From a virus: a stretch of 64,000 bases of DNA. The DNA is taken from positions 1-64,000 of the IMG/VR virus record IMGVR_UViG_3300013120_000110, one strand, 5' to 3'. Numbering within the stretch: the stretch's first letter is position 1; each line of letters starts with the position of its first letter. The notes beneath the pieces were generated by a model. That model was not told where the DNA came from. It worked only from the letters and a program-made list of their open reading frames with translations, and did not search any database. Below, one piece after another: positions 1 to 64,000 of the stretch. The position numbers were made by a program, and so were the translations under genes.

Positions 1-98
1 CCTGGGCATTTTTTCGCCAACCCACCCACGATCCGCAAGCGCGGGCGCCGTGTTATCGTGCGCCAGCGGTGCGGGTATGATGTATAAGGAGGTGTGAT

Positions 99-284
99 AT
101 GCCAGAGCCTACCCTAGACGCTGTAGTGGAGGCGGTTAAAGCGGACGATAATCTTGGCTTTTGCCTAGCGTGCGGAGCCATGGCCTATTGCGTGGAGCCG
201 GACGCCCGGAACTATGATTGTGAGGCGTGCGAAGCCCCCGAGGTATTCGGGGCGCGTGAGTTATTGGTGATGATGGTCCCCTAA
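99..284 (+). CDS. small Zn-finger hypothetical protein
   Basis: CxxC...CxxC; AAGGAGG RBS upstream. Confidence 0.75.
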   Translation: MPEPTLDAVVEAVKADDNLGFCLACGAMAYCVEPDARNYDCEACEAPEVFGARELLVMMVP

Positions 285-300
285 CCTCACGAGGTGAGCC

Positions 301-402
301 ATGAGAGACAGACCACTTGCGGGTAGGCCGATCAAGCCCCTTCCCCACGAGTATTTCGTTAGCCCCGAGCGCCCTCCACGAGTAAAGGAGGTGCGGAAGT
401 GA
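301..402 (+). CDS. 33-aa hypothetical peptide (not in ORF track)
   Basis: GAGGTG RBS, ATG 301; TGA overlaps the next GTG start. Confidence 0.45.
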   Translation: MRDRPLAGRPIKPLPHEYFVSPERPPRVKEVRK

Positions 403-647
403 AGACCATACTCTACACAAGGAAACAAGCTATGCCAGACCATTGCGGGGTAGGACTGAAACCGTGCCGCTACACCCCTGACCTCTACTATGCGAACTTC
501 GGGCCCAGTTATTGGCGTATCGTGGTCCGTGACCGGGAAGACGGTGCGACTGCCGTGGTGGGCCCACACTACGCGACCCGTCAGGAGCTATTGGCAGACC
601 TTGAACGGTTCGCCACAGACTACGGGTTGACAGGAGGTGGAGAATGA
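399..647 (+). CDS. hypothetical protein
   Basis: AAGGAGG RBS; coupled to neighbours. Confidence 0.65.
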   Translation: MKTILYTRKQAMPDHCGVGLKPCRYTPDLYYANFGPSYWRIVVRDREDGATAVVGPHYATRQELLADLERFATDYGLTGGGE

Positions 648-967
648 ACAAACACGAGGAAATAGCCCACTATCGGGACTTCGTGAAGGGATTGTCGGAC
701 GGGTATCTCCGCGATATGCTGAAGGGAAGTGAAGGCTACATCGAAGACGCGATCAGGTCAGATCACGCCTTTACGGGAACCCTACAACGGTGGGCGGGGC
801 TGCGCCAGAATCATCAGGCCATGGCCGATGATCTCGGCAGACAGGTCATACAGCGGCGCCAGGAGCTAAAGACCCTGGACCACCGCATGGAAAACCTAAC
901 CGAAAAGGCCAAGGATATTGCCGCCACCATCGAGCTACTTGCACGGGACTTGCGCGCCGTGGGGTAA
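644..967 (+). CDS. hypothetical protein, coiled-coil C-terminus
   Basis: GGAGG RBS, ATGA overlap. Confidence 0.7.
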   Translation: MNKHEEIAHYRDFVKGLSDGYLRDMLKGSEGYIEDAIRSDHAFTGTLQRWAGLRQNHQAMADDLGRQVIQRRQELKTLDHRMENLTEKAKDIAATIELLARDLRAVG

Positions 968-1028
968 TCGGCGAGGGGGGCGCGCGGATCGCGCCCTCCT
1001 GCCCATCACCCCTAACACGAGGTGTCTT

Positions 1029-1229
1029 ATGATGGTGTGGCGAGTCCGATACGTTGACCTACGGGCCCGCAATTCGCGGCGCCCATTCTTTAACCTCGAA
1101 GCATACGTGACAGCCGGATCGCGCAAGGAGGCGGTTGAACGGGTTGCCCAGGTATTTGGCCCACCTGCTTACGGAGAGTACAAGGCCAGCAAAGCGCCAG
1201 GGCATGAGTCAGATCATTTCTTCGATTAG
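1029..1229 (+). CDS. hypothetical protein
   Basis: GAGGTG RBS before ATG 1029. Confidence 0.65.
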   Translation: MMVWRVRYVDLRARNSRRPFFNLEAYVTAGSRKEAVERVAQVFGPPAYGEYKASKAPGHESDHFFD

Positions 1230-1239
1230 GAGGTGTCAG

Positions 1240-1956
1240 ATGACAGCCGAAGAACTCACCAAATGGCAGCGAGACTTAGGGGCTTGGCAGGACTTCGCCA
1301 GGCGGATTGACGCCAGGGCGAAGGCTGTTGACGACGCGATCCACAACCGGGGGTGGGCGCTCGCGGCGAGTGTCGGGATACCCCGGGATGGGTGCTGTCT
1401 TCACAATGCCAGCATTGACCGGGAGTTGAAAGGTTGGTGCCATAGGAACCCCAAGCGCTACAGGGTGGCGCGCCAGGCCAACTATCTTGTCAACCAATGG
1501 CCCGCCAGTAGGCTTGCGAGGCGTATCATTGCCAGAGAGTACAATAAGATGCGGGGCGATATGGCTTGCGATATTCTACGCCAGACCTCGGACGGGGACG
1601 ACCTATCGCCCCAGGACCTAAAGCTAGTGGAGATTGTCGTCAACGGCTTCGCTAATGAGACGGGGGAATCGCTCTTCCGCGATCTCCACCAGCGGGTAAT
1701 CAATGGGCAATATCGCCCCGAGTGGTTGCAAGGGGTTGAGCACTTGACGCGCGACCATGGTGGGCGAGTGTTTTGGAAAGGGCAGGAGATTGAACATTGG
1801 TCGGGCGACCTGCCCTACAATGCCGAGGGGAAGAAGGAGGCGGAGGAGCTAGCGCGGCGCTGCAAGCTACTTGAGGAGGCGGGGCAGCCGATCAATAGCG
1901 GTACAGTGGTGTGGAACTGGAGCGAGCGGAACCAATTCAGACAAGCCGAGGTGTGA
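1240..1956 (+). CDS. hypothetical protein (possibly two fused domains)
   Basis: AGGAGG RBS before ATG 1240. Confidence 0.75.
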   Translation: MTAEELTKWQRDLGAWQDFARRIDARAKAVDDAIHNRGWALAASVGIPRDGCCLHNASIDRELKGWCHRNPKRYRVARQANYLVNQWPASRLARRIIAREYNKMRGDMACDILRQTSDGDDLSPQDLKLVEIVVNGFANETGESLFRDLHQRVINGQYRPEWLQGVEHLTRDHGGRVFWKGQEIEHWSGDLPYNAEGKKEAEELARRCKLLEEAGQPINSGTVVWNWSERNQFRQAEV

Positions 1957-1957
1957 T

Positions 1958-2158
1958 ATGTACCAAGTTTTTACAAGAACGTGGTGGAAGGAGGCCACAA
2001 GGGGTGGGTGGCCGAATAACCTGGAACCGTGCGCGGGAGCAAAACATACGATTAAGTATGTGGACACCGAGGAAGAGGCCAGGGAGCTTTGCGACGAGTA
2101 CAACGACACGCACGACCCCGGGCGATACGGACACAAAGCAGAGTATACTGAAGCCTAG
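1958..2158 (+). CDS. hypothetical protein
   Basis: GAGGTG RBS, tight packing. Confidence 0.7.
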   Translation: MYQVFTRTWWKEATRGGWPNNLEPCAGAKHTIKYVDTEEEARELCDEYNDTHDPGRYGHKAEYTEA

Positions 2159-2171
2159 AAAGGGGATAATC

Positions 2172-2366
2172 ATGCCCGACTACTCAAAATGTACTAATGA
2201 GGACTTTGACCGGATATTGGGCGAGATTGTGGAGGGAATGACGGCGGCGCAAATACTGTCCTACAGTGAGGTTAGCGCGATCTTACGGGAGGAACTAAAC
2301 AACGCAGTCCTAGACGAATGGGAAAGGGAACAACATGACCACGAAGCAGATAGCGAGAATTGTTAG
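2172..2366 (+). CDS. acidic hypothetical protein
   Basis: AGGGG RBS, ATG 2172. Confidence 0.65.
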   Translation: MPDYSKCTNEDFDRILGEIVEGMTAAQILSYSEVSAILREELNNAVLDEWEREQHDHEADSENC

Positions 2367-2556
2367 GGACTGGACAAACCTGAAACCAGCGCGTGACCAA
2401 ACGGCCTACGATATTGACCGTATGGTGCGGCACTTCGGCCAGACCTACAGCTTGAGCCAGACCCAGGAGGCGGAGATATTGGGTATACTGTCCGAGGACT
2501 ATCCCCAGGTGTGGGAGCTACAAACAAACCCATCCCCATGGCCCCAAACAGGTTAG
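2335..2556 (+). CDS. hypothetical protein
   Basis: ORF in co-directional array. Confidence 0.55.
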   Translation: MTTKQIARIVRDWTNLKPARDQTAYDIDRMVRHFGQTYSLSQTQEAEILGILSEDYPQVWELQTNPSPWPQTG

Positions 2557-2560
2557 GACC

Positions 2561-2869
2561 ATGACCATACTCAGAATACACAAGGCCATACACCCCAATA
2601 CTGACCACGGCTATACTTGGCTCGAATACTACTGGTTCGAGCGAGACGGCGAGCGGTGCAGCGCTATCACGCCCGGGGCTGGGTGCTGTGAGCGCTTGGG
2701 CCACCTGCCCGGTGGTCCTCTCGGCTGCCCTGAGTTGTTTAGTCTGGACTGCGAGCGGTTCCAGCCAGAGCGGACGATTAAGACGGAGCAGGAGCACTTG
2801 GGGTGGGCGCACGTGGGGACAGTATGTATAGGACCAATCACAGACAGTCAACCTATCAGGGAGGTGTGA
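2561..2869 (+). CDS. hypothetical protein
   Basis: AGGA RBS, tight packing. Confidence 0.65.
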   Translation: MTILRIHKAIHPNTDHGYTWLEYYWFERDGERCSAITPGAGCCERLGHLPGGPLGCPELFSLDCERFQPERTIKTEQEHLGWAHVGTVCIGPITDSQPIREV

Positions 2870-2870
2870 A

Positions 2871-3320
2871 ATGATGAAAGACTCACAATACATGAGCGCG
2901 AAAGAGAAGACGACAACCCTTAAAGCATGGCAGCGTTTTGTCAAAGCGTGCGCCACTGGCACACGTGAACAGAGGTGGAACGCCTTCACGAAAGGACTCT
3001 ACCACCACCTCATGCAGCATTGCGCGTTTATCGCTCACTATGACCGGGGCGGGTTCTTCGCAACATACTTTGTGGAACCCGAGCGGACAGCCCACTTCTT
3101 CACCCAGTTCGATAAGCGGAAGGGATGCAAGTCCGTCGAATATGGCTGTTGGCACCCGTGGTACACGGAGGACTATGAGGACATCAACCGGGCAATGTGC
3201 GACGTGGCGACCCCCATGGTTGACGCGATCTACAAGCGGTGTCGGCTGGCCCAGGAAACGACAGACGTGGCCCGGGCCAAAGCCTTACTGGCAAAACACG
3301 GCAAGGCCCTGGAGGTCTAA
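2871..3320 (+). CDS. hypothetical protein
   Basis: GGAGG RBS; FTKGLYHHLMQHCAFIAHYDRGGFF segment. Confidence 0.75.
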   Translation: MMKDSQYMSAKEKTTTLKAWQRFVKACATGTREQRWNAFTKGLYHHLMQHCAFIAHYDRGGFFATYFVEPERTAHFFTQFDKRKGCKSVEYGCWHPWYTEDYEDINRAMCDVATPMVDAIYKRCRLAQETTDVARAKALLAKHGKALEV

Positions 3321-3321
3321 G

Positions 3322-3513
3322 ATGAACCTATCACAGCAAATACAAGATGAAGACTACTGGGAGCGCCGACTTCACGACCAGTGGCGCCAGTATCGCGCGG
3401 CGCGAGACAGAAGGGGTAAGGTCTACCACCGAAACTATTGCCGCGAGCTTGCCCGGCGCCTGAGACGGGCCCGGCGCGTTCTCGCACAACATCAGAAGGG
3501 GGTGAGCCAGTGA
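3322..3513 (+). CDS. basic hypothetical protein
   Basis: GGAGG RBS before ATG 3322. Confidence 0.6.
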   Translation: MNLSQQIQDEDYWERRLHDQWRQYRAARDRRGKVYHRNYCRELARRLRRARRVLAQHQKGVSQ

Positions 3514-3905
3514 CACAGCAAAACTTTATTGACGCCATTGAACGGAACACAGCGGGATTGACACACCTTTCCACGGGGATTAGCCCAGGTTGCGAAACCT
3601 GCCTGGATACCTACGGGCTAGAGGTGACTTGTGATTGTGAGCATAACCCCGGTTGCGAGCGATGCGACGGAGAAGGGCGGCGCCCGCCAAGCCTGGACGA
3701 GTTCAGGGAACAGTGGAGCACGGGGCGGGTTGCCGCAGAAGACGGCTTTACTCGGCACGGCTGCGACCTGTGCGGGGCTGGGGGGGGCTTCAATACCCAG
3801 CCTTGGCACGCCATTGACGCGGACGGGGAACAGCTACACGGGGACGACGCTTGCTATTACTGCCAGGATTACCTTGCCAACGGAAACTTACCGGGGGATG
3901 GGTAG
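3510..3905 (+). CDS. Cys-rich (multiple CxxC) hypothetical protein
   Basis: GTG start overlapping previous stop; four CxxC pairs. Confidence 0.7.
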   Translation: MTQQNFIDAIERNTAGLTHLSTGISPGCETCLDTYGLEVTCDCEHNPGCERCDGEGRRPPSLDEFREQWSTGRVAAEDGFTRHGCDLCGAGGGFNTQPWHAIDADGEQLHGDDACYYCQDYLANGNLPGDG

Positions 3906-3911
3906 GATACC

Positions 3912-3939
3912 TTGACAACCTTGCAGGATTGTGGATAAT
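3912..3939 (+). promoter_or_regulatory. sigma70-type promoter
   Basis: TTGACA (3912-3917), 16 bp, GATAAT (3934-3939), intergenic. Confidence 0.65.
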
Positions 3940-3966
3940 ACCCACATTGAACTAGGGAGGTGTGCG

Positions 3967-4236
3967 ATGAAGATTGAGAAGGCTTTTACTGGGCTCACCC
4001 GCCAAACCTGGACCCAGGCCCTAAGCAGGCTGTGGGACCTAGAGGAAAGCGGGGCTTATAGCAGCCTGGACGTAGTAGACGACGCGGGCGAGGTCGGCCA
4101 TGCCCTTATCTTCATTGGCCGAGACGGGGGATACAGGGCCCGGAAGGGCTCACCAGACCCCCGGAACCTTTACAACCGGCTCAAGCGCGATCTACGCTTG
4201 AGGGTGCTTAGACTGGCCGTCAGGCCAGAGGAGTAA
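3967..4236 (+). CDS. hypothetical protein
   Basis: GGAGG RBS before ATG 3967. Confidence 0.65.
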   Translation: MKIEKAFTGLTRQTWTQALSRLWDLEESGAYSSLDVVDDAGEVGHALIFIGRDGGYRARKGSPDPRNLYNRLKRDLRLRVLRLAVRPEE

Positions 4237-4240
4237 AGTC

Positions 4241-4729
4241 ATGCTAGAAGAAGTTTTTGGCCCTGTGATCTCTGAGTACACCCGGCGCCAGGCCATCGAA
4301 GATGGGGTATTGGTGCAACTCAGTGGGGTGGGGTATGAGGGGGATGAGTGGGTCCCCCAGGCCGTCAAAGAGGCAGGCTTCCGCGATCAGATTGACGGGG
4401 AGGGGCGGGCGGTGCCCATGTCTGTCTGCATGACCGCGACCAGCTTCGCCAAGTACGTCACCCCCATTGAAGGCGACGGGGAAAAGCTGGCCCCCTGTCA
4501 GGATGCCAAGGGTAGGCTGTGGGATGTGCTGTGGATGCTTCGCGTGGCAATTAAGGCTTGCCGGGAGGAAACTGACACGTTATATTATAGCCTCTACGTG
4601 GTCCCCAACGTCCCGGAAGACCACGGCACCGCAACGCCGAGGGCCAAGAAGGTAAGGCTCAAATCAGTCTGCGGCCCGGACGACGACGGAACGCCCTGCA
4701 TGACCATCATGCTACCGGACGAAGACTGA
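4241..4729 (+). CDS. DUF6573-like protein
   Basis: YTRRQAIEDGVLV N-terminus, GRLWDVLWM, C-terminal TIMLPDED. Confidence 0.75.
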   Translation: MLEEVFGPVISEYTRRQAIEDGVLVQLSGVGYEGDEWVPQAVKEAGFRDQIDGEGRAVPMSVCMTATSFAKYVTPIEGDGEKLAPCQDAKGRLWDVLWMLRVAIKACREETDTLYYSLYVVPNVPEDHGTATPRAKKVRLKSVCGPDDDGTPCMTIMLPDED

Positions 4730-4812
4730 CAAAGGAGTGGGCAAGGCTGCCCGGTGTCGCTCACGTGGAGACGTGGGCGCCGCCGGTCAACTTTCACAAG
4801 GTGAGGTATAAA

Positions 4813-5226
4813 ATGAAGAAGGTAGAAGTCAAACCAGACTTCGGCCCAGCCCTTGAGAACCAGGGGAGCGTGCTGGTAGTTACCGAGACGGGGAAGCCGC
4901 TCGGCTACCTGTTGCCAGTTGAAGGCCATGGAGTGATGGACGGCACCTACGGCCAGGTCAATGTAACGCTGGCCGAGGCCGGGGCGCACAATGCGGCGCT
5001 GGAAACGGATGCAATGCTGGACTTGGATCGGTGCAAGGTGTCAGGAGCAGTCAACTTGTACTGGCACCAGGCAACGGGCAGGCTCACCACAACGGCGGGA
5101 ACGCTGGTGGGTGTAACAAAAGTTCAGCCAGGGCCGGAAAAGATCAGTTTCACCCGAGGCGGTAAAAGGTTTGTGGGCCGACGGCGGATCGAAGGCGCTC
5201 AAGTGATGTTTAGGCGTGCTAGCTAA
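4813..5226 (+). CDS. hypothetical protein
   Basis: GAGGT RBS before ATG 4813. Confidence 0.65.
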   Translation: MKKVEVKPDFGPALENQGSVLVVTETGKPLGYLLPVEGHGVMDGTYGQVNVTLAEAGAHNAALETDAMLDLDRCKVSGAVNLYWHQATGRLTTTAGTLVGVTKVQPGPEKISFTRGGKRFVGRRRIEGAQVMFRRAS

Positions 5227-5317
5227 GTCACCCTGAAACAGAGGCCACCATTCCGGGCCCCTGTACGGGAGGGCAGGGGCGCGGGGCTGCTGGCCTATTA
5301 CAAAAAGGAGGCGAGCG

Positions 5318-5839
5318 ATGAAGTTGACCATGAAAAGCGTAACGCCCAAGCTCAAGCGGGCGGTTAGAAACTACCTCCTGGCTCGGGCGATTGCCGAGCT
5401 ACGGCGTGAAAAGTTTGACCAGATGGAGCGGGAGGTATTGGCAAGTGACAACTACCAGACCAACCCGAAACTAAGCCTAGCGCCAGCGCGGCGGATCACA
5501 GACCCCGACGAGTATTGGCTTATGGACCCGGGCGACTCCATCAGGTTTCAGATAGCTTGCCAGGCCCGGATTCAAGCGATGGGATACAAGACCCAACCGG
5601 GCGGTTGTCCCTTCTTGGACGCAAGGAACACGCAGATACGGGCCGAGCAAGTTGTGATAGCAGAAGGCGCCAAAATGGTGGGTGAAGACCCGGAAAACTT
5701 TCAGAACGGGCTACTATGCCTGGGGCTTGACAAATACGAGGAGTGTATTAAACTCTTCACCCGCCTGGTGGCGAGCTTGCCAGACTTCAAGAACCCCGTA
5801 GAAGAGTTTCAGAACCGCAAGAAAGGAGGCGCCGCGTGA
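5318..5839 (+). CDS. hypothetical protein
   Basis: AAGGAGG RBS. Confidence 0.75.
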   Translation: MKLTMKSVTPKLKRAVRNYLLARAIAELRREKFDQMEREVLASDNYQTNPKLSLAPARRITDPDEYWLMDPGDSIRFQIACQARIQAMGYKTQPGGCPFLDARNTQIRAEQVVIAEGAKMVGEDPENFQNGLLCLGLDKYEECIKLFTRLVASLPDFKNPVEEFQNRKKGGAA

Positions 5840-6093
5840 GTAATCACAGCCTATCGAGAGAAGACGCACAAGTAATCCGGCAAATCGCCAAGCGAGCAGG
5901 GGAGCACTTGGATTCAATCGAGACGTTTATCCAAGTGGCAACCTGCCACACCGGGCCCTGTCCGCTCAAGCTCCAAGAACTGTTGGAGGCCGATGACCTC
6001 AACTTTATCCACGACATTTGCGGGATCAAGCGCAACCTGGATACCCAAAAAGGGGAGTTACTTGACTGCTTCCTCCCCCGGTACGCAGTATAG
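5836..6093 (+). CDS. DUF6874-like protein
   Basis: PLKLQELLEADDLNFIHDICGIKRNLD...CFLPRYA signature. Confidence 0.75.
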   Translation: MSNHSLSREDAQVIRQIAKRAGEHLDSIETFIQVATCHTGPCPLKLQELLEADDLNFIHDICGIKRNLDTQKGELLDCFLPRYAV

Positions 6094-6229
6094 GAGTGAA
6101 TTGCCCATTGTGTTGGTGGGCAAGCTGCGGTGCCCTAAACCCCCATCGCAGCAAAGAGCCGGGTTCGCGCGGGGGTCCGCCTGGGTTGCCCCCGCTCGGC
6201 CCGGCATTTATCTAGGCAAGGACGGTAGC

Positions 6230-6619
6230 ATGTTCACAATAGACTGTACGGGCGACGTGGTGAAGGGGGATACGATTCAGTTCAAGGAGGCGGTGTGGGG
6301 GGGATACCGGCCCAGCGCCGGATGGCGCCATACATCAAAAAAAGGCCAGCCCCTTGGCGAGCGGGTCGTCGTGGCTGAGGTTGTGAACGACTCCTACGGG
6401 CGGAGCAAGGGCCAACACACCTTCACGCTGAGGGTGTTGGAATCAAGCGGGTACGATCCACTTGAGCCCAGTAGTGTAATCGTCAGGAAGGGGCGAAACG
6501 TCTACCGAAAGGGCACAATGCGCGTGCCCTGGGAAGATGAGGAAGCTCGGCACGTGGCGGCTGAGGAGAAGCATGAGCGGGGGGAAGAGGCTCGCAGAGG
6601 AAACCGACCTTATATGTAA
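6230..6619 (+). CDS. protein resembling the conserved domain of plant CCCH62/SAP-type proteins (DUF7699-like)
   Basis: CTGDV, SYG..K.QHTFT, KGRN.YR..T.R..W.DE..R....EKH.RG..AR motifs. Confidence 0.65.
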   Translation: MFTIDCTGDVVKGDTIQFKEAVWGGYRPSAGWRHTSKKGQPLGERVVVAEVVNDSYGRSKGQHTFTLRVLESSGYDPLEPSSVIVRKGRNVYRKGTMRVPWEDEEARHVAAEEKHERGEEARRGNRPYM

Positions 6620-6667
6620 CCCAGCTAGTCCTAATGGAGTGGGATGATGGGTCGCTTGGACCTCTCG

Positions 6668-6693
6668 CACCAAGCGGCCCGCTGGGTGTTTTT
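6668..6693 (+). terminator. intrinsic terminator
   Basis: CACC-A-AGCG/CGCT-G-GGTG hairpin followed by TTTTT. Confidence 0.55.
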
Positions 6694-6698
6694 CTCTA

Positions 6699-6727
6699 TT
6701 GACACCGGATCAGGAATCGACTAAGAT
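6699..6727 (+). promoter_or_regulatory. sigma70-type promoter
   Basis: TTGACA, 17 bp, TAAGAT; followed by GTCTGACAT motif. Confidence 0.75.
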
Positions 6728-6763
6728 TACCGTCTGACATTACCCCAGAAAAAGGAGTTGACC

Positions 6764-6952
6764 ATGAGCACCGACCAGCGGCCAGGCGAAGACGGCTTTG
6801 TAAAGCCCGAAGACGAGACGGAAACCAAGCCCCTCCGCTACGATGAGGACGAAGAAGAATGGGACGAAGAGGAGGGCGACTGGGATGAAGAAGAAGAAGA
6901 TTGGGATGAAGATGAAGACTACTGGGATGAAGAAGAAGAAGACTGGGAATAG
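6764..6952 (+). CDS. hyperacidic peptide with W-D-E-E-E-E-D heptads (possible DNA mimic)
   Basis: AAGGAG RBS; C-terminal half almost only D/E/W/Y; imperfect 21-bp DNA repeats. Confidence 0.75.
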   Translation: MSTDQRPGEDGFVKPEDETETKPLRYDEDEEEWDEEEGDWDEEEEDWDEDEDYWDEEEEDWE

Positions 6953-6961
6953 GGTGGCGCG

Positions 6962-7162
6962 ATGGACGTAGAACAGCACCATGATGGCTGGTGGGTGGTT
7001 GGGGACCCTCGGGACACAACTGGAGAGGGCTATGGTCCCCACCACACCAAGGCGGAGGCGCTAGATTGTATGCGAGCCGTTAAGCGGTTCCATCGGTACA
7101 AAAACGAACCTGGGTTCATCACACACGATGACTCCCCACAAAAAGAGGATAAGGATAAATGA
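6962..7162 (+). CDS. hypothetical protein
   Basis: GWWVVG...YGPHHTKAEA segment; coupled to next gene. Confidence 0.65.
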   Translation: MDVEQHHDGWWVVGDPRDTTGEGYGPHHTKAEALDCMRAVKRFHRYKNEPGFITHDDSPQKEDKDK

Positions 7163-7626
7163 AAAGCAAAAAGCCAGCAAAGAAATGGTTTGTTTGGTTC
7201 TACTGGCACCTTCACCATGACATTCTCATGCAATGGTGTTACAGCTACACAGGCCGAAGGCGATCAATTATAGCATGGAAAGACCACAAAGCACTCCGGT
7301 TGCGATTATTCCAGCCGGTACGGGGAAAGCTGCCGTTACCGCTCATGCGTATCGGGAACAGGATGCTCGCAGCAATGAAAGCTCGGGACGCAGCCGACAC
7401 CCTGAGTGATGAATTGTGGGAGGTGTTGGACAAAGAACACACAATAGAAAACAAGACAAAATGGAAGGCTGCACTCGCAGTATATCAGAAAGCGGGGGAC
7501 CTCCTAGACGACCTCGAAGACAAGTGCGAACAGTTAATCATCAAACACCGCAAGGCCATCCTGAAGCTCCACGAACAGGAGTGCAAGAACTGTCCCTGGG
7601 ACGGCTGGACTATCTTCGATTCTTAG
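7159..7626 (+). CDS. family A paralogue 1 (WHxxHD ... LHxxECxxCPWxG)
   Basis: Shares end motifs with 8004 and 9525 ORFs. Confidence 0.8.
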   Translation: MKSKKPAKKWFVWFYWHLHHDILMQWCYSYTGRRRSIIAWKDHKALRLRLFQPVRGKLPLPLMRIGNRMLAAMKARDAADTLSDELWEVLDKEHTIENKTKWKAALAVYQKAGDLLDDLEDKCEQLIIKHRKAILKLHEQECKNCPWDGWTIFDS

Positions 7627-7832
7627 AATTAGTCTGGACACCACCGCCCGCAACCGCGCTGGAAATGTGGGAGGAGGCGGAGGAGCCGGGCGAGCCATGC
7701 CCGAACTGTGCGAGCCTGGAATACTGGATCAACGTATTGGGTGGGCGCCGCTGCCTTGGGTGCGACCCACCTGACTTTGCCCGGGCTATCCGGTTACTAA
7801 CCACCGCTCGGGCCATACGGAAAGGGAAATAA
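7580..7832 (+). CDS. small Zn-finger protein (start uncertain)
   Basis: PCPNC...W...GRRCLGCDPP within ORF 7416..7832. Confidence 0.5.
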
Positions 7833-7833
7833 C

Positions 7834-8007
7834 ATGGATGGTTTCTGCCGCGCATGGTACTACTTCGCTGGTTCCATCCTGGGTGGGCTAGCCTCATCGG
7901 AAGCTGGACGCAGCGACTTTGCCGCTGCCACGATGTTTGGCTGCGGCGGCTGCCTGTGTTTTGCCATAAGTATGTGGTACAACCTCAAGATAGAGGAACG
8001 GGAATGA
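7834..8007 (+). CDS. 57-aa putative membrane protein (not in ORF track)
   Basis: MDGFCRAWYYFAGSILGG...; ATGA overlap with A2 start. Confidence 0.55.
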   Translation: MDGFCRAWYYFAGSILGGLASSEAGRSDFAAATMFGCGGCLCFAISMWYNLKIEERE

Positions 8008-8423
8008 GATTGTGGTATTGGCACGCCTATCACGATGCGCTACTGACCCGCTCGGACGATCCAGATTTCTTTGCGAACCGGGCGCAGGAAATTGACCTGT
8101 TTAAGCCGCCCGAACAACTGGAACTACGGATGCGGTTATTTAAGGTGGTCCGAGGTGCCTTGCCCCGAATACTAGACGAACTGTGGGCGGAAAAAGAGGA
8201 ATGGGAGGCCGAGGCGCACACAACTATTGGGATATTGGCGACCAAGAAAGCCACCGTGCGCGCTGCAAAGCGATACCAGTTAGCCATGACGATGCGCGAA
8301 GAAATAATGCGCCGCATCACCGAAAGGAGCACGAGGCCAGATGTTATGGCCTTACATGATAAAGAGTGTCCGAATTGTCCCTGGAATGGTAAGAGCATCT
8401 TGGCAGAGGAAGACAAAACATGA
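8004..8423 (+). CDS. family A paralogue 2
   Basis: WYWHAYHD, LRMRLF, LHDKECPNCPWNG. Confidence 0.8.
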   Translation: MRLWYWHAYHDALLTRSDDPDFFANRAQEIDLFKPPEQLELRMRLFKVVRGALPRILDELWAEKEEWEAEAHTTIGILATKKATVRAAKRYQLAMTMREEIMRRITERSTRPDVMALHDKECPNCPWNGKSILAEEDKT

Positions 8424-8893
8424 GTATCAAGAGTTGGAAAGCCAAATACCTGCCGGGGGAACTCAAAGACGCCATTGGTTCCCCCTTAGAGGCTGCCGAA
8501 CACTCCCTGCGCTGTTGGGAAGGGCGCCTGCCCGGCGTACTGAAGAAACACGGGCTGATGAAGCAAGCTGGGTCCGATTACATACGGACGATCAAGACAA
8601 GAAAGACTGAAAGTGGGTCCGACGTGTTCGACTTCGTTTGTCTGGACGGGGAAGCATGCGCCCTGTGTGCGTTCGCAGAGACAGAATTAAAGGAGTGGAA
8701 TATACTGCCTTCGGGAGTAATGCCCTGTTCATCTTGCCCGTTCTACAAATTACGGGGGGAGGTCCCTTGTTCAATAGAAAAAGATGATGAAAAATGCTCT
8801 CCATGGCGGGAGTGGGCTGACCACGGCGACCCTGGACCAATGCTAGCATGGTTACACACGCTAGTAGCTGAACTCAAAAAGGAGAAAAAATGA
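8420..8893 (+). CDS. family B paralogue 1 (Cys-rich Zn protein)
   Basis: MSIxxWK, HSLxCWxG, CALC, CxxCP, PWxEW, PMxxWL. Confidence 0.8.
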   Translation: MSIKSWKAKYLPGELKDAIGSPLEAAEHSLRCWEGRLPGVLKKHGLMKQAGSDYIRTIKTRKTESGSDVFDFVCLDGEACALCAFAETELKEWNILPSGVMPCSSCPFYKLRGEVPCSIEKDDEKCSPWREWADHGDPGPMLAWLHTLVAELKKEKK

Positions 8894-9519
8894 GCATCGA
8901 AACCTGGAAATGCGAATACCTTCCAGTCCCCGCAGAAAAAGCTACCGGCTCCGCTTTAGAGGCAGCGCGACACTCACTCCAATGCTGGTTGGGGCGTGAT
9001 ATGGGCAGCCTAACACGGCACGAGTTGGTAAAGCGCCCGGGGTCTAAGGCTATCTATGAAAGAAATAACCCCATAAAGCTACTCAGCTTAGGACCCGATC
9101 AGTGTGCCTTGTGCCATTGGAGCGGGTTTGAGGGTGAGAACGGACGGGATTGCAGGAAATGTCCGTTATCCCAGGCGCGAGGGGGCGTACCTTGTGACTC
9201 CGATAACCACAACGAAATAGTCGAGAGAAACCCTTGGTGCGAGTGGCAAAACCACAACAACGCCGCACCAATGATAAGCTGGCTCAGGAGGGTGATCGTG
9301 AAACTACAGCAAGAGGACGAACACAAAAAAGCTGCGGCGGAAAAGAGTGAAAACTCATTCGTTCTCGACATTATTGCCGACCTACTCGCCCTGCATCATT
9401 GTTACCAATACGCCGACCTGGAACACGCCAAGCAGGCCCAAAAACTCATTGCAGAGAAAGTACAGGGCATAGTCGTCCTAACCGCGAAAAAACAAGCCCA
9501 AATCCCCTGGAAAGGATAG
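8890..9519 (+). CDS. family B paralogue 2 with helical C-terminal extension
   Basis: Same motifs as B1; ATGA overlap. Confidence 0.8.
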   Translation: MSIETWKCEYLPVPAEKATGSALEAARHSLQCWLGRDMGSLTRHELVKRPGSKAIYERNNPIKLLSLGPDQCALCHWSGFEGENGRDCRKCPLSQARGGVPCDSDNHNEIVERNPWCEWQNHNNAAPMISWLRRVIVKLQQEDEHKKAAAEKSENSFVLDIIADLLALHHCYQYADLEHAKQAQKLIAEKVQGIVVLTAKKQAQIPWKG

Positions 9520-9524
9520 GTAAA

Positions 9525-9950
9525 ATGAGAAAGCTCTGGTTCTGGCACGCCAACCATGACGTTCTGGCGGGCGAGTTTTACGAAGGCTTTTATTGTGCTC
9601 GCAGAGGAGAAATCGAGTGCATAAAACCCAAGCGCGAACACGAGTTGCGGTTCCGCTTGTTCAAGCCCATACAGGGCCCAATACCCCAATGCGTCCTAGA
9701 CGCCTGGGCGGAGTTTAATGAAAGCATGACCGCACAATGGGTCGCACAACGCCGGTTCCTTGACTCAAAGTGGTGGTTCTGGTCCGTATACCTATGCTGG
9801 CGTGCAAGCAGGGCCGATAAAATCAGAACCCAGAAGGGGAAACACTACGAGGCGCAGCTAAACGGGCCAGAAATGGCCGAACTTCACAGAAAAGAATGTC
9901 CCGATTGCCCTTGGAATGGAAGAACCATTTTTGTGGAGGATTGCCCATGA
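9525..9950 (+). CDS. family A paralogue 3
   Basis: WFWHANHD, LRFRLF, LHRKECPDCPWNG. Confidence 0.8.
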   Translation: MRKLWFWHANHDVLAGEFYEGFYCARRGEIECIKPKREHELRFRLFKPIQGPIPQCVLDAWAEFNESMTAQWVAQRRFLDSKWWFWSVYLCWRASRADKIRTQKGKHYEAQLNGPEMAELHRKECPDCPWNGRTIFVEDCP

Positions 9951-10606
9951 GTTTGCAAAGCTGGAAGAATCAGTTCTACCCAATCGACGCGAAAGAGGCA
10001 ACCAGCGATGCCTTAACCGCCGCGCAACACTCCCTGCAATGCTGGCGGGGACGGACCAAGGAGGCACTAGAGGGTCACGGGCTAGAGAAAGTCCACGACA
10101 AGGCCGTTATTCAAGAGCGCGGGAACCCAGCGCGAAGTCTCTTACTGGAATCAACGGAGTGTGCCCTGTGCCAACTTCAGATTACAAAAAGTGGGGGTTG
10201 TGCCAAGTGCAAACTATGTGAGATACGCAGTCATAATGGTTGCTCCACCAGGATGATAGGCGAAAAGATGAGCCCTTGGGAACAATGGAGGAAACAAGAC
10301 AACGCCCTCCCGATGTTAGGATGGTTGCATAGCGTAGTGGTTCAGTTGGAGTCCGAGAAAATGGCCCGGGTCGAGCGAGAACACGCCGCCAAGATCGAGG
10401 CCAAGATGAAGGAAGCGGATACGGGGTTCATGTTCCACGATGTTATTGTCAAGCTCCTAGAGCTTCACGCTATCACGAAGGCCAGCCCACCCGATGAACA
10501 AAAAGCTGTTTGGGTCGTACTCGCAATCAAGCACGAACTAGACCGGATATTCCAAGTGATTCACACAAAACACCAAGAAGCTAAGGGGGTAGAGGATGAT
10601 GGATAG
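9947..10606 (+). CDS. family B paralogue 3 with helical C-terminal extension
   Basis: MSLQSWK, HSLQCWRG, CALC; ATGA overlap with A3. Confidence 0.8.
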   Translation: MSLQSWKNQFYPIDAKEATSDALTAAQHSLQCWRGRTKEALEGHGLEKVHDKAVIQERGNPARSLLLESTECALCQLQITKSGGCAKCKLCEIRSHNGCSTRMIGEKMSPWEQWRKQDNALPMLGWLHSVVVQLESEKMARVEREHAAKIEAKMKEADTGFMFHDVIVKLLELHAITKASPPDEQKAVWVVLAIKHELDRIFQVIHTKHQEAKGVEDDG

Positions 10607-11018
10607 AAACGAAAACCTAGTCTGGTTCATGTTGCTGATGGCGGGGTCGATCCTTGCTGTACTATACTCCGCTCTTATCACAGTTATAAACCTGCCCCTT
10701 GAGGGCGTCGTAATCTTAGTTTCCCCGGCCCTGCTACTCATGGTGGGAGCCTTGATTGTGTTCGCCGCCCGCGTGCGACAAAAGCCAGACCCCCCCATGC
10801 TCCAAATCAGGGAACAAGAGTTTTTTGACGCCGATTCAGGGATACATTTCTATTTCGAGATCGAGCCTCAGTCCCAGAGCCCCTATCGGATCGCGCTCTA
10901 CTCTTACGGCAGGGTGAACCGGGAGGTACGATTTGGGGCCGATGGGGTTTTTTCGGGTGCTGGAGTATTTACACACTACCCCACGCCAACTTGGATGGGT
11001 GGGGATGAAGGGGGGTGA
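10596..11018 (+). CDS. membrane protein (2 TM)
   Basis: Two hydrophobic N-terminal segments. Confidence 0.7.
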   Translation: MMDRNENLVWFMLLMAGSILAVLYSALITVINLPLEGVVILVSPALLLMVGALIVFAARVRQKPDPPMLQIREQEFFDADSGIHFYFEIEPQSQSPYRIALYSYGRVNREVRFGADGVFSGAGVFTHYPTPTWMGGDEGG

Positions 11019-11133
11019 TGTGTAATGTGTATAACCTGCCAGCGTATGCGCGCGTTTGGGCACGATGATGAACGTCATCCGAAAGGTTGTACGTGACCAC
11101 GCCCGGCGGGAGCCGGGCAGAAAGGAAGAAAAC

Positions 11134-11340
11134 ATGAAGATAAACATAGGAAAAAAGTCCGTCAGCTACGAAGCGAAAGAGGTTACGATTACGCTTGAAA
11201 ACCAGGGGGACGAGTCTGCCTTTTACCATCTAGCCGGATGCTGGAACGCGCAAAGTTACTGTACCGATTCAGAGGCCGTGGGGAGTTTAGCCCGCCGACT
11301 TCTGGAGGCCATGAAAAAGGCTGACATGCACCCACAGTAG
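11134..11340 (+). CDS. hypothetical protein
   Basis: AAGGA RBS before ATG 11134. Confidence 0.6.
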   Translation: MKINIGKKSVSYEAKEVTITLENQGDESAFYHLAGCWNAQSYCTDSEAVGSLARRLLEAMKKADMHPQ

Positions 11341-11353
11341 AAAGGAAACTGTA

Positions 11354-11548
11354 ATGGTAACAGGCAAATCAATCCACCTGCATGATGGCGCGTACATCAC
11401 ACGCTTTGACCACGGTGAGTACGTGATAACTGCGAACCACCACGACCCTAAAGAGGCTACGGATAGGGTCTACATAGATGACGTAGCAGCGGAAAAGTTG
11501 GTCGAGTTCATTAAGGGGAAAATCGCGGGTCAACACGTAGAGTTGTAA
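11354..11548 (+). CDS. hypothetical protein
   Basis: AAGGA RBS. Confidence 0.65.
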   Translation: MVTGKSIHLHDGAYITRFDHGEYVITANHHDPKEATDRVYIDDVAAEKLVEFIKGKIAGQHVEL

Positions 11549-11551
11549 CCA

Positions 11552-11821
11552 ATGGAATGTAACTCATGTAAAAAAGAGGTAGATTCGGTAGTCTGCCTCT
11601 GTGAATCGTGCTACGACGGTACGCTCACGACCTGCACGAACCTATTATCCGCCCTCACGCTAGCCCAAGAGGTTGGACAATACTGGCGGAAGGACTGGTC
11701 GGGGTTCGATGGCCGCACCCTACGCGACCAAATGAGCGACCTCGGGGCAGTAGCGAGTGGGACCCTAAAACCGGAGCATTACCGGGAGAACTGGGGGCTA
11801 GATGAACCGGACGGGGATTGA
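11552..11821 (+). CDS. hypothetical protein with N-terminal Zn module
   Basis: MECxxC...SVVCLCESCYD shared with 13025 ORF. Confidence 0.65.
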   Translation: MECNSCKKEVDSVVCLCESCYDGTLTTCTNLLSALTLAQEVGQYWRKDWSGFDGRTLRDQMSDLGAVASGTLKPEHYRENWGLDEPDGD

Positions 11822-12551
11822 ATACGCAGACCTGACTTGGAACCCCATCACGGGTTGCACGAACCAGTTAGAGTGCCGTGAGCATTGCTGGGCTCGTAAG
11901 ATGGCGCTGCGCCTACGGGGGCGAAATGGCTACCCTGCCGATGATCCGTTCCGCCCGGCCTTCCATCCTGACCGCCTGATAGAACCGAGCCAACGCGCAA
12001 AACCCGCCCGGATTGCCACCTGTTTTATGGCGGATATGTTCTGTACTGGCGTACCAGCTTGGTGGATCGAGAGCGTTTGGGAAACAATGAGAGCGTGTCC
12101 CCACCATACGTTCCTTATATTAACAAAACAGCCCCAGCGGTTTACGAACAAGGAACTACTACTTGCCCTACCGGGTCTATTGCCGAACGTCTGGGTTGGC
12201 GTATCCTGTTGCAATCAGGCAACCGCCGACGAACGGATACCGTGGTTACTGAAATGCCCCGCTGCGATACACTGGTTGAGCCTTGAACCGATATTGGCCC
12301 CAATCAACATCGCGCCATTTATATCGGCTGGGATCGACTGGTGTGTTGTCGGCGGGGAAAGCGGCCACGGCGCTAAGCTAGTCCACGCTGACTGGGTGCG
12401 TACTATCCGCGACCAATGCCAACAGGCTCAAATACCATTCTTCTTTAAGCAATGGGGGGTAGGGATGGGGGGTGGGAGCGTAAAGGCTACGGGCCGGGTA
12501 CTAGATGGTCGAGAGTGGAGCGAAATGCCGAGGAGTTACAATGGAAGTTGA
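11802..12551 (+). CDS. DUF5131 (phage Gp37/Gp68) family protein
   Basis: TGIEYADLTWNPITGC...C..CWA, MADMF, LTK.P.R, SLEP, VVGGESG, PFFFKQWG. Confidence 0.9.
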   Translation: MNRTGIEYADLTWNPITGCTNQLECREHCWARKMALRLRGRNGYPADDPFRPAFHPDRLIEPSQRAKPARIATCFMADMFCTGVPAWWIESVWETMRACPHHTFLILTKQPQRFTNKELLLALPGLLPNVWVGVSCCNQATADERIPWLLKCPAAIHWLSLEPILAPINIAPFISAGIDWCVVGGESGHGAKLVHADWVRTIRDQCQQAQIPFFFKQWGVGMGGGSVKATGRVLDGREWSEMPRSYNGS

Positions 12552-12786
12552 CAAAGCATTACACCTAGCCCTGGATACTCAGGTTGCCCCTGACGCTCAC
12601 ACCCAGGCCGAGGTTAGCTACGTGCTAGCCAAAGAGGTCAAGCGGCTGCGGGCTGAACTTCAGGAATCAGAAGCATCCAATAACCATTTGCGGAAAAACG
12701 CGGCACGCCACATCGCCGGCGAACTTCGCAGAGTATGGGGCGAACCTTGGTGCGAACCCAAAGAAGCCGCCGAAGCAGGAGGGTGA
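12541..12786 (+). CDS. hypothetical mini-gene (ends EAAEAGG)
   Basis: GAGG RBS; EVKRLRAEL coiled motif. Confidence 0.65.
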   Translation: MEVDKALHLALDTQVAPDAHTQAEVSYVLAKEVKRLRAELQESEASNNHLRKNAARHIAGELRRVWGEPWCEPKEAAEAGG

Positions 12787-12789
12787 GTG

Positions 12790-13035
12790 ATGAAAGTACA
12801 ATATCCAACACGCTGCCGAATCCTCGATATTGATGGCCAACGCCTTGGGTCTTACTTGCGGGCTAGAACGCCAGCAGTCAGCAAGCCTCACATTGGCAAG
12901 ATCGGTACGGCAGAGAAACCGAACGGGGGAATTGTGAAAATCCGTTTGGACGATGGCAATGTCGTGATGGGCTGGGATTGTTGGTGGGAACCAGTTGACG
13001 AAGCCGCCGAGGCAGGAGGGAGTGATGGAGTGTAG
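12790..13035 (+). CDS. hypothetical mini-gene (ends EAAEAGGSDGV)
   Basis: Starts within junction repeat 1. Confidence 0.65.
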   Translation: MKVQYPTRCRILDIDGQRLGSYLRARTPAVSKPHIGKIGTAEKPNGGIVKIRLDDGNVVMGWDCWWEPVDEAAEAGGSDGV

Positions 13036-13240
13036 TAGATGCCCAATCGAAACGAATAGCGTTGTGTGTTTGTGCGAGTCTTGCTACGACAAACGCGAAG
13101 CCGAGGTCGAGAAGCTGCGGGCTGCGCTGGCCCACGTGTGTCTCGACAGCATAAATGCCCGCGTGATTGCTGATGCGGCACTTGGGAACTGTACCACCAG
13201 ACAGAAACATGGATATATCAAAGCCGCCGAGGGGAGGTGA
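13025..13240 (+). CDS. hypothetical mini-gene with N-terminal Zn module (ends KAAEGR)
   Basis: Starts within junction repeat 2. Confidence 0.65.
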   Translation: MECSRCPIETNSVVCLCESCYDKREAEVEKLRAALAHVCLDSINARVIADAALGNCTTRQKHGYIKAAEGR

Positions 13241-13243
13241 GTG

Positions 13244-13405
13244 ATGTATTGCAAAGCCTGTGGTGAGACGTTGTATCGAGCCATGATTTTTGCCTTGCTT
13301 ATTGATTATGGGGGAGCCAGAGGGCGCGACCCGAGCGAGTGCCCCGCAACGGCAGACCATGAACACGAATGGGTCGAATCTGAACAAGCCGCCGAGGGGG
13401 AGTGA
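13244..13405 (+). CDS. 53-aa Zn-binding mini-protein (not in ORF track; ends QAAEGE)
   Basis: MYCKACG...CP...HEH; starts and ends in junction repeats. Confidence 0.65.
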   Translation: MYCKACGETLYRAMIFALLIDYGGARGRDPSECPATADHEHEWVESEQAAEGE

Positions 13406-13776
13406 TGGAACCCACTAAAAGACCCTGGAAGGTCATGCGGATCAACGGTCAAATCGTAGTCGTACCGGATGGCGACGGGTTTTCCGATGAGGTTCCAATC
13501 TGCAAGATGCAGACCCCCTTCAACTGGCAGGGGGGGAATGTGTTCGGGGATGAAGCGGAAAAACTACAACTCGCTAACGCGAACTTGATTGTCGATGCGT
13601 GTAATAAGGAGGGAGTAATGAAGAAACTACCAGGGCGGGAAGCGGGGATACTGGTCATGCTGACCAAGGAGGAGTTAGAGATTATCAAGCGGGGGGCAGC
13701 GTTGGCGAAGTGTGACCTGGAGGTATGGGCTCGGGCCCGCCTACTGGAAGCTGCAAAGGAGTTGACCGATGGCTGA
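13405..13776 (+). CDS. hypothetical protein
   Basis: TKRPW...ANANLIV motif typical of phage accessory proteins. Confidence 0.65.
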   Translation: MEPTKRPWKVMRINGQIVVVPDGDGFSDEVPICKMQTPFNWQGGNVFGDEAEKLQLANANLIVDACNKEGVMKKLPGREAGILVMLTKEELEIIKRGAALAKCDLEVWARARLLEAAKELTDG

Positions 13777-13996
13777 ACAAACCAGAGCGGAGCATCTTGC
13801 TTGGTGCAAGCAACGTGCCCTTGAGTACGTTAAGATTGGTGACGCCAACCAGGCTTACGCCTCCATGGGCTCGGACCTTGGGAAACATCCTGAAACTGCC
13901 AACCATGCTGGCATAAAACTTGGCATGATGATGCTCATGGCGGGGCAGTTTGAGAACATGGCTGAAGTACGCAACTGGATCGAGGGGTTTAACTGA
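13769..13996 (+). CDS. phage hypothetical protein
   Basis: RAEHLAWCKQRALEY...SDLGKHPET...WIEGFN. Confidence 0.75.
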   Translation: MAEQTRAEHLAWCKQRALEYVKIGDANQAYASMGSDLGKHPETANHAGIKLGMMMLMAGQFENMAEVRNWIEGFN

Positions 13997-14015
13997 TTCC
14001 CAGGGAAAGTAACCA

Positions 14016-14207
14016 ATGGCTAACAAACACCTACAACTCGCCCCACACGAAACCAGCAATCCAAATCTTTGGTGGTACGAGGAACCGGCTGGGATTGTGA
14101 TAGTGCATGGTGGTCCAGGCCACGGACCCAAATCGGAACCAGTGATTCCCTGGCGCTCGATCCGGGCCGCTTTAAGGCGAAAGGATAAACCCAAGGAGAA
14201 AAAGTGA
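14016..14207 (+). CDS. hypothetical protein
   Basis: ORF in co-directional array. Confidence 0.6.
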   Translation: MANKHLQLAPHETSNPNLWWYEEPAGIVIVHGGPGHGPKSEPVIPWRSIRAALRRKDKPKEKK

Positions 14208-14413
14208 TGGGAACGGTACTTGACCGACGGTATACCGCCCGCGATAGTGATGCCGAGATTATCGGGGCAATTTTCAAGCTCTCAACAGATAAACTGTACC
14301 GAATAGTTATAAGCGATGAGTGCGATTGGTTACAAGAAAAAATGACTGAGATTGCGAGATTGACCCGAATACTGAAAAAGCGGAGTAAGAAAACCGCAAA
14401 GAGGAAGAAATGA
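14204..14413 (+). CDS. basic hypothetical protein
   Basis: AAGGAG RBS, overlap coupling. Confidence 0.55.
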   Translation: MMGTVLDRRYTARDSDAEIIGAIFKLSTDKLYRIVISDECDWLQEKMTEIARLTRILKKRSKKTAKRKK

Positions 14414-14796
14414 CAGGCTATTACTACTTGCATGAAAATGGCGACCTGATTTGGAAGGTCTACAGGCCCGAACAAGAACCAGGAGGATTTGTCCGTCGGG
14501 TGTGGCCCGTAGATACCTCTGACCGAAGCGATGCCTGGAAAATAATACTTGAATCGCTCGCCCTCGGGGCCAACATAGAGCGGGTGGAGGAGCTAGCAGA
14601 GAAGTGGGGGTGTGATGCTCGGGACTTTGTAGAATATATGCGGCGAAATGTAACACCTACCCAAGAGCAGTCTACGGGGGGGGCCTTGTTCCTCACCGAA
14701 ATAGTCGGCGTAGACGTAGATGAGTGGTGCGATTGGCTAGATGCAACGCCCAAAGGGGAAGAACCAAACTTTAGCCTTATGCCAACAGGAAAATGA
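14410..14796 (+). CDS. hypothetical protein
   Basis: YYYLHENGDLIWK motif; ATGA coupling. Confidence 0.7.
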   Translation: MTGYYYLHENGDLIWKVYRPEQEPGGFVRRVWPVDTSDRSDAWKIILESLALGANIERVEELAEKWGCDARDFVEYMRRNVTPTQEQSTGGALFLTEIVGVDVDEWCDWLDATPKGEEPNFSLMPTGK

Positions 14797-14993
14797 AAGG
14801 ACATGAAATGATTAAAGGCATAGCCCTCCTGGTACTCGCCTGCGCAGCGGCGGGCACCTACTTCACGATCACTAGGGAGGCGCCCACGGGCTCAACCGCA
14901 ATGTGGGCCCTGGGGCTGCTTGCCGCTAGTGTTTTGCTGGCCTTCACTGGGCTGGACAACATATTCCACCCCCCCACCGGGCGGGGTAAATAA
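14793..14993 (+). CDS. small membrane protein (2 TM)
   Basis: Two hydrophobic segments. Confidence 0.6.
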   Translation: MKGHEMIKGIALLVLACAAAGTYFTITREAPTGSTAMWALGLLAASVLLAFTGLDNIFHPPTGRGK

Positions 14994-15007
14994 CCTAGTT
15001 TTTCCCC

Positions 15008-15036
15008 TTGACAATGCTAGCACAGTTGGGTATACT
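15008..15036 (+). promoter_or_regulatory. sigma70-type promoter
   Basis: TTGACA, 17 bp, TATACT; followed by GTCTGACAT. Confidence 0.85.
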
Positions 15037-15068
15037 ACATAGTCTGACATCGTGAAAGGAGGTTAGTC

Positions 15069-15332
15069 ATGGGAAGGCCGTTTAAGAATGAGTTCCGCTA
15101 CACGTACCAGGACATCGCTGACTTCTGCGGTATTGCCTATAACACCGTGGAACAGGGTGTGTCTCGGAAAGAGTTCAACCCCGTCTCGTTTGGCAGCATG
15201 ATCGCCTGGGCGGCGCGGAAGATGAGGAATGACCATAAACACCTTGCCCTCATCATGTATGGCTGTGGGCGGGGAGAGGCGGTGAACAACCCGTTCCTGA
15301 AGCCACGGAAGCGGCGAGTCAAGTCAAAGTAG
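15069..15332 (+). CDS. putative HTH DNA-binding regulator
   Basis: YTYQDIADFCGIAYNTV HTH pattern; own promoter; AAGGAGG RBS. Confidence 0.65.
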   Translation: MGRPFKNEFRYTYQDIADFCGIAYNTVEQGVSRKEFNPVSFGSMIAWAARKMRNDHKHLALIMYGCGRGEAVNNPFLKPRKRRVKSK

Positions 15333-15581
15333 AGGTGGGAGCCTTCTTCTCCGCTCCTGGGCATACCTATCTGCCAGCCGGGCCCGGTGCTCCACCTTCA
15401 TGTGGAGTAGGCTGCATAAGCCATCCCTTACCGCCTCAAGGGCCCAATTCGGCCAATGGGCAAAAATCTCCTCTATTTCCCGGCTGTCGTTTTTTGCTGT
15501 GGCAGAGGTCAAAACCACCGTATCCAGGGCTGTTGGAAGCTCTGGACAGGGCACAGACACGCTTATTCTAGGCGTCCGCAT
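15324..15581 (-). CDS. hypothetical protein
   Basis: Last ORF of the - strand block; converges on 15069 ORF. Confidence 0.45.
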   Translation of the reverse strand: MRTPRISVSVPCPELPTALDTVVLTSATAKNDSREIEEIFAHWPNWALEAVRDGLCSLLHMKVEHRARLADRYAQERRRRLPPLL

Positions 15582-15645
15582 CAGTCGTCCTCCTTGGGTG
15601 AACAGATGACTCCCAATATAGCCTTCCTGAGCCCCATTGTCAACC

Positions 15646-16032
15646 TCACTTCCTCTCTATGGACCTTTTCTCAGCGTATGCCACAATAGGACTATGTTCC
15701 CCCCGCTTCGCATATCGCTCAAGCGCTTTAAGTACCGCAGTTTGATTATACCGCTTCTGTTTCATTCCTATTGGGATGTACGGGATGAGGTTGCCCTTGG
15801 TCCATTGTTGGATCGTATGCACACCAATTTGCAGGGACTCGGATAGCTCCTTGGTGGTCAGCAACCCCGATCTCTGCTCGGCGGCATGATCCAGGGCTTG
15901 GTACATCCGTTCCTCGGCTATCTTTATCTGGGCCCGGAGTTCCCCAAGCTCTGCCAGGGCCTCATCGAAGCGCACCCAATCCCCGGCCACATCCACGTAG
16001 AGCTTGCCAAAACGCAGTATGTATCTAACCAT
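15646..16032 (-). CDS. excisionase-like (HTH_17/MerR-type) DNA-binding protein
   Basis: LLTTKELSESLQIGVHTIQQWTKGNLIPYI...RY. Confidence 0.75.
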   Translation of the reverse strand: MVRYILRFGKLYVDVAGDWVRFDEALAELGELRAQIKIAEERMYQALDHAAEQRSGLLTTKELSESLQIGVHTIQQWTKGNLIPYIPIGMKQKRYNQTAVLKALERYAKRGEHSPIVAYAEKRSIERK

Positions 16033-16036
16033 CGTG

Positions 16037-16723
16037 TTACTTCACCCATTTTTGCATGTTTCGTCGCCAATCGAGCATAGGCTGGCCCGGCTGGTGTGGC
16101 TCAATCGCAGGACAGAACGGATATAGGTCTGGCACGTTGTCACGCTCGACAAGGTGGGCATAGGTACTGGTAGTGTTCAGCGATTTGTGGCCCACCGCAG
16201 CCATGACCTCAACCAAAGATCGGCCAACAGCTATCGCGTGAGAACAAAAGGAGTGGCGCCCGCAATGGATGGAAAGCTGGGACACCCGCTCTGGGCCCAG
16301 GCACTTGATCGCCACTTTCCACCGCTTCGCCAATGCACGACGATTCAACCGCTGCCCCAGCTTGCGCCGCGACATGCCGCACATCAGCGGATCAAGTGGG
16401 CTGGCCCCGTGATCGACACGATAGGCGCCCCAGTCTCGAAGGTCATACAAAGTCCCCGTATCCCACCACAAGGGCACTATCCTAGACCTCCGAACTGGCC
16501 CCTTGGTAATCACCGCCCGCACTTTGATATGAGGGCGTTCAGAAAGAATCTTCAGGTCCGCCACGTTCAGGCCACTAATCTCAGATACGCGGAGCCCACA
16601 ACAACAAGAGAAGCGGAAGATGGCTAGTGCCTGGAAAGCCCAATCAGACCCTCTCCGCTTCATTTGCAGGTCATCTAGGATGGCCTTGATCTCTCGGCGG
16701 GTTAAGATTTTTGTAATGTCCAT
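16037..16723 (-). CDS. tyrosine recombinase, catalytic domain only
   Basis: GLRVSEI (R), TKG (K), HCGRHSF (HxxR), GH, TSTYAH (Y). Confidence 0.92.
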   Translation of the reverse strand: MDITKILTRREIKAILDDLQMKRRGSDWAFQALAIFRFSCCCGLRVSEISGLNVADLKILSERPHIKVRAVITKGPVRRSRIVPLWWDTGTLYDLRDWGAYRVDHGASPLDPLMCGMSRRKLGQRLNRRALAKRWKVAIKCLGPERVSQLSIHCGRHSFCSHAIAVGRSLVEVMAAVGHKSLNTTSTYAHLVERDNVPDLYPFCPAIEPHQPGQPMLDWRRNMQKWVK

Positions 16724-16818
16724 AATGAAATGTCTGGTTGCCCTTCTTTCCCACCCCGGGGTGGTTAGTTGTCGCTACACCAGTAGGTCACGACTCCGGT
16801 TCTACGTCCGGCAACAAG

Positions 16819-17217
16819 TTACATCCATTGATCGACCTCAGCTTGCGTGATCCGGCTAGGAGCCCGGGGATTCACTAAGTTGTTGTAAGCAACTAGATCA
16901 TAGTCCCCCAGGCTCTTAGCCCTCAGCACCGCCAGTTGGCGAGCTTCCGGCCACATTGCCCGATCCGTCACCCGGTACTGGTTGCAGTATGCGCATAGTA
17001 CCAAACAGGCGTAGGGCTTGTCCAGAGCAATCTCCCGTAGCGGGCCCGACGCAATCTCATGCACACACAACACCGAGCAGTCGCTAGGTTTCGATCTCCA
17101 TGGCTGTCTCGGGCTGTGGCCGCATATTTGACACGCCCCGGCCTTCGCTATGAGAGCCCTCCGGCCTGGGCGCACCAGTTCCATCCTCTTTCGCCTTTTG
17201 GGCGACACCCGCCGCAC
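16819..17217 (-). CDS. HNH-like Zn-finger protein
   Basis: CQIC...VHEI...LCAYCN. Confidence 0.55.
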   Translation of the reverse strand: MRRVSPKRRKRMELVRPGRRALIAKAGACQICGHSPRQPWRSKPSDCSVLCVHEIASGPLREIALDKPYACLVLCAYCNQYRVTDRAMWPEARQLAVLRAKSLGDYDLVAYNNLVNPRAPSRITQAEVDQWM

Positions 17218-17374
17218 GCTCTGGAACCTCTATCTCCTGAATGAACGCATCTCTATACCCCAGCCCAATGGCCGTTTGCCTTAGTTTCTTCGCGCTATCT
17301 AAAGCTGGCACACAAGCGTAGGTTTGGTCTTTCAGCCGCCCATACTGGATGACCACACGATATTTCGTAACCAT
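17084..17374 (-). CDS. hypothetical protein
   Basis: Start after GAAGAGGGG; overlaps next ORF. Confidence 0.45.
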   Translation of the reverse strand: MVTKYRVVIQYGRLKDQTYACVPALDSAKKLRQTAIGLGYRDAFIQEIEVPERAAGVAQKAKEDGTGAPRPEGSHSEGRGVSNMRPQPETAMEIET

Positions 17375-17384
17375 CGCCCCCTCT

Positions 17385-17783
17385 TCACCAATCACACGCC
17401 TCTGTGTTTGGTGTTGCAGGGAAATCGCCACCCGTTTGCGTAAAGCTCAACCGTAGGTACTTATCTCCGGTGCTCCTGCTAGTGTTGATAAACCCCTTCA
17501 CCAACCACTCTTTGCTGTCAAACATCCAGACCCCCTCGAATAAAGGAAGATGGTTGGCGTCCTTGGCGCCAGTTGGGTGTAGCTCACCCTCGCCCTCCTT
17601 TTCGGGGGGGTTCTTGGTCCGCACCTTCACGTCATAGTTCCCAGAGCTTTGGCGCCAAGCATTAACCCAAAGGTCCACGTTACAGAGCCGACAACTCCCA
17701 GTGTGGGTGGGGTTGTCTTTCCCTGTTCCTCGGGTGTTCTTAAACAAAGCCCCAGACAAATCTCTCTGCTCAAACGGCATCAT
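17385..17783 (-). CDS. putative ssDNA-binding/OB-like protein (internally duplicated)
   Basis: SGALFKN...P.HTG...W and P.F.G...KYLRLSF motifs. Confidence 0.55.
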   Translation of the reverse strand: MMPFEQRDLSGALFKNTRGTGKDNPTHTGSCRLCNVDLWVNAWRQSSGNYDVKVRTKNPPEKEGEGELHPTGAKDANHLPLFEGVWMFDSKEWLVKGFINTSRSTGDKYLRLSFTQTGGDFPATPNTEACDW

Positions 17784-18123
17784 TCACTCCTTTTGTGTGG
17801 TTGTTCAACACCTGGACAAGCCGGGGGAGGTCGTGCAACCACGCCACCACCAACCACGGCTTTTCGTTTCTTCGATGCAGCACTACGGGTATCTCCCACC
17901 CAGTAGCATCTACCCCCGCTTGCTCAATCGCAGCATAGGGGCGGAAAGTCTCTGCCCGCTTGACCTCGAAATGCACCCCCGTAATTGAGGTTTTCACATC
18001 TGGGCTATCCGGCCCGCCATGGTACTGCCTGCCCCTGTGCGCCTCACAAGCGAATAGCTTGGTCAACGCGGCAGCGGCCTCCCGCTCACCCCGTTGCCCC
18101 TTCCGCTTCGACTTCCGCCCCAT
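17770..18123 (-). CDS. Holliday junction resolvase (PD-(D/E)XK)
   Basis: SKRKGQRGERE, DSPDV, HFEVKR, PVVLHRRN..PW. Confidence 0.85.
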   Translation of the reverse strand: MGRKSKRKGQRGEREAAAALTKLFACEAHRGRQYHGGPDSPDVKTSITGVHFEVKRAETFRPYAAIEQAGVDATGWEIPVVLHRRNEKPWLVVAWLHDLPRLVQVLNNHTKGVNDAV

Positions 18124-18601
18124 CTTCATCCTCATCACAAAGGTCAACGTCTTCGCCGTCATCAACGCACGCCTCAAGAACGGCACGCATGTTGTCATCC
18201 ATGGTGGCGGTTATATCGTCGCCATCATCTTCATCCTCGAACCAAAGATGATTAACCAGCGCCACCAGGTCACGCGCGGTATCCACCTGGGGGTTCCGCT
18301 CACAACGTAGCATGTGGCCCCTGATCCAGCCCAACCTACCCTGGACGCCGCACCACGGGCAGACAAACTCAGCCCGCTTGGGCTGCGATATGTGGCTCAA
18401 CCCATCATCCCTGATGTAGTCCAGGGCGAGTAGCGCAAGCTGGCAGGTAACGGAGGAAGCGGTGTCCTGCTTCGCATACGCCCGAGCACCACAGGCAAGC
18501 AAATCCCGCCCGTAGAGATCGAGCCCGTCCTCCGTTTGGCGCGCGTACCATTGACGGGCTTTTTTCCGGTCTAGCACGATCTGTTCTCTATCATGTTCCA
18601 T
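18086..18601 (-). CDS. hypothetical protein with C2HC Zn finger and acidic tail
   Basis: CPWC...H..RC. Confidence 0.6.
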   Translation of the reverse strand: MEHDREQIVLDRKKARQWYARQTEDGLDLYGRDLLACGARAYAKQDTASSVTCQLALLALDYIRDDGLSHISQPKRAEFVCPWCGVQGRLGWIRGHMLRCERNPQVDTARDLVALVNHLWFEDEDDGDDITATMDDNMRAVLEACVDDGEDVDLCDEDEDGAEVEAEGATG

Positions 18602-18638
18602 CGCAATTCATTCCTCATGTTAAAGTTACGCAAATACA

Positions 18639-18902
18639 CTAAGCCTTTGTCCGCTTGTCTCGGGCCCCCTTTTTATCATAGACCGGAACCCAGCGGGTCC
18701 GGCCTCGGCTGTCGGTGCGTCGGGCAACACCAGACTCCACTACACCGCGCCGCACCGCATCGAGTAATTTTTCACGGGCAGTTCTGGGTGCTATGCCCAG
18801 CAGGTCGGCTACCTCTCGGGCAGTTTCCCCGGGATCGTCCTGCGCGCGATCCGCCACATCCAGCGCTGCCCGCCACTCCGCCATAGAAATGTCGTTACTC
18901 AT
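18639..18902 (-). CDS. winged-HTH protein
   Basis: TAREVADLLGIAPRTAREKL. Confidence 0.7.
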   Translation of the reverse strand: MSNDISMAEWRAALDVADRAQDDPGETAREVADLLGIAPRTAREKLLDAVRRGVVESGVARRTDSRGRTRWVPVYDKKGARDKRTKA

Positions 18903-19726
18903 AGCCTCTCCTCTCGTGAGCGACCAATAGACCAGACCTTACGAACGTAGTAGAACTCTTCATCGCCCTGGCGAATCAAATAGCCCCCAAATTGTGGTGG
19001 GGCAATCCTGCCTCCGGCGATTTTGTAGACATACGGTGTTTTCCCCTGCCAGCCTGGGGTAACGATCCCGGCTGCATACCCCCGAGCACTATCTAGGTCC
19101 ACCACCATACTCCGATGACGGTGGGAGCGGATCGTATAGTCTGGCGGACGCTCACCCCATCGCGCTGCCTCCACGTACTCGGCGGTCATCTCGGCATTGA
19201 TCGCGCTGGCCTCATGGGCGGAGGACGACGTAGTTCCGATGTGGTGCATGATGTGGCACAACGCACGCCCGACATGAATCCATAACTCATAGCGTGCGTG
19301 GTTGCCCACCTCATCAGGCACAGCCCCCAGGCTCTTGGCTAGGGCCTCTTCCTCATTGCCACTGGCTCCAACATGGGCCTCTGTGCCCTTGATGTGGTAG
19401 TAGGCTGCGGCATCAGATACGATTGGTGATAACACCTCCTCAGCCAACTCTCGCTGATCGGTGATGTTGTGGGTGATTTGATGGGTAGAAGAGTGATGGC
19501 TTCCGTCAATACCATCCCCGTTGAAGCAAACAGCATAAGGTTCTCCTCTCGTTTTCTCAGGGACCCACTTGCCCCAGAACTCTTGCCAATAGCGCCACAT
19601 TTTTCGCTGGATTTTACTTGGCTTGTACCGACCACCCTCCGTGCGCCTGAACCCCCGGGGCGGGCAAAGCCCGAAGCAACACCCACAATGCAGGTCACTC
19701 ACAATCACCAGGTTATTGATTGACAC
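18899..19726 (-). CDS. calcineurin-like metallophosphoesterase
   Basis: SDLHCG, NGDGIDG, GTEAH, HH, SHRH. Confidence 0.85.
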   Translation of the reverse strand: MSINNLVIVSDLHCGCCFGLCPPRGFRRTEGGRYKPSKIQRKMWRYWQEFWGKWVPEKTRGEPYAVCFNGDGIDGSHHSSTHQITHNITDQRELAEEVLSPIVSDAAAYYHIKGTEAHVGASGNEEEALAKSLGAVPDEVGNHARYELWIHVGRALCHIMHHIGTTSSSAHEASAINAEMTAEYVEAARWGERPPDYTIRSHRHRSMVVDLDSARGYAAGIVTPGWQGKTPYVYKIAGGRIAPPQFGGYLIRQGDEEFYYVRKVWSIGRSREERL

Positions 19727-19727
19727 C

Positions 19728-20081
19728 TTATTCTTCCTCCCTTATCGCAAGGTAGTGGGCGGCTGTTACGCCCTGAACAGCAGCGTAGGCATCAGGCCAG
19801 TAACCGCCATGAATATCCTTGCTGTTACCACAGCAACCGTTCAGAACATGGGCCCATTCGTGTTCCAAAATCATAATCGCGTGCGAAAAATCCTCTCTGT
19901 AGTCAATGGTTATATGCCACCCCTTCTTATCGCCCCACGATTTTCCGAAATCGCCACCACCATGAGCCCGGCGAACATATACCCGCCTGCCGTCGGGTGG
20001 AGGTAGCTCATCTTCCAAAGCCTCGATGTAGCCCCGCCACTCTTCCCACTCGGCGCGACTAAACTTCCTTCTCTTTGGCAT
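19728..20081 (-). CDS. small zincin-like (HExxH) protein
   Basis: LEHEWAHVL...HGGYW. Confidence 0.7.
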   Translation of the reverse strand: MPKRRKFSRAEWEEWRGYIEALEDELPPPDGRRVYVRRAHGGGDFGKSWGDKKGWHITIDYREDFSHAIMILEHEWAHVLNGCCGNSKDIHGGYWPDAYAAVQGVTAAHYLAIREEE

Positions 20082-20646
20082 CCCATTCAGCCTTTATCTC
20101 GATTGCCAAATCCCGAGCCTGCGCGTGTAATTCATCGGGTGTCTTAGCTGTCACAATCCGGGTCCAACCGTCAAAATCTGAAAGCTGCTTATCAATCTCG
20201 GTAAGAGGCTTGAACCCTGGCCGATCTACTCTTATGAGCATCCCGCCGTTCTCCAAGACAGCCTCGGCCTCGTTGCGAAACCGCACATCAGGAATAATCA
20301 AAAGCTGGGCCCCGTAATCGTTGTGGAGCATGTACTCCAACCACGTGCGCTCATAGACTTGGTTGCGGATCGCATCGGTTCCTAGCTTGCACCATATTTC
20401 CACGGGGGTCATGCCCAGGGCCGGGAGCTTGACGGTGCGCTCATGCTCGTGCGGGGCCATGTTGTAGTAATCCTCCCCCTGTAGCCCAGCCCAGTTGTAG
20501 AGGTCATAGGCCACCTCTTTCAGCTTGGCGGCAAAACTGCGTTTGTGAGCGTTAATCCGGCGCCGTCTCAACCCCAACCAAAGCTGGTAGGCGAAAGTGT
20601 CTTTTCCTGTGCGTGAAACGTGACCAATCCCAATGTATTGCGGCAT
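20059..20646 (-). CDS. deoxynucleoside monophosphate kinase
   Basis: IGIGHVSRTGKDT P-loop, SFAAKLK, LGTD..R, IPDVRFRNE. Confidence 0.88.
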   Translation of the reverse strand: MPQYIGIGHVSRTGKDTFAYQLWLGLRRRRINAHKRSFAAKLKEVAYDLYNWAGLQGEDYYNMAPHEHERTVKLPALGMTPVEIWCKLGTDAIRNQVYERTWLEYMLHNDYGAQLLIIPDVRFRNEAEAVLENGGMLIRVDRPGFKPLTEIDKQLSDFDGWTRIVTAKTPDELHAQARDLAIEIKAEWDAKEKEV

Positions 20647-21197
20647 TACCCCCTCCAGTCTGACGGCGCGTCAGGAAAAAGCTCGGAAAAACGATCCAAA
20701 AAATCAACCTCTGCAAACCTCGGGGCTAGTGGCATAACGTGTTGCGATTCGGGCACTACTCCCCGGAGGCAAGGCCACTCTACCCCAGTCTGGGTAAGCA
20801 AGTCCCGGCGCTCTGTGGCGAGCATGATAAGATCGGCGTCGTGGACTTGCTTTGGGACAGGCCAACCGAGGTTGAAGCGTTCAGCAATGCACTTCATAAG
20901 CTGGCACTCGGTTTCCTGGTAGTTCGACAAGAACGGCTTGATTGGCTTGGCAACGTCGCAGAGATACGCTTCCGCCGCGTCGTGGAGCAACCCCCAGCGG
21001 GCGAACTTTTTGCCGACCATGCGGGAGACGTAAATACAATGCTGGGCAACACTAAAGAACTCGATACAATGCCCAGTCCAGCGGCAGACTTGGGAAAGGG
21101 CGTGAGCAATGTCATTGATGAACACATCCTCGGGTTCGGGCTCTAAAGGCCAGAACTTGTGCCCCGTGTAGGTCTGGATGTAGTCTGTGCTTCTCAT
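20646..21197 (-). CDS. HD-domain 5'-deoxynucleotidase (YfbR/YfdR-like)
   Basis: DIAHALS..CRW.GH, SVAQH, LLHDAAEAY..D, AD...LATE.RDL. Confidence 0.88.
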   Translation of the reverse strand: MRSTDYIQTYTGHKFWPLEPEPEDVFINDIAHALSQVCRWTGHCIEFFSVAQHCIYVSRMVGKKFARWGLLHDAAEAYLCDVAKPIKPFLSNYQETECQLMKCIAERFNLGWPVPKQVHDADLIMLATERRDLLTQTGVEWPCLRGVVPESQHVMPLAPRFAEVDFLDRFSELFPDAPSDWRG

Positions 21198-21931
21198 TGT
21201 TGCACCCTATAAACGGACTTGATTTTATGGACCAGTTCTTTGTCCGACCACGGCGGATCGGCATTGGTCCGGTTCCAGTTCTGAAGCGCTAACAGCGCAT
21301 CTATCTCACTCAGCCCCGCCTCCCTCAATTTCGCCGCTGCGCGGTAAGTGTCCTTGTGCCCCCCCTGCCCCGAGATCGCCCGAATCTTGGAAATGTACGC
21401 TATCCCGTCCGTCACCTTCTTTTCGTCTACCGTGTCCCAGTTTGTTGTCGGCCTCCACACCGCCTTGAACACCGGCAGGTTGCTTGGCTGGATTAGGTCG
21501 TGGCCGATAGTCCATAAATAGTTCCCGTCCGAGTGCATCGAAGGTGGCAAAAGTGCAAAACCTCCGTCCCCGCGCACGTCGTAGCGGCCCTCGACCTTTA
21601 CGCCGTTCATCACCCTGTGGCCCGGATGGCGAAAGTACAGGTGATAGCCTCTCTTGGTCTTGGCGACGGTTCGGGTTTTGCCTCGGTTGTACCAAAACCA
21701 CTTGGCGTCCACTTCGCTCTCGCAATCGACTATCACCACGTTGGAGATCGCCCCCGTGACTATGCCGAGGTTCTCGTGGGGCCACCCCTTCAATTCCTCC
21801 ACTGTAGCATGTCGCTCCTGGTACTCTTTCCACGGGATCGCCGGTTTCTTGCTGTAGAACACGGGGATGACCGATAAGCCGAACTCCGTCAGATAGCGGG
21901 TGGCACACGTCATCCAAACGGCATCCATCAT
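21194..21931 (-). CDS. bifunctional DNA primase/polymerase
   Basis: SVIPV..KKP, NLGIVTG, IVDCE, RGYHLYF, DVRGDGGF...PPS.H; PriCT-like C-terminus. Confidence 0.9.
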   Translation of the reverse strand: MMDAVWMTCATRYLTEFGLSVIPVFYSKKPAIPWKEYQERHATVEELKGWPHENLGIVTGAISNVVIVDCESEVDAKWFWYNRGKTRTVAKTKRGYHLYFRHPGHRVMNGVKVEGRYDVRGDGGFALLPPSMHSDGNYLWTIGHDLIQPSNLPVFKAVWRPTTNWDTVDEKKVTDGIAYISKIRAISGQGGHKDTYRAAAKLREAGLSEIDALLALQNWNRTNADPPWSDKELVHKIKSVYRVQQ

Positions 21932-21936
21932 CGTTT

Positions 21937-22182
21937 TTACCCCGCATTGGCTAAATCCTCTAAATTAACTCTCGCTGAACGGTTTTTCGCTGGATTCAGA
22001 AAATCGGCGCCATACTGGCTCGCCGCCGTGCGAACCCGCAACCCGAATCTATAGGGCCAAAGCGGACACCATGCCGAGTGGACCCCATCACAGGGGCAGG
22101 AAGTGACGTATTTGCGCGATCCATCTGAACATTCCAGGCAATACTGCCGAATGGCCCGTAATGGAGGCTGGGTCTTCGCCAT
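21937..22182 (-). CDS. phage Cys-rich protein
   Basis: AIRQYCLEC...C...CPLWPYRFG. Confidence 0.7.
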   Translation of the reverse strand: MAKTQPPLRAIRQYCLECSDGSRKYVTSCPCDGVHSAWCPLWPYRFGLRVRTAASQYGADFLNPAKNRSARVNLEDLANAG

Positions 22183-22304
22183 AATATCGCTCCCAGTGTC
22201 ATAACTCGTCTCTGTAGGGGGGGTCTACGCCACGGAATGGTAAAGTGGTGATTTTATACCCCCCGGAGCTTCAGGATCAAAAAAGGGCCTCCAGAGGCGT
22301 GTTA

Positions 22305-23855
22305 TCACGCCGCTTCCCCCCTCAGTGTACTCGTTGGAACCCGATCCATACGGCGCCACCAATCGCCTTCCTCCACAGGCATGAGCGGCAAGGTTCGGGG
22401 AGGCCAATACCCATACTTGTGACAAAACCAGCCCTCCGCCTGCCGGAAGGTACGCCCCGCCCGGCGCTGGCTCCAGTACATACTTCGCCATAGCTTCTCA
22501 GTGTTACTATATTGCCTAGTCACGCGGGGCCGGAGAATATCGCCCTGAATCCGCCGCAAAGTACCGTCGATCTCCACCACCCAGCGGCTTAGAGTATGGT
22601 TGATGTGCCCGCATAGGTAGCACTCCCTCCCCCAATCCCGTGTCGCCCCACACTTCGAGCAAATGATTGGGTCTAGGTTTTTCTTCTCCCGCAACCGCTC
22701 TTGCCTCTCGCCCACCACCCGGTTATTGGTAAGCTCCAGGTCCCAGACTCTATCCGCATCCAGGCTACCATGCCGCCACCAATTTCCCCCATGGTCGATG
22801 ATTATAGCCCGATCCTTACCGGGAAAAGAGCGTAGCATCCGGCCACCAGTCTGGAGGTATGAAGTGAGGGCCCCGAAGCAAGTGGCGAGACAGCCGCACC
22901 CAATCCAGGGTGCGTTAATCCCTTCCCTGAGCACGAACCGATTACAGACAACCTTGACCTCCCCTGACCTCGACATTGCCATCACCTTCTCGCGCATCTC
23001 TTGGGAGGTACTATGAAACTCACCATCTAGCCACACGTCGGAGCCGTCGATGTGGGCCGACCTGATCCCCGCTGCCCTGAACCGCTCGGCAAACCAAATA
23101 CTCTCGCGCACACCCGGGGCAAACAAGAGCGTAGGCTTTCTCGTTGGGTTGAAAATCTCCCAGTTCTTCAGCACCCGCCCGAAAATCCCATGCCGCATCA
23201 TCACTGTTGCGTTGTCCTTTTCACTCAGGTCCTTACCCACGTCGTAACGCCTGATATGTCTTAGGTCTGGTTCGTCAGGGGCGTAGGTGTCGGCGGGTAC
23301 AATCGCACCCACCTCACGCATTTCGGATGGCGTACCAGCAATGACTAGCTCATCGTAAATGTCCCCAATCCCAAGTGGTGTAGCGGTATAACCAACACAA
23401 GCAGCACCCGCGTCAGTATGCTCATCGACTATCCTCCGCATCGTGTCTTTGGTTTGTACGTGTGCCTCATCTATTAAAATCAGCCGGGCTGGATGTAAAG
23501 AGCGGCGCCCTTGCTGAAAGACCCTGCTCAATTCAGTCTGCGTCATACAGAGTTGCACGTTCCGTAAGAGAGCGGGGTCATGCCCACTAGCTCGCTTGCC
23601 GTGCTCGATCCCGGCCTCCTCCAAAAACCGGCTCGTTTGGTCGAACAACATCCGGCGATTAGTGTAGAGCGCTACTTGCCAATTTTTCGCGTGGCGGGCC
23701 CAGGCAATCATGTCCTGCATCATCTGTGTCTTGCCTGTCCCGGTGGGGGAGGTGACACAGATTCGCTTAGCTCCACTCTCAATAGCCGAGGTGGTCTGGT
23801 CTAGGGCTCGGACTTGATTGGGCCAGGGGTCTACCACTTTCTGAACTTCCTCCAC
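22305..23855 (-). CDS. SF2 (DEAH-box) helicase with C-terminal Zn ribbon
   Basis: PTGTGKT, IDEAH, TATP, LREGIN, QTGGRMLR, IIDHGGN, CxxC. Confidence 0.93.
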   Translation of the reverse strand: MEEVQKVVDPWPNQVRALDQTTSAIESGAKRICVTSPTGTGKTQMMQDMIAWARHAKNWQVALYTNRRMLFDQTSRFLEEAGIEHGKRASGHDPALLRNVQLCMTQTELSRVFQQGRRSLHPARLILIDEAHVQTKDTMRRIVDEHTDAGAACVGYTATPLGIGDIYDELVIAGTPSEMREVGAIVPADTYAPDEPDLRHIRRYDVGKDLSEKDNATVMMRHGIFGRVLKNWEIFNPTRKPTLLFAPGVRESIWFAERFRAAGIRSAHIDGSDVWLDGEFHSTSQEMREKVMAMSRSGEVKVVCNRFVLREGINAPWIGCGCLATCFGALTSYLQTGGRMLRSFPGKDRAIIIDHGGNWWRHGSLDADRVWDLELTNNRVVGERQERLREKKNLDPIICSKCGATRDWGRECYLCGHINHTLSRWVVEIDGTLRRIQGDILRPRVTRQYSNTEKLWRSMYWSQRRAGRTFRQAEGWFCHKYGYWPPRTLPLMPVEEGDWWRRMDRVPTSTLRGEAA

Positions 23856-24037
23856 CTAACGACATTTGCAATAGCATCCTTGAGAGAGCGAAGGGTATCT
23901 CGATGACATTGCGCTAAGGGAAACTCTTGCTGGAGCTTGTCGGTTGCGCGGATCGCAGCCCCGATCTGACCCTCTAGCTTACTGAATAGTCGGAGGTCAG
24001 CCTTTTGTTTTCCGCCGCCACTAGGTTCCTTCTGCAT
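23831..24037 (-). CDS. hypothetical protein
   Basis: GGAGG RBS. Confidence 0.5.
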   Translation of the reverse strand: MQKEPSGGGKQKADLRLFSKLEGQIGAAIRATDKLQQEFPLAQCHRDTLRSLKDAIANVVRWRKFRKW

Positions 24038-24296
24038 CTAAAACCTCCGGTTCTGCGTCTGGTAAACGGGGTAGAAATCTAAACGTCCTCAACATACATT
24101 CAAGGCAGAGCATATAGTCACGCCCCGACTCATAACCCCCCAACTGTCTTTGCAGATACTTAGCCGGGCCGTCTGGCCCAACCCTTATGGTTAATCCAGA
24201 GACAAAAGGAGCAGCTTGACTAGCAGCTTGCCCCCTGTCATCCACCTCATCCGGTAATGCGTCAAGGCACTTCTTACACACACCACAGAGTCGCAT
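24021..24296 (-). CDS. Zn-finger hypothetical protein
   Basis: CGVC...CLEC; AAGGA RBS. Confidence 0.55.
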   Translation of the reverse strand: MRLCGVCKKCLDALPDEVDDRGQAASQAAPFVSGLTIRVGPDGPAKYLQRQLGGYESGRDYMLCLECMLRTFRFLPRLPDAEPEVLDAEGT

Positions 24297-24324
24297 TTGA
24301 TTTTCCTTTCGATTCTCCTTGTGT

Positions 24325-24373
24325 AAAAAATGCCGGGCGGGCTTGTACTGCGGTGCGCTCCGCACCCACCCGG
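24325..24373 (-). terminator. branched hairpin followed by a U-tract (putative terminator)
   Basis: CCGGGTGGG/CCCGCCCGG stem, inner TGCGG/CCGCA hairpin, then CATTTTTT. Confidence 0.5.
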
Positions 24374-24446
24374 GCCCCCGGGGCAAACCCCTCAAGGCCA
24401 AACTAAAACGCTTGGGGAGAGGTTCTTAATCAGGATTCCTTCTAAA

Positions 24447-24568
24447 CGCAGCGGGTGGGATTCGCACCCACAATTCAAGCTCAATCTGAACCGCACTCGC
24501 TAGGTGACGGAGGCTTGACGGGCAAGGCTGCGACCCCCCACCCCGCGTGCCCTTCACGCTGCCGCCGC
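24447..24568 (-). ncRNA. non-canonical tRNA-like RNA (about 122 nt)
   Basis: Acceptor GCGGCGG/CCGCTGC, D-like arm GCGTG-AAGGG-CACGC, T arm GTGGG-TGCGAAT-CCCAC; expanded middle; no encoded CCA. Confidence 0.65.
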
Positions 24569-24569
24569 T

Positions 24570-24599
24570 TGTCATGTTTTCTTGATAAAAAACATGACA
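24570..24599. repeat. perfect 11-bp inverted repeat
   Basis: TGTCATGTTTT-N8-AAAACATGACA, immediately 5' of the tRNA-like RNA. Confidence 0.8.
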
Positions 24600-24611
24600 T
24601 TATTACTGAGA

Positions 24612-25244
24612 TTACGCTACTGCCTCCCTCTGTTGATGTGAATATGAACTGGTCACTTGCCCGCCCGCCCGGCAACAGCTTCGCATCTGTGACACGTTCT
24701 GCGACATGCAGGCATAGGCGTCCGCCGACTTGCTCGGAGCGTAGTTCATGGTGCTTTGGCCCGGAATACCAATACTAGCAGCCTCGGCAAACGCATCCTG
24801 GTTGGCCCCAAGGAATGTGAATTGCCATTGGTAGGATTGCTGCTGTGTCTCGATCATCTGTTTAATCTGAGACTTGGTAAACTCGTGCGAACTGTTCTCG
24901 TGGCCGTCCGTCACAATACCGAACACAACCAGCCCGGGCCGCTGTTCCTCTGCCATGTTAGCCAACCGAATACCCGTCTCTTTCACAGCCCGACCAACAG
25001 CGTCCAATAGGGCAGTCATGCCCCGTGGCTCCAGGTGGTACTTGGGAATGTCACGGATATTATTGCCTGAGTGGACAAACTCATACTCCGTATCGAACTG
25101 AACCAGCGAGAATAAGCACTCCCCGTCATGCTTTCGTTGTTCCTCGATAAAGTGGTTGATCCCGTTTTCAGCCTCGCCTTGGCAAGTAGCCATGGACCCA
25201 CTTCGATCTACAACCAGAGTAACGTCCGTTAAATCATTTCGCAT
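24612..25244 (-). CDS. von Willebrand factor A domain protein
   Basis: DRSGSM MIDAS, GMTALLDAVG, VTDGHENSS. Confidence 0.9.
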   Translation of the reverse strand: MRNDLTDVTLVVDRSGSMATCQGEAENGINHFIEEQRKHDGECLFSLVQFDTEYEFVHSGNNIRDIPKYHLEPRGMTALLDAVGRAVKETGIRLANMAEEQRPGLVVFGIVTDGHENSSHEFTKSQIKQMIETQQQSYQWQFTFLGANQDAFAEAASIGIPGQSTMNYAPSKSADAYACMSQNVSQMRSCCRAGGQVTSSYSHQQREAVA

Positions 25245-25258
25245 TTTCTATCCTTTCA

Positions 25259-25450
25259 CTAACTTGTGTTACAACAATCTTTGACAATCACTACATGGTT
25301 TGGACATGCAATCTTATCGTCAACCCAATGCCATCCTCCGGGCAACCACTCTTGTAGTTGTAGCGCAGTCCGAGGCTGGCTATACTCATGTGTTGCTGAG
25401 TGTACCGCATCGCAATAATCACACAGGAACTTATGCGTTACAAGCATCAT
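25259..25450 (-). CDS. small Zn-binding protein
   Basis: CDYC...GW....ACPNH. Confidence 0.6.
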   Translation of the reverse strand: MMLVTHKFLCDYCDAVHSATHEYSQPRTALQLQEWLPGGWHWVDDKIACPNHVVIVKDCCNTS

Positions 25451-26442
25451 GTTGTTGCCTCCAAGTATTCTCCACTCACGACTTTAAGCTGAACCCTGCC
25501 TATCTTGTCATGCCAGCGCTCATGGAGCGGCTTGACAACACACCCCTCGCGCATGTTCGCTGCTAACATACTGGGCCCATCGGCGTAGCTACAGACCCGC
25601 TCGAAAGCGTAGTTGATCGAGGCGAGCATCGGCACTTGAGGGATTTCGTTCATGCAAAAAATGGTCCGACAAGCCATCGCGGGCGTCCAGGTCCTATCCC
25701 TCCGCAGTATGTCAAACCCCGCAAACTTGACCTCACCTCTCTTACACCCATACCGTAGTGCCTGGACTGAACCGTAGACCTCACCGTACACGATAACGCC
25801 CTCGTGTTTCTGGCAGAACTCCTCTAGGGTGGGTGTAGCTTTGAGGGCCTTCCACCACGTGTTGTTGGGATCGTAACGCTTCCATTCTGACCTGGAGCCA
25901 CACCACATACGACCCTCAGCCCATGCGAAGCGTGAATTGGCACCGTGAATCTTCTCGGTAATCAGTACCGGCTCACGATCCTCTAATACATTGGGATACC
26001 TACGCAACGAATCTATGTCGTACTTAGGTAGCCGCGAGAGTATCCCTGGTGGATGCTCAGCCTCTCCGCCAGTACAGGCCGAGGCTAGCTCTTGCTCGTA
26101 ATGCTCGACACCATAGTAGTCGGCCACGTTGCCCCCAACGCAGCTTACCCCAGGTGGGACGGGCATTAGGAGCCCAAAGCTCACCACGCCCCTGATCTTC
26201 CGTGCCCGAACGTGGTGCTTAGTCTTAGTCCCACCACCCAGGAAAGCAAACTCAGGGCGAGTTACGTCTACCACTGAATCGGGTGGGATGTAGGCGCCAA
26301 GCTGCCCGTCTTGCCAATCCTCTGTCCGCACTACACAGGGGTAGCCCCCGTGGACACGGACAATACTCAAGCTGTCGGCGTTTGGATGAGGTTCTAACTT
26401 AACCTCAACAACTTCGGCCTTGTGGGTACTCAGTTCTGTCAT
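25447..26442 (-). CDS. RNA ligase, Rnl2/DRB0094 family
   Basis: N-terminal HPNADSL OB domain; TEKIHG, YGEVYG, GFDI, REGCVVK, LK motifs. Confidence 0.9.
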   Translation of the reverse strand: MTELSTHKAEVVEVKLEPHPNADSLSIVRVHGGYPCVVRTEDWQDGQLGAYIPPDSVVDVTRPEFAFLGGGTKTKHHVRARKIRGVVSFGLLMPVPPGVSCVGGNVADYYGVEHYEQELASACTGGEAEHPPGILSRLPKYDIDSLRRYPNVLEDREPVLITEKIHGANSRFAWAEGRMWCGSRSEWKRYDPNNTWWKALKATPTLEEFCQKHEGVIVYGEVYGSVQALRYGCKRGEVKFAGFDILRRDRTWTPAMACRTIFCMNEIPQVPMLASINYAFERVCSYADGPSMLAANMREGCVVKPLHERWHDKIGRVQLKVVSGEYLEATT

Positions 26443-27263
26443 CGTATGATCTCCCAGTATTCTCCGTCTTGCCACGCCTTGAGCACGCGGCGCATCCGGT
26501 GGATTAAGTCCCTTACAACAGAATGATGTGAGCCTGGTCGAGCCGCGCCCAGGTCACTCACAGACCTCTCGAACACGTTCAGCCGGTGGTTGGCCTCATG
26601 GAACCACGTCGTAGCAGGCTGGTAAGAGACGTGGCCCTTCGGCTGTCGCTTCTTAGAGGGCCGCTCACCAAACAGGGCTGCATACAGAGACGAAAACTCA
26701 CCCCGTTCCACCTCCCCAATGAGACGGCGCTGTTCACCCTCAACCAGAGAGGCTAGTTCCTCGACAACTCGCCCCGACGCCTTCAGTACACCAGTAGCGA
26801 TGGCCTGCTGAATATCGCGGGGTAGTTTCTCAAAAGCCCGCTGGTACACCAAAGATCGGTAAACCCGATGCTTAGTGACGCGCATCTCCTTCCCTAGCTC
26901 TGCCTGAGTTGTGTGTTCCTCGGCCATAGCCTTCAAGCGAGCCGCCAAAAGAAACTCATCGTGCTGTGTCATGTTGCGGCGCTGGCGATGCTGCTGAAGC
27001 CTCCACTGTTTAGCCTCAGCCATGGTCGGAAAGTACAGTGGGGTGGTGCTAAACGGTAGGCCGTGTTTGACGCAAATCTTGTAGCGGCGGTAGCCGTCCA
27101 CAATGATTACCTTCTTGCCCTTTGGTTCCGGCCAAACCTTGATGCTATCGCAAGGGCCACCCGACTTCAGAACGTCCGCCTCCAACTCAATATCACACTG
27201 AGGCGATGGCTCGGGTAATAAAGAGGATAACTCTTGGTCCTGTGTCAGTTTTACGTCACTCAT
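26439..27263 (-). CDS. ParB-like N-terminal domain protein with HTH
   Basis: IIVDGYRRYKIC, Q..RRNMT, TQAELGKEM. Confidence 0.75.
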   Translation of the reverse strand: MSDVKLTQDQELSSLLPEPSPQCDIELEADVLKSGGPCDSIKVWPEPKGKKVIIVDGYRRYKICVKHGLPFSTTPLYFPTMAEAKQWRLQQHRQRRNMTQHDEFLLAARLKAMAEEHTTQAELGKEMRVTKHRVYRSLVYQRAFEKLPRDIQQAIATGVLKASGRVVEELASLVEGEQRRLIGEVERGEFSSLYAALFGERPSKKRQPKGHVSYQPATTWFHEANHRLNVFERSVSDLGAARPGSHHSVVRDLIHRMRRVLKAWQDGEYWEIIR

Positions 27264-27627
27264 TAGTTTCCTCCTTGTACTCGCCCTCGTAATCCTCCCC
27301 GTATTCCTCCTCCTCTTCCTCCGCGCGCTCAGCCTCCTCCTTCTCGCGCGCCTCTTCAAGTTCCCGCAGAAACTTTTCGGTTTCGCTGGCAACCACCTGA
27401 TCGGACGGGCGGGCTTTACCGCTGATCTGGAGGCTGACATTGAATATACCCAGCCGGTTCTTCAGATACGCCTCCAGGCCGGGAAAGCGTTTCATTTCGT
27501 CATGCACCATGACCACAAACGGTGGCATAACATCGGGGGCAAACGGCGCCCATTCAATAAACCAGGGCTCATTGAACGCGAACCGCCGAAGCTGGAAACT
27601 CGCACGGCTTGAAAATCGCTTAGCCAT
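27256..27627 (-). CDS. hypothetical protein, acidic C-terminus
   Basis: AAGGAG RBS before ATG 27627. Confidence 0.6.
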   Translation of the reverse strand: MAKRFSSRASFQLRRFAFNEPWFIEWAPFAPDVMPPFVVMVHDEMKRFPGLEAYLKNRLGIFNVSLQISGKARPSDQVVASETEKFLRELEEAREKEEAERAEEEEEEYGEDYEGEYKEETNE

Positions 27628-27653
27628 TGGGATGCTCCTTACAGGGGGGGTTG

Positions 27654-27756
27654 AAAAAATCCGGCAGCAGGGCAGCCCGTAAAGCATCGGTTCGCACTTG
27701 GCGGATAACGGCCAAGGGATTCAGCGACGGGAAAGTGAAACCCGCCCTGCTACCGG
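27654..27756 (-). ncRNA. candidate structured RNA or large branched terminator
   Basis: 15-bp closing stem, CCCGT/ACGGG and CTTGGC/GCCAAG inner helices, 3' ATTTTTT. Confidence 0.45.
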
Positions 27757-27765
27757 GCAGTACGT

Positions 27766-27951
27766 TTACTCCTTTTTTCGTTTTCTACGTTCACGTAACA
27801 TGGCCTCTGCCGCGTTATATGCGCCATCAGCAACACCATTCCAAGTCATAGTCCCAGCTTGGTCCTGAATGATAATGGCTTGCATCGCCCGACTCGCAAG
27901 CTCATCGCACAAATCTTCTTCATAAAGGGTCATCTTCTCCTGTGGTGGCAT
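27766..27951 (-). CDS. hypothetical protein
   Basis: DELASRAMQA...AYNAAEAML.ER motif. Confidence 0.7.
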   Translation of the reverse strand: MPPQEKMTLYEEDLCDELASRAMQAIIIQDQAGTMTWNGVADGAYNAAEAMLRERRKRKKE

Positions 27952-28124
27952 TATCCTTCCTCCTTGTCAAACTTGGCAACTGCGCGGCTCATCAACCAAC
28001 CAGCTAGAATAAGCGGCGACATGAAGGTTATCCAAATCACTAAGAAAACAGCCACGATTGCTATGCCCACGTAGACAGGTGAATCGGCGGCAAAATCCGT
28101 TAGTAGATTAGTCTTCCGGCTCAT
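27951..28124 (-). CDS. small membrane protein
   Basis: Long hydrophobic segment. Confidence 0.6.
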   Translation of the reverse strand: MSRKTNLLTDFAADSPVYVGIAIVAVFLVIWITFMSPLILAGWLMSRAVAKFDKEEG

Positions 28125-28413
28125 CGACAATGCGCCCCACAATATGCCCCGCGCGAACCAAGGCGTAGTGCTTGCCGTTAATCTCCAGCGGCAACCCAGG
28201 CTGCTTTGGCATCAGCGCTATCACCTCTCCCGGGGAATACTCCTGGTCTATCCACACCCCAGTCTGTGTACGCCCGCCTGGGCCAACCGCCACTACCCTG
28301 CCCCGATCCACCCCGAGCGAATCACCGCTGGGCGGAACTGCCAATCCCATGGGCGTGAACCCCTTTTGGATCGGCTCGATCAAAACAAAATCGCCACTAG
28401 GCTTGAACTGCAT
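28108..28413 (-). CDS. groES: co-chaperonin GroES (Cpn10)-like
   Basis: KPSGDFVLIEP, GRVVAVGPG, Y.LV...IVG. Confidence 0.85.
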   Translation of the reverse strand: MQFKPSGDFVLIEPIQKGFTPMGLAVPPSGDSLGVDRGRVVAVGPGGRTQTGVWIDQEYSPGEVIALMPKQPGLPLEINGKHYALVRAGHIVGRIVDEPED

Positions 28414-28711
28414 CCTTTTCTCCTTCTACTTCCTCCGCCATCGCCCGTAGTATGGGCAAGGCAGCCTCGACTTCGCGCACTAGCCATGGTAAGATAACCT
28501 TCCGGTAGGTATAGGAATCTGTGCAACCCTTAGAGGGCCAGCGATGATAACTGGTATTACAGCGTAGCTCAGAGACAAATACCGAAAGGCTCCCGAACCC
28601 ACAGTCACCAAACTGGATCGTGACACCGACATTCGGCGTGATCTTCGCTTGCTCTTGGCGTGGTGGTGGCGCAGTATGTTCAACTGCCGCCTCCCATTGG
28701 GGCAGCTTCAT
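28397..28711 (-). CDS. hypothetical protein
   Basis: GGAGG RBS, overlap coupling. Confidence 0.55.
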   Translation of the reverse strand: MKLPQWEAAVEHTAPPPRQEQAKITPNVGVTIQFGDCGFGSLSVFVSELRCNTSYHRWPSKGCTDSYTYRKVILPWLVREVEAALPILRAMAEEVEGEKDAVQA

Positions 28712-29079
28712 TTTTGGCCCTCCGGTATTTTGACACGCACGCCCCAAGTCATCTGCCCCGGATGACCCGGTTTCGGTACGTTGTAGTCCACATACAACAC
28801 GATCTTTTTCCCCACCCATTTACTTGTCTCCACACCCCAGGCCCGGATCAACGGGATACGCTTGTAAAGCGTCAGCAACAACTCTTTCTTGTGATCCTTG
28901 AACTTGAGGCTAAATTGTTCCTTCTTTGTTCGCCCCGACTCAAACACTAAATCGTAATTCTTCTTGCAACACTCGATCTCTACCTCTACGTCCCCGAGGC
29001 CCGCAATGTCTTCGGCGCCGAGCCATTTAGCGTCGGCCCGCATGGCTGAGGTACGCCCCGTAAAAACTTCAGTCCGCAT
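28708..29079 (-). CDS. phage protein, possible ssDNA-binding/recombination partner
   Basis: KWLGAEDI...L.F....K.L.L...WG.E...W.GKKI.LY; lies near the RecE-like nuclease. Confidence 0.65.
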   Translation of the reverse strand: MRTEVFTGRTSAMRADAKWLGAEDIAGLGDVEVEIECCKKNYDLVFESGRTKKEQFSLKFKDHKKELLLTLYKRIPLIRAWGVETSKWVGKKIVLYVDYNVPKPGHPGQMTWGVRVKIPEGQK

Positions 29080-29297
29080 TTCTTACAATCCCCTGCTACG
29101 TTATCCCCCTTCACTTCCCGGCCCGCCGCAAATGTTTGCGCGGGCCCGCTTGAAATGGCGCCAAACCTCAGTTCTCGATAGCACTCAGCACACAGTGGCC
29201 GACCACGCCAAGCAATCTTGGCAAAATCACCGCAAGCGGAGCATGTTGTACTGCCATTCTGCCCCAACACCTTGACATACTGTTCTTCATTTATCAT
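28986..29297 (-). CDS. small Zn-finger protein
   Basis: CSAC...LCAEC. Confidence 0.5.
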   Translation of the reverse strand: MINEEQYVKVLGQNGSTTCSACGDFAKIAWRGRPLCAECYRELRFGAISSGPAQTFAAGREVKGDNVAGDCKKCGLKFLRGVPQPCGPTLNGSAPKTLRASGT

Positions 29298-30220
29298 GGC
29301 TCCAGCCTTTTATCTGGGGGTTCATGTTGCACTTCCATCGCGCCAGTCAACTCCTGGTCGGCCTCGGGCATGTGCCAGGGCTTGGTTTGTAATTCACCGT
29401 CCCGGCCCTCATCCTTGCCAGGCCACTCACCAGTGTCGATACACTTACGCACTTTCCAAATCACCTCCAGCCCCTTGTCGGCCCCGTAATCCAACACGGC
29501 GTCAGCGATGGGGTACACGATAATGTCATAAGGTGGCGTCTTCTCCAGGGCGATGACAGTCACCCCCCACGATTCGCCAGTTAGCTTTTGCAACCAGCGC
29601 TGATAGAGCCCCAGCTTCACATCGTAGTGAAGATCATAGAACTGGTTGGAGAAACTAGGTTCGTCAATCGCCCGAGCGGTTTTAAGATCGACTAACCGGC
29701 GTAGGTTTGTCGCAAGCCAGTCCACGCGGCCCCGACACTGTACGTCATTCTCTGTGGCAAGTAGCGTAACCTCAGCCCGGCCAGCCATGATGAGTTCACG
29801 GACCCCATCCTTTTTGGGAAACTGTTGGGAGGCGTGAATGACAGTGGCTAGCTGTTGAGTAGTCAGGATTTCCTTGTCGTTTTGCCAACACGCATCAGCA
29901 AACTTCAGGTAATCCTTCCCGGCCCGACGCCCCTCCCAGGCGGAGTAGCGGTTAGGGAACTCCCGACCCTCAAATAGAGCGCAATGAACGGCCCGACCCC
30001 ACCGAAGATCGTCCGTGTCCGGGCGCCCGTGGTCCCAGCGGTACTTGAGGTCCAGCATCGACCCCTTTGGTGGGAGCCCATTCGCTATCGTGGATGGGTT
30101 GAGGCCGACAATATCCTTATAGACCCGCCATGGCAGGCGATCACAGATTTCGTTACGCTGGCCCCCGACAACACGCGATATGTCACGAGGGGAGAGCGGC
30201 TGAGCGATAGCGCTTTCCAC
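29294..30220 (-). CDS. RecE/exonuclease VIII-like PD-(D/E)XK nuclease (DUF3799-like)
   Basis: WGRAVHC, AEVT, CRGRVDW, VDLKT, Y..KLGLY, EKTPPY; GGAGG RBS before GTG 30220. Confidence 0.85.
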   Translation of the reverse strand: MESAIAQPLSPRDISRVVGGQRNEICDRLPWRVYKDIVGLNPSTIANGLPPKGSMLDLKYRWDHGRPDTDDLRWGRAVHCALFEGREFPNRYSAWEGRRAGKDYLKFADACWQNDKEILTTQQLATVIHASQQFPKKDGVRELIMAGRAEVTLLATENDVQCRGRVDWLATNLRRLVDLKTARAIDEPSFSNQFYDLHYDVKLGLYQRWLQKLTGESWGVTVIALEKTPPYDIIVYPIADAVLDYGADKGLEVIWKVRKCIDTGEWPGKDEGRDGELQTKPWHMPEADQELTGAMEVQHEPPDKRLEP

Positions 30221-30248
30221 AAAGAGCCTCCATGATTTTGTCGCTCGA

Positions 30249-30545
30249 TTAGTAACAGTTCTTAAACCACGCCCCAGCAGCAGCAGCAAACAGGATGGTT
30301 GCTATTACCCAAAGTGCCCGTAGTCCCAAAAGCATTGTGCGTTGAACATGCTCTTGCTTTGACACTCTAGCTATGAGGCCGGGACATTTACTCTGTAGAC
30401 CATGCTCGCCATGCAGGTCTGTTTTAATATGCCTGATCTCTTCCAGGCCGCGTTCAAGCTGTGTCCCTATCTTCTCCACTTGGACATGGTACTGGTGTAT
30501 GTCAGTTCGTAACGCACCCAACTCCGTTTGCTCTGAATGATTCAT
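30249..30545 (-). CDS. coiled-coil plus C-terminal TM protein (holin/hemolysin-like)
   Basis: PGLIARV motif followed by one TM helix. Confidence 0.55.
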   Translation of the reverse strand: MNHSEQTELGALRTDIHQYHVQVEKIGTQLERGLEEIRHIKTDLHGEHGLQSKCPGLIARVSKQEHVQRTMLLGLRALWVIATILFAAAAGAWFKNCY

Positions 30546-30629
30546 GGGTTATCCTTTCCCCTGGCCCTCCCGACGCCGACCCCGGCAAAAACCGGCGCCG
30601 GGAGGGCATCCAACCCCCGCACAACAACT

Positions 30630-30989
30630 CTACGACTGCTGCAAGACCTTGAGCATTTCAGCCTTCTTGGCTGGATCATGCTCGGCATAGTAAGTACAAA
30701 CCTTCTTCGTCACGTCATGCAGCTTGGCGACCATCGCCTCATCACTACGCATGGCTGTGACAATCTGGGCTACCTTGTGAACTAAGCCCGAGTAGTCCCC
30801 GATAGCGTAGTCCTGGTAAATGCTGCTGAAGAAGTCTAAGCCCCAGGTATTCATCAACTTCATCAACTCGATGGCGTGCCGTCGCCGCTTCTCACGGCGG
30901 TTGTAGAGCCACAGCACTCCCAGTGTGAGTAACACGGCCCCAACCCCGAGTGTGGCGTACTGGTACGCAATAGGCATTGAATCTAACAT
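30630..30989 (-). CDS. N-terminally anchored membrane protein
   Basis: TM helix followed by RREKRRR. Confidence 0.65.
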   Translation of the reverse strand: MLDSMPIAYQYATLGVGAVLLTLGVLWLYNRREKRRRHAIELMKLMNTWGLDFFSSIYQDYAIGDYSGLVHKVAQIVTAMRSDEAMVAKLHDVTKKVCTYYAEHDPAKKAEMLKVLQQS

Positions 30990-30991
30990 TC

Positions 30992-32164
30992 CTATATCCC
31001 CTCTCCGCTAGCCTTACCGCCAGCAAAATAAATCACAAACGCTACAGCGATCCCGACCAACACAACCAACCCACCCAACAACGGCGAGCGATCCGGCTCT
31101 GATATAACAGGCGGCGGGATAGGATGGGGAGCCACGTCTACATCGACCCGGCCCTTGTCTACCTGAACACTCACTTGCTTTTCGAGTGCCGCTAGTAAAG
31201 CATCTAGGCGTGCGTCAGTAGCGTCGTGACGCTTCTCGGCCTCACCACGCCAAGGTAAGATAGGTTTCTTGCCCGGCTGTGGTACAGGGACTAGCGGCCC
31301 CATGCTAGGCGGCGTTGGCCGAGTTGTATAAACTCCTAGCTGTTCATAGGATTCAGCAGCCTTATTCAACATGAGGTGCAAACGCCCAGGCTGAACACAA
31401 AACACCCGCTTGTTGTCCCGGCCCCAGAGTATGCCAATCAGCTTACCCCTACGATTAAACACAGGCCCACCAGAATCGCCGGGCCGGGCATGACCACTAA
31501 TCAGCATCCAATCATGCACGTTAGGTCTACCACGCTCCGAGAAGCGGTAGCCTAGAAACATACCCGTATTCGAGGCGAGTTCCCCGTCCCCACCGTACCC
31601 AAGGGATTCTAAACGATCCCCCTCATTTGGTGCGGCAGATGGGCCAACCTCAACTTCGGCAGGCTGAACCTCATACTTCTTAGGCCAATAGCCCTCGGGC
31701 CACCAGCCCGTTTCAGTACGCAGCCGTAGCACAGCACAGTCCCAGGTATTATCTATGGCAATCACGCGAGCCGATATTCTGGCCCCACTTGCCAAGACAA
31801 CATGAATCTCCTTTGCCCCTTTGGCTACATGCTGCGCTGTTACCACTAGGACCTTGCCGCCCCAATGTACAACTACGCCCGAGCCAATCTTGTGATAGTC
31901 GTTACACCTTGGACATAAGCCAGTCAACCGGACCACGCTAGCCCGATGGCCTTTGGCCCAGGCATAGCGCCACGCTCTGGTGGGGCCGACCTTCACCTTA
32001 ACGTCAACTCTCGGGGCGGGCGCAACCACTTGACTACCGTAGGTAATCGTGCAGCCGGGCCCCTCACACCCTCCAGCGTTGGTGTTCACAGGCGCAGCGA
32101 ACAGGATCACCGCCATAAGACCCGCGAACAACAAGCTCCACATCCAATACTTCCGCGTCATCAC
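30992..32164 (-). CDS. trypsin-like serine protease, exported and C-terminally membrane anchored
   Basis: TAQHV (H), WDCAVL (D), GDSGGP (S); N-terminal signal/TM and C-terminal TM. Confidence 0.9.
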   Translation of the reverse strand: MMTRKYWMWSLLFAGLMAVILFAAPVNTNAGGCEGPGCTITYGSQVVAPAPRVDVKVKVGPTRAWRYAWAKGHRASVVRLTGLCPRCNDYHKIGSGVVVHWGGKVLVVTAQHVAKGAKEIHVVLASGARISARVIAIDNTWDCAVLRLRTETGWWPEGYWPKKYEVQPAEVEVGPSAAPNEGDRLESLGYGGDGELASNTGMFLGYRFSERGRPNVHDWMLISGHARPGDSGGPVFNRRGKLIGILWGRDNKRVFCVQPGRLHLMLNKAAESYEQLGVYTTRPTPPSMGPLVPVPQPGKKPILPWRGEAEKRHDATDARLDALLAALEKQVSVQVDKGRVDVDVAPHPIPPPVISEPDRSPLLGGLVVLVGIAVAFVIYFAGGKASGEGI

Positions 32165-32179
32165 ATGCTCCTCTCTAAG

Positions 32180-32746
32180 TTACGCTACCTTTTCTCCGTA
32201 AACCTCAAACTTGCCGTTTTTTCCTAACCGCTTGGTCGCTTTCAGTCGATTACACTTTCGACAGGCAAGAACAATGTTGCTTATGGTGTGTTTACCGCCC
32301 TTAGCTCGTGGAACAACATGGTCAATCCCCGTTGGTTGATCCCATCGTGATGCAAGGCGAACCTTACAGCCGCAATAAACACACTTCTCCTTATCTCGAC
32401 GGTAAATTGCGTGAAGCTGCTCCTTCGTCAAATCGCCCTCTCGCCACCACTCTCTCGTTCTGCGACTTCTTTCCCTGCTTCGGCGGCGGTATTCATCAGG
32501 ATGTTCTAGTCGCATTTTCTTTTCCCATTGGCGCTGGGCCTGTGTTCCGCCAGGGTGTTTTCGGTACTGATTCCGCTTGAACTCCCGGTTGCATTTGGGA
32601 CAAAGCCCTTTTGCGTTGCGAACACCAATAAAACCACATCGTCCACAATCGAAACGTGTTCCCGCTAGGGCCCTCATTTTTAGAGCATAACGGCGACGCG
32701 CCTCTTTACGTTCATTGGTATTAGGGCGAATCCTTTTGGTACACAC
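32180..32746 (-). CDS. HNH endonuclease
   Basis: CVYCG, IDHVVP..KGG.H...N....C..CN..K. Confidence 0.9.
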   Translation of the reverse strand: MCTKRIRPNTNERKEARRRYALKMRALAGTRFDCGRCGFIGVRNAKGLCPKCNREFKRNQYRKHPGGTQAQRQWEKKMRLEHPDEYRRRSRERSRRTREWWREGDLTKEQLHAIYRRDKEKCVYCGCKVRLASRWDQPTGIDHVVPRAKGGKHTISNIVLACRKCNRLKATKRLGKNGKFEVYGEKVA

Positions 32747-32754
32747 AAGCCTGG

Positions 32755-33021
32755 CTAGCCCTTTGTCCGCCGAGGATCAAGGCCGTAGGTTCGTTCTGAC
32801 TGATACTCTCCGTCAGCCTTTCGGATTTTAACCTGGGTTAGTGCGCCGGTCAGTTCATGGGTATCTCGGGCAAGCTCACAGGCGTCGAAAACAGCATCAC
32901 GCTTCGTCTCGAACAACATCCCTACACCTGCCAATGACTTCACTCCCTCTACGACGAACACCCAACACTTTTTCTTGTCGGGCCGCACACCCGGTTTAAC
33001 ATCAAACACGATCCGCTTCAT
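32755..33021 (-). CDS. DUF2188-like protein
   Basis: FETKRDAV...A...QVKIRKADGEYQSERTYG.DP...KG. Confidence 0.75.
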   Translation of the reverse strand: MKRIVFDVKPGVRPDKKKCWVFVVEGVKSLAGVGMLFETKRDAVFDACELARDTHELTGALTQVKIRKADGEYQSERTYGLDPRRTKG

Positions 33022-33042
33022 TACTCGTACCTCCTGTTTGGT

Positions 33043-33561
33043 TCAGGCCACAACCTTAGCCCATGTTCTCCTATGTCGAATCTTGGAAATCGCCTGAGGA
33101 TAGACGCCATACTTCCTAGCCAGGGAGGCACTTGACGCGCCATTAGCGCACTTTCGCCGTATCTCTCGCACGTCATCTTCAGATAACGTATTCCGAGGAC
33201 GACCCTTGCGCATCCCAGATTGAGCTACATCGGCCCCATTCTCTGCCTTGGTCCCCCACGCAAGGTTTCGGATATGGTTGTTCAGCTTGTCGCTGTCGAG
33301 GTGACGAGCCTCATAGCCTTTGAGCCTCGGGCCAACAAACGCTTCCAGCATTGCTCGATGCAACCTGACACGTCTGGTTCGTCCACTAGCATCTACTAGG
33401 TTGAGAGTAGGATAATCGTCTGACTGTATCTGCGGTTTCAATGGATGTAGGTTTACAACACCCTTCCGCTTGCTCCGTTCACTGTAGACAACACCATCTA
33501 TCCTCGCGTGGTAGCCAGGAAAGCCCGGTACTGGCCGTATCTCAAAACCCTCATGTGTCAT
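33043..33561 (-). CDS. NUMOD4/HNH homing endonuclease with C-terminal HTH
   Basis: PVPGFPGY, LHR..LEAFVG, RHLD..K.NN...NLAWGT..EN. Confidence 0.88.
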   Translation of the reverse strand: MTHEGFEIRPVPGFPGYHARIDGVVYSERSKRKGVVNLHPLKPQIQSDDYPTLNLVDASGRTRRVRLHRAMLEAFVGPRLKGYEARHLDSDKLNNHIRNLAWGTKAENGADVAQSGMRKGRPRNTLSEDDVREIRRKCANGASSASLARKYGVYPQAISKIRHRRTWAKVVA

Positions 33562-34127
33562 CGCTTGTACCTCCATTTGCTCTTGTCAAACGTAATGACT
33601 GCCGTGTAATGGGTTCCGTTCTTGCCCCGAGCCCTACCCCAGCCGATAGCATCATGCTTCCGGCAAGCCACGGCCCAATGGCCCCTTGAGTGTTTCCACG
33701 ACCAAAACGCATCGGCCCACAATCGGTTGTCGTCGGCGTCACGCATCCAGGGCCAACTCTGCGCACAAATCTCGGCATATTGCCCCTGCCCTAATTGGTT
33801 TGCCAATCTCATCCACCGCCGTTCCCAAAGCTGGTGCCCTTGCTCCCGAAAGAACGCCATGTAATCGGCGTGCATTTGAGCAGCGCCCATCAAGACCTCA
33901 TTTCGTGTTGAGCGAAAGAGCGGATACTTGTCCGCCATTTTGGCGTGCCACGTGCCCGGCTCTAGGGGGATCGGCCTCGGAGGCTCATAGCCCCAGGCGT
34001 AGTGGGCCAAGTACATCACAGCCATCGCTACAAACGCTCCAACCAGGAAGCAGCGGAGTACATCCCATGCCGTTACACGCTGTTCCTCGAATACAGGCTT
34101 ACCAGTCTCGGGGTCGTATTTAATCAT
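33558..34127 (-). CDS. CAP (SCP/PR-1) domain protein with N-terminal TM
   Basis: AAQMHADYMA, GH, EICA, W..S.GHW. Confidence 0.75.
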   Translation of the reverse strand: MIKYDPETGKPVFEEQRVTAWDVLRCFLVGAFVAMAVMYLAHYAWGYEPPRPIPLEPGTWHAKMADKYPLFRSTRNEVLMGAAQMHADYMAFFREQGHQLWERRWMRLANQLGQGQYAEICAQSWPWMRDADDNRLWADAFWSWKHSRGHWAVACRKHDAIGWGRARGKNGTHYTAVITFDKSKWRYKR

Positions 34128-34804
34128 GTGGCTGCCGCTTTGGCCTTCCTTTTCTTAGGGGAGTGTACCTCTGCCACGATAGGACCCACCGCTTGCAAAC
34201 TAACCTGACATCCCGTCAGACAATCGCCCATAAAAATAACGAACATATCGCGGTAGGCTGCGCTGCGGGCCAGGTCGCCCGGCTCTGTCAGCCGATCCGC
34301 TAGGTGGGGAACGGGGTCAACACCCCCAGCCCGATCCGCCCGGGCCACCGCCTGGGAGCAAAATGGGAGGCTCCCATTGGATGTGTCGCGGAGGTCCCAC
34401 TTGGCGAATAGCCGCGTCACAGGCAGGTGGAGCATCGCCGCTTTAATGAGGTTCCACCACCCATACGGCTTGCCTGTTATGTTAATCATGGCCTCAATCG
34501 CCTTCTGGACGTTGTACGGGCGCTGTTGGATACGGCGGATCAAGATACCCCCCGGATGATTCGCCACCACCTGGGAGAAGTGGATCGCCCTCCCCCCCCT
34601 CCATTCCCTCGTTTCCAAAGCCATCAGCCGACGGTAACGGCCCCGCCCCCACCACGCGAGCTTACCAGCGTGTGAGGCGTTGTTTCGGCCCGATATGGTG
34701 ATCGCTAGCGTGGCAAGTGAGTAGAGGGACTGATTCAAGACCAGGAAGGTGTCGCCGTCCTTGATCTTCTCACGCACGGAGTTGTACGGTACAGCTTCTT
34801 TCAC
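34124..34804 (-). CDS. permuted papain-like (NlpC/P60, YiiX/YebB-like) amidase
   Basis: SHAG before G.PYG and FCSQAV, PGDL. Confidence 0.8.
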   Translation of the reverse strand: MKEAVPYNSVREKIKDGDTFLVLNQSLYSLATLAITISGRNNASHAGKLAWWGRGRYRRLMALETREWRGGRAIHFSQVVANHPGGILIRRIQQRPYNVQKAIEAMINITGKPYGWWNLIKAAMLHLPVTRLFAKWDLRDTSNGSLPFCSQAVARADRAGGVDPVPHLADRLTEPGDLARSAAYRDMFVIFMGDCLTGCQVSLQAVGPIVAEVHSPKKRKAKAAAT

Positions 34805-35073
34805 TTCTTCCCTCTCTTGCGGGGCTTGGCCTTGGGTTTAGCATTGCGACCCCCTTGACGGCTCGCCTTCTTTGGCGTAAGATGGTCCTCGATCAGCCCG
34901 TTGAGCTTGGTGATGGCCCTACAAATGCTCTCGATGCTCTCTGTTGTCGCGTCAGTCAATTCGTCGTGCGCAGACCAGAGGTTATCGAGATCATCTGAAT
35001 GTTCCTTCAGTTTGGCTTTCACGTCTTTCATCGGATCATCGGGATCACTCGAAGGGTTCTTGGTTTTCCCCAT
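34801..35073 (-). CDS. hypothetical coiled-coil protein with basic tail
   Basis: GAGG RBS before ATG 35073; first gene after strong promoter. Confidence 0.6.
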   Translation of the reverse strand: MGKTKNPSSDPDDPMKDVKAKLKEHSDDLDNLWSAHDELTDATTESIESICRAITKLNGLIEDHLTPKKASRQGGRNAKPKAKPRKRGKK

Positions 35074-35185
35074 TATCCTCACCATCAGGCTCCATTTATC
35101 CTTGAGCCTCATCAACAAGCGTGGTAAGCGAGAATACATTTTTGATTGTCACCAGTGAAGGTTCGTGATTACTAGATCAAGGATC

Positions 35186-35213
35186 ATTATAGCAAGTCTC
35201 AAGAATCTGTCAA
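35186..35213 (-). promoter_or_regulatory. consensus sigma70 promoter with extended -10
   Basis: Reverse strand TTGACA, 16 bp ending TGC, TATAAT. Confidence 0.88.
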
Positions 35214-35217
35214 GGGG

Positions 35218-35240
35218 TAATCTGACCCAAAGTCAGATTA
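35218..35240. promoter_or_regulatory. palindromic operator candidate
   Basis: TAATCTGAC-CCAAA-GTCAGATTA, just upstream of the -35 box. Confidence 0.65.
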
Positions 35241-35267
35241 TTTTCCAAAATGGCCCGTTAGGGGGGG

Positions 35268-38200
35268 TTATGGGAATATCTCCCGCACAAAGCCAGCCAT
35301 CGTCCGAGCCCGCTCCTTCTCTTCTTGGTCCTTGGCTCGCGTGTTTGCGGTCATGGCGCCCCGCCGCATCACGCTCCGTAACTTCTTATCCACAGCCAAG
35401 TTAGCTGTCACGGCGTCAGGTATCTCGCCCGAGAGGCCCATCGGCAGTTGCTTCAGGTTCATCAGGGCGTTTGCCGCCCACTCCGAATCTTCCGCCAGCC
35501 CGGCCCGGAACTCCGCTTCGTACCCTGGCTCCTCTTTTTCTATTGCCAGCCGGATTTTCTTGGTCAGCGGCAGGTAGGATTTGTTGTACCACTCCTTGAG
35601 CAGCAGGTTTTCCAATAGCTCCCGATCTCCGGCATCAGCGGCATCCAGGTTGCTCTTGCGGTAGTGCTCCTTGGTCAAATACCGGGCCGAATCGGGCAGA
35701 CCCAGCTTGAACCGGGCTGCCTCAGCCTTGTTCGCTTGAATCTCAGCCCAATCATCCTCAGTGAGCCCCCTGTTACTGACCCGCACGTAGCGGTTCCAGC
35801 CAACCGGGAGGTTGACGATCCGCTCGACCAGCGTTTCCTCACCGGCCTCGAAAGAGCGACCCCAGAGTGGAGCCGTGAGAATATGGGTAAGCTGTCCCGC
35901 TGAGCCGAACTGGCCCTCAGTCCAGGCCATCATCTTCTTTGTGGATTGCCAGCCACCATGCTCCCACTCTGTCTTGGGGACTATATCAGCCCCATAGAAG
36001 TTATCTCTTGGGTTCCTACCGCAGAAGAACTCGGCCCATTTCTGCGCGATCAACAGTGGTGGGGATAGGTTAGGCACTAGGCCGTCATAAAGCGTGTCCG
36101 CAGCCTCCGCGAGTGCGCCTTGTGGGCTACCGGCCCGCGTCTCAACACCTCCCAGTTCGAGTGCGGCGTCAAGGAACGCGCTCCAAACCCCCGAGATTAG
36201 CTGGCCCATCTCATCCTTCGGGATGGTAAAGAACACAGTCTTTAGACCAAGCGGGGTCTTAACCTGGCCGAGGGGCACCACGTCATAGTTGCGGAAGAAG
36301 TAGGTCCCGATCCACCCCAGGATGGATTCCTGGTTACGCGCTTCTTCCTCCAGGTCATCACCACCACCAAAAATGCTGGCAAGGATGGCGTTTATACCCG
36401 TAGCGGGGGCCCCGTACTTAAACGCCTTGGAAATGGTAGTCGAGGCTATATCTGTCCAGAGGCGGCGGAACCACCACCCCGACCTTGTTCCAGACTTTCG
36501 GGCTAGCCGCAGATCGGCCACCAACCCCTGCCACCTCACGTTGCTATACATAAATAATGAATTGGTGATCGGAGTCCACAGGCCCCGCTCCTTAAAATTA
36601 GGGGTTCCGGCATACTCCCGAACCACAAAGGCTTTCTCGGGGTCGGAGATCAACTCAATCCCCAGCTTCTTGGCTGCCTCTTGGCGCTTGGTAATCATCT
36701 GCCAAGCGGATACCTTACCTGCTGTTTCTTGCACGTTCCCCATCCACTCCATACCCCGCAGTACCTTACCGAGTATGGGCACCGAGCGCTTCTTGGCTGT
36801 CTCAAAAGTGCCGATTCCAAACCGGCGCATCAACCGCTGCGCCTCCCCCCCCCTCATGTGAGATTCAACCTCTACAAAGGGGATGGAGAGTGCGCGAGAG
36901 TGGAACATCTCATCAATCGTTGCATCATCAATCCCAGCCGCCCGACGGGCAGCCACGCTCTTTGCCTTCCAATAGGAGGATAAGACCTCCCCCAGTGTGA
37001 TTACCTGCGCCCTGGAGTGTTTCCGTGCATCCTCTTTGGAGTAGCCCTTCTTGAGAAGCTCCCGCTCCATCTTACTCTCCCACTGTTCCGAGACGGCGCC
37101 CAGGTTGTAGTAGGTGCGCCTCAAGTCACGCATCGGGTTCGCTGCAAGGAAGCCGGGGTTCCAGGAGACGAATAGCCGATGGAAGACCCCATAAAGCGGG
37201 TTGGATAGGAGGCGTCCCACAAAAGCTATCCGCCCAATATCGAAAGACCTGAACCCATCGGCTATTTCTTCGGCCACTAAATAGGCTTTATGTTTGCCAT
37301 CCTCTAGGATAACAAGATAATCTTTCCCGTCTGGTGGTCGCCTTAAAAGTTGTGGGTTGCCGCGTGGGACAGGAACAGACTTAATGGATTCAGGCCAATG
37401 CTGGAGCATGAACTCTCGGGTGGCGTTCTTTCCACGGTTTAGGTCAACCAACCGAACCAAGGACATCATTTTCATAACGGTGGAATCATAGACATTGGCC
37501 GTTGGCTTGAATGTCCCCACTTGTTCTTGAATCATCGGAGAAATGCGCGTTTCAAGGTACTGAACTACTGCAAAGGCAGCATAATTATCCTTATTCGGCA
37601 CAATGACATTCTCAAAAAGTTCTCTGCTATACACCCCGGCCTCTACAGCACTCTCCACAATCCCGAAGACTAGATCATGGAATCGCTGCATGTGATCTTC
37701 AAGTAAGTCAAACTTTCTATCCCCTAACTTTCTCCGCAGCGACTCCAGTTGTTCGGCAGCCGTTTCGGGCGTAAATCCATGTGGATATGCAACTATATTT
37801 CCTTCACGATCCGTAATTCGGCGCAAATACAAGAACTCGCCGATGTCATCCCGTGTAATTCCTTCTTTGTAAAGAGGCTCCTGTACCTCCGCGTGCATCC
37901 GGCTCAGGAACTCCGCCTGGGGGTTGTCTGTATAACTTAACTCACTCAGAGTGTAGTAGGCTGCCAGCGCCAACTTGTTTTCAGGGTCTTCATCTAGGGT
38001 TTTTTCAATTAGATTGTAGAGTGGCATCTTAGAGCGTAAAAAGTACTGACTGAGAATATGCCGTATCTGAGCGAAGATATTGCGCTTTCGTTCTTCTTCC
38101 TCGGCTCGAATGGCCTCAAGTTTCTCATCCCCCGCCAAGTGCCCGCCTCGTAAGGATGCCCGCCTCGCCACCGCCCTAGCATCTTCCGGCTGGTTAAGCA

Positions 38201-41200
38201 CATCTTGAATCTTCAGAAATGCGTCAAGGAACTCAGGCTTTTCATTAAGCCAAGCCTGGAAACCGCGATAAAACTCAGGGGCTCGCTGGGCCAACTCACC
38301 TGGAGCATTAAAGAAGACACTCAGCGCCTCGGCGTACAACTCCTTACCCTCCCGACGGTACTTGATGTAGCGTTGGGTAGATGTAGCCGGATCGTATGGT
38401 GTCCACCACATTGTGAGCTTGAGAAGTTCGTCTCGTATGTTCTCAGCCGTGAGTAGCATACGCTTCTCAATCTCATCCCGTAGCATTTCCTGATACTTCC
38501 GGTGAATCTGTTCGGCGGTGGCATCCTCTTCCACGACCTGCTTGATAGTGCGGCCCGTCTTCTCTCGGACCTCCCGTGTGAACTGTTGTAGCTCGTCCGC
38601 CACTACCCCTCGCATAGCTTCTTTCACAATAGACAGCTTCTCAACAGCGCTCAACTGCTTGATATAACGCAAGAGGTCTGGGTTGTGTACGCCACCTTCC
38701 ACGCTATTCCAAATCGCCAGCACATCCTCGGGTGTAATCCCAAACCGCTGAACAATCTCTTCCTCAATCTCAATCTCCACACCCTTCTGCGAGAGGCGCT
38801 TGGCCTCCTTCTTGAGCCTGTTGCGTTCCTCTTCAGTCAAGGGCTGGGGCCCACCAGGATAGCCCGCTATCCACGCTTCCCCGAACTCGGCTAGTGAGGC
38901 TATCCGCCCAAGGATGTTGCCCCGATTCATTGACTTAATACCCAGCCAATCAACAAGGTGCCCAATCTCATGCGCTAGAACCTTGGCTAACAACCCTTCT
39001 TCACGCGCGGAGATAGCATTTATCACCATACGGGCAAAGGCTTTAGTGGGCTGGGGGTCAAAAAAGCCGAGGTAGGATTGCAGCTTCTTAACCTGTGGTA
39101 CTTTACCAAGTAACTCCTTGATGAGCCGGATCAATTCCGGGCCGGGAAGAGGCTGCATACGCACACGCTCTACCTTCGGAGTGGTTTCATCCGGGGCTTG
39201 GTCGTAGGCGTCACGCGGCGCCTCGGGTCCTGGTTCTGGCTTGTAGTCGGGCGGGAACCCACCTACAGCACCCTCGGGTATCCGCTGCCCTTCAACTCCC
39301 CCCCCGCCACCTGTACCGGGCGGGGCGGCGGTAGGCTCGGTGGGTGCGGGAGGCTGTACCCAGCGTATCCCGTTAATCGCTGCTTGAGCATCGGCCAGTT
39401 TGGACGGCAGCCCAGTCTTCTTTTCTTCGGCACCCCACTCTGTATCCTGACCTGTGACCGTGATGGGGTTGGCTTTGGCTGGCCCCGGCTTGGCCTTGGC
39501 GCCCTTCTTCGCTGTCGGGGGTGGTGGGATGGGCGGGCCAGGGCCCCAGACTGCGTTCAGGCCCTTGGCTGTTTTTTTGACAACAAAACCAGCTTGTTCG
39601 AGTTTCGTTTTAACAACATCCCGGGGGGCTTTCCGCTTGATCCCCATGTCTTCTAGGTTGACCCCAACCGTCATGCCTGGTTTCAGTTCGCCGGGGTGTA
39701 GCCCGAATAGCTCTGGAGCGAATGAGAACTTGTAGCCGTCTCGATAGACCAGGCGCAGGCCAAACACCTCATAGCGCTGGTCGGTTCCACCGTACCTGTC
39801 TGCAACTACACCATGTACCTCAAGCTCCCCTTCGTGAACCGTAAAGACAGGATCGTAGGCAAACTCTGCCACTTCCTCCGCGAGCCATGCTATAGTGTTT
39901 TTGGCCCGGGTCATGTTGCCAAGTAACGGGGCTGCAAAGTCACCCGAGTCTAGTATTATGTCCGCTTTGGTTGGTGTCGGCGCGGCGCCTGTGTGTGGGT
40001 ATAGTAGCTTGCCTTCTGTACCTGCCCCCAGCTTATCGTCCACCCATTTCAAGCTACCATCTTCCCAAACATCAACCGCAACCCGAGCGCGTTTCGATGC
40101 TTCGGCGGGGAACTCTTTGGCGTTAGTCACGGGTGGCAGGTCTGCCCCTAACTCATCTAGTAACACCACGAGTTGTCTGAGCTTAGCGGGGACACCACTA
40201 CGGGCAAAATATTCATTTACCCCAATATGTATCAAGCTGTATCGCGGTATGTCATTTCCCTTGGCGTCCACCTTATGGTTTTTGGGATCACCGCCCTTCC
40301 AGTTCTCTCGGATTGCCCAAATCCCCCCAGGCAGCGGTTCATAAGACAACCATTTCTTTACGGTTCGAGTAAGCGGATTGCCTTCGGCATCATTTTTGCC
40401 GGTTGGAACGCTAACCTCAAGCTCAACTTCCTCCTCCTTGCCCTTGATTTTTTTTGCCTTCTCATTTACGCTATCCCAGAAGCGATTCTCAGCAACCAGG
40501 GCCTTGCGATGTTTTCGCTTTGCCTGAGCTTCCTCCTTTTCGCTTACCGCTCGCTTAGCCTTTTGTTTCTCGCGTTCTGCTTCTAGCTCTTTTTCGGCAA
40601 CAGCTTTGGCAACGTCATTTACCTTTGTGGCCTCGGCAATAATCTCATCGCTACGCTGGAACCAATCTTTGTTGCGCCGAACAGCCTCTAGGCGTTTCTT
40701 AAACCCTGCCCGATCTTCGTCAGAGAGGGCCCTGAGATTTTGGAGGCGACTCAAATGGACCTGGGAGCGGGCTCCCATATACATTTCGGCGTTGCCTTTG
40801 ATAGACGAGGCTAGTGTCTGAGTTTCGGACGGGTGGCCCCAGTCGAAATAGACGCGCTCGGCGGTACTGCGTAACTCATCCTCATTTAAGAGGTGGCCGT
40901 ACTGTGCCTCCACTTGCTTAGCGATAATGTCCTGAAGGCGCTGAGAGTAGCGGGTTTGGTTGGCTGTGTGTTCGCGGGCCTTAGAATCGCTGGTTCCCTC
41001 ACGAATGGCAAGGCGCCCCTCTCGCTCATACGCCCACGGCAGCCAATGAGCTTCCGTAGGTGCAGCCTCCATCTTGTCCTCTATAATCGCCAGGTCGAGC
41101 CTACGCTTATAGGGTTCCTGTTCTTTTTCAATGTCCCTGATAGCGCGGTTCTTTTCCGTAATCTCCGCTTGGAGATTCCTGCGCTTCTTGTGGGCGTTGC

Positions 41201-43376
41201 GCCGTGTCTTAGCCAGGGTCTTCTCTAACTCATCCCGAGCCTTCCTGATCTCTCGAATCTTCTCTTGCCCATGTGCGGCGCCCAACCCCCAGGAATCACG
41301 CTCACCCTTACCCTCGGGGAGTGGCTTGCTTATTCGCCCGGTAGGTGGGCGTACCCACGGCTCATCGGGTAACGGGGGTCGGGGTTCCTCTGCCGGTTCC
41401 TCTTTAACCTCTTCCTCAACAGGAGGCTCCGTAACTGCCGGAACACCAGGCTCAGTAGGCGAGGGAGCTTCTTCTTCAACTGGCCCAAATGATACCTCAC
41501 CCCTCTTTTCTTTGTAAAGCCAAAGTCTCGGGCCGTGGTGTTGTAAAAGCTCGGCTGTTTCAGGAAAGTTTTGGGCAAACTCTTCGTAACCCCAACCACG
41601 CTCTATACCGGCTTGCATTTGGTTGCCAACCGTATCGCCATCGGCGTCAGGCATTGGCAGGTTTAACAGTTCTATATTGACCCCTGTTTCCGGCAGGTAT
41701 AATTTTTCTTCGCCCAAATCTGGTTCGGGGGCACCCTTGCGGGCATCCTCCCAAATCTGCTCAAAGTTTTTGCCTTTAGCTCGCTGGATCGTGGTATATC
41801 GCCCCCACGGGGCGGCCCTATTAGCAGGCGAAGCGTTATATGCTTGTTGAAAAGCGGCTGCTGTGGGGAATTGAGCGACGTGTTCTCGGGGGCTTAGCTC
41901 TTTTTCTTCTTCGCTGGGCTCTGATACTTCCCGAGGCGCTTGTCCGCCCGGAGGAACTTCCGGGCGACCTTCACTGACGGGGGGGACTTCAGGTACTTCG
42001 GTTTCCACCCGTGGGCCCGCGCCCTCATCAACTTGTTCTGCTTCTTGCTTACGCTTGGCATCTTCCCGCTCCTTTATCTTCTGCGCAATCCTTTGTCGCG
42101 CTTCTTCTTCTTTCTCTGCTGGGGTGCGCGGGCCAAGCCTGCGCAGCGGACGGGCAGCCATTCCCGCCGCAGCCGCGCCACCACCCATCACGCCAGTCAA
42201 GATCGTAGTTGGGGCGGCAATCTCCTTGAATGACTTCCATTGGTCGGCGGGGGAAAGCTGACGCCGGGGTGGTTCCTCAGTCATCCCCATACGGTGTTCG
42301 GCGCCGACCTGCCCCGTTTGCGTCACCGTCTCTGTAGCATACTCGCCCCCTAGCGCTTGCGCAAAACCCCTAACGGCACTCGCCGCCACTCGTCTACCGG
42401 CCAAGCCCATAAAGACCCTGCCTAATCCAGTCATGGTCAGGAGGTTCCCCATCGCCTCGGGCCCAGCTTCCCACAAAGCGTGGCGGGATATTTCGGGCAG
42501 GTTCTTTTCCAGCGCTTCGGCCCGCTCCTCATCTGTTAGCTCACGCCCCAGCGATTGCTCAATGGAGTCAAAGAAGGCCCGAGTGACCATGGCCTTGTCC
42601 ATCTTGTAGGCCGCCCGGCCCGACCAGGCTAGCATACCCGCTGCGCCACCAACCTTAGCACCAAGCGGGACGGTTACTGGCGCGGCTGGCCCGCCAGCTA
42701 ACCCAGCCCCGGCGCCTGTAATCGCTCCAACCATCAAGCCCTTTAGACCCTCGATCATAGAGACGGTAGAGAAGCCGGTGCTTGCGGCTGTTTGCTCAAT
42801 ATCACCAACCATAAGATGGGGCAGCGGGATGGGTCCAAACCTCTCTGGCGTTACGGGCATCTCCCGCTGTTCGTCGGTCAACTGGGCTGCGCGGTAGCGC
42901 TCCCGTTCTTGTGCCGCCTCAACCGCTACATCTGCCGCAGTATGCTGGGCGAGTGGGTCGGGGTCTTCCTTCATGTGGCCCCGGGCACCTAGAGTCTGGA
43001 TGGGAATGTCATAGAGTAACCTTCCCATCTGCCTGCCGCCGACCAGCGTACCCTTGGGGGTCCACTTCATTGGCGGGAGAGGTTCGGGCTCTATGATCTG
43101 AGGTGGGTGGGGCAGAGCCCTAACCACTGGAGGCCAGAATGGCACTTGTTCAGCGGGCTCTGGTTTCTCTGTGGGCTTGGCTAGAGGCTTGGCGGGAACC
43201 TTGGCGGGTTTTCTGGGGGGTCGAGGTAGAGCCCGGCCCACATAAGGGGAAACTGGGGGGGCAACTTCAGCGGGAACCTCAGTGGCAAAGTCTTCCCATG
43301 ACGTACCAGCCGCCGCTTGTGCTTTAGTAGAGGTTTTCTCTTCCTCTACGGGCGTAGCGTAGTCTTGCCAACTCAT
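35268..43376 (-). CDS. giant (2702 aa) virion-ejected/polyvalent protein with zincin-like domain
   Basis: Low-complexity Pro/Glu and Gly/Ala N-terminus, LAHEIGH and ELYAEA motifs, LPD38-like C-terminus. Confidence 0.8.
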   Translation of the reverse strand: MSWQDYATPVEEEKTSTKAQAAAGTSWEDFATEVPAEVAPPVSPYVGRALPRPPRKPAKVPAKPLAKPTEKPEPAEQVPFWPPVVRALPHPPQIIEPEPLPPMKWTPKGTLVGGRQMGRLLYDIPIQTLGARGHMKEDPDPLAQHTAADVAVEAAQERERYRAAQLTDEQREMPVTPERFGPIPLPHLMVGDIEQTAASTGFSTVSMIEGLKGLMVGAITGAGAGLAGGPAAPVTVPLGAKVGGAAGMLAWSGRAAYKMDKAMVTRAFFDSIEQSLGRELTDEERAEALEKNLPEISRHALWEAGPEAMGNLLTMTGLGRVFMGLAGRRVAASAVRGFAQALGGEYATETVTQTGQVGAEHRMGMTEEPPRRQLSPADQWKSFKEIAAPTTILTGVMGGGAAAAGMAARPLRRLGPRTPAEKEEEARQRIAQKIKEREDAKRKQEAEQVDEGAGPRVETEVPEVPPVSEGRPEVPPGGQAPREVSEPSEEEKELSPREHVAQFPTAAAFQQAYNASPANRAAPWGRYTTIQRAKGKNFEQIWEDARKGAPEPDLGEEKLYLPETGVNIELLNLPMPDADGDTVGNQMQAGIERGWGYEEFAQNFPETAELLQHHGPRLWLYKEKRGEVSFGPVEEEAPSPTEPGVPAVTEPPVEEEVKEEPAEEPRPPLPDEPWVRPPTGRISKPLPEGKGERDSWGLGAAHGQEKIREIRKARDELEKTLAKTRRNAHKKRRNLQAEITEKNRAIRDIEKEQEPYKRRLDLAIIEDKMEAAPTEAHWLPWAYEREGRLAIREGTSDSKAREHTANQTRYSQRLQDIIAKQVEAQYGHLLNEDELRSTAERVYFDWGHPSETQTLASSIKGNAEMYMGARSQVHLSRLQNLRALSDEDRAGFKKRLEAVRRNKDWFQRSDEIIAEATKVNDVAKAVAEKELEAEREKQKAKRAVSEKEEAQAKRKHRKALVAENRFWDSVNEKAKKIKGKEEEVELEVSVPTGKNDAEGNPLTRTVKKWLSYEPLPGGIWAIRENWKGGDPKNHKVDAKGNDIPRYSLIHIGVNEYFARSGVPAKLRQLVVLLDELGADLPPVTNAKEFPAEASKRARVAVDVWEDGSLKWVDDKLGAGTEGKLLYPHTGAAPTPTKADIILDSGDFAAPLLGNMTRAKNTIAWLAEEVAEFAYDPVFTVHEGELEVHGVVADRYGGTDQRYEVFGLRLVYRDGYKFSFAPELFGLHPGELKPGMTVGVNLEDMGIKRKAPRDVVKTKLEQAGFVVKKTAKGLNAVWGPGPPIPPPPTAKKGAKAKPGPAKANPITVTGQDTEWGAEEKKTGLPSKLADAQAAINGIRWVQPPAPTEPTAAPPGTGGGGGVEGQRIPEGAVGGFPPDYKPEPGPEAPRDAYDQAPDETTPKVERVRMQPLPGPELIRLIKELLGKVPQVKKLQSYLGFFDPQPTKAFARMVINAISAREEGLLAKVLAHEIGHLVDWLGIKSMNRGNILGRIASLAEFGEAWIAGYPGGPQPLTEEERNRLKKEAKRLSQKGVEIEIEEEIVQRFGITPEDVLAIWNSVEGGVHNPDLLRYIKQLSAVEKLSIVKEAMRGVVADELQQFTREVREKTGRTIKQVVEEDATAEQIHRKYQEMLRDEIEKRMLLTAENIRDELLKLTMWWTPYDPATSTQRYIKYRREGKELYAEALSVFFNAPGELAQRAPEFYRGFQAWLNEKPEFLDAFLKIQDVLNQPEDARAVARRASLRGGHLAGDEKLEAIRAEEEERKRNIFAQIRHILSQYFLRSKMPLYNLIEKTLDEDPENKLALAAYYTLSELSYTDNPQAEFLSRMHAEVQEPLYKEGITRDDIGEFLYLRRITDREGNIVAYPHGFTPETAAEQLESLRRKLGDRKFDLLEDHMQRFHDLVFGIVESAVEAGVYSRELFENVIVPNKDNYAAFAVVQYLETRISPMIQEQVGTFKPTANVYDSTVMKMMSLVRLVDLNRGKNATREFMLQHWPESIKSVPVPRGNPQLLRRPPDGKDYLVILEDGKHKAYLVAEEIADGFRSFDIGRIAFVGRLLSNPLYGVFHRLFVSWNPGFLAANPMRDLRRTYYNLGAVSEQWESKMERELLKKGYSKEDARKHSRAQVITLGEVLSSYWKAKSVAARRAAGIDDATIDEMFHSRALSIPFVEVESHMRGGEAQRLMRRFGIGTFETAKKRSVPILGKVLRGMEWMGNVQETAGKVSAWQMITKRQEAAKKLGIELISDPEKAFVVREYAGTPNFKERGLWTPITNSLFMYSNVRWQGLVADLRLARKSGTRSGWWFRRLWTDIASTTISKAFKYGAPATGINAILASIFGGGDDLEEEARNQESILGWIGTYFFRNYDVVPLGQVKTPLGLKTVFFTIPKDEMGQLISGVWSAFLDAALELGGVETRAGSPQGALAEAADTLYDGLVPNLSPPLLIAQKWAEFFCGRNPRDNFYGADIVPKTEWEHGGWQSTKKMMAWTEGQFGSAGQLTHILTAPLWGRSFEAGEETLVERIVNLPVGWNRYVRVSNRGLTEDDWAEIQANKAEAARFKLGLPDSARYLTKEHYRKSNLDAADAGDRELLENLLLKEWYNKSYLPLTKKIRLAIEKEEPGYEAEFRAGLAEDSEWAANALMNLKQLPMGLSGEIPDAVTANLAVDKKLRSVMRRGAMTANTRAKDQEEKERARTMAGFVREIFP

Positions 43377-44962
43377 TTGGAAGTTTTACCCTTCTTTTTC
43401 TTTGGGCCCTTTGCTTTATAAATCTTCCCATCTGGGCCCAAGAACTTGGTGCCCTTGGGGTAGTTGGCAATCACTTCCTCGAACTCAGGGGAATCCACGG
43501 CATAACCGCTTATCGTATCAACCCCATCGACATACCGATCAGGGTGAGTGGGTTTCTTGAATTGAGAGGGCCACTTCCACTTGCCCTCTTCATTTTGAGT
43601 TGGCTCGACACCTGCCTCGTAAGCGGCGCGATAATCGTAGTGGTGCGCCGGATCGTCTGGATCGAGGTTCAAGCCCATAATCTGTGCCCGGCGAGCATAC
43701 CAGTTCTCAAACTTATTCTCCATTCGCCCCAGCGGCGACTCAACCTCTGCTTCTGGCAGCATAGCGTTACCGGGCTGTTGTGATAGCGCCCAGCGCATAA
43801 GCTGGGTAAACGCCCCGTAATCCCCAAGCGGCTTGCCGTCCCTCATCCACTCCACGCGGGTCGGGATGTTGTCACCACGGGCTATGGCGGCATGGACTTG
43901 CCCAACCCACTTGTTGAGTGCTACTAGGTCTGTCCCGAGCTTGCCGTGCGCGGCGGCGGGGAACGGCACCTGACCAGGCTCCCAATCAACCGGGACCTCT
44001 GGCCTAGCCCCCCGACCTTTTTTGCGTCGAAGTTGTTCCGCCCGGCCATCTGGGTTGTCGGGAAGCTCGCCGTCAGGCACACCAATAAACCTAGATTTCG
44101 TATACTTGAGGTATTCGGGCACTCTGTGAAGATTCTCATGGCGCTCGACATACGCCATAGCAGCCTCGTGTAACGCATTTTGATTGGGCGCGAACTCTGT
44201 TGCACCCAAGCCTTCTGTCTTATGCGCCTTTGCTGCCGCACTTAACGCTTCACTGTAACCCTTGTCGTACAAAGCACTTATCCGCTCTCTCTCAACCTGG
44301 GCGGGCCTCTGCTTTGCTTCTGTTTCCTTAACGGCAGCTTCCCTCATCTTGAGTTGATGGGCCTCGGCTTTCTGTTCCATTTGCTGTTCGGCCTGCCTGT
44401 ACCGAATATGATCTTGGGGTTTCTGTCCGAGCCGATGGCCGGGGTGTCCAACCGCCATACCAGCAATCACCGCTTCCTGTAGGCTGGGGGCAGGTAGCTG
44501 ATCTTCACCACCCGCTTGATCTTGCCCGTCCTGTTCAGCACGCATGTAATCCAGGTTGTTGTTGGGTGCGTTGCGATCCGGCGCCCATTGCCGGAGCTTG
44601 GGATTGAACACCCAGGTTGTACCTGGAGCACCCCACTCGCCCTGTTGGTCAAGGAAGGCTTGGCGCCCAATCTGCGCAGGTGGAGATAGTGGCACCTCAT
44701 CAAGTGGAACGGGAAGGGGAGTGATCCGCTCACGCTCTGTATCCAGGTTTGCTAGCTCCCGTTCTCGGACGAAATCAGGCACATCCCCTGACTGGAGCCA
44801 CGCTGCAACCTGAGCATTGCGAGCCAAGGCTTGCTTCTGCATGGGGGTATATCGCACTCGCCCTGCCCTGAGTTCCGCACTCATATCTGCAACGGGTTGC
44901 TGGCCCCCATAAAGTTCGTCTGGAGAAAGGTAGCTCCCCATGACTGGATCAAGAACGTCCAT
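43373..44962 (-). CDS. putative internal virion/ejection protein
   Basis: Q/A/E-rich; C-terminal YDYRAAY...WPSQFK.P.HP block; adjacent to giant gene. Confidence 0.65.
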   Translation of the reverse strand: MDVLDPVMGSYLSPDELYGGQQPVADMSAELRAGRVRYTPMQKQALARNAQVAAWLQSGDVPDFVRERELANLDTERERITPLPVPLDEVPLSPPAQIGRQAFLDQQGEWGAPGTTWVFNPKLRQWAPDRNAPNNNLDYMRAEQDGQDQAGGEDQLPAPSLQEAVIAGMAVGHPGHRLGQKPQDHIRYRQAEQQMEQKAEAHQLKMREAAVKETEAKQRPAQVERERISALYDKGYSEALSAAAKAHKTEGLGATEFAPNQNALHEAAMAYVERHENLHRVPEYLKYTKSRFIGVPDGELPDNPDGRAEQLRRKKGRGARPEVPVDWEPGQVPFPAAAHGKLGTDLVALNKWVGQVHAAIARGDNIPTRVEWMRDGKPLGDYGAFTQLMRWALSQQPGNAMLPEAEVESPLGRMENKFENWYARRAQIMGLNLDPDDPAHHYDYRAAYEAGVEPTQNEEGKWKWPSQFKKPTHPDRYVDGVDTISGYAVDSPEFEEVIANYPKGTKFLGPDGKIYKAKGPKKKKGKTSK

Positions 44963-44981
44963 CTCATTTCTCCACTAAATG

Positions 44982-46166
44982 TTACAGCGGCAAGTTTCTG
45001 AATGGTTGGGCTCGCCTATTAGCGTCCGCAAGCCGCATTTGGTTACTGAAAGCACTAGCATACATCGCCTGGGTTGGGTTCATGCCAGAGCGGTAGCCTA
45101 ACCTACGGCGCCGAGCAGCACCGCGAGCGTAAGCGTTAGAACGTACCATCCAGTCCCTATATTCACGTGGCATCAACCGGGGTCGCTGGCTCTCTCGGTA
45201 GGCCAGGTTGCTCTCAACCCGTTCATCATAGTCGGGGTTGGTTGCACGGGCAATTCGGAGAGCTTCAGTCGGGCTAATCTCACTCAGGTTCCGCCCACCA
45301 AGCATGTTGGCATAGTCCTCGTGGCTAGTGTCGATAAGACCCCGCTGGATCAAGTCGTTGGCATAGCGAGTGTTCCGGTCTGCGGTTTGCTCTGGCGTTA
45401 GAGTAGTCCCCCTCCACCCAAGCCTGGGCTTTGTGGGTTGTCCCGCTGCCGCTCGTATTTCGTTTTCAATCTTGTAGTCTAAATACTTCGAGGGAGTCAT
45501 TTGCTGTGTAACACCAGGCTCATCGCCAGCAAGGCTAGCATACCCGCCAAGAGGCTTCGCGTAATACGCACTCATATTCGCCCGCCGCTGTGCCTCTACC
45601 TGAGCCTTTATGTCTTCCGCTTCTCTGGCATCCCTAGCGGCTTGCCAAGCGTCAACACTAGAATAACCTGCCTGCCTTGATGCGATAATATCATCCACAG
45701 AGCGCCGCGTTTGCCACTGTTGTTGCGCGCCGCTGGGCTGACCTGACCGCGCATACCAATCCTCTAGCCCAGCCTGTTGCCGTAATCCCACTGGGTTGGC
45801 TTGATTGGCGGCATACCGCCTTCTGAACTGACCCCCGGTTCGGCTGAAGTCAAAACCTTGCGTTACGTTATAGGGAGAGGCGTAGCCTCTAGTGGAGGCT
45901 GGGGGTAGCCCGTGCGCCGTAACTCCAGCCATGTAGCCTGGTTGGAACATGGGCGACCTGCCGCCATACGGACTGGTCATCGAGCGGGGCGGAAGTGGCC
46001 CATAACCCAGTTGCAAGTCTGGTGACGGAGCGCTAGGTTGCGCAGCCGGAGTGGTGGGCTCGAACCCGGGGGTAAACCCGCCGCCACGGTTGGCCTGCAC
46101 CGCTCGATCTAGCCAGCCGGGTTCCATATCCCATTGCGTAGTGTTATATCCTGGGTATCTAGCCAT
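44982..46166 (-). CDS. putative internal virion protein
   Basis: Disordered G/P/Q/R/Y-rich, no Cys. Confidence 0.6.
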   Translation of the reverse strand: MARYPGYNTTQWDMEPGWLDRAVQANRGGGFTPGFEPTTPAAQPSAPSPDLQLGYGPLPPRSMTSPYGGRSPMFQPGYMAGVTAHGLPPASTRGYASPYNVTQGFDFSRTGGQFRRRYAANQANPVGLRQQAGLEDWYARSGQPSGAQQQWQTRRSVDDIIASRQAGYSSVDAWQAARDAREAEDIKAQVEAQRRANMSAYYAKPLGGYASLAGDEPGVTQQMTPSKYLDYKIENEIRAAAGQPTKPRLGWRGTTLTPEQTADRNTRYANDLIQRGLIDTSHEDYANMLGGRNLSEISPTEALRIARATNPDYDERVESNLAYRESQRPRLMPREYRDWMVRSNAYARGAARRRRLGYRSGMNPTQAMYASAFSNQMRLADANRRAQPFRNLPL

Positions 46167-46178
46167 CGCTATTCTCCT

Positions 46179-46496
46179 TTACCACTTCCACTGAGGGCAT
46201 TGTTTAATACCCTCTCGAATCCTGTTTATTATTTGCCGTCGTATCTTTCGCCTTCGCCCAACCGTCTTGAGGCATACTCCATCATCGTATTGCTCACAGG
46301 GGCGGCATAAGCTCTGTTCGATCCAATCTGATTCGTCTTTATCGCGTGGACCACAAGGGGTCTGATCCACACCACTTTGTCTATCACAAACCCGTTCTGG
46401 AGGTTTTACCTCTCTGGTCCTCCAGTGGCAGTTCATACATAACCAACCACCACCACAGCGGGGCAACAACTCGCATAGTCGCTTAGGATGAGACAT
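46179..46496 (-). CDS. Cys-rich hypothetical protein
   Basis: C..C..C...CP..KW pattern. Confidence 0.65.
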   Translation of the reverse strand: MSHPKRLCELLPRCGGGWLCMNCHWRTREVKPPERVCDRQSGVDQTPCGPRDKDESDWIEQSLCRPCEQYDDGVCLKTVGRRRKIRRQIINRIREGIKQCPQWKW

Positions 46497-47058
46497 GAAA
46501 TGTCGCGTTAGAGAGAACGCACTCGGTTTCCTCGTACTCTATACAAGCGGAATCAGTCAGTTCGTTCCAAATGGTTAGCGTATCATCAAAGTTAAAGCAG
46601 TCAGGCTTGCTCGTTCCCAAGTCTTTCTCCCAAACCCAATGAGCGCCGAATGTACCTAAAAACCTACCGCCCACACCACCTATCAGCCAATAATTTGTGT
46701 TTGCTGGAGGTTCTATTCCTAACACAACCCAAATATGAGCCTCGTAGGTAACAGCATAACAGACCCAATCACCTAGCGATTTAGTCCAAACGCAAATCGA
46801 GGATGAACCCGTAAGGGCCCGCAGACAATTACCGCCCCAAGCATAACCAATTCCCGAAAGGGTGTGTGTGCCATTCCAATCAGTACAATTACAGTTCGCC
46901 CCATCCTGAGCCCCGCTTAGTGTTACCTCGATTTCCTCGGGCCCCGTGCCACCATCACAGTTCTCACAGTTCCCTATGCCACAGCAACAGTCCGCGTGCA
47001 TTGCAACAACGCTACTGTCGAACAGCACCACGTTGTCCCAGAACTGAACTGTACCCAT
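46483..47058 (-). CDS. Cys-rich putative tail-tip protein
   Basis: DCCCG..NC.NC.GG.GP..I.VT.SG...C.C..WNGT. Confidence 0.6.
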   Translation of the reverse strand: MGTVQFWDNVVLFDSSVVAMHADCCCGIGNCENCDGGTGPEEIEVTLSGAQDGANCNCTDWNGTHTLSGIGYAWGGNCLRALTGSSSICVWTKSLGDWVCYAVTYEAHIWVVLGIEPPANTNYWLIGGVGGRFLGTFGAHWVWEKDLGTSKPDCFNFDDTLTIWNELTDSACIEYEETECVLSNATFHVSS

Positions 47059-47059
47059 G

Positions 47060-47767
47060 TTAGCAGGCTGTCCCTGTGTGCCAATCGGCCCATTCGAGCG
47101 CTACACCGTCGTCTATGTTCATCCTAAACGTCTGCCAGTGTTGATAGAATGTGAGGTTTTCTACCTTTTGGTTAATGTCAACCTGCTTGGCAACCATTTC
47201 TTGAACCAGTATATCCCAACCATCACCGTTGCGGGCTATGATACAGTTCCGATTGTCTGGGAGATACCAGTTGGCCGGATTACCCGCACTCAGCGCACCA
47301 GTCCCATCAGTAATCGGAGTTTGCCCATCGCACATAATCTCTATGTTATCTACCGATCCACCGGCTGTGCTGGTAATTGCCCCCTTGGCCTTCGCCTTAG
47401 CCAAGAGAGCTATCTCATGTATATCAAGGATCATAAACAGGTTAGAGTGTATCCGCACACAAGACCCAAACGCACCATCCGTACCACTATAATCATCCCT
47501 GCCGATACTTCTCCGGTTTCCAGTTGCGTCGTAAACCGTGAAGGTGTTAGCATCAAGGTCAGTTGTGAACCCCTGGGTGGCGCGATCATATATCCTCGGG
47601 TAAGCTGTTGCCTTGTAATCCCCTGGGTCTAGTGAGGTCTTTAGCTCAAAAGGAAACGCAGCCGGCGGCACGTTCTGCTCCTTGTTCCGCTTCACTAAAT
47701 GAATTAGCGCGTTCCAGTCATCGGCTAGAATCGGGTCGCCTGGATTTTTGTTACTCAGATGATCCAT
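47060..47767 (-). CDS. putative tail/baseplate protein
   Basis: PGDPILADDWNAL N-terminal motif. Confidence 0.6.
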   Translation of the reverse strand: MDHLSNKNPGDPILADDWNALIHLVKRNKEQNVPPAAFPFELKTSLDPGDYKATAYPRIYDRATQGFTTDLDANTFTVYDATGNRRSIGRDDYSGTDGAFGSCVRIHSNLFMILDIHEIALLAKAKAKGAITSTAGGSVDNIEIMCDGQTPITDGTGALSAGNPANWYLPDNRNCIIARNGDGWDILVQEMVAKQVDINQKVENLTFYQHWQTFRMNIDDGVALEWADWHTGTAC

Positions 47768-48522
47768 TAGGGATACCAATCGGCAGGGTACAAAATAAAC
47801 TCATCACCATCTGCGTTGTAAAGCGATTCCCAGGCAGCATTGGCCCCGTGCCAAAACTTATTCCAGCCGAAAGGATTGATTGGGAACTCGTATTTAATCG
47901 TGTACTGCGTACCACTTTCGTAATCAGAGTGAGCGATTATCATTGGGGTAGAGTACAAAACAGTCTGCGGGGGCCATGTATATCCGATAGTCCAGTCTGA
48001 TACGGGCGTAGCATTGCACATCTTCATGTAGGCCATCGGAAGTAATGGAGCCTGATTGAGCCGCCCCAAGGTTAGGCTGTACTTGCTGCCCATGACCTCT
48101 ACGCCGTTCATAGCTTCCTCGCGCGCAATCGGCGTATCATCGCTCCAATACAACTCCGTAGAGAACGGCCTGAGCCTGTGTGTCTCGGGGATGTATTTTT
48201 CCTCTATGTAGTTATCGCTAACCCACCTCGGACCCCAGGTGTCGTAAAACAGCTTCAGCACACAGCGGGTATAGGAGCTTTTGATAGCCGAGCCGCCGAT
48301 TGGCCCACGGCTGACGGGTTTGATCCCACGCACAAAAGCCTCTGGGGGGCCGTCGTCATGCGGATAGCCAGCCCCGGCAACCGACAAGAAGAAGGTAATT
48401 AGTTCAGCGCGATCCGACCACGCACACTCCACAAAGCGGGTGGCGCGAAAGTGGCGCTCGGTGTTACGCTCATACCATTCGCCAACAGGGGATGGGGATA
48501 CTTCTGTGTATGGTGGTGCCAT
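47767..48522 (-). CDS. putative distal tail protein
   Basis: ATR...C.W.DR...YPH; GWNKFW...LYP.AD. Confidence 0.55.
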   Translation of the reverse strand: MAPPYTEVSPSPVGEWYERNTERHFRATRFVECAWSDRAELITFFLSVAGAGYPHDDGPPEAFVRGIKPVSRGPIGGSAIKSSYTRCVLKLFYDTWGPRWVSDNYIEEKYIPETHRLRPFSTELYWSDDTPIAREEAMNGVEVMGSKYSLTLGRLNQAPLLPMAYMKMCNATPVSDWTIGYTWPPQTVLYSTPMIIAHSDYESGTQYTIKYEFPINPFGWNKFWHGANAAWESLYNADGDEFILYPADWYP

Positions 48523-48525
48523 GGA

Positions 48526-49029
48526 CTATCCAAATACTGCTGGGGCATCCTCGCGTTCGTGGATTTCCTTTACTAATTCAAGCACTTCATCCAGCTTAAT
48601 TTTAAGTTGCTCAAGTTTTTCCTCTATCTCTTTTCTTTCTTCGTCCTCTTTATCCTCTCCAGGCTCTTGTGATGGTATCGGGGGCTCTTCACCCATCCCC
48701 CCATCGTCTTGCTCGGGCTCCTCTCGCTCAATACTGCTTTCCTCGCCAGTGAAGCGATACGTTCGTGTCTTAGGCGGGCGATACGGCCCGCGCCGCATCC
48801 CAGCCCACATCGCCTGCTGCTCTTCAACTGAGACGGTTCGGGGTTCAGCCTGGGTGGGCTGTTCCTCCAAAGGTTTAGGAAGTGGAAGCTGTTCCTCTTC
48901 CTTCTGTTCCTCCTTCTGATCCTCACCCTTCTCCCCGGGCTCCTCTATCGGAGGCAAGGGGGGGTGCTCAAACTCATCCTTTGGAATCTCAGGAAACGCC
49001 TCTTCATGTGGTCGTTCATCGTCGGGCAT
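48526..49029 (-). CDS. acidic Pro/Glu-rich protein in the tape-measure position
   Basis: Disordered; ends L..I.....PAVFG. Confidence 0.6.
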   Translation of the reverse strand: MPDDERPHEEAFPEIPKDEFEHPPLPPIEEPGEKGEDQKEEQKEEEQLPLPKPLEEQPTQAEPRTVSVEEQQAMWAGMRRGPYRPPKTRTYRFTGEESSIEREEPEQDDGGMGEEPPIPSQEPGEDKEDEERKEIEEKLEQLKIKLDEVLELVKEIHEREDAPAVFG

Positions 49030-49041
49030 CGCCTACTCCTA

Positions 49042-49908
49042 CTAGGTCGGCCAGAGCGTACTCAGCGCAGGGTTGACAATCGCACCCTTGACGGGCGTAG
49101 CCGTATCATCAAAACCAGAGAAGGCCGCTTGCAGTCGGGCAGTAACATAGTTTGGTCTGCCCGCCCCAGCGTCTATTGGGTAGAAGGTTGGCCTGCGCAA
49201 CAACTTCATCCACTTAATATCCCAGTAAGTGCTTGCAGTCACGTAGGGTTGGTATTGCTTGAAGATCGAGCCCGCGTCGAGCATATTGGTAAGCTGATCT
49301 TTGTCATCAAAATACTGGGTCCAGGCCAATGTTGCCTCCCAGTTACCGGAGTCTCGGCGCGGCCAACCTAGATATTCCGAAGGCCAAATGGGCGGAGGCA
49401 TTTTCATGGGGAAATCAAGCACCCAATCCTCAACACCATTTACCGCATTACCACCGATCTTAAAGGTCATGCCGGAACTGATCGGCGGCGCAGCGGCCAA
49501 ACTGGTTGCGGCACTTTTATCAGTGTCATCAGAACCCGCGAGCGATCCAGAACCGGCAAAGTACAACTGATAGTAGAACATTTTATTCCGCTTCGGCTGA
49601 CAAAAGATTCTGGTGCGAGTACAGATGCAACTCGAATCATGGTCTACAGCCGTCGGGTCAGAGCTTATCCAGCCCTTTTTGTTCCGGTCATTGCCGTAGA
49701 AGCGAAACTTATCGCCAGGCATGTGGGGCGGGGTAGCCCCGATTCCCACGGCCACACCAACCCAATCCTTATTGGAATCAGCACGCACAACAGCACCATC
49801 AGCGCTAGAGCAACTAAGTGCATTGTCAGCGGCCCGCGTCTCTATCATAAACCGCCCAATACAGGAAATGCCCTCGATGTGGGCCTTAGCGGCTGTAATG
49901 TATGTCAT
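49042..49908 (-). CDS. putative tail tube-like protein (two tandem domains)
   Basis: R.DSNKDW and RRDSGNWEAT motifs in the two halves. Confidence 0.5.
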   Translation of the reverse strand: MTYITAAKAHIEGISCIGRFMIETRAADNALSCSSADGAVVRADSNKDWVGVAVGIGATPPHMPGDKFRFYGNDRNKKGWISSDPTAVDHDSSCICTRTRIFCQPKRNKMFYYQLYFAGSGSLAGSDDTDKSAATSLAAAPPISSGMTFKIGGNAVNGVEDWVLDFPMKMPPPIWPSEYLGWPRRDSGNWEATLAWTQYFDDKDQLTNMLDAGSIFKQYQPYVTASTYWDIKWMKLLRRPTFYPIDAGAGRPNYVTARLQAAFSGFDDTATPVKGAIVNPALSTLWPT

Positions 49909-49918
49909 CGCAATACTC

Positions 49919-50482
49919 CTATGCGGGGACTAAGGCCCCAGACCCAAACACCATCGTAATAATGCCATCCCAGGCCAGGACGGCGCCGGTATGCTGGATC
50001 GGAGCCTGTTGTTCCTCTAAGCGGGGCGCTTGCATCCGTGCCATGTCTCGCGTACATCGTATATCCCTAATAAACGGACCAACCGAACCCCACGTTAGGG
50101 CGTCAGTGGTTGTTTCCCAATCCATCAAGGCCCGGAGGATTTCCCACTTGAGCGGTAAAATCCCCTTCCAAATGTTGTCAGCGGAATCGAGAAAGTAGGC
50201 CCGCCGCTCATCTGTTAGAATCCAAATCCGAAAGCGTAGGTCCACATGCGTACCATCCGAACTCCAGTACATATCCGTCACGCCCCCCACGTTCTCTACC
50301 GCCACCTGGGCTTCACCCTCGGGCAACCGTGCTTGGCGTTCGGGGCGACGTTCGGCGCTTGTGGAAAAGAACTTTATCCGTAGGCGGGAGGGTACTCTGT
50401 CGGTAAAGCCAGAGTTCGCCTCAAGGATAGTCCAGAGGGCGTCGAAGCTCTGGGACAGCGGGTCTTTTTCTGGCGCTGCCAT
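49919..50482 (-). CDS. putative tail completion/terminator protein
   Basis: Gene position; DP...FDALW..LE N-terminus. Confidence 0.5.
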   Translation of the reverse strand: MAAPEKDPLSQSFDALWTILEANSGFTDRVPSRLRIKFFSTSAERRPERQARLPEGEAQVAVENVGGVTDMYWSSDGTHVDLRFRIWILTDERRAYFLDSADNIWKGILPLKWEILRALMDWETTTDALTWGSVGPFIRDIRCTRDMARMQAPRLEEQQAPIQHTGAVLAWDGIITMVFGSGALVPA

Positions 50483-50489
50483 CTATTTA

Positions 50490-50975
50490 TTATGACGGGT
50501 AATCTTCGGTAAGTGTCAGCGTACAAAACACACCCGTTCCGAGCGTGCCTGTGCCTTCTGAGACAGCAACCACAGCGGTTAGAACATCGTCTGCCACGGC
50601 GGCTGTAACGGATAGCGTACCGGAAACAGCCTCATAGGCGATTTCCGTACTATCCAGCGTGATAACAGCGCTCAACATCGTGGTCCCGTTCTTTTTGAGG
50701 TCCACGGTAATCGTACTATCACCCGTACAGGGCGTGACGCTACCGGCCTTAAACGAAACCATAGTGGCAGCCGCCCCGGCCACTGTATGCAAAACAACAG
50801 TAGCATCACTTGACCCTGGACACGCGGCGTTCTGTGAATAGCTAAAGGCATGAAAATGCTCCATCGCCGTCGCTAACACCGCCGTACCACCAGCGGCAAG
50901 CAAGAAACCCTCAGCCCGAATCCAGCCGGGCAGGGCTATATTTTGAGCCCCCATTCGGGATACTTCAGTCGCCAT
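50490..50975 (-). CDS. virion structural protein
   Basis: T/A/V-rich beta sandwich; ITVDLKKNGTTMLS. Confidence 0.6.
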   Translation of the reverse strand: MATEVSRMGAQNIALPGWIRAEGFLLAAGGTAVLATAMEHFHAFSYSQNAACPGSSDATVVLHTVAGAAATMVSFKAGSVTPCTGDSTITVDLKKNGTTMLSAVITLDSTEIAYEAVSGTLSVTAAVADDVLTAVVAVSEGTGTLGTGVFCTLTLTEDYPS

Positions 50976-51040
50976 AATTTATCTCCTTACCTATTCCGGG
51001 CAGGGGACTATAAAGCGTCCCCCGGTGCTTTAGGCTTTTA

Positions 51041-52375
51041 TTACTCTCCACCAATCGAACCAGCCGCATAGACCGGAACGTAGTAAGTTGTACCAGCGCA
51101 ATCAATCTTGATTACGCCGTCGGCGTTACCATTGCCAGCCGTATGTGTGATAGCAGCAATCTTAATGCCATCCTCATAGGCTGTTCCAGACTTAAACTTG
51201 GCAAAGTGATCGGCGCCGTCGATATACAGCACCGAACCCCAGTTATCATTTTTTTGGTCCGTGGCGATTGCCACAAAAGCGGCCAACTCGCCAGTCTGGG
51301 TAACTGTATAGGCACCAGTAGTGTTTAACTCAGCGTAGACCCCGCAAAGGAACGTGTCGGCAGTCTCGATATTGACGTTTCCGCCAATTTCGACCCTAGC
51401 CCGAATCGCACCAGCCGCATGGTTGGCGGCATTGAGAGCGAAGTCACAAGCACCATCTAGCTCTAGGTAGCCCCAGAGGCCAAAACAGTAATCAGCGTCG
51501 AAATCCACGCCGTTATAGAGCTTCGTTTGCCCAGTCAGTGAGGTCAGGGTAGCAGCCCCAGTATGTTCAGCGGTAATGAGTAACCGAGAAAGCACGCCAC
51601 GGCGGTTCCCCGTCAAAGCAGCCCCACCATCGTCAGAATGGAACCTATTGGCAGCAGTCACGCCACCCAAGCTAACTCCATCGCCAGCGGTATTGCCGTG
51701 TTCACCGATGTAAACACCCATGTCAACAGCTTCACCCTTGGCAAACAGGGCCGAACCCCACTTATCGTTTTTCTGATCCGTGACCGCAGCCACAAAGGCA
51801 GAAAGAAACGAATTGGTCTGCGTAACAGTATAAGCGCCAGTAGTGTTCAACTCCGCAAACACACCGGCCAGATAAGTGTCGGCTGTGTCAACTGTAACAT
51901 TACCAGCTACTTCGATTCTAGCCCGAAACGCACAGGCAGCATGTCCAGCCGAATTGAGGGTGAAGTCTGTTGCCCCAGCAATCTCCAGGTAGCCTTGGAC
52001 ACCGGCCACGTAGTCGGCATCGAAGTCAATGCCGCCAACGAACTTAACTTGACCACGAATGGCAGTCAAAGTTAGGGCGCCAGTGTGGTTGGCAATCACC
52101 GCCACGCGAGAAAGCACCGCGCGAACATCCCCTGTTATAGCTGCGTCTGCGTCATCAAAGAGAAAGGATACTGGACGCTTATTCGTCGCAGAGAGGGTAA
52201 TACCCTTACTGGCCTCACTGGAGTAAGTTCCAGTTGTAATCAGCGCAGTAGTGGACGCCTCTGTTCCACCTGTTAGCACATCAATAGAGGCTAAATCGGC
52301 CAGTAGTTCGGTTGCCCCGGTACTATCGGGGACAATCCCATTAAGGGCCGTAGTTAAAGCCGTAGAAACAGCCAT
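51041..52375 (-). CDS. fibre/spike-like protein with two internal repeat units
   Basis: Duplicated VLSR...GQ.K...DFDADY..G..GYLE unit; C-terminal YYVPVY. Confidence 0.7.
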   Translation of the reverse strand: MAVSTALTTALNGIVPDSTGATELLADLASIDVLTGGTEASTTALITTGTYSSEASKGITLSATNKRPVSFLFDDADAAITGDVRAVLSRVAVIANHTGALTLTAIRGQVKFVGGIDFDADYVAGVQGYLEIAGATDFTLNSAGHAACAFRARIEVAGNVTVDTADTYLAGVFAELNTTGAYTVTQTNSFLSAFVAAVTDQKNDKWGSALFAKGEAVDMGVYIGEHGNTAGDGVSLGGVTAANRFHSDDGGAALTGNRRGVLSRLLITAEHTGAATLTSLTGQTKLYNGVDFDADYCFGLWGYLELDGACDFALNAANHAAGAIRARVEIGGNVNIETADTFLCGVYAELNTTGAYTVTQTGELAAFVAIATDQKNDNWGSVLYIDGADHFAKFKSGTAYEDGIKIAAITHTAGNGNADGVIKIDCAGTTYYVPVYAAGSIGGE

Positions 52376-52384
52376 GTCATTCTC

Positions 52385-52762
52385 CTAACTCTTGAAAAAC
52401 GGCTCCAAACGAGCCATATCCTCCACGGATAAAACATTCGCCTGATCCGCTCCCAGAGAACCCAAAAGGTCCTCTAGTGTCATTTCGATTGGTTTTAGGT
52501 CCGTCTCTGTAGCTAGAACCGCGCCAAACTGAACAACAAAGTCCCTGTGTTCAGGTGTTCCGCGTTCAAGCGAGACATTATCGCCCGGCTTGGCCCCCGA
52601 TACCTTCTGTATCAAGGCGATTCGCTGTTGCTCGACAACATCTGCTTCAGCGCCTACCAGTTTGACATACTTCAAGAGCTTGTACGCCTTCTGGGGCGGT
52701 ATCCTCAGTTGCGTAAGGCGAGCCCAGGCTTCACGAGCGCTAAAGATTTCTGCTAATTGCAT
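52385..52762 (-). CDS. hypothetical protein (possible fibre chaperone)
   Basis: GGAGG RBS; lies between fibre paralogues. Confidence 0.6.
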   Translation of the reverse strand: MQLAEIFSAREAWARLTQLRIPPQKAYKLLKYVKLVGAEADVVEQQRIALIQKVSGAKPGDNVSLERGTPEHRDFVVQFGAVLATETDLKPIEMTLEDLLGSLGADQANVLSVEDMARLEPFFKS

Positions 52763-52794
52763 TACATTTCCTCCATTGTTTCATGGGTATAGGG

Positions 52795-52829
52795 AAAAAA
52801 GTGGGGGGCTACAAAGCGGCCCCCCCTCG
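52795..52829 (-). terminator. intrinsic terminator
   Basis: GGGGGGC/GCCCCCC stem followed by TTTTTT on - strand. Confidence 0.7.
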
Positions 52830-52831
52830 CT

Positions 52832-53014
52832 TTAAGCATCTTCCTCTGTGACATCGACCTTCAGATGATAGTGCCAAACCTTACCGGCAGGCACCACCTC
52901 ATCTAGTTCATCTTCGCCACATTCGGCCTTTAGCTGGGCACCAGCAGCCAACGTCCCACCGCAAGCGGCGGTAAGCCTCTCAATCGGCAGAATAGTATGC
53001 CGGTCAAGTTCCAT
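52832..53014 (-). CDS. small virion-region protein
   Basis: AAGGAGG RBS; VPAGKVW motif. Confidence 0.6.
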   Translation of the reverse strand: MELDRHTILPIERLTAACGGTLAAGAQLKAECGEDELDEVVPAGKVWHYHLKVDVTEEDA

Positions 53015-53029
53015 ATCAAACCCTCCTTA

Positions 53030-54691
53030 TTAGAAGGTTTCGGCAGCATAGACCGGGATGTAACCCGGCGTACCACCAATGTCAACCCGCATAGAGTGGC
53101 TAGTATTACCTGCTGGAGTGGCAGCAACAGCTTTGATTCCATTGGTGTAGGAAGCATCAGCAGCCAAGAACCCAATGGCGTTGTCCGCTCCGTCGATATA
53201 CAGGGCAGAACCCCAAAGGTCGCTCCGCTGGTCCGTTGAGGCAGCCACAAAAGCAGCCAGCACACCAGTTTGAGTAACCGTCCAGGCACCAGTGGTATTC
53301 AACTCCGAGAACACACCAGCCAAATAGCTGCCCGCAGTCTCAATGGACATCGAGCCTCCAACCTCAGTACGAGCCCGCACCGCACAAGCCGCGTGCCGAG
53401 CAGCGTTTAGCCCAAGGTTGTTGGTCCCGCCCATTTCAAGGTAGCCATACAGGCCGCAAACATAGTCCCCGTCGAAGTCGATATTGCTAACCAACTTCGT
53501 TTGGGCACACATGCTAGCAAGGCTTGTAGCCCCAGTGTGATTGGCAATCACCGCCAAACGAGACAGCATATTGCGCCTATTGCCAGTCAAAGCGGCACCG
53601 CCGTCATCACCGTGGAATCGGTTCAGGGCTGTCGCTCCACCCAGGTCTAAACCGTCACCGGCAGAGTTGCCGTGTTCTCCGACCTGGACACCCAGATCAG
53701 CAGCCTCACCCTTGGCAAACAACACGTAGCCCCACTTGTCATTCTTCTGGTCCGTCACCGCAGCCGCGAAAGCTGCCAAATGCGAATTAGTTTGAGTGAC
53801 AGTGTAGGCACCCGTAGTGTTCAACTCCGCAAACACACCGGCCAGATAAGTGTCGGCTGTGTCAACCGTGACGTTGCCAGCCACCTCCACCCTCGCGCGG
53901 AAAGCACAAGCAGCATGACCAGCAGAATTGAGAGTAAAGTCAGTAGCACCGGCAATCTCCAAGTAGCCTTGGACACCGGCAACATAGTCGGCATCGAAGT
54001 CAATGCCGCCAACGAACTTAACTTGACCGCGAATGGCAGTTAGGCTCAAGGAGCCTGTATGATTGGCAATCACGGCCACCCGCGAAAGAACACCGCGCAA
54101 GTCACCCGTTGCCGCATCGCCACCGTCGTCATACAAAAAGGCGATGGGGCGAGTGTTGGTGGCAGACAAGACAACACCAGAATCGGCGGTATTGCCATAA
54201 GTGCCTGTGGTCAACAGGGCGGTAGTCTGCCCATCCGGGTAGACTAATCCCTTGGTGGAACTGAGAACCAAAGCCTTGCTGGCAGCAGGCGTACCGGCTG
54301 TAACTCCATCAAGAGCGGTGGAACCCGGGACGTTAGCACCTTCGCCCGCCAGCACGCGCCAGCGGAAGTTGGAGCCAATCGCGTGAGACTGAAGCATCAT
54401 CCAGTCGCCAGCGGTATCAAACGTCAATGTCGTGGTTCCAGTCTGATCGAACCCGTTGGCGTTATAGACACCAACATCGCCACCATCTGTTTTCAGACTG
54501 ATAACGACAATAAGCCCAGCCCTAACCGGGTCAGGCATAGCTCGCCGCAATGTTGAGCTTGTTTCCGTAGTTGTGGAAACTAGCGGAACATAGAGAAAGC
54601 TCCTGTCCGCAACAATCGTGCCCCCTTGGCCCGGATCAACAATCTCATATTGAGCCTTTGCCAAGTCGGCTAATAGTCTGTGAGCGCTCAT
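53030..54691 (-). CDS. fibre/spike-like protein, paralogue of 51041..52375 with extra N-terminal domain
   Basis: Same two repeat units; C-terminal GYIPVY; AAGGAG RBS. Confidence 0.7.
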   Translation of the reverse strand: MSAHRLLADLAKAQYEIVDPGQGGTIVADRSFLYVPLVSTTTETSSTLRRAMPDPVRAGLIVVISLKTDGGDVGVYNANGFDQTGTTTLTFDTAGDWMMLQSHAIGSNFRWRVLAGEGANVPGSTALDGVTAGTPAASKALVLSSTKGLVYPDGQTTALLTTGTYGNTADSGVVLSATNTRPIAFLYDDGGDAATGDLRGVLSRVAVIANHTGSLSLTAIRGQVKFVGGIDFDADYVAGVQGYLEIAGATDFTLNSAGHAACAFRARVEVAGNVTVDTADTYLAGVFAELNTTGAYTVTQTNSHLAAFAAAVTDQKNDKWGYVLFAKGEAADLGVQVGEHGNSAGDGLDLGGATALNRFHGDDGGAALTGNRRNMLSRLAVIANHTGATSLASMCAQTKLVSNIDFDGDYVCGLYGYLEMGGTNNLGLNAARHAACAVRARTEVGGSMSIETAGSYLAGVFSELNTTGAWTVTQTGVLAAFVAASTDQRSDLWGSALYIDGADNAIGFLAADASYTNGIKAVAATPAGNTSHSMRVDIGGTPGYIPVYAAETF

Positions 54692-54742
54692 AAATCTACT
54701 CCTTCTAAAAAGGCCATGCACTCAGGCAAAGGCCGTGAATTG

Positions 54743-55075
54743 TTATCCCTTCAAGCTGACGATTACATCGCCTGATTCAACTGGTGTGGCAACTATCTTC
54801 AAGGCACCCGCGCCGCGAAGCTCACTGGGAATCGGTATGCTTTTAGAGGCCGCAGGGGTACTGGTAATCGCGCTACCAGCCCCATCCTGAGCGGCGTAAA
54901 AAGTACCGTCCGGGTCCTCAGCCGCCCACCACGTCAAAGCAGAGCTTAGTGTTGATCCAGCGGGAATGTAAACCTCACCCTGATTGAACCCGCGATACTC
55001 AAACGCTTCGCTTGAGCTAGCCCCCGCAGTAACGGATACGGTTTGCTTTACTGTAAAACTTGTGGCTTGGGACAT
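54743..55075 (-). CDS. small virion protein, tandem paralogue 2
   Basis: FEYRGFN.G.VY.PAGS...LTWWAAEDPDGTFYAA...VIVSLKG. Confidence 0.75.
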   Translation of the reverse strand: MSQATSFTVKQTVSVTAGASSSEAFEYRGFNQGEVYIPAGSTLSSALTWWAAEDPDGTFYAAQDGAGSAITSTPAASKSIPIPSELRGAGALKIVATPVESGDVIVSLKG

Positions 55076-55078
55076 GCT

Positions 55079-55402
55079 CTACCCCTTTAGGCTTACGATT
55101 ACATCCCCGGCGTCATCCCCAACTGCAAGCAAGGCACCAGCGCCCCGTAGCTCAGTGGGAATCGGCACAGCGCTAGACGCCGCTACTGTACTTGTAATTG
55201 CGTTACCAGAACCATCCTCGGCGGCATAAAACGTGCCATCGGGGTCCTCAGCCGCCCACCACGTCAAAAGCGTTAATGCCGATCCAGCAGGTGTGTAAAC
55301 CATCCCATGGTTGAACCCGCGATACTCAAACAGTTCGCTTGTGGTAGACGACGCGGTAACTGAAATTGTCTGTTTGATACAAAAACTTGTGTTTTGAGCC
55401 AT
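55079..55402 (-). CDS. small virion protein, tandem paralogue 1
   Basis: Same motifs as 54743..55075. Confidence 0.75.
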   Translation of the reverse strand: MAQNTSFCIKQTISVTASSTTSELFEYRGFNHGMVYTPAGSALTLLTWWAAEDPDGTFYAAEDGSGNAITSTVAASSAVPIPTELRGAGALLAVGDDAGDVIVSLKG

Positions 55403-55416
55403 GCTCTCTCTCCCTA

Positions 55417-57483
55417 TTAAGCTACTCGACCCTCATGGGTTACGAGATTGTCCGAATAATAATGGCGAAGAGGCCACCACACCCACGGGTCGATTGTCCC
55501 AAGCTCCCTGTCGTAACCCAAAGAATCAGGCAAAGCGGCCTTCTGGTCTGCGCTGACCGAGGCAACTAGCAACTCCTTGAACCGGGCGGCATGGACGCCA
55601 TCTTTACCGTACCTGTATCGCTCACAAGCTGCCAAACAACTCTCCAGGATTGTTTCGGCGTGTGGTTGTCCACCGGGGGGATAGACGTTAGTGCTCCCCA
55701 GGGCGGCGACATTCACCTTGTAGCGGTATGTAAGGTCATAGGCATCGTCGGGAATAGGACAGAATACGATCTCGTAGGTAGTGGCGGCTGTGAGGTCGAT
55801 TGACTGTGGCCGTATGGCAGCTATCTCCATCCGGCTAGGGGTTGTGTTATCCATTAACTGCCTGCGCACGATCCGTTCTGACACCACCTCAATCGGATTG
55901 TAAAGCAGATTCACACTAGGCTCATACGTGAGCGGGCCCATAATCGCTGCAAAATCAGTAGGCAAATCGTAGGCCGCTGAGTGTGCCAAGCTGTAGCTTG
56001 TGCCTGCATCCACGTCTATCGTCAGGTCGGAAAGCGTAATCTGATTGTCACCATCCCGGCTGGCAACCGACACAGCGGTATATCCCGAGGCGGTAAACGT
56101 CCCCTCAGCAGCCCAGGACGGGAATGTGCCGTCTACTGAAAGCGTTACCACGCCATCCACCACCGTAACCGTGCCAGTATCATACGGTGCTATCGTGCTC
56201 AGCGTAGCAGTTGGCTTTAGGAAGCTCCACTCGTGAGAATACTTCTCCTTGGGTAACGGCGGCGGGGTGTAGAACTGCCTCAAGCCTTGGTGTACCAGCA
56301 TGTCGATCTTCCGCCGTTCCTCCGTACTCCAGGTTGCATCATTCCAACTCAGGCCCAACTCGTGGGCCACCCTCTTGAGTAGTACATCATACGTCACGTC
56401 CAGTGTGGTGGCCCCAGCATCGCCTATCGGCCAAGTGGCCGTGGTCAGCTTCTCTTGCTGTGACTTGTCAAGCTGGACACTTGAGGCCAATAAGGCGAAG
56501 AAGCGCTCGCGGTGTGCCCCGCTCTTATCGGCAGTTCGTTCCTCGGCCACCGCCAGGCAGCTTTCGGTAAGCGTCTCGGCGTGGGCTGGGCCCCCATAAG
56601 GATATGGATTTTCGGCGGACAGAGCGCCCGGAGCCACAACGTACCGCGCCAAAAGGTTTTTGCTCTCATCTGGTTTCGGATAAAGCAATAATTCCCAACG
56701 CTGGATGGCGCTGCTATCAGAGCTTTTTGGTCGTACAGCGTAGTAAACCGGGTCGCCGTCCTGGTCGTCACTGGCTCGCAAGGTTCGTAAATGGTCCTCG
56801 GGCACCGCAACAAGGGCCTCCAGGTCGGTATCTTCCTCATAGGTTAGGCTGTTCAAGACGCCCGAAAAGTCTGTTGGCAGGGTGTAATCCCCAGTCCCGT
56901 TCGTAATGGCAATCGTCGCCACTGGTTCAAGGAAGCTCCACCGTATGCGATCCTCTTTCTTCTCTAGGTGAACCGCCGATTCATGGACGATCATGCCCTC
57001 GGGCGGCTTGGGTAGCGGTAGGGGCGGAGGCCATAGGAACTGCCGATACCCAGCTTGGACAATCGAATCCACCTCATTCCGCTTATTCGCACTCAGGGCG
57101 TCAAACTCAGTCGAAGACGTAAACTCAGTCCAGCCAAGATATTTCGCTACTATCGCTGTTAAATCCTCGTAACCCACCGATAGCCCGGTGAGTTCACCCG
57201 TAGACCCACCCGTTACCTCTGTCTCTAGGTAATAGGTGAGCCCTTCATAAACGAACTCCATGTAACAGGAGTAGGTCAGATCGTCCGCTGGCTCCGTGAA
57301 GGTATGCTCATACACACCTGCAGAAACCACAGTCATGGCCGTATCATCAGCCGTAATGACAGCATCGGTATCAGTCCGCTTCACACCATAGGTGTCAGTT
57401 GGGTCTGACATGGTAGGCGTAGCGTCCAAAGCGGTTAGAACGCCTGCAACCTTCCAAGTTCGTCTGACTGTAATAGTACCCAT
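55417..57483 (-). CDS. head-tail adaptor-like protein with two tandem adaptor domains
   Basis: G.RQF..PPPLP, WSFL.P.AT, Y.LPTDF, P.PD, YP.GG..HAET..ESCLA each occur twice. Confidence 0.65.
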   Translation of the reverse strand: MGTITVRRTWKVAGVLTALDATPTMSDPTDTYGVKRTDTDAVITADDTAMTVVSAGVYEHTFTEPADDLTYSCYMEFVYEGLTYYLETEVTGGSTGELTGLSVGYEDLTAIVAKYLGWTEFTSSTEFDALSANKRNEVDSIVQAGYRQFLWPPPLPLPKPPEGMIVHESAVHLEKKEDRIRWSFLEPVATIAITNGTGDYTLPTDFSGVLNSLTYEEDTDLEALVAVPEDHLRTLRASDDQDGDPVYYAVRPKSSDSSAIQRWELLLYPKPDESKNLLARYVVAPGALSAENPYPYGGPAHAETLTESCLAVAEERTADKSGAHRERFFALLASSVQLDKSQQEKLTTATWPIGDAGATTLDVTYDVLLKRVAHELGLSWNDATWSTEERRKIDMLVHQGLRQFYTPPPLPKEKYSHEWSFLKPTATLSTIAPYDTGTVTVVDGVVTLSVDGTFPSWAAEGTFTASGYTAVSVASRDGDNQITLSDLTIDVDAGTSYSLAHSAAYDLPTDFAAIMGPLTYEPSVNLLYNPIEVVSERIVRRQLMDNTTPSRMEIAAIRPQSIDLTAATTYEIVFCPIPDDAYDLTYRYKVNVAALGSTNVYPPGGQPHAETILESCLAACERYRYGKDGVHAARFKELLVASVSADQKAALPDSLGYDRELGTIDPWVWWPLRHYYSDNLVTHEGRVA

Positions 57484-57995
57484 TAGCTACTCTCCGTCAC
57501 TACGCTTGTAACCTCTGTCGTGATGTTTTTGTTGGCGATAATCGCAGCCTTTAGGGCCTCTAGGGAATCCGTAGTGTTATCATAAGTCGCACCGCCAGTG
57601 GTGGCATTGATCTCAGCTAGTGGTGTAGCGTCAGATGCTAGCCCGGCCAAGACACCCAACCAATCCGCCAATGAAGTTATCCCGGCCATCCGGTCAACTT
57701 CAACCGCACCCGAGACAATAAGCGGGTCGTTGTTCTCCGCATACAGAACGTACTCTCCACCTGTAAGCCAATAGTGTTCGATGTAATGAGTGCCGTTAGG
57801 GAGTGTTACGGTGGCCGCATAATACCCCGTCTCGTTAGTCTCAGTAGTAGCCGACAAGTACGGTGTAATGTCATCGTCGGCTGGTGTTTCGTATTGTGTC
57901 TCAGTCCAATCGTATAACTGCCCTGAGATATTGCGGGCCGCAACATAGCAAGTCTGTCCAGTCTCGCCCAGTTTGGCGTCTAAATACACACTCAT
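57483..57995 (-). CDS. virion-region protein
   Basis: T/E-rich; YDNTTDSLEAL motif. Confidence 0.6.
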   Translation of the reverse strand: MSVYLDAKLGETGQTCYVAARNISGQLYDWTETQYETPADDDITPYLSATTETNETGYYAATVTLPNGTHYIEHYWLTGGEYVLYAENNDPLIVSGAVEVDRMAGITSLADWLGVLAGLASDATPLAEINATTGGATYDNTTDSLEALKAAIIANKNITTEVTSVVTESS

Positions 57996-59374
57996 GGTCT
58001 TACGCTCCTAGACAACCAACCATACCGCTCTCCCCAAGTCAAATCCCACAGGTCCATCGCCGTACCCACATAACACAAGCCATTATTCCGATGAGTAGCT
58101 ACCGATTCGATAAAGGTCAGGTGTTCAGCGGCAGTCAGCCCACCCGCAGTTGGTGAGTCTTTAACATCATGGGTGAAGAAGATTATTGCCTCACGGCGAT
58201 AAATGGCTTCAGTCAACGCCGTATTGCAGTTTGATAGTTCGGCGCTACTCCATTCCGAGTAATTAAAATTGAACATATCAGAGGGCATCCAACAGTTGCC
58301 CCGGTGGTTCGAGGCCGGGTAAGCGTCTGCCGTATCGCGGTGGGTTTTACCTCGCGCGCCCTTGAACCCTACGCCCGCCAAAGTGCTCGCTGCGGCGTTA
58401 CCCACACAATCGACATTAAGATTGGCACTATGAATGAAGTCTAAACCGCGCCGCCAATCTTTGCTCTCGCAAAACTTCCGGCACCGCAAATACTGGTCAA
58501 GCAACTCCACTACTGTCGTGGTAATCGTGGTCGCAGAATGGTCCCAGGTATGAGGCGATACGTCGCAAAGGTAGGTGTCGTAACAGGTGTTGACTTGAGC
58601 GGTGGTTAAGGCGGCTACGCTACCGTAATAGGCCGACATATTGCCATCAATCCAACTCCCAGGCAAAGTCAGTGTGCCTCGCATATCCAAAGCCGCAAGA
58701 GCCGGTAGGGCCGTAGTTAAAACGCTGGGGTGCCCATCATCGTAAACGAACATGACAAACGCCCGATCCGGTCGCTGCGTCATTACCGCCCCGAGGTGGA
58801 CTACGGGAGCTTGACCGGCAACAGCATCAATCTCAATGCGGATTCGATAAACGGCAAGCGTTTCACTGGCTGCGCCGTCGCCCCAATCAGAAGGCGAGCC
58901 AACAGTCGAAAACCGAAACCTGGAAGAAAACGCTTGCGCCCACTCCCCATCGGCTAACAAGAGCCGGTTGTGTTGTCCATCACCATTCTCATAGAGGTCA
59001 CAACTGTACCCAGTAGGCGTATTGTCCTCATCCAGATAAAGAGTAATCTTGTCGATCTTGGTCAGATCATCGACTTTAAGCCACACTCCCGCGTTACCGA
59101 TGAAATCGTAGGTATCGTCTAACTCCATCGAAAGCGAGGCCACCGCACCGCTGTTGACTGTGACCTTCAATGATTGTGACCCAAACACATAATCGGCGGT
59201 ATCAGCAGCGGTTGAGCAGTTAGCGGTAGTCCAAGTTTCATCCACCTGGAACCCGCAAACCATCTGAATAGGCATTGGTTCTGGCGTCGGGGTAAGCAAA
59301 GCCAACCTACCAGCCACGTCCGTTAGGCCACGAACTAACGCCGGTTTCGTCGTTTTAGTTATCGCCTTCGCCAT
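57992..59374 (-). CDS. polysaccharide deacetylase (CE4/NodB) domain protein with N-terminal beta-sandwich
   Basis: FVYDDG, PHTWDH, IFFTHDV motifs. Confidence 0.8.
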   Translation of the reverse strand: MAKAITKTTKPALVRGLTDVAGRLALLTPTPEPMPIQMVCGFQVDETWTTANCSTAADTADYVFGSQSLKVTVNSGAVASLSMELDDTYDFIGNAGVWLKVDDLTKIDKITLYLDEDNTPTGYSCDLYENGDGQHNRLLLADGEWAQAFSSRFRFSTVGSPSDWGDGAASETLAVYRIRIEIDAVAGQAPVVHLGAVMTQRPDRAFVMFVYDDGHPSVLTTALPALAALDMRGTLTLPGSWIDGNMSAYYGSVAALTTAQVNTCYDTYLCDVSPHTWDHSATTITTTVVELLDQYLRCRKFCESKDWRRGLDFIHSANLNVDCVGNAAASTLAGVGFKGARGKTHRDTADAYPASNHRGNCWMPSDMFNFNYSEWSSAELSNCNTALTEAIYRREAIIFFTHDVKDSPTAGGLTAAEHLTFIESVATHRNNGLCYVGTAMDLWDLTWGERYGWLSRSVRP

Positions 59375-59955
59375 TACAGATACCTATTGGCCTCAACCCT
59401 CGGCAAACTGCCCTGAAGTTGTACGGCAGTTCCGATCCACGATCCAACATCAATCCGACCACTCGCATCACCAGTCGGCAGCCCACCATCTGCATCGGGG
59501 GCCACGTTAGGCAATGGGTTCGTCGTTGCAAGAAGCACGTCGTTCCATTCGGTCACGTTCACATCAGGCTTGTCATTAGTAGACAAAGTAACTGCGGTGC
59601 CTATCCAAAGGCCAACGTCGATTACGGGATAGCCTTCAGTATTTTCGGCTGCAACAACTCGGAACCGGAAGATTACCGCCTCATCAGTCACACCATTAAC
59701 AGTTGCGTTTGCCTGTACCGAATACCATTTACCAACATCGTAATCGGTATCATTGATAATATCTGAGGCGTAATAGCAACCCGTCGCGGTACGCTGGGTC
59801 ATGGTGATCCCGGCGCGGTTCGCTGCGGGGGCAGCTTCGTTATCCTCGTAAATATCTATGGTGGGCGCAGAATCGGCGTTAGAAACTTGACCCGTCAACC
59901 AGTTCCGAGTGGTACAGTTGAACGTCACTACTTCGTCAAGAGGAAGGTTCATCAT
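59374..59955 (-). CDS. virion-region Ig-like protein
   Basis: G...ADSAPT..IYE...TG.Y; repeated DVG.WIGTAV. Confidence 0.6.
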   Translation of the reverse strand: MMNLPLDEVVTFNCTTRNWLTGQVSNADSAPTIDIYEDNEAAPAANRAGITMTQRTATGCYYASDIINDTDYDVGKWYSVQANATVNGVTDEAVIFRFRVVAAENTEGYPVIDVGLWIGTAVTLSTNDKPDVNVTEWNDVLLATTNPLPNVAPDADGGLPTGDASGRIDVGSWIGTAVQLQGSLPRVEANRYL

Positions 59956-59956
59956 G

Positions 59957-61999
59957 TTACTCCTGAGACACTACTGACTGTCCTAGTGGTGAACATACCG
60001 GCTGGTCGGCCAAGCCTCGGTACGTCCCAAGACCTGAGTTGTATATCGCGTTGACTTTGCCTTGCGTTAGTATGTCATTGTAGAACCGAAGGTCGTCCAT
60101 CTCAAACTCCAACGTGCCGTCCCTGCCTCCGTCGTTGTAGGCGAACAAGTAGAGAGGTCTGTCGAAGGCATCCGGTTCACAGGTTACGGCCCAAGTCTCG
60201 GTTTCCTCGATTGCGACACTAACACCGTCAACGTAGATTTTACAAGCAGCGAATGTCGATGCAAGTACTATGACAATGAAGTGCCACACTCCATCGCTGG
60301 TCAGATAGCCGCCCGATACTGTGTTTACTGCTCGGCGGTTACTGGCATCATCTCGGATTCGCCAGTCAATATCACCCGCATTGTCTCGATTAGTGTTGAC
60401 AATAAAATAGTCGTTGCCAACGGCAGCCTTTACACCCATAATTCGAGCATCACCGACGGCAGGCGGAGGGTCCATCTCAGATTTCCACCAGAAGCAGACT
60501 GTTGCCCCGGTTGCCGTATCCTCACCCCAAGTACCTAATCCATCAATACTGACGTACTTGGTTCCGTCCGATACGCCGGAGTTCGTGCCAACATGCCCGG
60601 TGGAGAAAGTGGCGTCACCCGAACCGTGGTAGCCCCTACCAGAAGCATCAAGGTAGTCATTCTCAAACTTGTAATGGGCCACCAAGCTGGAGTCGGCTCC
60701 ATCTAAGCCACTTGTGTCCTCGTGTTGTACCGCACCTATATCAATCTCACTCGTCTGCCCGTAAGTGTCAATACCGGCTGCCCGTAGCAGGGCACCGCCA
60801 CCCTCAAGATTGTTTAGCCTGAAATCAAGGTTGGCCGCGTCAACAAACGGGTCGGCGGTGAGAGTGACCGGATTCACGTCTAGGAAAGCATCAGTTGGGC
60901 CATCCCTACCACTCACGGAATCACCGTCAGCACAATTCAAGAGGGTCGTGAAAAGCTCCGCGATTCTGAATGAATAACCCCCAGCCGACCAAGATACGCA
61001 GTTGATATACTGATTATTACGCCTACCATCAAATCCATCACCACCAGAATTATAAGAGACGCAATTAAGCCAATTGGTAGCATAACCGAAGAAGCCATCA
61101 CCAACAGAGTTGTAAGCAATACAATGAATCCCAGACGTATCGAAACCGACGCCACAAGTATCCGCTAGGCAGCCCCACGCAACACCACCGCCTCCAAAGC
61201 CGTCCCCTGCACATGAAACTGCGTAACATAGAACTTGTCTGCCATTGTAGATGCCGTAAGTACCATCACAATCCCGGGCGATACACCTATAGAAGTAGTT
61301 ATAGCCACTATGATTCGCATAGAGGCCAGAGGTATTCTGCGAATCCCCGTCTACCTCTATGAAGGCCACCAGATGATACTGCTGCATCCCACCTTTGACC
61401 TCAATTACATTAGCTGGAGCATTGCCATTACAATGAATGACAGGTCGCGTGCCGGCAAAAGAATCCCGCCCTTCTGCTGAGTCATAGCCTTTGAGATAGA
61501 AAGCCTTGCTGTCCATCTGGCTGTCGTCTAGGTCAAGCGGTCCTTCGGACGTATTGACAACTGCGTTGCCTAAATTATGCGTCCCGCTCCTGACGTATGC
61601 ATGCATCCCAACCGCAGTATGATCTGCCGTTTGGAAGATTGCACCAAGTCCACCGATGGAAAGCAACGCCCCGCCGACGTTCAAGGTCATGCCAGTATCG
61701 TTTGGCCCGTTGCGATCTACTTGGATATTGTTGCCATCATTCCGACCGATTATCTCATACCAGCCGGGACCGTTTGAGAGGTAGACGATGTTCCCGATCA
61801 TCGCATCGGTAAACAGCCCTCCCGCATCATCATCCGTGAAAACATCGTTGCCGGTGCAAGAGATGTTCGTCCTATTCAATACCGCCGCCGCCTGCTGCGA
61901 ATAGTCGGTGCCCGGATCGGCGGAGATGTATCCTCCGCCGTTCGTGTCCGAACCGTCGTCTCGGATTTCCCAGACTGTATCAGCACCAAGAGCCATCAC
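59957..61999 (-). CDS. beta-helix (pectin lyase-like) plus LamG/concanavalin domain protein
   Basis: C.AY...GDGF repeats, DPFVDA...DF.L, DIGAVQ; AHYKFE...WHFI...DDLRFYN. Confidence 0.75.
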   Translation of the reverse strand: MMALGADTVWEIRDDGSDTNGGGYISADPGTDYSQQAAAVLNRTNISCTGNDVFTDDDAGGLFTDAMIGNIVYLSNGPGWYEIIGRNDGNNIQVDRNGPNDTGMTLNVGGALLSIGGLGAIFQTADHTAVGMHAYVRSGTHNLGNAVVNTSEGPLDLDDSQMDSKAFYLKGYDSAEGRDSFAGTRPVIHCNGNAPANVIEVKGGMQQYHLVAFIEVDGDSQNTSGLYANHSGYNYFYRCIARDCDGTYGIYNGRQVLCYAVSCAGDGFGGGGVAWGCLADTCGVGFDTSGIHCIAYNSVGDGFFGYATNWLNCVSYNSGGDGFDGRRNNQYINCVSWSAGGYSFRIAELFTTLLNCADGDSVSGRDGPTDAFLDVNPVTLTADPFVDAANLDFRLNNLEGGGALLRAAGIDTYGQTSEIDIGAVQHEDTSGLDGADSSLVAHYKFENDYLDASGRGYHGSGDATFSTGHVGTNSGVSDGTKYVSIDGLGTWGEDTATGATVCFWWKSEMDPPPAVGDARIMGVKAAVGNDYFIVNTNRDNAGDIDWRIRDDASNRRAVNTVSGGYLTSDGVWHFIVIVLASTFAACKIYVDGVSVAIEETETWAVTCEPDAFDRPLYLFAYNDGGRDGTLEFEMDDLRFYNDILTQGKVNAIYNSGLGTYRGLADQPVCSPLGQSVVSQE

Positions 62000-62227
62000 T
62001 TACTCCAAACCGAGTTGCGGTACGGGTGCCACTTTGGCAATATGGTTCAGCTTCTCGTTGTCTTTCTCTTCCATCAGGGTAACGAACTCCGTCACACGGG
62101 CGGCCAGGGTGTTCACGTCGGCTCCGGTGATGACGGATCGGCCATCGGTGGCGGAACCATCCAGGACGACGGAAGCATCGTTGGGAATCAGGGGACCAAT
62201 CCCTTGTGCCGTCCACTCATTCGCCAT
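62000..62227 (-). CDS. small virion-region protein, possibly N-terminally truncated
   Basis: LIPND....DGS..DGR..ITGADV; weak RBS. Confidence 0.5.
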   Translation of the reverse strand: MANEWTAQGIGPLIPNDASVVLDGSATDGRSVITGADVNTLAARVTEFVTLMEEKDNEKLNHIAKVAPVPQLGLE

Positions 62228-62549
62228 TGCCCTGAGCGCCCCTTCCAGTGTGAATTATAAAGAGGTCTAGGTTGTCTTGATTTTTCACACCCATGATCCG
62301 AGCATCAGTAATGATTGGCGGTGACGCATCCGACGACCACCACCAGAAGCAGATCGACCACGGGTTTGGGCCCATGCTGCTACCCCAACTACCAAAGTCC
62401 CCGACATCGACATGCTCCGTGCCATCCGAATCTGCGGCGTAGTCCCCGGCATGGCCTGTAACGAAATCGGCGGTGCCAGAGCCGTTATGCCCGTTACCGC
62501 TACTATCGTTAAAGTTGTTCTCGAACTTATACCAAGCGTGCAGGCTCAT
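62217..62549 (-). pseudogene. truncated LamG-domain gene
   Basis: Aligns with the first half of the LamG domain of 59957..61999 (YKFEN, TGH, SDGT, CFWW.S, DARIMGVK), then breaks off. Confidence 0.55.
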
Positions 62550-62977
62550 TAGCCCTTCTTTTTCTCTTTCTTGACCTTGAGCGGCCTTGCCTTCATCGGC
62601 GGCAACCGAACCATGTGCCCATGGCACTCACGGACATAATCATCGTTGTCGAGCTTCACCTGTAGGGTGCCATCCCCAACAAAGCCGATAAACTTGCCCG
62701 GCATCCACTGGCCGTTGAACTGCGCCTCAACCAATGTTGAGCCGTCCTGTGGTAAACTCTGCCAGTCTACCGTGGGGGGGCGCTCTGGCATCACAATCTC
62801 GGGCCGGATACCACAGGCGCGCACAAGGTCCACTAGGGCAATCGCACCCAGTGGACCGGAAACACCCGCCGCATGTAGCATCCGAAGTCGCAGTTGATAT
62901 TCGTCCTCCAAAGCCGAGGGGATAGAACCATCCCCAAGCATACGCTCCAAAATGTCTGCGTCTGTCTCTAAAATCAT
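62549..62977 (-). CDS. hypothetical protein with SH3-like C-terminus
   Basis: VEA.FNG.W..G.F.G....GTL.V.L. Confidence 0.6.
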   Translation of the reverse strand: MILETDADILERMLGDGSIPSALEDEYQLRLRMLHAAGVSGPLGAIALVDLVRACGIRPEIVMPERPPTVDWQSLPQDGSTLVEAQFNGQWMPGKFIGFVGDGTLQVKLDNDDYVRECHGHMVRLPPMKARPLKVKKEKKKG

Positions 62978-63095
62978 TTTTCGTTACGCCTTATACACAA
63001 CATCCCCCTGTTTATTAAAACACGCGACGGCTAGGACATGGAGGTAAACCTAACCGCCGCGCGGCGTAACGTCATCCCTTCCGTCACGGCTTGAA

Positions 63096-63944
63096 TTACG
63101 AGGCATCCTGGTAAAACGCCCACCAGTCCATATCGAAGGTGACTGCGGTAGCAGCCGATTCCTTGATTCCAGCAAGGAAGTTCAATTCCTCACCATCAGG
63201 GAACGTGGCCGCAGCAATGTTCGTCCCGGTCACGTAAGTACCGTTCGCAACATTATCCACGTAGACCGTGATCCGATACGCAGATTCAGCCTTGGGGTCG
63301 TAAACGAACCCAAACTTGTACCACGTATCAGCCACAAGAGTCTGAGTAATGGCAATCGGCGTAACAAGACCACCAGAAGCCAACTGATAGACAAATGCCA
63401 CCGCATCCGGGTCATCCTCATTGACATCAAAGCCAATCAGGTCCTTAGCCGCAGCCAAGTCGCCATCGTCATCCTTGGTGTCCGCAGCCGCACAGCCTTC
63501 CTCAGACAAGCCGAAGAACACATTCTGGGCTGTAATAGCCGGGAACCGAACCCGCGTCTCGAAGATCGTCAGCTTATCGGCATCAGCCGTATCGCTAATC
63601 GCCCCAAGAACGCTTGTGGCCTCTCCGGGGCAAAGCCAAGCCTCGTCGTTATCGGTCGCAGCCGTGGTCGAAAACTGAATCACACCACCAGTCTCGGTTG
63701 CCATTGGCGTAATATCGGCACCTGTATCCTCGTAAGAGGTGTACATACCAGCCTCACCAACATAAACATTGGCGGCTGCCTCACCGAACCCAGTAAAATC
63801 GTCACCAATGAAAAACCCTGCACGCTGCCCAGCCGGGCCAGCCATCAGCGTCCACATCCTCGACCAAAGGCGAGGCGAAAGACCGCGAGTGCTAGCTTCC
63901 CCGACGTGAGACGTGTAAAGGGCATTAGGTTGTAATCCGAACAT
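63096..63944 (-). CDS. putative capsid decoration/structural protein
   Basis: GLSPRLW, DDF, beta-rich (FETRV, TWYKFGFVYD, DMDWW); GGAGG RBS. Confidence 0.6.
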   Translation of the reverse strand: MFGLQPNALYTSHVGEASTRGLSPRLWSRMWTLMAGPAGQRAGFFIGDDFTGFGEAAANVYVGEAGMYTSYEDTGADITPMATETGGVIQFSTTAATDNDEAWLCPGEATSVLGAISDTADADKLTIFETRVRFPAITAQNVFFGLSEEGCAAADTKDDDGDLAAAKDLIGFDVNEDDPDAVAFVYQLASGGLVTPIAITQTLVADTWYKFGFVYDPKAESAYRITVYVDNVANGTYVTGTNIAAATFPDGEELNFLAGIKESAATAVTFDMDWWAFYQDAS

Positions 63945-64000
63945 TCTGTATCCTCCTATCTGAGCAACCTGTTTTCTCAGGTGCTAATCATCCTAAAACT

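Follow-up and report, generated by a model that had tools for sequence, protein, structure and literature searches.

Six genes of two families in one operon

The window analysed here, a 64,000-nucleotide stretch of viral DNA, derives from an uncultured phage with a 78.7-kb genome and direct terminal repeats. Near the left end of the record, downstream of a promoter-like site, lies a block of six genes from two families, A and B, that is part of a tightly packed and presumably early operon, with all features on the plus strand. The operon is preceded by a Sigma-70-like promoter (TTGACA-17-TAAGAT, 10 of 12 matches; 6699-6727) and its first gene (6764-6952) encodes a hyperacidic peptide with a Trp every seven residues, coded by 21-nt tandem repeats (TRF: period 21, 5.1 copies, 6842-6948). 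A 66-aa ORF follows (6962-7162), its stop overlapping in an ATGA the start of A1 (7159-7626; 155 aa), which has a split His/Cys core and a 70-aa hairpin. Two small ORFs outside families A and B separate A1 from A2: a 55-aa zinc-ribbon-like ORF with a CxxC...CxxC pattern (7665-7832), the longer frame of which had no match in Pfam, and a hydrophobic 57-aa ORF (7834-8007) with a stop that again overlaps the next start (ATGA). A2 (8004-8423; 139 aa), in which H19 is replaced by Tyr, is followed by B1 (8420-8893; 157 aa), which consists of the Cys5His2 domain without a C-terminal extension, and by B2 (8890-9519; 209 aa), which carries a helical C-terminal extension of ca. 60 aa. The block closes with A3 (9525-9950; 141 aa), in which H19 is replaced by Asn, and B3 (9947-10606; 219 aa), also extended at the C-terminus; the extensions of B3 and B2 are weakly similar (BLAST E = 0.01). 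ATGA overlaps occur at five junctions of the operon, some of them not between A and B, and this coupling is the general style of the operon.

An earlier note on this DNA had described two families of three genes each between 7159 and 10606, and the six genes are confirmed as A1-A3 and B1-B3: HMMs built without the window sequences recovered all six at E <= 4e-24. Both are genuine protein families and occur commonly in environmental viruses. Family A gave 112 matches in a word search and is present in at least 475 metagenome stretches, and family B comprises 3,305 representatives (clusters at 50% identity), of which 2,897 are matched at E <= 1e-10. A profile scan of genome contigs placed family B in only three MAG contigs. 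The two are not related to each other beyond a CxxCP knuckle (hhalign probability 5%).

The same note could assign neither family to a characterised protein, and family, structure and phage database searches agree. The A core and B had no match in Pfam, PHROG, NCBIfam, PDB sequences or cultured phages; the A, short-A and B profiles had no significant match among PDB sequences, tblastn of A1, B2, P0021 and P0124 found nothing in 50,697 GenBank phage records, ESM Atlas matches were limited to viral clusters without names, and no description of either family was found in the literature. The A core and B are absent from every family and structure library searched, and each family is a sizeable piece of viral dark matter. 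They are also good targets for structural and functional work, as high-confidence models are available for both, although no solved structure is related to B.

Family A: a split core with a hairpin of variable length

Family A is a compact His/Cys core of ca. 70 aa split by an antiparallel coiled-coil hairpin. In the AF2 model of A1 (pLDDT 93.5, pTM 0.82), the N-terminal part of the core is a beta-hairpin bearing W-H-x-H-H, followed by two short helices with the conserved R33, K41, R47 and R49, while the C-terminal part is a helix and knuckle (L-H-x3-C-x2-C-P-W-x-G-x-T-I-F). The coiled-coil hairpin (helices 60-93 and 96-129) is inserted between G-x-L-P and L-H. Across 233 A rows, conservation reaches 95% for H17, 97% for H20, R33 and K41, and 98% for R47 in the first half, and 95% for H138, 94% for C142 and 96% for both C145 and W147 in the second. 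Thus, of the metal-clamped architecture that the earlier note had envisaged, the anatomy stands, i.e., conserved H17/H20 and H138/C142/C145 flanking a long helical hairpin (AF2, high confidence), and the clamp itself is putative: H138, C142, C145 and one distal His may jointly bind one zinc ion and so tie the halves of the core together. For A as for B, we infer metal binding from conserved His and Cys residues alone. A basic, nucleic-acid-binding A core was considered and rejected for the family as a whole: A1 itself is basic, but core net charge varies across the family (range -9 to +10, median 0) and therefore gives no hint of nucleic-acid binding. Structural-search matches for A were in every case dominated by the hairpin, not by the core.

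The middle segment of A, noted earlier as diverse, proved to be a true insertion of 6-161 aa (median 63 across relatives) into the compact core. Most relatives have an Ala-rich array of heptads as their hairpin, coded by 21-nt tandem repeats; period-7 self-identity is at least 0.35 in 57 of 100 inserts, and period-21 DNA arrays number 22.2 copies at locus L068 and 5.7 at locus L040. In none of the 16 pairs with cores at least 85% identical are the inserts equally long, and in 11 pairs the difference is a multiple of 7 aa. Family A in general therefore qualifies as an in-frame tandem-repeat (VNTR) coiled coil, whose hairpin rapidly acquires and sheds whole heptads. The window copies A1-A3 have no DNA tandem repeat and a period-7 self-identity of at most 0.17, their hairpins being non-repetitive and mutually unrelated helices, to which state they have probably degenerated in this phage. 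Some relatives lack the hairpin, and three (P0089, P0096 and P0097) carry pentapeptide repeats N-terminal to the A core and next to no hairpin, so different rod-like repeat modules can be attached to the core. Family A also provides a naturally graded set of antiparallel coiled-coil lengths on an unchanging base, generated by in-frame 21-nt repeats, a kind of variation that is unusual for a small early phage protein.

Family B: a conserved Cys5His2 domain

Family B is an alpha/beta Cys5His2 domain of ca. 130 aa, for which the AF2 model of B1 (pLDDT 90.4, pTM 0.84) matched no known fold. Among 155 B rows, W6, W33, G35, H44, C80, C83, C103, C106 and C117 are invariant (100%), and H28 and M141 are conserved at 99%. 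The cysteines include two pairs, C80-x2-C83 and C103-x2-C106, and the domain would hold one or two metal sites. The N-terminus is nearly invariant as well, and such strong conservation would suit an enzyme or a cofactor carrier no less than a binder.

The two families are largely independent of each other

The earlier note had also proposed that A and B are cognate pairs. This was not borne out as a general rule, since homologues are mostly not co-located elsewhere, the very outcome that the note itself had named as speaking against pairing. Both families lie within 6 kb of each other in only 1 of 76 viral loci (L040), where A and B lie within about 2 kb with several unrelated ORFs in between. 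Whole-record searches, in which all A and B copies of the phage's own genome were found as a positive control, detected no B in 10 whole A-bearing records and no A in 10 whole B-bearing records, nine of these 20 one-family records being rated 100% complete. Co-location in most carriers, as expected of a conserved two-gene module, was thus not found. Each family also expands without the other (B threefold in L002, five- to sixfold in L014 and twofold in L033; A fourfold in L049), and no A-B fusion was seen among the long forms of B. A distant B-like ORF lies directly upstream of an A gene in 2 of 79 metagenome loci (L088 and L102), which are related to each other. A search for conserved neighbour families around A or B genes gave none; in other phages they are flanked by genes for replication, for recombination and for methylases (RecT, DnaB, gp32, DNA polymerase A, C5 and N6 methylases, ERF and HNH). 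Given that the families occur elsewhere without each other, the proposed two-protein module appears to be a local feature, and for annotation A and B are better modelled as two separate families than as one two-gene system. The tight coupling kept at both A-B junctions in this lineage, together with the B-like ORF of L088 and L102, leaves a lineage-specific A-B interaction conceivable.

In the B tree, B1-B3 form one clade (99/92) with B1 and B2 as sisters (98/87). In the A tree, A2 and A3 are sisters with moderate support (94/89), and A1 belongs to another lineage, grouping with P0008, P0030 and P0082 (99/83). The order A2-B1-B2-A3-B3 is best explained, as far as two short trees with long branches allow, if an ancestral A-B pair duplicated once as a unit, giving rise to A2-B1 and A3-B3; tandem duplication of B would have produced B1/B2, and A1 would be older or separately acquired.

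What the A and B proteins may do

The existence of the families, the anatomy of each, their mutual independence and the pattern of duplications are documented above. We consider it fairly probable that the block arose by local expansion of two virus-specific and mutually independent families of small metal-binding proteins. Each protein most likely works on its own, being expressed early and binding a host or phage macromolecule linked to DNA metabolism or host takeover; metal binding, early timing and the binding function are all presumed. Cognate A:B heteromeric complexes, with pairs multiplied to hit several host targets, would account for the adjacency and ATGA overlaps of A2 with B1 and of A3 with B3, would agree with tree topologies compatible with duplication of an A-B unit, and could draw on the joint locus L040 and the B-like ORFs directly upstream of A in L088 and L102. 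However, A1 lacks a B partner and B2 an A partner, the overlaps are also found at junctions other than those between A and B, and the single joint locus with its intervening ORFs, the 0 of 20 one-family records that carry the other family, the arrays of one family without the other and the lack of fusions among long B forms all make such complexes rather improbable.

An arms race with host immunity offers another explanation, in which A and B are fast-evolving anti-defence inhibitors and both the paralogue arrays and the variable hairpins are its products. The operon opens with a hyperacidic, possibly DNA-mimicking peptide, both families show multi-copy lineage-specific expansions, the A hairpin is hypervariable, and in some A proteins the core is joined to pentapeptide repeats, the fold of the DNA mimics Qnr and MfpA. 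We still regard this explanation as unlikely, since the cores are strongly conserved over thousands of clusters, unlike typical narrow anti-defence families, the hairpins vary mostly in repeat number and not in targeted surface residues, and there was no match to a known defence or anti-defence family in Pfam or PHROGs. The odds appear longest for an A core that works in catalysis or nucleic-acid binding as a domain of the beta-beta-alpha metal type (His-Me/HNH-like), or a DksA/Gre-like RNA polymerase binder with the hairpin as a probe. The beta-hairpin with H-x-H-H followed by a helix in the A1 model, the conserved R33, K41, R47 and R49, the DNA-metabolism genes nearby, and a globular, putatively zinc-bound part with a coiled-coil hairpin that recalls DksA/GreA all lend it some appeal, but 44 A members had no Pfam match to HNH, His-Me or DksA families, no PDB sequence matched, A2 and A3 no longer carry H19, the core is not basic throughout the family, and a hairpin of such variable length is ill-suited to serve as a fixed-length probe.

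Going beyond the favoured reading of two independent families of lone binders, we tentatively entertain a bolder one: A could be an undescribed class of phage protein, a conserved zinc-clamped mini-domain whose Ala-coil hairpin is coded by in-frame 21-nt tandem repeats, with slippage yielding a series of inherited arm lengths and hence a contingency locus for an early phage function, B could be a virus-only metalloprotein family with a new fold (> 3,300 clusters), and in this lineage the two could possibly form a co-duplicating functional pair.

Comparison with known systems

DksA/TraR and GreA/GreB combine a small globular zinc-holding part with a long antiparallel coiled-coil hairpin and exist in phage-encoded versions, and their overall layout resembles that predicted for family A. 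However, neither the six window proteins nor the 44 A members matched the DksA/TraR family (Pfam zf-dskA_traR), DksA has a C4 finger whereas the conserved candidate ligands of A are His/His/Cys/Cys split across the insert, and the hairpins of DksA and Gre are of fixed length, whereas that of A is sometimes absent and varies between near-identical cores. As for HNH and His-Me finger nucleases, A lacks a Pfam match to them and its structural-search matches are filled by the hairpin. In 9 of 44 A members the insert of Ala-rich heptads matches alanine-zipper/Lpp-type coiled coils (PF11839), a compositional resemblance that involves the insert, not the core, and none of the three window copies. Pentapeptide repeats (PF00805; Qnr/MfpA type) occur in the three fusions described above and not in the window proteins. 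WhiB-like and treble-clef/zinc-ribbon proteins are small Cys-rich phage regulators, and B is likewise small and Cys-rich with paired CxxC knuckles; its genes sit in early and replication modules of phages.

For the hairpin arrays of A, the nearest precedent that we know of is NeuO, by analogy. Tandem DNA repeats in neuO reportedly extend a coiled-coil portion of its product by heptads, and these repeats are said to be 7 nt long and to switch the reading frame (phase variation). Those of A are 21 nt long, in frame and inside the domain, and the two proteins are unrelated. NeuO itself is described as an O-acetyltransferase encoded by prophage CUS-3 with a phase-variable capsule O-acetylation activity (PMC3046976).

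Layout of the A and B genes

The window covers the first 64 kb of an IMG/VR virus record that is 78,709 bp long and has direct terminal repeats. A sigma-70-like promoter site (TTGACA-17-TAAGAT, plus strand, 6699-6727) stands ahead of a compact run of small genes, all those placed below also being on the plus strand. The first gene after it (6764-6952) encodes a hyperacidic heptad peptide with Trp at 7-residue spacing, its coding DNA consisting of 21-nt tandem repeats (5.1 copies), and is followed by a 66-aa ORF (6962-7162) and by A1 (7159-7626). A 55-aa zinc-ribbon-like ORF (CxxC...CxxC, 7665-7832) and a 57-aa hydrophobic ORF (7834-8007), the stop of which overlaps the A2 start, lie in the gap between A1 and A2. 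Then come A2 (8004-8423), B1 (8420-8893), B2 (8890-9519), A3 (9525-9950) and B3 (9947-10606), with more small genes between B3 and a DUF5131 gene (11802-12551; E 2.2e-72). Matches to DUF6573 (4241-4729; E 7.5e-13) and DUF7699 (5993-6619; E 1.7e-22) precede the run. The three family A and three family B genes described in an earlier note are confirmed, although that layout had omitted the two small ORFs between A1 and A2. ATGA start/stop overlaps, read there as a sign of A-to-B coupling, occur at five junctions (7159, 8004, 8420, 8890 and 9947), and are thus the style of the operon and not a mark of such coupling.

Family A: a conserved core with a variable arm

A word-based search yielded 112 relatives of family A, and scans located the family at 41 viral loci and in at least 475 metagenome stretches. 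Contig names often suggest groundwater or sediment (Hain-H.., SDBT/SDBU/SDBV, LCGC14 marine sediment) and, judging from such names only, both families may be characteristic of viromes from the subsurface. Across 233 distinct rows, conservation is concentrated in an N-terminal block (H17 95%, H19 92%, H20 97%, together with R33, I37, K41, R47 and L50) and a C-terminal one (H138 95%, C142 94%, C145 96%, together with P146, W147, G149 and I152). The AF2 model (44-sequence alignment; pLDDT 93.5, pTM 0.82) places a short beta-hairpin (14-16/24-26) and two helices (30-40, 44-50) before a long helical hairpin (60-93/96-129), which is followed by a helix (131-141) and a Cys knuckle. A natural 95-aa member (P0085) has almost no middle segment, and three metagenome proteins (P0089, P0096, P0097) join the core, with an insert of only ~6-8 aa, to N-terminal pentapeptide repeats (ADLRG type). 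These relatives show that the conserved blocks form one compact core into which the hairpin is inserted, and the fusions that this core combines with different rod-like repeat modules. The proposed hairpin-clamp anatomy is therefore supported by the two blocks, the modelled hairpin and the near-hairpin-less relatives, and a metal site closing the hairpin would be consistent with this arrangement.

The insert itself ranges from 6 to 161 aa (median 63), is 23% Ala, and has a period-7 self-identity of at least 0.35 in 57 of 100 cases. At the DNA level such inserts are 21-nt tandem arrays, e.g., 22.2 copies in one locus (L068) and 5.7 in another (L040); the repeat period of the heptad peptide gene at 6764-6952 is the same. 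Insert length differs in all 16 pairs with core identity of at least 85%, by a multiple of seven residues in 11 of them, and two paralogues on one contig have identical cores with inserts of 71 and 109 aa. The hairpin thus looks like a freely length-variable arm. No such tandem repeats are present in A1-A3, so their middles look unrelated, as had been noticed.

Family B

An exhaustive profile search recovered 3,305 family B representatives at 50% identity (2,897 at E <=1e-10), nearly all of them stand-alone proteins of 120-150 aa matching from residue 1. The N-terminus is close to M-S-I-E-T-W-K-x-E-F-Y-P; W6, W33, G35, H44, C80, L82, C83, C103, C106 and C117 are fully conserved in 155 rows, H28 and M141 at 99%, and the AF2 model is confident (pLDDT 90.4, pTM 0.84). 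Longer forms consist either of two B domains fused in tandem or of B with an unnamed tail, and no Pfam domain is on record for them. The earlier HSLxCW motif does hold for B1-B3, but its Cys is particular to this phage: all three carry Cys32 and Arg36, where the 155 rows have Lys (98%) and Leu (92%). This is a lineage-specific change beside the invariant W33 and G35, and Cys32 is a possible extra ligand. Elsewhere, a 76-kb viral contig (L014:5953-8205) holds an array of five to six family B genes, two pieces of which (6422-6613 and 6604-6825) look like one frameshift-split copy; a similar split copy occurs in L016.

Are the two families partners?

The earlier note proposed that A and B may be cognate pairs. 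When 76 viral loci (+-6 kb) were searched with HMMs in six frames, both families turned up in one only (L040), with several unrelated ORFs between them. None of 20 whole records bearing one family contained the other: A was absent from 10 B-bearing records (nine viral, one MAG; five rated 100% complete) and B from 10 A-bearing ones (four rated 100% complete), and the same search recovered every A and B copy in the genome of the present phage. Two of 79 metagenome A loci, mutually related, have directly upstream of A a 220-285-aa Cys-rich ORF (L088:3828-4490, L102:289-1143) whose match is confined to the middle of the B profile (CxxC...CxxCPL; E ~1e-4); this ORF may represent a distant B-like family. 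Each family also expands alone, B to three copies (L002), five to six (L014) or two (L033), and A to four (L049) or, in several loci, two. The earlier note had itself named a lack of co-location elsewhere as refuting its reading, and by that measure the general claim fails; beyond this phage, a cognate two-protein module finds no support. Nor is any other neighbour family conserved around A or B; both are surrounded by replication, recombination and DNA-modification genes (RecT, ERF, DnaB, gp32, SSB, DNA pol A, C5 and N6 methylases, HNH, DUF5131), and a shared location in such genome modules suffices to account for A and B occasionally lying close together. In other phages, DUF5131 is likewise found next to A genes and next to B genes.

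Within the window, a 45-row tree unites B1-B3 in a single clade (99/92) and makes B1 the sister of B2 (98/87); a helical C-terminal extension is common to B2 and B3 and missing from B1. In the A-core tree (63 rows), A2 and A3 are sisters (94/89) and A1 groups with P0008, P0030 and P0082 (99/83); pairwise BLAST agrees (A2-A3 5e-25 vs A1-A2 9e-12). Both trees are short and long-branched. They fit a history in which one A-B pair would have duplicated into A2-B1 and A3-B3, followed by a tandem duplication giving B1 and B2, with B1 losing the tail; A1 would be older or separately derived. A pairing restricted to this lineage is conceivable, and would rest on that single duplication event.

Predicted function and relation to known families

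The promoter-like site near the genome end, the DNA-metabolism neighbours, small size and conserved putative metal ligands point to A and B being early-expressed binding proteins, a prediction from sequence. They could instead be anti-defence arrays, but both cores are strongly conserved, which favours a conserved target or chemistry over an inhibitor shaped purely by an arms race. A further, less likely reading is a beta-beta-alpha metal domain or a DksA-like one. Neither the family A core nor B, in window copies or typical members, has a significant match in Pfam, PHROGs or NCBIfam, and Ala-rich A inserts alone match Alanine_zipper and tail-fibre models. Solved structures searched by sequence and cultured phages (tblastn with four members) likewise gave no match, which bears out the view that neither family is assignable to a characterised protein, and the two are unrelated to each other (hhalign probability 5%). 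Among representative genomes of 185,579 species, family B occurs in three MAG contigs. One of these, a 79,286-bp contig in a Tepidisphaeraceae MAG with one B gene, encodes a helicase 46% identical to that of the window (22305-23855), and may come from a related phage that was binned together with a Planctomycetota host, which would provide a host lead. Compared with known systems, the novelty lies in two undescribed families and, above all, in the repeat-encoded A hairpin and the unmatched B fold.
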